A DNA stretch of 30,995 nucleotides from Macrostomum lignano (taxonomy: Eukaryota): contig NIVC01004932.1 of assembly GCA_002269645.1 (NCBI GenBank), positions 1 through 30,995 on the forward strand, read 5' to 3'. Under the pieces are notes generated by a model. That model worked only from the letters and a program-made list of their open reading frames with translations, ran no database searches and was not told the DNA's origin. Every line of letters begins with the position of its first letter. Within the stretch, counting starts at the first letter, position 1. Positions 1 to 30,995 of the stretch are shown here, piece after piece. The position numbers were made by a program, and so were the translations under genes.

Positions 1-331
1 TAGAGCAGAAAACAGACCGGCCGGGACGATGCAGCGCGCGCAAGGCTTGGGGGAGGGGACGGACGGAGGGGAGGGGACTTCTTGCTTTTTGAAGCAAGAA
101 AATGTTTATTTATTTATAGTTTTGCTACTGGCGCTACACGTTATAAAAAGTTTATTTCAAGGCATTAATCGCGCCCAATGATTCACCTGGAGCGTCAGGG
201 CAGCGGAGCCAGGTAAAGCGTAATTATTCCCTCAACACTTGGGATTATGGGCTTGGCTGAGAACTTTAGTGACCGCAAGGCTTAATTTTATTTGATTAGG
301 GATTAGTAAAAGTCTTGAAATATTTTCTGCA

Positions 332-505
332 TTTTTCGCTCTTGCAATAAAAAATCGAGTCCGTTGCATATCCACGGCATGCTACTGATGTCAGTAGGTG
401 AAATTGCGTGTTTTGCCCTAAATTATAATTAATTTACGAAAAGTAATATTTTAAATCGAAAAAGGGGTATTTGATAAATTATAATACAGAATACGTATCT
501 TCAGA
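332..505. repeat. Dispersed repeat, copy A (related to 3019-3164)
   Basis: By eye, ttcttgca..aaaaatcg.gtcc..gcata..gcatgctactg..gtcagt.ggtga..ttgcgtgttt.ccctaaattataattaat and tatcttcagataa align with 3019-3164 in the same orientation. Confidence 0.8.
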
Positions 506-567
506 TAAGAATACATTTTTTTAAAATAATTAGGGATTAAATTTAAATATTTGGAATAATTAATTAA

Positions 568-765
568 CTGAGTCTATATAACTGAATGTCTATATAACTG
601 AGTCTCTATATAATTAAGTCTCTATATAACTTATTCTACGTAATTGAATCTCTATATAACTGAATCTCTATACAACTGAATCTGTATCTACTTACGAATG
701 AAATTGCAGAATCCTTAGTGAAGCTCTCCTATTGATTGCCGCCCCCGCTCCTGGCTTGTTTAATT
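568..765 (+). repeat. ~16-bp minisatellite (actgagtctctatata)n plus conserved downstream flank
   Basis: About 8 degenerate units at 568-690, followed by aagctctcctatt..ttgccg.ccc; the same array and flank recur at 6376-6560. Confidence 0.85.
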
Positions 766-796
766 GTAAGGATCACTGGCCAATTATAAGTGTTTT

Positions 797-850
797 CACG
801 GCCTCAAAAACCGTTCTTGGAGCCTAAAAAACCGTTCCTATAAGCCTCAC
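797..850 (-). repeat. Inverted copies of the 21-bp unit of the 3540-3910 minisatellite
   Basis: The reverse complement of cacggcctcaaaaaccgttct is agaacggtttttgaggccgtg, matching the gagaacggt(a/t)tttgaggcc unit. Confidence 0.65.
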
Positions 851-1324
851 GGGTAGTCGAGTCTTCATCAGCCTTGTATTTTACAAATATATAATGTTCT
901 TATGATGTCTAGTGAGTTAATTAACATTTAGAGAGGATCTAATTACGATTTCAGTGCATTTCTTTTACATATCGAAAACAAGCCGAAAGTTAACAAGCCC
1001 CAACATAATGTTTTACGCCTTCACACCTTCATGCAGCTGAAATGTATCAATAGTAGAGCTAACAAAAAAGGGGGAAGAATTCGAACCCCCCCCCCCACTG
1101 GGCGTGCAGATCAGCTTGGCACTCATTGTTGGCCGGTTTGTGCTATTTTTAGAATCAGTCGAGTTGAGACTCCACAGGTGCGCCTGCGGCTGTTGCTGAG
1201 GCCAGCTCCGGGATTTTCGATCCGATTCGAAAGCTCGACTTCAAAGGTTGAGACCGGTGAGGCCGGAATATACGCGTTGTTCACTAAGGCCTTTGAGTTT
1301 GTGCTCTCACTTTCTTAAGATAGA

Positions 1325-1700
1325 TGTCTAGCGGTCTAAGGTTCGTACAGCTCTAATTTCTCCGATCAGGCCGTAAGAGAAAACCGTATAAACTGACGGG
1401 ATCTCCTAGTATCTAAGCTGAGTTTGAGTCTCTCTCGGATTTGCTCTGCGCGACAATTAAGACAAATAATTATATTGAAGACTTGGATTTGTGCCCACTG
1501 GATAATCCAGAGACTGATTCAATGGAGCAATTCGAGATCGAGAACTGCGCAGAAAAAACGAAGCGCCGCTCCAGTTTGAGATGAGCGTCTATTTATACCA
1601 ATTAGCATTTTTGGCCTCCCCAGCCGCCGGTGGGGTGTCTTCGCGTTGTTAGCAACGGCGGGGGGGGTTGAGCAATAACAATCTGGGACACAGTCCCCTA
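1325..1700 (-). other. Possible LTR-like or promoter-bearing remnant
   Basis: TGT at 1325 (a minus-strand ...ACA end) and a minus-strand TATA box, ggtataaatag (~1590-1597). No partner LTR or coding domain recognised. Confidence 0.2.
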
Positions 1701-3018
1701 GTTTTACATGAATTTAGTTAGTTCTAGTAGGTTGCAGGTTGCTAAGTGTGAGGGTTAGAGATTATTCGGGCTTTCGCAAATCTATGTGTTGAGTTGTATA
1801 AAATTTGGGATAGAAAGATTATAGAAAAGTACTTAGTTATCCGTCTCTTGACTCTGTCCATAGATGATTAAACAGTCCTTTGTTTCTCTCGGTTGTCAGG
1901 CAGCTTGGGGTTGATCTCGCCCTCTTGGGCCACTTCAGGTTGGATAGGAGTCTGTAGGTGGGCCTCACTTTTCTCCCTCAGGGTGCGCCAGAAGATGCCG
2001 CGTGCCGCGTTGTTCTCTAAGCTGGGCCACTTCTCTCAGCCAGTTTAATCGGCATGGTTCCTGCGGCGGGGTGTCGTGGCTGACTGGAATGGGAAGGGGC
2101 TTAATTGGATTCGAGATTCAATTTGATTGACAGCTGAGTAATTATCTTAGAGCTGTTCCTATTTGTTGTTCTCTTACTAACTAAAGGTTCCATTGTGCTT
2201 TTCTGCCTCGCCCTTCACTGCGTCTGGACTTTTCATAAATTTCTATCTATCTTCTTTCTGAGAGCAAAACTTCAGATTTCTAACTCTTATACGGAGAGGC
2301 CGATGGCTGCAGCCGGAGACAGCTGCTGTCCGTTGCCAAGTGGTTTCCTAGCGAGCGGTTTTCGAGCGGGAATTCGCGGTCGCCTCTCGGCCAGCCCAGG
2401 TGGCTCCGGCTGATGGAGCGACTCGAGGGATTCGGGTTGCATGCCGGAGTTTGGCAGGTTTCTGTTGCTGCGCGACCTGTCTCCGTTCTCCAGCTATCTA
2501 TCTATCTGGGGGGAGGGTTTCTGCTTTGCAAATAGAAACAAAAATGGTCGGTACGTTTGTTTGTCTGTTATAAAGTAAATCTAAACCTAATCTATTTTCT
2601 AATTGTATTTACAAGGGTGAAAATTTTACTGTTTGTAGAAAGCATGACAGCATTACATTGCCTGTCAAGGCTTGTCATTTTGACGGGGGTACCACTGACA
2701 GAATTGATTTCGGGATGCCACTTAATTTTGATGGATCTCGATGGGATTTGATTCCCCGTACTCTGAAATAGTCGCAGAAGCGATCCCCATTAAAATCCAG
2801 GTCAATATGTAAGCCTGCGGCGTCCAGAATGTCGCTAACTTGTAGTGTAACTCTCCTATGTTTTCGTCAAATTTTCCAGGTAACTTTCCTGGTTAATAAA
2901 ATCGAGTAGAAGTCATTTACAACCATGAAACCAACTCAGTCGTGTAGGATATTGTTTCTAGATTGATTTCCAATCAAATCCGCCTCAAAAAAATGCTCAA
3001 ATCTATGGGCATCTATGA

Positions 3019-3164
3019 TTTTTTTGTTCTTGCATAAAAAATCGGGTCCTTGGCATACTCTTAGCATGCTACTGTGGTCAGTTGGTGAGTTTGCGTGTTT
3101 GCCCCTAAATTATAATTAATATAGAAAAATTCATATTTTAAAGCCAAAAATTATCTTCAGATAA
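3019..3164. repeat. Dispersed repeat, copy B (related to 332-505)
   Basis: Direct degenerate match to 332-505 with an internal deletion of about 30 bp. Confidence 0.8.
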
Positions 3165-3289
3165 TCAAGGCGGCACTTCGGTCACATGAGGAGGCAATAT
3201 TCAAAAGTTTATTTTGAGGCATTTGTCGCGAAATTATGTTTTATCCTCAATCATTATTTGTGGAGATTCCTGATCAACAACGAGGCCCC

Positions 3290-3425
3290 TCACAAAAGTG
3301 TGCAAAAACCCTCTTAAAAGCGTGCGATTCTCCTCTTATAAGCGTGCGATTCCCCTCCTATAAGTGTGTGAAGCCCATTTACAAGCGTGCGAGGCACCTC
3401 TTAAAGATGTGCAAAGCCCCATAGA
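3290..3425. repeat. Degenerate ~21-22-bp tandem repeat (ctcttataagcgtgcgattc-like)
   Basis: About 6 units sharing an a(a/g)gcgtgcga / aagtgtg core. Confidence 0.65.
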
Positions 3426-3482
3426 AGCCCCATCTTCAAACCGGCCCTCATCCTCAATCAGAATTTTCTGGTGGTTTCTGCC

Positions 3483-3517
<35 letters not shown>

Positions 3518-3539
3518 CATATATCCATATATCTATCTA
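3483..3539. repeat. (TATC)n microsatellite
   Basis: Directly visible. Confidence 0.95.
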
Positions 3540-3910
3540 GAGGCCACGAGAACGGTATTTGAGGCCCTGAGTACTGTTTTTGAGGCCGTTAGAGCGGCTG
3601 AAACTAAAAACAGAAAAGTGAGCTCTATAACCCTGAGAACAGATTTTGAGGCCCTGAGAACGGTACTTGAGGCCGTTAGAGCGGCTGAAACTAAAAACAG
3701 AAAAGTGAGCTCCATAACCCTGGGAACGGTTTTTGAAGCCTTGAGAACGGTATTTAAGGCCCTGAGTACGGTTTTTGAGGCCGTTAGAGCGGCTGAAACT
3801 AAAAACAGAAAAGTGAGCTCCATAACCCTGAGAACGGTATTTGAGGCCCTGAGAACGGTATTTGAGGCCGTTAGAGCGGCTCAAACTAAATACAGAAAAT
3901 TGAGCTCCAT
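3540..3910. repeat. Composite minisatellite: 4 higher-order units (about 87/108/87 bp spacing) made of a 45-bp block plus 2-3 copies of a 21-bp block
   Basis: tagagcggctgaaactaaaaacagaaaagtgagctccataaccct occurs 4 times, interleaved with gagaacggtatttgaggccct. Block lengths divisible by 3 explain the repetitive ORFs on both strands. Confidence 0.92.
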
Positions 3911-4042
3911 AACAATAAATTTCCAATTCTCTTTGAAACAACAAGTCAGGTAAAAGACTGATCAATGTCATCACCAGGATTTGGTCGAATATTGATTGTC
4001 TCCGTGGCCAACCTGTTCCGAATTATTGAATTGAATAAGATT

Positions 4043-5735
4043 TATTGTTGCCACGTGTTGTTGCCTTTACCTTCCTTTATCTCACACATGAAACTTATCT
4101 ATCTGTTTTACATGATAGGAAGCAATTTATTTACATTACATTCTTTACATTACATTACATTTTACATTACATTATTTACATAAGAAGCAAAATTTCAAAA
4201 CAAAAAAATACAAAAACTGGAGAATTGTGGAGCCTGAAGGCATAAAGCATGCAACATGAAAATCAAGTTTAAAACATGAATTATAAAACAGGAATGTAGA
4301 AAACCGTCCGCATAAGTAGTGAATAAAAAGTCTACTAAAAATACAGTCTAACCTAAGCATTAAGTCTATGTACATCTGCAAACCTACTATTTAAAAATAT
4401 ACAGGCGCAAGAGCCAATCTTTAAAACGGCTGACGCGCGGCCAGGGAGTGTTGGCTTGACACTCCCTCGGCATACTTATTAAGGAACGAAGTGAATAAAA
4501 AGTCTAGTTGAAGAAATTATAAATGTAGTTCACCACATTCAACGTAAAAAAAATCTGCGGCTGCTGGGCTCTGCATGCGTCCTCTTCTTTCCTTGCTCAA
4601 AATTCTTTATTGTTGCCACGTGTTGTTGCCTTTACCTTCCTTTATCTCACACATGAAACTTATCTATCTGTTTTACATGATAGGAAGCAATTTATTTACA
4701 TTACATTCTTTACATTACATTACATTTTACATTACATTATTTACATAAGAAGCAAAATTTCAAAACAAAAAAATACAAAAACTGGAGAATTGTGGAGCCT
4801 GAAGGCATAAAGCATGCAACATGAAAATAAAGTTTAAAACATGAATTATAAAACAGGAATGTAGAAAACCGTCCGCATAAGTAGTGAATAAAAAGTCTAC
4901 TAAAAATACAGTCTAACCTAAGCATTAAGTCTATGTACATCTGCAAACCTACTATTTAGAAATATACAGGCGCAAGAGCCAATCTTTAAAACGGCTGACG
5001 CGCGGCCAGGGAGTGTTGGCTTGACACTCCCTCGGCATACTTATTAAGGAACGAAGTGAATAAAAAGTCTAGTTGAAGAAATTATAAATGTAGTTCACCA
5101 CATTCAACGTAAAAAAATCTGCGGCTGCTGGGCTCTGCATGCGTCCTCTTCTTTCCTTGCTCAAAATTCTTTATTGTTGCCACGTGTTGTTGCCTTTACC
5201 TTCCTTTATCTCACACATGAAACTTATCTATCTGTTTTACATGATAGGAAGCAATTTATTTACATTACATTATTTACATTACATTACATTTTACATTACA
5301 TTATTTACATAAGAAGCAAAATTTCAAAAAAACAAACAAAAAACTGGAGAATTGTGGAGCCTGAAGGCATAAAGCATGCAACATGAAAATCAAGTTTAAA
5401 ACATGAATTATAAAACAAGAATGTAGAAAACCGTCCGCATAAGTAGTGAATAAAAAGTCTACTAGAAATACAGTCTAACCTAAGCATTAAGTCTATGTAC
5501 ATCTGCAAACCTACTATTTAAAAATATACAGGCGCAAGAGCCAATCTTTAAAACGGCTGACGCTCGACCAGGGAGTGTTGGCTTGACACTCCCTCGGCAT
5601 ACTTATTAAGGAACGAAGTGAATAAAAAGTCTAGTTGAAGAAATTATAAATGTAGTTCACCACATTCAACGTAAAAAAAATCTGCGGCTGCTGGGCTCTG
5701 CATGCGTCCTCTTCTTTCCTTGCTCAAAATTCTTC
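4043..5735. repeat. Three near-identical head-to-tail ~565-bp units, each with a (TTACA)n tract and a GC hairpin
   Basis: Identical ORF starts at 4045, 4610 and 5174. The hairpin gggagtgt-tggcttg-acactccc is in every unit (first at ~4444-4466). Confidence 0.95.
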
Positions 5736-6375
5736 TTATTACCAACATAAATATCTTGATAATAGCCCAGAAAGCTACTTTGGCAATCAGAACATAAATT
5801 TTGGCATCAAGCTCGAAATGCATTTGGCCGTTACGTTTAGTCGTTAAGTTCACACGAAATAGAGGGTCGTGACCTGTCATATTCGTAAAGTTAAACACGA
5901 ATAAGAACGCAGAACATGTCACATAATTTTTAAAAAATAGAAATGCTTCCTCTTCTAGGCTAGGTTAATTATAAAAAGAAGGAATAAGATCCAATACAGT
6001 CTCTTCTGATAATATACAATTTTGTACTAATGCCTCCTTTTAACAAAAATTAAAGAAGTATATAATAAATACTTACCTATACTCGGTGAAGACGCTAGAG
6101 ATGAAAATGTACAGCAGAAAATAGCCGTGCATGCTTTGTTTTTTAGTCTGGGAATGTCTGGGAATAAAGAATGTTCCGAGTGACTATGACTGAGTGCAGA
6201 GGTCTTGAGTTTTCTGCGAGTATATATATATATACCGGTCTGCAGCAGCCGCGCCCACCAGTGAGCAGGCCGCGCCGCTTGGCAACGGAGCTGAAGCAAG
6301 AGTTTCGGCCCCGGCGACTCTTAACACCTGTGTACATATGATGACTAGCTTGATCTCAACCCGCTCAAAAAGCAA

Positions 6376-6560
6376 CAGAGTCTCTATATAAGACAGTCTC
6401 TATATAACAGTCTCTATATAACAGAGTCTCTATATAACTGAGTCTCTATATAACTGAGTCTCTATTTAATTGAGTCTCTATAGACTTAGGAATAAACTTT
6501 GTAGAATTCTTTGGAAAGCTCTCCTATTAGTTGCCGTCCCCTGCTTCTGGTTTGTTGTTA
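6376..6560 (+). repeat. 16-bp (actgagtctctatata)n array plus flank; left arm of an inverted pair
   Basis: About 7 units ending ctatagacttagg; the flank is homologous to 690-765. Confidence 0.85.
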
Positions 6561-6989
6561 TATTAAAAAAACGCTGAATAATATCTACTCATCATTTCGG
6601 CAAAAGTGGGGTTTACTTAAGCCGCACAAAAGAGCTGTAAGCATTGCGCAATGTGGTTGTATTTTGTAGTTATTTGTGGTGGCTCTGTGGGGAGCAGATG
6701 AGCAATTGCACTCAACTCAACAAGTGGGAATTATGGATGTGGTGGCCACGTAGAATGCAGAATGGGGGTGGTACTCAGCACGTGGGAATTAGAGATGTTC
6801 ATTTTCATAATCCTAAATCAAAGCATATTTATTGTACAAGCCTCAAAGGTGCAAAAATAAACCCTAACCTCGGCGTCTGTATTTGTGTGTTTACTTTCGC
6901 CTTTTAGTCTTTACTTTAACCTATTTTACTTTTTTGATCATTTATACCCCACTCAAGCTTTAATCCTCAATGTTGTCATTGGCTCCATA

Positions 6990-7075
6990 CCTAAGTCTAT
7001 AGGGACTCAGTTATATAGAGACTCAGTTATATAGAGATTCAGTTACATAGAAGAAGTTATATAGAAGAGAGACTC
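6990..7075 (-). repeat. Inverted copy of the 16-bp array; right arm
   Basis: cctaagtctatagggactcagttatatagagactcagttatatagag is the reverse complement of the end of the 6376-6490 array. Confidence 0.85.
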
Positions 7076-7664
7076 GGTTCAAACTGATTCAATTAGTTTC
7101 TCATAGCAGTCAACTAAACATGCTGAAATAAAACAAAGCCGCCTTTAACACTTAATTATTTTCAGTACAATTTCCATGAGTTGCGCAGCTCAACTCACGA
7201 GGTAGCCAGCTCGCTCACACTTAGTGTTACATGTGGTCTAGATCTATACCCAAGGCTACTTTCCCTATTCTGTTTCTACTCTCAGAAATCCGAATTATGT
7301 AAATATCCTCAATCATAACTTGTGGGGATTTCTGATGAACAAACGCCAGCCAAATCAACAGTGCGTACTAGCCCTTGGAGTGTTGTCAGTTAAGCTCCAA
7401 GCCAAACATTGGCTACACAAAACTTTCAAAATGAAAATGGAGTAAACACAGACAAGTTCAGATAACTGGATAAATGACTAAGAAAGTTTGTGCTGCTTTT
7501 CATGAGTGTGAAAAACGATAAGTCGCAGATAACGTTGAGAGGGGTTGGCCGTGGGAGTTCAATTAGCGTCGCGAGATCACGCCACAAGGTCCAGAGCCCA
7601 CTCACCCAGCGATTTAGTCTGGAAGCGAAGAGATTGCAGACAGGGGAGGGAGGGGTATCTGCAT

Positions 7665-7712
7665 TCTGATTGGCTGTTTAGTGGCGTGGGTTGACTGCTG
7701 GTGATTGGGGTG
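7665..7712 (+). promoter_or_regulatory. Two reverse CCAAT boxes upstream of the RPA-like gene
   Basis: ctgattggct (~7668) and gtgattgggg (~7702) lie 150-200 bp before ATG 7863. Motif-only evidence. Confidence 0.25.
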
Positions 7713-7862
7713 TCGGCTTGACTTTTTAAGTCAAAATTATTGCAAATTGTGATTTTTAACCTGCTATTTCTACTGAAGTATTTTGCACTGCAAAATTTTA
7801 GAAGCTCTTTCTATTTTCTAAGTTTTGTTTATACTTTGTTAAAACTGAACAACTTAGCAACA

Positions 7863-9075
7863 ATGGCGTCTACAATCACCAAGAAGATTAGATTAAAATC
7901 TCCGGCCTGAACTGGGCTACATGAATACAGCGGTTACTGGCCTTGTGACCGAGTTGAAGGAGACAGGTCCTACATGAAGAACGATGTTCGTGGCGAAGTT
8001 TTTTCATTCGTCTTGGTGGACGACTCGGCTGAGATGAGAGTCAGTCAGATGAGAGAAAGTTTGTAATACTTCCGATGCTGTTCGCGTAGCCGGCGGTATG
8101 GTAAAGACTTCGGATCCGAGATACAACTGAACGAACAATCCTATGGAGGTATCTCTTTCAGTTGACTCCAAGGGATCAATATATCGAAGCAATGAAGTTC
8201 GACTGTTATTGAACGGGCGTGTAACTATACTGAATAAGCGACCTTCAAAACGTACGCCTGCAAGGGTGAGTTGCATTGTATCTGTCTACTTGTATGTATT
8301 GTATAGACAGACAGTATACAATATTATTATATGTACAATAGACATAATAGTATAGACAATGTGAATTGTATATGCAATCGTGTAGCACTGTAGTGTATGT
8401 TCGGCTTTTATAAATTATTTTGACTAGATTAGCAATCCAATCTATGCCTTCATCCCTTTATGTTGGCTAGTCTAGCAGTCCATTATATTCATTCGACCAT
8501 TGATGTAGGTAGGATTCAAATGAACTTCAAAAAGCGTTTTAAGGTTTTAAAATACTTTTCAAATTGTCCCCTCTTCATTGCCTTTTATTAGAAATGTTGA
8601 TGTCCTTGGAGCAATCGACACACTGCAGCAGTCCGAGAAAGTCATGACGAAGGCTGGGAAGCGAATAAACGTAGCTAAAGTGACTCTTGTTGACCAGTCC
8701 TGTCGTTCTGTCTCCTGCACGTTTTGGGGGTCGTCCTCCGATCAAGCTGTCAATTGGAGTGTCGGCGACATTTTGTCGATACGACGAGCAAAAGTACAGG
8801 AGTACGCCGGCGCTGTTGTACTTGGATGTACTTGCTCTGAAGTTCGGCTCAACTCGGACGACACCGAGGTTACGACTTTGACTGACTGGTACACGAATGC
8901 TAAGCAGAGCGATACTGAGTTTCAACCTCTGGGTGCTCCGTGTCCATCAGGCGCGGTTGGCGGCTCTTCTGACCAAAGGGGAAACAACAGGCGAGTTTTT
9001 ATGCAACTACCGGTTTCGCACGAATCCTTCCGGGATGTATACGAAATTGTCTTGGACTTTGGAGAAGGAATAAAG
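7863..9075 (+). pseudogene. RPA70 (RPA1)-like ssDNA-binding OB-fold gene, spliced, with frameshifts and a stop in the 5' part; probably Helitron-type cargo
   Basis: 7965-8039 encodes RSYMKNDVRGEVFSFVLVDDSAEMR (compare RPA70 DBD-A LFSIELVDESGEIR). 8592-8915 encodes NVDVLGAID..KVTLVDQSCRSVSCTFWG..ILSIRRAKVQEYAG..TLTDWY (compare DBD-B VDIIG..LMDTSGKVVTATLWG..VLAIKGARVSDFGG..LRGWF). Donor GTGAGT at 8266, acceptor AG at 8590-8591, donor at 9076. Confidence 0.8.
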
Positions 9076-9544
9076 GTGCGCGTGTTCATTGTATATGTAA
9101 CTTATTTAATGTTTAGTATCTTTCTTCTGTAGTACAGATCTATGCACTCTAACTTACTACAGTATTGTGCTAGCCCTTATGGTTCCTACTGAAATTATCT
9201 CACCAAGTTGCTGCAGTTCTTTAGTTCTAACTTCTCTATCCTATAAATTGTCACTAATATATCTACTTTGAGTAGCGTTGGCAGCCCTACTCTATGACTC
9301 TTTCCTAGAGATTTCTAATTTCACACGGTTTCCTAGAACCCTTGTAATAGCGTGTAGTGCCCGAGCGGTAAGACACTGTCTAATTCCCTAATTCAGTTCG
9401 AAAGTCTAGCGTTTTCCGAGGATCAAGGGTGTCCAGCAGTAGCCAATCTATTCCCCTAATGCCTAATCCCTCAACACCTAATGTCTATTATAAGCCTGTA
9501 CGGTTTTCTTAGGATCTGTACGATCTCGATCTCCCTACTCCGGT

Positions 9545-9752
9545 TTCTATTCTTGGGTCTCCACGACCTCAAGTTTCCTATTCAGATCCTTAATCTTGGG
9601 TCTCCACGACCTCAAGTTTCCTAACCAGATCCCTAGTTCTGGTCTCCACAACCTCAAGTTTCCTAACCTGATCCCTAGTTCTGGTCTCCACGACCTCAAG
9701 TTTCCCTATTAGGATCCCTAGTTCTTGGTCTCCACGACCTCAAGTTTCCTTA
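9545..9752. repeat. Five ~42-44-bp tandem units (ggtctccacgacctcaagtttcct...gatccctagttct)
   Basis: Unit starts at 9556, 9599, 9641, 9683 and 9727. Confidence 0.92.
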
Positions 9753-9845
9753 TACAGTAAATAAATTTTAAGGTTGAACTTCAATTACTAAAAGTTTCTC
9801 ACAAAAGCGATTGCCAAACAAGCAGAGAAGGTTGTTTTATTTTCA

Positions 9846-12694
9846 TTTCATTTTTTTCATTTGGTAAGTTGGGGCTATCAAGGGGCCCTGCGCATCAGCC
9901 CTGGGGAGGGCTCTTACGCAACTAATTTGTTTTAGTTTCCAGTTTGAGCGATACATTTAGTATTTTGTTGGAGAAATAAAACAAATATTTTCTAATAAAT
10001 AATACAATAATGCCATTTAAAAACTTAAAACAAATAATAGAGTACAATTAATCAATATAGAGTCAATTTAAAGCAAATGGTTGAAGTATTGAGTAAAACA
10101 AATAAATATAAATAAATATGATTGATAAAACTAAAACAAATATTGGGGTGTAAATATGTACAATGAATCACAAAGCAGTAATGTTTTGAGTGTTTTGGTT
10201 TAAAAATGGAGGCCAGCTTCTTCACTACTATTGAGAGTAGCTAGACACGGCTATGATATAGGAACCTGCCTATGTTAGTTAACCTTACGAAAACGAAGGA
10301 TTCCCTGGGAGGACTTGGAGAATACCGTAAGTAGAGAGGTCCCTACCCACAGGTGAGGGTTTTGCAAATTTTGTTAATCGGCAAACCGGACGCAACAGCA
10401 TCCCAACAAAGCAAGCCCAACTGGTAAGTTCAGCATTCAGATATCCTTTCTTAGTGATAATTATAAGTAGTGGACCTGGCCCCACAATAAACAGCATTTT
10501 GGGTGAATAATGTAAAACATGTTAGAGAAGTATAAAAGATAATACTGTGAGAGGGTGTAAACGTTAAAACAGAGTGTGATTGGTACTGTACTTTGAATGT
10601 CAAGTAATTAGCACAGCATTACATAGAATCGTAAGTATTCCCGACCCCGGACAGAGGCGCTCGAGTTATAAATTGAATCACATTTGCGTAATCTGTCTGA
10701 GTTTAGTAGTAAAGGGGACCCTGAACCCAGGTCTGGCCTATTCTTTGGTGTCATTTTTGAACCCATGGATTTCACTCTCCAGGGCTTTTTTGTACCATTT
10801 TTTAGCAAGATTGAGGAGTCGATCCTTAACCATAGGCATCTTGGTGACCTGGTGTAAGTATGTGATTTTAGTATAAGGCGGAGCATCTATAGAGAGGCGA
10901 AGAGCCTTATTTTGCAGAATTTGTAACTTGTTGACAAGGGATGCCAGTAGATTGATGAGCACTGGAGCGCCGTAAGTCATTGTGCTCTCAATGTAAGATC
11001 TATAGATGAGGCGAAGAGCCAGTTGCGAAATCCTGGAGTTCTTAGCCATCCTAGCTAGCGCAGCCATTTTGGCAGTCGAAGACCAAGCTACCTTGTCGAT
11101 ATGGGCCCTAAAGTTAAGCTGTTTGTCAAGAACCATCCCTAGGAAGGTGACGGAATCATAGTACTTGATTTTGTCTTGTCCAAGTTTAATTGGAGGATCG
11201 TCTGGACCTGTTTTGTTCCCATTAGCTTTGAAAAAGGAAATGGCTTTACTTTTGGAGGGATTGATGACTATGCCCAAATTGTCAAGCCACTTTTTGAGGA
11301 CAATGAAGTATGAGTTAAGCCTTTTAGCGGACATAGTGGATTTTCTGGCAGAGGCCCATACTGCTAAGTCGTCAGCGAACTGACTAAAGCGGACCTTGCT
11401 GTCAGTGGGCTTGGGTATAGAGCTAGCGAAGATGATAAAGAGCAGGGGCGAGAGCACCCCACCCTGCGGGACACCCGCCGTTGGCTGAAAGACCTCGCCC
11501 CGGGCTCCTCCAACTATAATTCGTGTCATGTTGTGCGGGATTTTACTTTTCCAGATTTTATATTTAAGGTAGTCCAGCCAGACTCCATCGAAGGCTCCTT
11601 TGACATCAAAGAAGACCCCCAACGTGTACTGCCTCAACTGAAGCATTTTCAGCACATCGTCGGTGAGTCTTACTATATTGTCATATGTGCAGTGATCGAA
11701 TCTGTAGGCACATTGTTCCTCATTAATAATTCCTAGGTTTTCTAAGATAATTCTAAGGTTTTTAGCTAGAATCTTCTCGTAAAGTTTACCAACACAGGAG
11801 GTTAGGCTGATGGGTCTATAGCTTTCCACGAGATTTTTGGATTTGTTTGGTTTAGGGATCATCTTGATGATGGCCTTTTTCCATTGTTTAGGGAAGTATC
11901 CTATGAGAAAACTAGAGTTGTAAATTTTTGCGAGCACTCTGATGGAGTCCGGGCTGAGACCATATTTCAAAACCATGTTAGGAATTCTATCCGGACCGGG
12001 AGCTCCTCCTGACCTAAGTTTTCTGCTCTCCCAGAGCACGTCCTGGTCAGTAATGTTTAGGATATCGCTTTCGATATCTTCTTTATCTGGATCAATCGGG
12101 TTCGCGTGCTCTTTATGGTATGAAAGTGCCGCGATTATATTTTTATGGGGTTTGAAGATCTCATGATCTTTGTACTTGCTGACTTTTTCGTAGATAAGCG
12201 AGTCTTGGTTGGGGTGAGATTGCATTTGATCTTTTAGAAAGTCGCTGAAGAGTGAAGCTTTTTCTGCCTCAGTCTCGGCATGCGAATCCTTGTAGACTAG
12301 AAGGGGATAGTTGATCATTTTGGACCTTTCTCCTGTCATCTTTTTGATGTCAATCCAAAATTTTTTGGGTTTTTTTTGTAACTAGTTTTAGCAATTTTGT
12401 GGCATAGATCTTCGAATTTCCTATATCTATGCATACGTATGGCATTTCGTATTTCTTTAGCTGCTTGATTGGCTTGAACTCTGAAGTCGTCTATTCTAGT
12501 TTTTTGAATAATTTTCTAATTTTCCTCCTATGCTTAATTTTGTTAATAATATCTGGGGGAAGCTGCTCCCTAGGGTCCCGGTTGGGTACAACATCCTCAA
12601 TGGTGTCATGAATGCACTGATTTAGCAGATCAACCGCTTTATCTAGGTCCTCAGGTGTGGAGAATCTACAACTGAGAAGCTGTTGGTTGCTAAG
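9846..12694 (-). mobile_element. Non-LTR retrotransposon (Jockey/I group), 3' half: ORF2 RT region, ~0.85-kb 3' UTR and A-rich tail
   Basis: RT ORF present; the minus-strand tail aatgaaaaaaaatgaaa (~9846-9862) is preceded by a GC-rich, potentially folded segment (9871-9920); the left end of the Gypsy LTR cuts it at 12694. Confidence 0.85.
10738..12694 (-). pseudogene. LINE ORF2: RT domain open over 10738-12339, with a frameshifted upstream linker; APE endonuclease absent
   Basis: Motifs GAPGPDRIPN, WKKAIIKMIPKP, SYRPISLTS, FFDVKGAFD, GVPQGGVLSPLLF and QFADD. Upstream frames give STPEDLDKAVDLLNQCI and KNFWIDIKKMTG. About 10 aa appear deleted before VGGARGEVF. No RNase H. Confidence 0.93.
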
Positions 12695-12997
12695 TGTTGT
12701 GTCGTGACTAGGAGCCCGTAAAAGGGCCGTTCGTCTAACTAACCTTTTCTTACTTTTTCTTACTACTCTACTTTAAGTAGTGCAGTTAATAAATTATTCG
12801 TATATTGTATTGTGAAACGTATTTTTAATCACGTGACATTTTGGCGGTTAAATTTATCGATCGTGTAACAATTTACTGTTAAATATCAAATATAAGCGCG
12901 GGTTGCCCTAAGTGGAGCTCATACCTTTTTCCCGGCAAAAAAAGTCTTACCTGCCACGTACTCGTGTTTTCCTGTGTTAGTCTGTTGAGACACCACA
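12695..12997 (+). mobile_element. 5' LTR of a Ty3/Gypsy (Mag-like) element
   Basis: Begins TGTTGTG exactly where LINE coding similarity stops, ends CACCACA (6/7 inverted match), contains AATAAA (~12788) and is followed directly by a PBS. Confidence 0.7.
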
Positions 12998-12998
12998 T

Positions 12999-13012
12999 TG
13001 GCGACGAGGATG
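12999..13012 (+). promoter_or_regulatory. Primer-binding site complementary to the 3' end of tRNA-Ser(GCU)
   Basis: TGGCGACGAGGATG is the reverse complement of CATCCTCGTCG-CCA, the animal tRNA-Ser(GCT) 3' end as I recall it; it lies 1 nt after the LTR. Confidence 0.8.
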
Positions 13013-14760
13013 AGCGGACCCAGCCTTCCAGCACCAGCGCCTTTTCTTCCCGTGAGCGGCCAACCGGCAGTCCCGTGGCCAAGATGGCTGGACGCGTTCG
13101 AATTCTTCTACACGGCATCCCAGTTTCGGGAGCCGGAGGGGCAATCCGAGGCGGAACCCACAAAGAGGAATCTGCTGCTCCACCTGCTCGGATTCGAAGG
13201 CCAGCGCATTGCCAAGGCGAGAAAAGCACTCACGGAGGGAGATTCCTTCAAGGAGGCGAAGGCAAAGCTGGACGGGCGGGATCTTCGGAGAGAAGCCCAA
13301 CGTGATGGTGGCTCGCTTCCGATTCCGCCAACGACACCAGCTGCCCGGCGAAGACGCAGAGTCCTTCGTGGCCGCGCTCAGGGAGCTGGCCGAGCCCTGC
13401 GAGTACGGAAATCTCCGAGACCAGCTCATCAGAGACCAACTGGCAGAGAAGACTGGCAGCGCTCGCATCCGAGAGCGACTGCTGACGGAAGACGCGGCTA
13501 CTCTCACGCTGGAGAGGGCCCTCGCCATCGCCGTCACCATCGAGAAGGCGTCAAAGGGCTGTCAGGCTCTGATGGAGACGGAGCCCGTGCACGCGGTCCG
13601 GCAGGCGCAGAAGCCAAAGGCGAAGTGGAGCGGCGCGGCGGAGCCAGCTAAGAAAGGCCAGCAAAGTCGACCCGCCGCCAAGGCCTGCTCTCGCTGCGGA
13701 CGCAGTCACGGCGACGGCAACTGCCCAGCGAAGGGGCAGTCCTGCAACAGCTGCGGCAAAATGAACCATTTCAGCCGTTGCTGCCGGAGCAAGGCGCTCC
13801 AAGTGACCGGCCAGGCTCAGGACGGCCCGGACGAGGCGGTCACTATATACGCCGTGCAGGGAGACGGTGAGATCCGTGCGCAGCTGCGGTTCGGACAAGC
13901 AGAGGTGCCGGTCAATACTCTGATCGACTGCGGCGCCAAGGTGTCACTGTTGAACGCCGACACGGCCGCGCTCCTGACCGAGGTGCTACCTCAGCCGACA
14001 ACGATGAAGCTGCGCGCATACGGCGGCAAGCTGATCGATCTCGTGGGCCAAGCGGTGGTCCCCGTTAAGCACAACAACCGGTCGCTGCAACACCTATTCT
14101 ACATCGCGAAGCACGGCGACAACATCGCAGGCCGAGACCTCATGGATAAGCTCGGTTTCCATGTGAGCCTCTCCGAGGACGTCAGCGAGGTGAACAGCGT
14201 CGTGGAGCAGCTGGAGAGGCAGTTTCCAGCGGCCCTTAGCGAGCAGATCGGCTGCTGCAGCGGAGCCGTGCACAAGCCCGTCATCGAGCAGCAGCTGGTG
14301 GAGGCCGAGCTCGACAAACTGGAAGTGGCTGGCAGCATTCGAGCGGCCAAGGAGGACTGCACGCCGCTGTCCGACGCCATCACCCAGTTCCTGGAGGTCT
14401 ACCGGAGCACGCCGCACAGCCTGACGGGCAGGAGCCCCGCCGAGCTCATGCTAGGGCGATCGATGCGGACGATGCTGACTGCCCTGGCGCCGCCCAAAGA
14501 CATCAATGAGACGGACGAAGGATGGCGACTGCGCGAGACCATCTACGACCGGCAACAGCGGACCAAGCGCTACACGGACCTACGCCGCCGGGCGCGAGTC
14601 AGCGACCTCCGACCAGGCGATTGGGTCCGAGTGCGGCGGCCCATCAAGAAGGGCAAGCTGGCCACGAGACTGTCCGGCCCGCTACAGATCATGACCAAGG
14701 CCGGCGCCGCGTACCGGCTGAGCGACGGCACGACCTGGAATCAACAGGCGTTGGTCCCCA
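13010..14760 (+). pseudogene. Gypsy/Mag gag-protease with a pol remnant; RT, RNase H and the integrase core are deleted
   Basis: MSGPSLPAPAPF..WPRWLDAFEFF..LLHLLG; frameshift at ~13270-13285; ARFRFRQRHQLPGE..IRDQL; two knuckles (CSRCGRSHGDGNC, CNSCGKMNHFSRCC); protease LIDCGA..IAGRDLM; RT start EAELDKLEVAGSI joined to the integrase C-terminus FLEVYRSTPHSLTGRSPAELMLGR..YRLSDGTTWN. Confidence 0.9.
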
Positions 14761-14764
14761 CAAG

Positions 14765-16528
14765 CGCTAGGGCCGTACCAGAGGAACAGCTGGTACAAAA
14801 TATTGCGTACCAGGCCGGAGCACAACTGGTGCAGGAAACACGGTGGACAGCCGCGGACAAAGTCAAACCCGTGCAGTCGAGACAGCGGTGACAGGCCACG
14901 GACACCGAGGACGTCAGTCCGAATGTCGCCACCCTGCTGTGCGTGCTGCTCAGCGAGAGTGTGAGTGTCGCTGGTCGACCGCACTACAGTCTGAACGCAT
15001 CCTAGACGTCTGGCCTGATTAAGCATCGCGTCAGTAACCCCGACGCCGTAGACTCGTCCATGGCCTGATGGATGCAATGATGTCCGGATGTAGCACTTCT
15101 CGCATCCGTAGATAGCCGAGAAACGCTTCATGCACAGAGCGTCCGCTCTCGCTGGAGCGTCGAACAGCGCCATTAGCGGATGCAGATGCAATCGACGCTG
15201 AACCCCGAGGCTGTCGATATACTGTACACCATCGAAGCGCAGAGTATTCAGTGCATTTACGACGATTGGCAGAAAGGCGGCGGCATGGACCTTTTTCTTG
15301 CCGGCCCACACGCCACACTTCATCACGAATCGGAGCTTCAGCCGCTCGTGCACTTCGTTAATACTCAGATAGACGGGGCACACCTCGACATTGCTAGTGC
15401 AGAAAAGAGGAAATCCGTCTGCACAGATGGTGTATGTAAGGTCGCTCCGAGTCTCGGGTTCGATGTTCTCGAGAAACGACTTGTACAGTTCGCTGTTGGC
15501 AAAGTGCAGCTTCTCTTCGTCCAGTGCAAGCCGTTCAATCGGAAATGTTACGCTCTGTAGAAGACCGCGAGATTCAACGAATGTTCGGATCTGCGCAGGT
15601 ATGTCGAATAACCAGAAGTTGGCCACATTTTCCGACGTACAGTGCGCACAATTAGAGTTTCCTGGATCGCAGCGCTGCTCGGAATGTAGATAACAGTCGT
15701 TGCAGACAGTGTAACATGTTGACGACCCCGAGATTGTTCCCCTCTTCTTCAAAGTTTCACGCAATGTTCGTCCGTGCTGAGGAAGGCGGTTGTCGGGTAC
15801 TAGCCTGTGCAGTAGTGAAAGCAGCCTTGTCGTCCCGCTAACTGTCAGGTTCAGTTCCCTCGCGCAGGAGCTGACCTCCCAAATCGCCTCTCCGAGCGAA
15901 ACGGGCAGAGCGTCGTGCCAATTGACTCCTGGAAACCCCGGGACGTCCTCGTCGTTGTCGGAGTCTGTGCTCTGGCCGTCAACAGACTGCGAACCTGGGA
16001 GGAATATATTGTGTGTGGTGAGCGTAGTGCGCATGTGTTCGGTGGACAGTGTGAGTGCAACGTGCAGGTAACACAAAAGTATCAAACATGAGCCATTGGG
16101 ATGGATCCACAATCCACGATAAGCCAACTCTCTGACTGGGACTCACCACTAGAGGAAGAATCCCCGTCCGAAGTGCTGTCAGAGCTCGACACCGGGTCCC
16201 CATTGCGGCCATCGGCCTGTGCGCCACCGTCGTCGGACTCTGGATTGTCTATAGGCAGGTATACAGACTGCTCATCTCGAGATCGAGATACTGTAGATGT
16301 AGAGGCGGATCCGCTTGCAGCTGCGACGACTGCAGCAGTCCCACTGGTGCCTGCGCCGCCGGACTGGACTTCGCCGGAGTCGACATCTGCAGAAGTTCCT
16401 GCGGTTGGACGCAGAGGTGATCGCGAACCTTCTTGTCGACTATTTGAATTGGCCAACGCACGCTGCCGCATGTACTCTCGCATGTACTGCCTCCGCTGTA
16501 ACCGCGGCGGTAAATCTGAATTGTCCAT
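14765..16528 (-). CDS. CACTA/EnSpm transposase, two exons (16528-16147 and 15994-~14765), 3'-truncated
   Basis: Donor GTGAGT at 16146 and acceptor CAG at 15995 join in frame (SSS-G-SQSVDG). Motifs: CNDC..CAHC, TICADGFPLF..VYLSINE, ALFDAPARA..YGCEKC, LSPLSRLHGFDFVRG..LHQLCSGLVRNIL. Confidence 0.88.
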
Positions 16529-16999
16529 GCAGTTTGCGAGTCGTGCAGTACTGAAAGAGATTGGGTTGGTTTATGATGTCTAGATGCGCATATTCACTGT
16601 AGCACTATCTGCTGTGTGACCTATTCATCTATCCACGTATAGAATGGACGACATGTTTCTGAATTTCTGCATTTCAGTAACAACTCGGACGAGACCAATT
16701 TTGTCCAACAATACCCGCTGTTTCCAAGACCTCTATGATCCCTATCTAACATAGTGTACTATCTAATGTGTTGCACACATGCAAAAGATGCGAAGGCATC
16801 GAACAACATCGAAGTCTCCCATCAAAATCAGAACGTGGGAAATGTCATACGGAGAAGTATATTTTTCTGTAGAACTTGGAGCATAAGAAATAGAACACGT
16901 TGTGCTGCTGTTTCTGGAACATGTGTTACAAACTGTGGGCATACAAGTAGGAGAAAGGTGCCATTTTCCACTATTCAATTCCACGTGCTCCACTATCAC

Positions 17000-17345
17000 C
17001 CGGAAACATATCCGCTCTTCGTCCGGTTGTTAGGCGGGCGACAGCCCGGATTAAAATGCGGATGACTTTTCGGACGACAGTGACAATTCATCCGGCTAGT
17101 CATCCGTAAAGTCATCCGACGCTTCATCCGGTTTTTGTCCGGGTAAACAAGCGGATATAATTCCGGACTAAAATGGACCAATTAAGTAAAAAAATCACCA
17201 CTTTGTCCGGCTCTGATCCGGAAACTGGCCCGCTACTTTGTCCGGCAGCTTAAACCGGATGAATACCGGACGAAAAGCTGCATTTGTCCGGAATCGACCA
17301 CCAAACGCGGACCAATGCGGACGACGGCCGGACGACAACCGGATC
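17000..17345. repeat. Subterminal array of short tccgg/ccgga repeats in both orientations
   Basis: More than 15 CCGG/CGGA-cored words abut the GGG terminus at 17358-17360. Confidence 0.75.
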
Positions 17346-17360
17346 GGCTATCCAGGCGGG

Positions 17361-19553
17361 TAATGGCAATTTCGTTCGCTTCTTTTACTTTACTACATCT
17401 ATATGAGTAAGCTGGGTGTTCTTCGCCGCAGTTTGCGCATTTAAATTTGCTTTCTTTCGGGCAGTCTGCAGAATAGTGATCTCCCGCACATTTGTTACAC
17501 CTGTAGGTTGCTGTGCATCTGTTTTCATGATGCCCTAATCTCTGACATTTTTTACATTGGATTGCTTTTACCGGAGCTAAATTAATAGACTCTTCGCATT
17601 TAAATTTGCTGTAACCAAGGTAGACTCCATGCTGGATGCATCTTTCCATCGTGCCCTTGCTCTTAGTGAAGAGGCGGATGTGCGGAGTAGGTGCACCAGT
17701 TGCCCTAGAGACAATGCGCACAGCGCCGTCAATTGGTAGTTGCTGCTCTGAGTCTGCCAAGTGTTTGGCTAGCATGTGTGCGTCTACGGTGATTGGCACA
17801 TGTTTTACGATAAACGAGTACGTTGTTGGTGATTTTAGTGGAGCACGCGCCTGATCATCTCCTTGTCTTATTGGCCTTTTGGCTGCTGTGCGTCGCGTGA
17901 CTTCGTGGTTATTAATTTTATTTATTTTGAGAATAGCTGTTAATAGTGTGTTGAAGTCCTTAGGGTGATCTGGAATCACGATGTAGCCGGAGCTATGGTA
18001 TAGGTCCTTAACCGACCTGATGCGAACGTCTGGGAAATTTGTTTTCAGAAACCATTCGAATTTGATGGGATCTTTGCCTTCTTGGTCGATTTCAAAGATG
18101 ACAGGTGCTGAGTTAGTAGATTTTTGAGTATTATTAGTTTTAGGATGGTAGTTTAGAGTTGTAGAGTTTAGTTGGCTAGATTGGTTAGATTGGTGAATGT
18201 TAGGTTGCTGAGTAGCTGGCAGCTTGTAGTTGTTAGGTGGTTGAGTTTGGTCGCCTGATTGCTGAGTGTCTGAAAGTGTCTGCTGATTGTTTGCATGTGG
18301 TTGCAGAGTTGCTGAGTGCTTCGGCAGAGTGCTAGACTGAGTGGCTGACTGTAGTGTACCTGATGGCTGATTTGACAGAGTGTGCCTGCTGAGTGTTTGT
18401 TGAATGTTGCTGAGTGCCTGATTGAGTGTGTTGTTTGGTGCTAGACTGAGTGGCTGACTGCTGAGAGCCAGTGAGCTGGTTAGCTGTTTGAGATTGCTGA
18501 GTGCTTGATTTGTGCCCCGAAGTGCAGCTGTTCGAACGTGATCTGATCTTTTTCAGATTTTCGGCTTCTTGCTCTGCTCTGCGACGAACCGAATTTTCGT
18601 CGTCCAGATCGCAGGTGATATCGTTGTCAAGAGGCTGCACGCAAGGGTTTGCAAGAGCAGAAGCAGGAGCAGGATCAGGTGGGATTCTGCTATCATACGT
18701 TAGCCTGAATGTTAGATTTACTCTTGCCTCTTTGACTTTTAGGTCCTTAAGGACGGCGTGCTGGAAGTGTGCCTGTGTCGCACCCCCCATTACCAGCAGA
18801 GAACCACTGGCGAGTTTTTGGGACCAAGCGATGTTGGTGGAGCCTTTGGTTCGTAAGTGGAAGTCACGTGCGGCACCAATAGAGATAGAGGCTATGGTCG
18901 GATTAGCCCCTAGTTCGTCTTCATCGTCTGAGTGCCAAGGAATGTGCACGGACCCATCTTTGTAATAATTTACGAGGCATGAGTTGAAGACGGGTAGACC
19001 AAACTCAGCGCTCAGCCAAGTAGCAAGACTAGTAACCAACGGGTGCCAGTCGTCATTGGCCGGAATCTTAGTTCCCCCGTAGCTATATTCTGGCCTGAAC
19101 CATACAATTTTGCGGGCTTCAGGACGGCCTTTTGTGAGATGGTGAAAGGCTTTTGGCCTGGATTTCGTCGGTTAGTATTTTGAGTATTTGATTTTCCGAG
19201 CTCTTAAGAGCAACCGGGTAGTAGCAGATGTTGCTGTTGTTTGGCAATGTGACAGTTTTCTCATCAGTCTTGTCAGCTATTGGAATTCGTATTATAGTTG
19301 TTTTACCATGTTCTTTTCTAACCTCTAAACTGTCCCTTTTAGGGGGAGGCAAAGGCTCAGCCCGCTCACCTTTGGACGTGCCGGTTTGCGGAGGCGTCTC
19401 GGGCAGCGGCGCGTTTGATGGAGACAGCATGGTCTTAGGTTCGGATCTTCGGCTTGGACCAGCTGAGTCTCGGTGATTGGCTTTTTTTGAGTTCGCAATC
19501 GGAGGTGAGTCCGTGTCGCGGGCACTGCGTTTGCTGTTACACTCAACGTTCAT
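17361..19553 (-). CDS. LINE ORF1 with two frameshifts: N-terminal low-complexity region, AlkB/2OG-Fe(II) dioxygenase, Q/S/T-rich linker, gag-like domain with 3 CCHC knuckles
   Basis: Track ORFs 19119-19553, 18332-19039 and 17233-17979 join through shifts at ~19160 (in gccaaaagcc) and ~18390-18420. The third frame is open from ~18400 into VIPDHPKDFN. AlkB motifs: IVWF..YSYGG, FNSCLVNYY, WHSDDE, IASISIG, FQHAV, RVNLTFR. Knuckles: CKKCQRLGHHENRC, CNKCAGDHYSADC, CANCGEEHPAYSYRC. Confidence 0.85.
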
Positions 19554-19774
19554 TGACCTTAATAAAACAGTGGCCTATTTTACAAGAAAAAATCCTTAGA
19601 ATATAAAACTATTAATAATAAAACTTATAAAACTTAAAAAATACTACTGATAGTAGGTCAAAGTAGACTAAATACAAGATAAGTCCTTAAGCTATCCTGG
19701 CCTGTCGCTTTAGGAGCAGATTCGCGCGAGACCGGCCGGCCGATGAGGAAGCCGCTGAGCGAAGCCTCTGACTG
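19554..19774 (-). promoter_or_regulatory. Putative LINE 5' UTR with an internal Pol II promoter
   Basis: The minus strand reads CAGTCAG (Inr-like, as at I/Jockey 5' ends) from 19774, then a GC-rich leader and an AT-rich stretch before the ATG. Inference only. Confidence 0.35.
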
Positions 19775-21019
19775 TTTTTACCCTGGCTGTCTCTCTGGCA
19801 GCTTGTCTAAGGGTTGTGCGCAATCCGATTGGCCTAGCCAATTCTTAAGGGTCCGCCCCGGAGGGGCTGTGCCCATTACAAATACTAAACCCTATTCTTA
19901 TTTCTAACCATTTTTTTGGCCCTCGGCCTTGGTTTAGGGGGGGGGGGTGCCCGGAGTGAGTAGGTTCTCTGGACTGCAGTGTGGCTAGGACGAACCCGCC
20001 CTGCAGGAAAGAAAGACCTATTCACAAAGGTGTACGGTAGACCCAGTAGCATGCCAGCCCTGAGGCTGAGCACCCGGGCTGCAGGCCGGCAAGCTGCCTG
20101 CTTTAGGGCTATGGTGCTCCTCCCCACTGCCATTCTTTTTTTCTGGGCTGGCATCCCAGCGCGGTTTTATCCCCTGCTTTTATCTAGTTTTAGCTTAATT
20201 AGGCCTTGAGCCAAATCCAATTTCTCTGGAGTTATGAGCTCTGCCCTCGCCCGGTCCATCTTGCCCTGTCCTCGGGTCCATCTCCTGGCTCCTGCTGTAA
20301 GGTCCCTGCTTGCGTGTCTCTGGCTCTCATCCTGACAGTGGATTGGTGTCCTGGGAAGGATGTTCGTCCCGTACCGGGGACAACCGGCTGAGTCCGGAGT
20401 CCTCTTGCCCTGGGTGCCTCTTCTCCCGACCCCTTGGCCTGGCCCCCAATAATGAGCTGGATAGGCGATGCCCTTGGGTTGGCAGCAATAGAGGTGAACG
20501 GTCTTCCCGCCTGGAGTCTCCCCCTCGGATACAAGCCTTCCAGACTCACTCCAAAATAGAGCTGGGTAGTGAAAAGCCTTGAGGCTCGAGACCTACAGTT
20601 GACGGGTGCTGTATAGGATCGCTCTTGGTAAATTAGCTGCCCAGACTCGCTCCAATAGTTTAAGCCATTTCCAAGGTTTAGGAGTAGTTCCTCACTTGGA
20701 CCGCTTTCAGTAGTATCCCAAACTTTTCGTTTTCAAATTTCTCTGCGCACACCCAAAAGACTTGCTGGCTGGGGGATGGTCTGGGTGGATTCGGTCCTAG
20801 CACCGTCCCTGATTCCACTGTTGGTTTGGCGGTGTCTTGTACCATAGGCTTGAAGTCCCTCGCCCTTTCCCTAGCTTTAAGCTGGGGCCCAACTAAATTG
20901 GTGTTTCGGGTATCTCGGGTACACAGTCTTATCTGTGCCCTTGGCAGTGCCCTCTGCGGCAGAGCCCCTCCCAGGGCTGATCCGCGGGTAGCAAAGCTTC
21001 CCACCCCCGTTTAACAACA

Positions 21020-21250
21020 AAGCCGTGGCCGAGTCGACGAGCCGTTGCCGAGCCGCCGCTGGCTGCGTCACCGAGCCGCGCCGCCTAGTCGCGCCGCCGC
21101 CGCCGCGCCGGACCGCCTAGCCGAGTCGCCGAGCCTGGTCGAGCCGCTGGTCGAGCCGAGCCGAGCCGAGCCGAGCCAGAAGCCGAGCCGAGAGCCGAGT
21201 GCCGTCAGAGAGCCGCCAGTCGCCAGGAGAGCCGCCAGTCGCCAGGAGAT
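21020..21250. repeat. GC-rich (ccgag)n/(gcc)n low-complexity tract with a duplicated agccgccagtcgccaggag
   Basis: Directly visible. Confidence 0.8.
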
Positions 21251-21470
21251 TGTAACGACCCAAGTGAGTAAGTTTGAAATTGACAAGTAGGTATACGTCG
21301 CCCCACACTGTGGATAACGATTATAGCTTGTTGTCAAGTGCTTGCTTGTCACCGGAGAGGCTACAAAACAAGCAAAAAGAGGCCCTACAAAACAAGCAGA
21401 GAAGGTTGTTTTATTTTCAGCGCCGACCGCATCCTTTATATACTAAATTTTAGGGGAGAAAGATTACATT
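21251..21470 (-). mobile_element. LTR-like segment; right boundary not determined
   Basis: TGTAACGACCC at 21251; minus-strand TATATAAAGG (21435-21442) followed by AATAAA (~21409-21416); a weak PBS-like TGGCGACT a few nt inside. Confidence 0.35.
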
Positions 21471-21769
21471 AAAACAAAATTGATGAGTTAAACAAAACTA
21501 GAGAAATTATTTGATTGGTGGAGAAATTTTGCTCGCGTTTAACTACTGTTAGTAGAGATTACCGGGTAATTAACTTCTGCCTCAACTGGCTTCCCTTACT
21601 TAAATTTTCGAATAAAAATATGAGTGAAAAAATTTAACATAGTATTATAAGTAGTATACAAATGAGAATCGGTAAGGATATATACATTGAATATACGCAC
21701 GTTCGAGAGTATTAAACAATAATAAGTATAGTGAGCAACGCAAAGAAGCAGGATTATTATGAGTGTGAG

Positions 21770-21960
21770 CATAATCAATAAGTATGAGCAATAAGATAAA
21801 CGAAAATAAGCGAGATAAGCAAATTAAGCAATAGGTATACATATTAGCAATAGGTAGGTTATAAGCAAAATAAGCGATAGGGGCACATAAGCAGTAAGTT
21901 CATATAAGCAAAGTGAGCAAAGGCATATATCAAATAAGCAAATAAGCAATAAGTAGTAAT
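21770..21960. repeat. Degenerate ~10-bp (ataagcaaaa)-type tandem tract
   Basis: Recurring ataagc(a/g) words. Confidence 0.6.
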
Positions 21961-21991
21961 AGAGCATGTTGTCAAAATGAGTAATAGTTAT

Positions 21992-22719
21992 TTAGTTATT
22001 AACGTTCATTCCGAACTCAACCGGTAGGCTGTGCCGGACTGGCCAGCCGATGAGCTCTGCTGTCCAGCAGACTTCATGGCGTAGCTGCAGTTGCTGGTGC
22101 GCCCACCCTGATTGCATGATTGACTGCAATGCATACATGACCGCTCGCCTCCAGGCGGCTACGGCCTGTTCGTGGCTAAATGCGGCCTGCAGTTCGCGGA
22201 GCGGGGTCTCGGCCTCGTTGGTTTGCGGCAGAAAATCTCGGCCGTCCAACCTTAATAGCGCCACTCTCATGTAATAAGTTTTGAGTCGGCCGATCAGTTG
22301 CTTGTAGGTATCGTGCTTGCTGCCGGGGATTTCTGCCAGAATGCTTGAATAATTGGCGCCATAGGCCATTAGTTCTTGTGATGCCGGCCGCCGATTGACG
22401 TGCACCGCCGGCGGAGTCGCTGGCGCGGCGACGGCGGTCTCGATCTCGCTGGTGTCGGCGGCTCCCGCTGTGGCGGCTTTGGCTGGATGAGCCGCTGTTT
22501 CTTCGCCGCAACGTATTGAGTAGGAGTCGACCCAGCTGGATATCGCTTAATTAAAGATGCTTTGGGCACCACCGGTTTCTCTGCCTGCCGCCTTAGCAGA
22601 GCTTGCCGCGCCTCAGGGTCGTGCGGCACGGGCGGCATCCTTTTGATCACGACTGACTTCAGCCTTGTATTTCGCTGATTGTCCACCACTTCGTTTGATG
22701 AAGCATGTACTGTATTCAT
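21992..22719 (-). pseudogene. Orphan ~240-aa ORF with one frameshift (~22410-22460), probably a transposon accessory gene
   Basis: ORFs 22369-22719 and 21992-22405 overlap in a GC-rich, coding-like island flanked by AT-rich DNA, just inside the 23155 terminus. No domain recognised. Confidence 0.45.
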
Positions 22720-22764
22720 AATATAATTAACATCGTACTTGTTTTTTCCGAGGCATACCTCATA

Positions 22765-23155
22765 CGAAAGTTACCAGATGTTACCAATTTATTTGAAAAG
22801 TTCCCAAAAGTTTCCGTACGTAATGAGTCATGCAGGGCGCTCGCCACTCATGAGGCCACTGATAAGTTACCATAAGTTGCCGAAAATTCCCTAAAACTCA
22901 CCAAAAAGTGCCAAAAGTTTCCAAAATGTTGCCATTTTTTACCTCTCCAAAAAGTTACCAAAAGTTACCATTCGCCGCGCTCAATGTTCCTAAAAGTTGC
23001 CAAACAGATAGCCAATCAGTGCACGCCACGGCGGCGCCCACCTCTTCAACTTGAAAAGTAACCACAAGTTACCAAAATTTACCACTATATTTAGCCATAA
23101 ATTGCCATAAGCTACCAAATGTTCCCACAAATTGTTCCCATAATTTTTCAACGGG
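22765..23155 (-). mobile_element. Terminus of a second CACTA/CMC-like element with a subterminal (aagttacc)n array
   Basis: About 20 aa(a/g)gtt(a/g/c)cc-type words ending at ...tttttcaacGGG (minus strand CCCGTTGAAAAA); same layout as 17000-17360. Confidence 0.6.
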
Positions 23156-23530
23156 CAGACTGGTGCCGTCTGGTGAGAGCCAACTCGAGTCAACACGAAT
23201 CGACTGGGGTACGCAGGCGGATGAAACAAGCAGAATGTCATGCGAAGATTTCTCTGGCGGTTCAAGAAATCAGTGAGTTATTGAAGCACATGTGTTGAAA
23301 AGCCATCACAAGTAAATTTTAGCATTTACAGAATTGCTACCTTGGCCCTACATGCTAAAATTCCTGCTGCATTGGCATTGAATGAATATGAAGTACCTTT
23401 AGATTGGGTGCGTAAGTCAAATTTGGAGACTAAAATTTAGGATATGGGCTATTTAAGATATATAGGTAAAACTTGATTGTAGTTTTGGTACCCCAATGGT
23501 CTAATCTAATAACATTCTAAGAATTTCTTT

Positions 23531-23630
23531 AATGGACATTCTGAGAATTTCAGCTAATGGGATTTCTGAGATTTTCAGCTAATGGGATTTCTGAGATTTT
23601 CAGCTAATGGAATTCTAATGGGCTAATGGC
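23531..23630. repeat. 25-bp tandem repeat (taatgggatttctgagattttcagc), 3 copies plus partial copies
   Basis: Directly visible; it truncates the RNase H fragment. Confidence 0.85.
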
Positions 23631-24340
23631 CCGAATGCCCGATGATTCACCTTAGGAACACCTTGTTAGAGGCACCTAAGCGGTTGAGCTGCCCGATACA
23701 GTCGAGGACTGTACGCGAACAGGTGGTGGTGCGCTCAAGGGCGTGAATCGCCGCTTGACTGTCTTAGTGGAGGGTAATTTCATTCCCCCAGACGCTTGAT
23801 TGTACAGCTCCATGGCGCAGGAGCTGATGGCGAGAACTTCGTTCTGGAAGACGGTGGAGCAGGTGCCGGTGTGTTGGGAGAAGTCGCCACAGTTCTCCCT
23901 CCAGACACGATGCAGTAGCCGTAGCCAGAGGCGGAGTTGATTTGGGACCCATCAGTGAAGCAGTGGATTTCATGGGGTTTCCAGTTGTCTCTTGTTTCAT
24001 GACGTGGTGGAATGCTGGTTTTGAATTTGAGCGGAGGGCAGAGCGTGGACGGGATTCCGTCCGAGAGGGTCAGCAGCCCTCCCACTGCTTCCAGGTCACG
24101 CAGGCTGAGGTCGCCATGCGGCCGGAGGTTCCGCTTTCTGAAGGCGAACTTAGCTCCCTCCTTCACCTCCTTTGCTGCCTTTCTCTTCTGAGCTGGCCGA
24201 TCTACTGGATCGCATGTGTGCGGGGCAAGGGCTTCTGGATTAGGACACCCGCGTCAACCTGAACTAGCTGAACAAGAAGGAGTTCATGCCGGCGAAGGGC
24301 GTAGAGGGAGCCGCGCTCATGATAGCTCGACAAGCGCGGC
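23630..24340 (-). pseudogene. 3' fragment of an RNase H-bearing LINE (I/R1/Loa type)
   Basis: QGRACRAIMSAAPSTPFAGM (RT C-terminus), HCFTDGSQ..SGYG, STVFQNEVLAI, H*DSQAAIHAL..SRTVLDC..LNRLG..NKVFLR*IIGHSG; stops and frameshifts present. Confidence 0.85.
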
Positions 24341-24374
24341 CTTGCACCCTATTTAGAACCTCAAGAACCCCTTT

Positions 24375-25766
24375 CACCTCTAGGGCACTATTCCAAATGA
24401 AAATTGACTTGACAAGTGAAATCGATTGGCGCATTACCTGTTGATTCCCAAAGGCAACGAAAGCAGGCTTGATAATCAGCTTGAGCCTTACCAGACATCA
24501 AAAAGAAGGCAAGTGGTACCTGCCTCTCCTGCCCATCAAAGCGAATTGCACCGTGTACACTGTAAAGCTGTTTCAAAGTTGCCTTGACAATGCTAAAAGT
24601 TCCGTCGCACTGCAAGATTCGTCGGGATGATAATATTTCTCGCTGAGTTGTTGTCATGAAGACGAAGTGTCGCCCGTTTGTCTCAGGAACTGTCACATCC
24701 TGCAAATGAAACTGGGCAGGTACATGTCTAGGATCAACTTGGAAAGGTATGTCAGCAGGTTCCATGGGGCGATCTTTTGACAACCTTCATCAAAAAGAAG
24801 GCAAGTGGTACCAGCCTTTTGCTGGTACCAACCTGCCCATCAAATCGATTTGTCTCAGGAACTGTTACATCCTGCAAATGAAACTGGGCAGGTACATGTC
24901 TAGGATCAACTTGGAAATGTATGTCAACAGGTTCCATGGGGCGATCTTTTTTGCGACTGTAATTAGCATTGCGACTTAATGACTCAATACTAAGCACCTC
25001 CTGCACTTCTGGTGAAAATTCTCTTACCTTCTCCTCCACAATAATTCTAGCAGAAGTAAACAACATGCGCTTTGCTCCCTCTTTTACCTCCTTTGCTGCC
25101 TTTCTCTTCTGAGCTGGCCGATCTACTGGATCGCATGTGTGCGGGGCAAGGGCTTCTATGGTTCCATCAGCCCGGCGAACGGCGGAGCCATGACAGTGCA
25201 GTGATAAACGCTTAGTGCAGCGATAGTACGTGTTGCCATTTCGCCGCGTTTTTGCATCCATCAGGTGGCCAAGGTCTCGTTGGACGTACTGCCCTAGAAG
25301 GTCTTTTCCGTGACTGCATCCCGCACCTGTAAGAATCTCAAAGGGCTGGGGAGGTGGGCTGCGGGGCGGTGCAAGCTCTGCTGGAGGAATTTGAATGGAT
25401 TCTTCCAGAGCTGGATCAGGGTCGTTGAAATCTGCATACTGGTAAAGAACATTTTCCGCTTGTGCCGGAATCAGATGCACTGGTTCTGGATTTTCAGCAG
25501 GTACAGCTGCTGGTCCAGCATTTGGGGCTTGTACCACTGCAGCCTCTGCAGGTTGGGACACTGCTAAGTTACCTGCAGGACCCCGTCTATTGCACTGATT
25601 GCAAAGCCAGAAAAACTCACCGACATTTCTCATTGCAGCATACTGAGACATTGTGACACGACTATCACATGCACGGTGCTGCCAATTCAGGCATTGAGAA
25701 CACTCAATTGCTTCTTGTCCATCGAGAACCGGCTGCAGACACCACACATGGATATGCGCCTGCCAT
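24375..25766 (-). pseudogene. Mutator/MULE transposase with N-terminal PHD and FLYWCH domains; rearranged and truncated
   Basis: ATG at 25766 (MAGAYPC, then a frameshift); PHD (CLQPV..IECSQCLNWQHRAC..WLCNQC); FLYWCH-like (YYRCTKR..CHGSA..HTC); MULE motifs LQCDGTFSIV..QLYSVH..VPLAFFLMSGKAQADY. Confidence 0.88.
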
Positions 25767-27099
25767 TTTGTATCTGAGTTCTTAGACTGTTTGTTGTCAG
25801 TGAATGAAACAGATAAATTTTAAACAGGCATAAAATTTACCCTGTTTTTATCCCTTTTAAACAAGTAAATTAGTCTCAACCAATAAGAGAAGAGAAGCTA
25901 TAACTGGTTTTAGATGAAGAAGAAATAGAGATTTGTTTATTACGAAATATGTTAACAACTTTTTAGGTGCCTACTGTAAGTAGGAAATTAAGACCCGTAA
26001 CCATTTTTGTCTTTAACCCAATTACTAATAAAATTTTCTGACTGTCTGTCTAACCCCCCCCCTTGCAACCCCACATCTGCCCTCCCCATTCTATCCAATA
26101 GTAAACCAGTTGTCATTTTCTGTGACCCCCACCCCAGATGTGGCCATCTTGGTCTTACACCATAGCAACAGGCCTAAACACTAAATAGCAAACGATTGAC
26201 AAATAACTAATGACATAACATAAGATATTATTTAGTAGGTCTGGTATAATAGTAGGGGTAGTAGACAAGACAATGCATAGGCTAGACAATGGAATGGCCA
26301 ATATTGGCAATAACTCACAATAATTGTAATAAAAAGCTAGCTTATCCAAATTCCAAAGTGTAGGTTATTTATTTCCTATTTCTCTAATGGATTAGAAAAA
26401 AGGCAATAGACATTTTCTACCTGGCTATATGGCAAAAGAGCTGATGCTAGGTCTACCGCTAAGCCCTAATGCAAAAATGCAAGTGATGAAAGCAAAGCAA
26501 AAATCACAAGGTCACATCACATGATGAAGAATCACATGGTTGCTTCAAGGACCTAATTAAAAATTAAAAAATGGTGCGAACAAATTTTCAAAACTCATTT
26601 TATTTTCATAAATTAAGTTTTAATAAAAAAATACATTACGGCTTCATTATTTTCTTAGCAAATTTTGTTAAATTTCACGTTTTTGTGAATATTCCGCAAA
26701 AGCACCCTCATCAATAATTCATTTTTTTTCTCTAAGAACCTTTGAAATTCAAAAGAGTTAGCGCACAAAAAACACTTACATTAAATGAGAAGTTATTATT
26801 TTTATTTTAAAAAATCATCCCCGTTGCCTGAATTTGCGAAAATCGTTAAAAGTATGAATTTGTGAAGTCTGTCAACTAACGAGGTTCATTTTTAGTATAT
26901 AGAAGATTGCAGTGTAAGATGGTTTGATTAGTTGATTGCATGTGCGCAAGTTTACTAGCCCGTATGTACATTTGTTCGCTGTACAATCATAATATATGAG
27001 TGCCTTGGCGCCCTGGGCAGCCAAGAGTCGGTCTACGCCTAAGCCTATTTCTCGTATTCGCTTGTTCTTACACAGTAATTTGATTTTTATTACATAATC

Positions 27100-27700
27100 A
27101 TGAGCATCGACGAACATCGTATTCGAACAATTAAGGCACGAAAAGTATCTTGGTGGCTTCTCGTACTCTGATACCGATGGCCTTATTGATATTGTATCAT
27201 GGAAAGGTGCGCCATCTGCTGTCGGTGAACAACTCAGCATCGAGTATTACGGAAGCCAGCAGTTAGTAAAGGTGCTTTGGATGTCAGGTAAGAGTTTTTT
27301 TTTCTATCAGCTTGTTTTCAGTGCGGTGTAGGGATCAGTAAATATGTACATGTACATGCTTTTTACATTTTTTCTCAAGTTTTCAACTGCCGATTACCTA
27401 AAATTGGTTTATGCTAGTCTGAAAATTTAGAAAACCAAAGCGCTGTTCGACAAAGTGGCTACGACTCTGGCTCATCGATGCAACCTCGCGCCATTGTCAC
27501 GGAAAAGCAGAGACGAGAACAAAGACACAAATGGCGGTTTTCTGGAGGTTTCTGCGACTACTAGATCAAAGCAGCAGCAGCAAAGGTCTTTGAGTGCTGG
27601 CAAGAAAGCAGTGAACGCAGTGACCGCAGCAATCGAGTGCCCAATAAAAAGCACAAAAGCATAAATCGCGGCTGGACGCGCTAAATCGTCTGAATCTGCA
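27100..27700 (+). pseudogene. Possible spliced gene fragment (exon ~27100-27287, next exon from 27431), resembling the N-terminus of a transposon accessory protein
   Basis: Frame GLIDIVSWKGAPSAVGEQLSIEYYGSQQLVKVLWMS ends at a strong donor (tcag|gtaag), with acceptor tttag at 27430. The family resemblance is from memory only. Confidence 0.3.
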
Positions 27701-28329
27701 ACAGTTGTCAGAATTGTCGAGCCCAGCTCTCAGCAATCACAAGCAGCGTGTCAGGCGTCAGCAGCAGCAATGAACGACCCGTGCGTCAGGGAGATTGTGA
27801 ATACAACCCATCTTGATCGAGTGCTAGAGAGTGTCTAAAAATTATCAGCTTTAACCAGTCTAAGAAAAAAGACACTTTCTTCGTCATGAACAATCTGATT
27901 GCCGAACGCCTGAGGACGTTCGGTATTTTGCAAAGCTGCTCTCGCGACTCGAGTCGTGGGTTCGCAAGGTACCCATTGCAAGGATCATTGACCTTGAAGA
28001 TAAGATAAACGAGCTTTATTATGCAGTATCTTTATCGTATACAAAATCTTGCAAAAATCATATAATACTAAATTATCTAAAGACATTTTGGTCGTAATCG
28101 GCAATGTCATTAGTCTAGCGTAGCCAGGGGACGTATCACTCCCCAATGGCGTTAAAAGGAAGCCAAACAGAGTGTACGCTCGTAGTCTAAAGGGGCAAGG
28201 CAGCCGCCCGAAATATTTGGCAACCTCCCATACATTTTTGGTGCCCTATTGAAAGCAATTAGAAAACAGAGAGAGTTTGAAGCTGAGCTCATTGTAGAAG
28301 AGGTGAGAAATGCGCGCAAAAGTCATCGC

Positions 28330-29275
28330 TGTGGGGTTCGGGGTTCCTCAATATTCAAGGCGACAAGTTGCATGCCCTTCTTGGCAGAGATGTCCTCTGT
28401 GTTCAAGTTAGTACTGAGGACAGCATCAGCGCAGTCAACAGTGCCACCGCATCGTTGAAGGCGTACCTCGAATTGAAAATAAGGACGCCAGACCAAAGTA
28501 TTCGCAAGATCGCTTCCGTTTGCTCGGCAACTGATGCAGTGAACTGGAGCTGGACAGACTGCTGAATGAAAAATCACCGACCCAGTCAGGTTCTCCTTAT
28601 GGCCGTCTCCCATTCTGGTTGCCGCGAAACCATCGGCTGGAATCATACTGTGTGTGAACTGAAAGCCAACCCTAATCGTCAGCTGATGCAGGATTCGCGT
28701 CCGACACCCAGGGCCACAATTGAAAAAAGTGCTTTCTACAGTGGCAGGTTGTACTTGATACAGCATTCTAGATTTTAACATACATGCATGTAACCAGATG
28801 GTACTCGATGAGGAGTCCAAGTCGCTGAAAATGATGAGCATGCCTTTCGGAAATTACTAGTACGAGCTATAACCAACTATTGTAGTTTTTGGAATTAAAA
28901 CCGCCCGGAGATACATATGGCAATTCATCCAAGATGTACAAGTCATAGTAGTATGTTGATGACATCCTCTTCGATGGTATGAATGAAGTGGAGCTTGGAT
29001 CGCGAGAGAGATGTTTTTTCTGAGGCTGGAAAGGGAAGATCTAAACGTGATCTTTCAGAAGTGTCAGCGGAACAAGACCCCAGTGAATTTCTTGAGGTTA
29101 GTGTTGGACGGCGGCAACATATACTTGAATGAGGGCCAGGTTGAAGCCAGAGTATGTCAACGCCTAAGAATTTAGTGGAGCTGAAGTCCTGACTCAGGCT
29201 GGTGACCTTTTGTGCCCGCTTTATCAAGAATTTCTCCGACGTGACAGCACCACTGGTTCATCTGAAGCAGAAAAT
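28330..29275 (+). pseudogene. Highly decayed Gypsy/Mag protease-RT fragment
   Basis: LLGRDVL; ELDRLLNE-KITDPVRFSLWPSPILVAAKP..IILC; QMVLDEESK..PFG; YVDDIL (28952-28969); PKNLVELKS*L..ARFIKNFSDVTAPL; many stops and frameshifts. Confidence 0.85.
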
Positions 29276-30291
29276 GTGAGGCATTAGCAGAAATGACCAG
29301 AAGACACAACAATCAATTTCCAAAAACACCATAATGCGATCATATGACCCAATCTGCCTATAAACATGCAAAGCTTGATGCCAAAGACTTCTGTAAATGT
29401 AGCAGCATAGCATAACTAAATAAATTCAAGCAATATTATCATGATATTTTCTAGCTACATGAATGTATGTTGATTTGATAAAAATCTTTTCACCTAACTT
29501 TAAATATAATATACCGTGTGCTTTTTTCTATGATCACGACTGTCGCGTCCTACTTTAGTATTCCTTGGCTGACCGTTGACACATTACAGGAAACCCAAAT
29601 CGAAGATGTAGATTAATCTTTAAGCATAAAAGTTGCCAATAAACTAATACGTACATTCACGTAAAAAGATTTCATTGTTTTTATGAACAACCTAAAAGCA
29701 TCTAAAGTCCCTTGGGCCTTGACAGAAATCACAAAGCCTCTAAACGCAAAAGTTTGTAAAGAAACTAAAAAACGAAATTTCGCTACATTTTCTACTATCT
29801 CAAGTAAAAGTAGAAGTCGCGCGAATCCTAGCGTCCCAAGAGGAGGACTATTCCACAAAAGCCTATTCTAAGTGCCAATGGCACTATCGCACTGAAAAAG
29901 CAGGGCAAAACATGCTGGAAATCACGTGAGAAAGCTTCGCCACCCAGACTCAAGCCAAAGACTACAAACTTTCAGCCTGTCAAAGCCAAAAGCTGTAAAA
30001 GTGTTCCAGAACTTTCTATGGCTTGTAAACACAACCGGCTACATTTCATTGTAAAGCTTGTATTGTCCAGGTGACCCAATTTTATTTGGGCAGCTTCTAA
30101 ATTTAGAATTTCGCGTGGCAAAACAAGAGGCAAGAGGGAGAGAGGAAATGTACGAAGTGTCCCATGTGTTCACATAGAAAATTTGGGACTGACATACTAT
30201 TAAAAAGACCAAATTGAAAGCCGGCAAAGACTGGCAGGTTTCTTCTGCTTCAATTCTGGCAAAAATCAAGCAGATTTTTTTACAATTCGAT

Positions 30292-30391
30292 ATGAAATTC
30301 GACTCAAAGAAGATTTGTCTTCTTCTGCTTGCCTGGATTGGAGTCTCTGGCGCTTGCGACCCCGGAGGGACTGGGAGCGACTGTAAGACTG
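30292..30391 (+). CDS. Probable first coding exon of a secreted or membrane Cys-rich protein
   Basis: MKFDSKKICLLLLAWIGVSG-ACDPGGTGSDCKT has a basic N-terminus, hydrophobic core and small-residue cleavage site. The CxPGxxGxxC motif is EGF-like, and a phase-1 donor (G|gtaggt) follows at 30392. Confidence 0.5.
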
Positions 30392-30536
30392 GTAGGTGAA
30401 AATCTCTTTCTACTGTTTCCAAGGACGCGCCTAGAAGCAGAACCAAAACCCGAGTTTGCAGAGAAAAGTAGCCTAAGGATAGGTTTATTGGACGCCATCA
30501 TTGAAACGCCTTGCCTAGCCAAGACCAAGGGGCTTT

Positions 30537-30995
30537 GGCACCAAGGAGCTTTAGCACCAAAGGGCTTTAGCACCAAGGGGCTTTAGCACCAAAGGGCTTT
30601 AGCACCAAGGGGCTTTAGCACAAAGGGGCGCCAGCACCAAGGGGCTTTATCATCAAGGGGCGCCAGCACCAAAGGGCTTTAGCACCAAGGGGCGCCAGCA
30701 CCAAGGGGCGCCAGCACCAAGGGGCGCCAGCACACACAAGGGGCGCCAGCACCAAGGGGCTTTATCACCAAGGGCGCCAGCACAAAGGGCTTTATCACCA
30801 AGGGGCGCCGCACAAGGGCTTTATCATCAAGGGGCGCCAGCACAAAGGGTTTAGCACAAGGGGCGCCAGCACCAAGGGGCGCCAGCACCAAGGGGCTTTA
30901 TCACCAAGGCGCCAGCACCAAAGGGCTTTATACCAAGGCGCCAGCACCAAGGGGCGCCAGCACCAAAGGGCTTTATCACCAAGGGGCGCCAGCAC
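30537..30995. repeat. ~15-19-bp minisatellite of mixed agcaccaaggggcgcc and agcaccaagggcttt units, running off the window end
   Basis: Directly visible, more than 20 units. Confidence 0.95.

What the first reader, a model, noticed from the sequence alone, without database searches (positions are those of the whole stretch)
17361..19553. LINE ORF1 fused to an apparently catalytically complete ALKBH2/3-like AlkB dioxygenase
Seen in sequence: three track ORFs join through two single frameshifts into one ~730-aa truncated ORF1 with the order N-terminus, AlkB (~18700-19240), Q/S/T linker, gag-like triple CCHC knuckle. The Fe ligands (H-x-D in WHSDD, distal H in FQHAV), the N-x-Y motif and the 2OG-binding R-x5-R (RVNLTFR) are all present. 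Established: ALKBH2/3-type enzymes oxidatively demethylate 1mA/3mC in ssDNA and RNA, and some plant RNA viruses fuse AlkB to their replicase. Inference: an AlkB tethered to the RNA-coating ORF1 protein could repair or erase methyl marks on the element's own RNA or cDNA, as damage repair or counter-silencing. I cannot tell whether this architecture is already catalogued.
Basis: partly seen in the sequence, partly recalled or inferred. Interest (0 to 1): 0.8.

Follow-up and report, generated by a model that had tools for sequence, protein, structure and literature searches.

The report
LINE retrotransposon carrying AlkB demethylase
This is a dead copy of a flatworm-type LINE retrotransposon whose RNA-binding ORF1 protein carries a conserved ALKBH3-like demethylase domain, so a jumping gene appears to encode its own nucleic-acid repair or demethylation enzyme.

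Summary
On the minus strand, 19553-17350 reads collinearly in three frames as one ORF1. Its order is a low-complexity N-terminus, an AlkB domain (Pfam 2OG-FeII_Oxy_2, E 3e-30), a Q/S/T-rich linker, two RRMs and three CCHC knuckles.

The fusion is not a local accident. The six closest ORF1 relatives among 1.84 billion representative proteins all carry the same N-terminal AlkB. Two are Macrostomum lignano UniProt entries and four are uninterrupted 757-962 aa ORFs. In three contigs, an APE(+RT) ORF2 follows directly. More distant ORF1s lack AlkB.

The AlkB domains form one clade (NJ bootstrap 83-91%). They keep every catalytic residue and are the most conserved part of ORF1. They match ALKBH3 best (profile E 1e-41; predicted fold TM 0.86), not ALKBH5 or FTO.

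The window copy itself is broken:
- two frameshifts;
- a Gly-to-Arg change in the WFG motif;
- ORF1 cut at about 17350;
- no APE;
- a collinear RT fragment at 12643-10684.

The most likely role, which is inferred and not shown, is removal of RT-blocking 1mA/3mC from the element's own RNA or cDNA. I found no published description. Repbase and Dfam could not be checked.

The parts
19308..19553 (-). Putative ORF1 start (ATG 19553-19551) and a basic, Pro-rich, low-complexity N-terminal region
   Evidence: Frame-0 ORF 19553-19119. N-termini are variable in the family. The start codon is inferred only.
18704..19307 (-). AlkB (ALKBH3-like Fe(II)/2OG dioxygenase) domain, interrupted by frameshift 1. 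Motifs: NxY 18970, HxD 18934, distal His 18766, RxNLTFR 18724-18704, WFG-to-WFR change at 19102.
   Evidence: Pfam E 3e-30. Alignment A1 invariants. PDB profile search: ALKBH3 E 1e-41. AF2 pLDDT 88.8 and Foldseek TM 0.86 to ALKBH3-ssDNA. Coordinates.
19150..19153 (-). Frameshift 1: a run of four A where the family reading (..IQAK AFHH..) needs three
   Evidence: Sequence compared with P0391. It could be a real mutation or a homopolymer assembly error.
18127..18703 (-). Acidic then Q/S/T-rich low-complexity linker containing frameshift 2 (both frames open 18332-18555; alignment suggests about 18386-18402)
   Evidence: The linker is the least conserved block in the family (dN 0.70 against 0.19 in AlkB).
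17887..18102 (-). First RRM-like domain of the ORF1 core (PVIFE...F..WL..NFP block)
   Evidence: AF2 model pLDDT 91, beta-alpha-beta-beta-alpha-beta topology at residues 9-80. Foldseek matches tandem-RRM proteins. Conserved in the family.
17590..17820 (-). Second RRM domain of the ORF1 core
   Evidence: AF2 model residues 103-179. Foldseek tandem-RRM hits. 31% identity to the AlkB-less LINE ORF1 of L001, E 4e-18.
17395..17556 (-). Three gag-like CCHC zinc knuckles (CX2CX4HX4C, CX2CX3HX4C, CX2CX3HX6C)
   Evidence: Sequence. All Cys/His residues are invariant in 32 ORF1 relatives.
17350..17365 (-). Breakpoint where homology to family ORF1 ends. The C-terminal ~190 aa of ORF1, the inter-ORF region and the APE domain are missing beyond it.
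   Evidence: tblastn end points 17365-17344. The family C-terminal domain seen has no match in the window.
10684..12643 (-). Degraded ORF2 fragment (linker plus RT, equal to L006 ORF2 aa 283-939), same strand and order as ORF1. It is probably the rest of the same disrupted element or a sister copy.
   Evidence: RVT_1 E 3e-35. tblastn to L006 ORF2: 36% identity, E 2e-116, in three frames. That is closer than any AlkB-less LINE (best 265 bits).

Best explanation
**Shown.** The locus is a non-functional copy of a family of APE-type non-LTR retrotransposons. The ORF1 protein of this family is a fusion with this order:
- variable N-terminus;
- ALKBH3-like AlkB dioxygenase;
- low-complexity linker;
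- two RRMs;
- three CCHC knuckles;
- C-terminal helical domain.

An ancestor of this LINE clade acquired the AlkB once. The domain has since been kept under strong purifying selection in at least three deep sublineages. One of these is in the flatworm Macrostomum lignano.

**Inferred.** ORF1p coats the element's own RNA, so the tethered AlkB would act in cis. It would use Fe(II), 2-oxoglutarate and O2 to oxidatively remove N1-methyladenine and N3-methylcytosine from single-stranded LINE RNA, and possibly from the nascent single-stranded cDNA. These lesions sit on the Watson-Crick face and stall reverse transcriptases. Clearing them would raise the yield of full-length cDNA during target-primed reverse transcription. 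This parallels how AlkB domains of plant RNA viruses protect viral RNA.
For: **Architecture recurs.**
- The six best ORF1-core relatives carry AlkB or its tail.
- The ORFs are uninterrupted at 757-962 aa and are followed by APE or APE+RT ORF2 in L006, L008 and L009.

**Restricted to one clade.**
- Among the 152 ORF1-search proteins held (the 150 best hits of 6,258, plus two cluster members), only seven carry a full AlkB domain. These are P0242, its cluster member P0391, P0243, P0244, P0245, P0248 and its cluster member P0392, that is five representative clusters. An eighth protein, P0241, keeps only the tail of the domain. None of the 120 RT relatives has AlkB.
- None of 80 ORF1-like metagenome loci has it.

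**Single origin.** TE AlkB monophyly is 91/100, and 83/100 with viral sequences added.

**Selection.**
- NxY, HxD, distal H and RxNLTFR are invariant.
- Between L008 and L009, AlkB has dN 0.19 with dS saturated. The ORF1 core has dN 0.28 and dS 1.65. The linker has dN 0.70 and dS 1.62.

**Enzyme class.**
- The profile hits ALKBH3 at E 1e-41 and ALKBH2 at 5e-31, far ahead of EcAlkB at 1e-6. There is no ALKBH5 or FTO hit.
- The fold matches ALKBH3 bound to ssDNA at TM 0.86.

**RNA tether.** Two RRMs plus three knuckles.

**Precedent.** Viral AlkBs demethylate 1mA/3mC and prefer RNA (PMC2553587).

That 1mA and 3mC block reverse transcriptases is established knowledge. It is the basis of AlkB pre-treatment in tRNA sequencing, which I cite from memory.
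Against: - No activity, substrate or in-vivo role has been measured for any member.
- ALKBH3-class placement predicts 1mA/3mC on single strands but does not prove it.
- The level of such lesions on LINE RNA in flatworms is unknown.
- Most LINEs do well without AlkB, so the benefit may be host-specific.
- The window copy is dead and says nothing about activity.
- The organism behind the Logan runs is unknown, so the taxonomic breadth is unclear.
Confidence: 0.6

Rival explanations
1. Epitranscriptomic counter-defence. The AlkB erases host-written regulatory marks (m1A, perhaps m6A or others) on LINE RNA that would otherwise recruit readers leading to decay, sequestration or silencing. Alternatively it demethylates host RNAs involved in TE control.
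For: The same idea was proposed, with m6A demethylation shown in vitro, for the ALKBH5-like ORF of orchid Ty3/Gypsy elements (PMC9289625). Tethering to an RNA-binding ORF1p fits this reading. Purifying selection fits any catalytic role.
Against: The domain is ALKBH3/2-class, not ALKBH5 or FTO. This class is best known for 1mA/3mC lesions. No evidence exists for such marks on these RNAs.
Confidence: 0.22
2. DNA-directed role. The enzyme repairs 1mA/3mC, for instance by-products of DNA methyltransferases, or removes adenine methylation on the single-stranded cDNA or target DNA at the integration site. This would protect the new insertion or evade DNA-methylation-linked damage.
For: ALKBH3 and ALKBH2 act on DNA, and the best structural match is ALKBH3 bound to ssDNA. 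A review states that M. lignano retains DNMT1/3 and ALKB2, and that DNMTs generate 3mC (PMC9246332). CCHC knuckles also bind single-stranded DNA (general knowledge).
Against: ORF1p is primarily an RNA chaperone. Nothing here distinguishes DNA from RNA preference. The profile scores below ALKBH3 against the dsDNA-specialised ALKBH2 (111 against 146 bits).
Confidence: 0.12
3. Chance juxtaposition or artefact. A host ALKBH2/3 gene or retrocopy happens to lie next to a LINE gag fragment, or gene models or assemblies fused them.
For: This window copy is frameshifted twice and sits in a nest of other TE fragments. The M. lignano UniProt models are imperfect (P0242 skips part of RRM2).
Against: Uninterrupted single ORFs with the same domain order occur in at least four divergent families, from several sequencing runs, with ORF2 directly downstream. 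AlkB and ORF1 core co-diverge, and the AlkBs are monophyletic. There are no introns, and the collinear homology crosses the frame changes.
Confidence: 0.02

Closest known systems
Type I LINE ORF1 proteins (RRM plus gag-like CCHC knuckles) of the Jockey/I group of non-LTR retrotransposons (Metcalfe & Casane 2014, PMC4120745)
   Same: Two RRMs followed by three CCHC knuckles with the CX2CX4HX4C / CX2CX3HX4C / CX2CX3HX6C spacing. A separate APE+RT ORF2. 31% identity to the ORF1 of an AlkB-less relative (L001).
   Different: A ~200 aa AlkB dioxygenase plus a long linker sits N-terminal to the RRMs. That survey of ORF1 modules does not mention AlkB or any dioxygenase.
Esterase-containing ORF1p of CR1/L2-type LINEs (PMC3905857)
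   Same: A catalytic domain built into a LINE ORF1 protein next to its nucleic-acid-binding parts.
   Different: A different enzyme (SGNH-type esterase, lipid-related) in a different LINE clade. The AlkB acts on nucleic acids.
ALKBH5-like extra ORF of Phalaenopsis Ty3/Gypsy LTR retrotransposons (PMC9289625)
   Same: A retrotransposon lineage that captured and retained an AlkB-family dioxygenase. Proposed to act on the element's own RNA.
   Different: It is an LTR element in plants. The AlkB is a separate ORF, recent and of host origin. It is ALKBH5-class and an m6A demethylase in vitro. Here the domain is fused into ORF1p of an animal LINE, is ALKBH3-class, and is old and divergent.
AlkB domains in replicases of plant RNA viruses (Flexiviridae and others; PMC2553587, PMC544882)
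   Same: AlkB embedded in a polyprotein of an RNA-based replicon. It shows 1mA/3mC repair with RNA preference, interpreted as genome maintenance. This is the closest functional analogue.
   Different: In viruses it is fused to a replicase, not to an RNA chaperone. Those are plant viruses with no reverse transcription. I did not test a phylogenetic link here.
Human ALKBH3 (and ALKBH2) and ~200 aa bacterial or giant-virus AlkBs
   Same: Best sequence and structure matches. About 33-35% identity to ALKBH3 with TM 0.86, and 39-51% identity to bacterial proteins. All catalytic residues are shared.
   Different: Those are stand-alone enzymes. The TE domains form their own clade and do not group with human ALKBH3 (11/100) or with any sampled bacterial or viral sequence.
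Viral helicase domain captured by TRAS LINEs of Lepidoptera (PMC5563155)
   Same: A LINE lineage that acquired and kept a foreign nucleic-acid enzyme domain.
   Different: There it is a helicase in ORF2 with a clear viral donor. Here it is AlkB in ORF1 with an unresolved donor.

Membership tests
AlkB family of Fe(II)/2-oxoglutarate dioxygenases (Pfam 2OG-FeII_Oxy_2) | Significant match to the family profile above the curated cut-off | tested here: met
   E 3.1e-30, 106 bits against a cut-off of 31.2, profile positions 55-194. The first third of the domain lies in the preceding frame. Relatives P0243-P0248 score 97-108 bits.
AlkB family of Fe(II)/2-oxoglutarate dioxygenases (Pfam 2OG-FeII_Oxy_2) | HxD...H iron triad, RxxxxxR 2OG-binding pair and NxY motif | tested here: met
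   H108, D110, H166, R178, R184, N96 and Y98 are invariant in 6 TE and 5 bacterial sequences.
AlkB family of Fe(II)/2-oxoglutarate dioxygenases (Pfam 2OG-FeII_Oxy_2) | Double-stranded beta-helix fold with an N-terminal nucleotide-recognition extension | tested here: met
   AF2 model pLDDT 88.8, pTM 0.86. Foldseek top hits are human ALKBH3 at TM 0.84-0.86 and ALKBH2 at about 0.80. This is a prediction, not an experiment.
AlkB family of Fe(II)/2-oxoglutarate dioxygenases (Pfam 2OG-FeII_Oxy_2) | Oxidative demethylase activity | not testable with these tools
   Needs a biochemical assay on an intact family member.
ALKBH2/ALKBH3 subgroup (1mA/3mC repair enzymes) | Closer to ALKBH3/2 than to EcAlkB, ALKBH1, 5, 8 or FTO | tested here: met
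   Profile A2 against PDB: ALKBH3 1e-41, ALKBH2 5e-31, ALKBH8 1e-8, EcAlkB 1.5e-6, ALKBH1 1e-4, and no ALKBH5 or FTO hit.
ALKBH2/ALKBH3 subgroup (1mA/3mC repair enzymes) | Orthology to, or recent descent from, an animal host ALKBH3/2 gene | tested here: inconclusive
   The TE clade groups with human ALKBH3 in only 11/100 NJ replicates. Distances are about 1.05 to ALKBH3 and 0.85-0.95 to bacterial or viral AlkBs. No flatworm host ALKBH sequence was available.
APE-type non-LTR retrotransposon (LINE) with type I ORF1 | ORF1 with RRM domain(s) and gag-like CCHC knuckles | tested here: met
   Two RRM folds in the AF2 model (pLDDT 91) with tandem-RRM Foldseek hits. Three knuckles with invariant Cys/His.
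APE-type non-LTR retrotransposon (LINE) with type I ORF1 | ORF2 with apurinic-like endonuclease and reverse transcriptase downstream on the same strand | tested here: met
   Met in relatives: L006 has APE+RT, and L008 and L009 have APE starting right after the ORF1 stop. In the window only an RT fragment is present (12643-10684) and APE is absent.
APE-type non-LTR retrotransposon (LINE) with type I ORF1 | Insertion hallmarks (target-site duplication, 3' tail) and multiple genomic copies | not testable with these tools
   The element ends could not be defined without other genomic copies. No eukaryotic genome search was available. Three distinct M. lignano-type proteins exist.
ALKBH5/FTO-type m6A demethylases (as in the orchid Gypsy element) | Best match to ALKBH5 or FTO | tested here: not met
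   No ALKBH5 or FTO sequence hit at E<=0.01. The ALKBH5 structural match is only TM about 0.65 at 18-20% identity.

The most novel reading that the evidence does not exclude
An animal LINE clade has permanently built a nucleic-acid demethylase into its RNA-coating protein. Each RNP would then carry its own repair or eraser activity to strip reverse-transcription-blocking or silencing-linked methyl groups from the template. This would be the first retrotransposon-encoded RNA/DNA repair enzyme in animals. It would also show that base methylation of the RNA intermediate limits retrotransposition.
Probability: 0.45. Interest if true: 0.8.

Novelty: new variant of a known kind. Interest (0 to 1): 0.7.

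Why it matters
LINE ORF1 proteins are regarded as RNA chaperones, and an esterase is the only well-known enzymatic add-on. A conserved ALKBH3-type dioxygenase tethered to ORF1p suggests that methyl lesions or marks on the RNA or cDNA intermediate are a real barrier to retrotransposition in some hosts.

The case is directly testable by demethylation assays, RT-stop assays and catalytic-dead reporter elements in a transgenic flatworm model.

It also adds a third independent case of AlkB capture by RNA-based replicons, after plant RNA viruses and an orchid Gypsy element.

There is a practical point too. TE-borne AlkB copies can inflate or confuse calls of host ALKBH2/3 presence in comparative studies that link these genes to DNA methylation.

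Tried and rejected
- **Word-indexed protein search with the RRM/CCHC piece:** nothing found. The full HMMER scan was needed.
- **Exact-sequence look-ups of window ORFs:** no contigs found, so the source genome and sister copies could not be fetched.
- **Other copies inside the window:** none.
- **Closest AlkB-only hits:** they turned out to be ordinary bacterial genes in bacterial contexts. They are neither TE copies nor a specific donor.
- **JGI metagenome scan with the ORF1 core:** only distant, AlkB-less ORF1s.
- **IMG/VR scan with the TE AlkB profile:** only stand-alone AlkBs of large phages and giant viruses, none sister to the TE clade.
- **Inverted or direct repeats to delimit the TE fragments between ORF1 and the RT fragment:** nothing usable. 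I therefore cannot say whether ORF1 and RT are one disrupted copy or two.
- **Papers that looked promising but were irrelevant:** mealybug genome and tubeworm genome.
- **Searching for the Logan run numbers in the literature:** nothing, so the host of P0243-P0248 is unknown.
- **First tree script:** it timed out and was rerun with fewer taxa.
- **dS between sublineages:** saturated, so only dN and relative conservation are reliable.
Full report
**1. What is in the sequence**

On the minus strand, three reading frames are open in succession:
- frame 0 from an ATG at 19553 to 19119;
- frame 1 from 19171 to 18332;
- frame 2 from about 18555 to 17233.

Adjacent frames overlap in intervals that are open in both, so one single-base shift at each junction joins them.

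The middle piece hits Pfam 2OG-FeII_Oxy_2 at E 3.1e-30, covering profile positions 55-194 of 194. The missing first third of the domain lies in the preceding frame.

The last piece has three CCHC knuckles (17556-17395) but no Pfam hit.

**2. The fusion is a family trait, not a local accident**

A word-indexed search with the RRM/CCHC piece found nothing. A full HMMER scan of 1.84 billion representative proteins then gave 6,258 hits.

The six best were P0241, P0242, P0243, P0244, P0245 and P0248, with E-values from 1.6e-86 to 4.3e-33 and 34-73% identity.

Five of the six have a 2OG-FeII_Oxy_2 domain N-terminal to the ORF1 core. The sixth, P0241, begins "MRINLTFRL". That is the tail of an AlkB domain, so it is a truncated gene model.

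A local AlkB HMM found a full AlkB domain only in seven proteins: P0242, its cluster member P0391, P0243, P0244, P0245, P0248 and its cluster member P0392. No other protein had it among the 152 ORF1-search proteins held (the 150 listed hits plus those two cluster members). None of the 120 RT relatives had it either.

P0242 and its cluster member P0391 are UniProt entries of the flatworm Macrostomum lignano, named only "Fe2OG dioxygenase domain-containing protein". The others come from Logan assemblies of runs SRR31628392-437.

tblastn of P0391 against the window gives collinear matches in frames -1, -2 and -3:
- 19223-19146;
- 19153-18386, E 2e-115;
- 18402-17365, E 2e-69.

This confirms the two frameshifts. 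The first is one extra A in an A-run at about 19150-19153. It could be a true mutation or a homopolymer assembly error.

**3. It is a LINE**

- **L006** (9,079 bp) carries the 843 aa AlkB-ORF1 at 1752-4283, followed by a 948 aa ORF2 with Exo_endo_phos_2 and RVT_1.
- **L008 and L009** carry the 962 aa and 757 aa AlkB-ORF1s. In both, an APE-containing ORF2 starts directly after the ORF1 stop.
- **ORF1 core fold.** An AlphaFold model of the window's ORF1 core (pLDDT 91) shows two beta-alpha-beta-beta-alpha-beta modules and then the knuckles. Foldseek returns tandem-RRM proteins such as HuR, Pub1 and hnRNP A1.
- **AlkB-less relative.** The core is 31% identical (E 4e-18) to the 637 aa ORF1 of an AlkB-less LINE, L001, whose ORF2 also resembles the window's RT.

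The architecture is therefore a type I ORF1 (RRMs plus gag-like knuckles, PMC4120745) with an added N-terminal AlkB. That survey of ORF1 modules mentions no dioxygenase.

**4. State of the window copy**

Homology to family ORF1 stops at 17365-17350, just after "KEANEIA". The conserved C-terminal ~190 aa seen in relatives is absent. So are the APE domain and the ORF2 start.

About 4.7 kb further along the same strand lies a degraded ORF2 fragment at 12643-10684.
- It matches L006 ORF2 aa 283-939 at 36% identity, E 2e-116, in three frames.
- That is closer than any AlkB-less LINE found (best 265 bits).
- It parallels the roughly 37% identity of the ORF1 core to P0243.

The order and orientation fit one element disrupted by a deletion plus nested TE fragments. 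Those fragments are a 64% GC retroelement-like ORF at 13209-14891 and unknown ORFs at 14682-16528. Two independent fragments cannot be excluded.

The AlkB also carries Arg in place of a near-invariant Gly (WFG to WFR, 19102).

Apart from these defects there are no in-frame stops over about 730 codons. I infer that the copy is young relative to its source. Because it is only 73% identical to the nearest M. lignano protein, I also infer that it represents another subfamily or a related species.

**5. What kind of AlkB, and where from**

- **Sequence class.** The window domain alone hits human ALKBH3 (E 1.6e-25) and then ALKBH2. A profile of the six TE domains gives ALKBH3 1.2e-41, ALKBH2 4.9e-31, ALKBH8 1e-8, E. 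coli AlkB 1.5e-6 and ALKBH1 1e-4, with nothing for ALKBH5 or FTO.
- **Predicted structure.** The AlphaFold model (pLDDT 88.8) superposes on ALKBH3 bound to ssDNA at TM 0.86.
- **Closest database proteins.** The closest proteins in the 5.8-billion-sequence database are ~200 aa bacterial AlkBs at 39-51% identity, and they sit in ordinary bacterial gene contexts. Stand-alone homologues also occur in giant-virus and large-phage contigs.
- **Trees.** In NJ trees the six TE domains are monophyletic: 91/100, and 83/100 after adding viral sequences. They join human ALKBH3 in only 11/100 replicates.

This supports a single, old acquisition. The donor, whether host, bacterium or virus, is unresolved, because no flatworm ALKBH2/3 could be included.

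**6. Selection**

All catalytic and cofactor residues are invariant across lineages that share only 36-43% identity in the domain.

Between the two related elements L008 and L009:

| Block | Amino-acid identity | dN | dS |
|---|---|---|---|
| AlkB | 72% | 0.19 | saturated |
| ORF1 core | 65% | 0.28 | 1.65 |
| Linker | 40% | 0.70 | 1.62 |

AlkB is thus the most constrained part of ORF1p. That argues for a catalytic function that benefits the element.

**7. Mechanism**

The steps that are shown are the domain order, the enzyme class, conservation, the RNA-binding tether and the LINE context. The steps below are inferred.

ORF1p assembles on its own RNA. The AlkB would therefore act in cis on single-stranded LINE RNA, and perhaps on nascent cDNA, removing 1mA and 3mC. 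These lesions block base pairing and stall reverse transcriptases (established knowledge). Removing them would favour full-length target-primed reverse transcription.

The best functional analogue is the AlkB domain of plant RNA viruses. It demethylates 1mA/3mC, prefers RNA and is thought to maintain genome integrity (PMC2553587).

Rival roles are:
- erasing host regulatory marks, as proposed for the ALKBH5-like ORF of orchid Gypsy elements (PMC9289625);
- a DNA-directed role linked to DNMT-generated 3mC, given that M. lignano is reported to keep DNMT1/3 and ALKB2 (PMC9246332).

Chance juxtaposition is effectively excluded.

**8. Novelty**

Eight of them looked for a published AlkB-LINE or dioxygenase-ORF1 fusion, and none found one. 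Of the other two, one looked for papers on viral AlkB and one for the Logan run numbers.

The nearest precedents are the orchid Gypsy ALKBH5-like ORF, plant-virus AlkBs, the esterase ORF1p of CR1/L2 LINEs (PMC3905857) and the viral helicase in TRAS ORF2 (PMC5563155).

The proteins already sit, uncharacterised, in UniProt. Repbase and Dfam could not be consulted. I rate it a new variant of a known kind: a LINE with an accessory ORF1 domain, or AlkB capture by a retroelement.

**9. Verdict**

The local copy is a pseudogene, but the family it reveals is real, conserved and apparently undescribed.

Noticed in passing
window 13209-14891 (+): A 560 aa ORF in a 64% GC island (13-15 kb). It has a gag-like CCHC pair, a protease-like 'DCGA' stretch and an integrase-tail-like end. 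It looks like a deleted LTR-retroelement polyprotein. No Pfam hit at E<=0.01.
   Followed up: partly
window 14682-16528 (-): Overlapping 481 aa and 148 aa ORFs with no Pfam hit. From memory, the 'DGFPLF...CPVYLSINE' region resembles tnp2/CACTA-type transposases. I did not test this. It lies between the LINE ORF1 and the RT fragment.
   Followed up: partly
window 8578-9132 (+): A 184 aa ORF with a Replication protein A OB domain (REPA_OB_2, E 8e-14). It may be TE-borne (Helitron-type RPA capture is known) or a gene fragment.
   Followed up: no
window 24149-25747 (-): A 331 aa ORF with a weak PHD-finger hit (E 0.002), next to a 131 aa ORF sharing duplicated segments (24149-24236 with 25070-25157, and 24677-24778 with 24849-24950, 97% identity). 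This is another repeated element.
   Followed up: no
window 4041-5734: A tandem duplication with a ~565 bp unit at 98-99% identity.
   Followed up: no
window 30518-30995 and 9547-9757: A tandem-repeat array running to the window end (about 80-84% identity between copies) and a short ~43 bp tandem array.
   Followed up: no
L006 4346-4717: A 123 aa ORF between AlkB-ORF1 and ORF2, overlapping the ORF2 start, with no Pfam hit. It may be spurious or a small extra ORF of this LINE family.
   Followed up: partly
family proteins P0243/P0244/P0245/P0248, C-terminal ~80 aa: A conserved hydrophobic/helical C-terminal block (e.g. 'LTSPP..P.PPS.L..VAC....SAVLG.PL..EQTCQMA..IVGGVTGA') of unknown function. 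It is absent from the truncated window copy.
   Followed up: no
literature (PMC9246332) against P0242/P0391: A review lists M. lignano as retaining ALKB2 alongside DNMT1/3. TE-borne ALKBH3/2-like domains such as these could confound presence/absence calls of host ALKBH2/3 in TE-rich genomes.
   Followed up: no
L093-L150 (IMG/VR contigs): Many giant-virus MAGs and large phage contigs encode stand-alone ALKBH3-like AlkBs, 30-59% identical over parts of the domain.
   Followed up: partly
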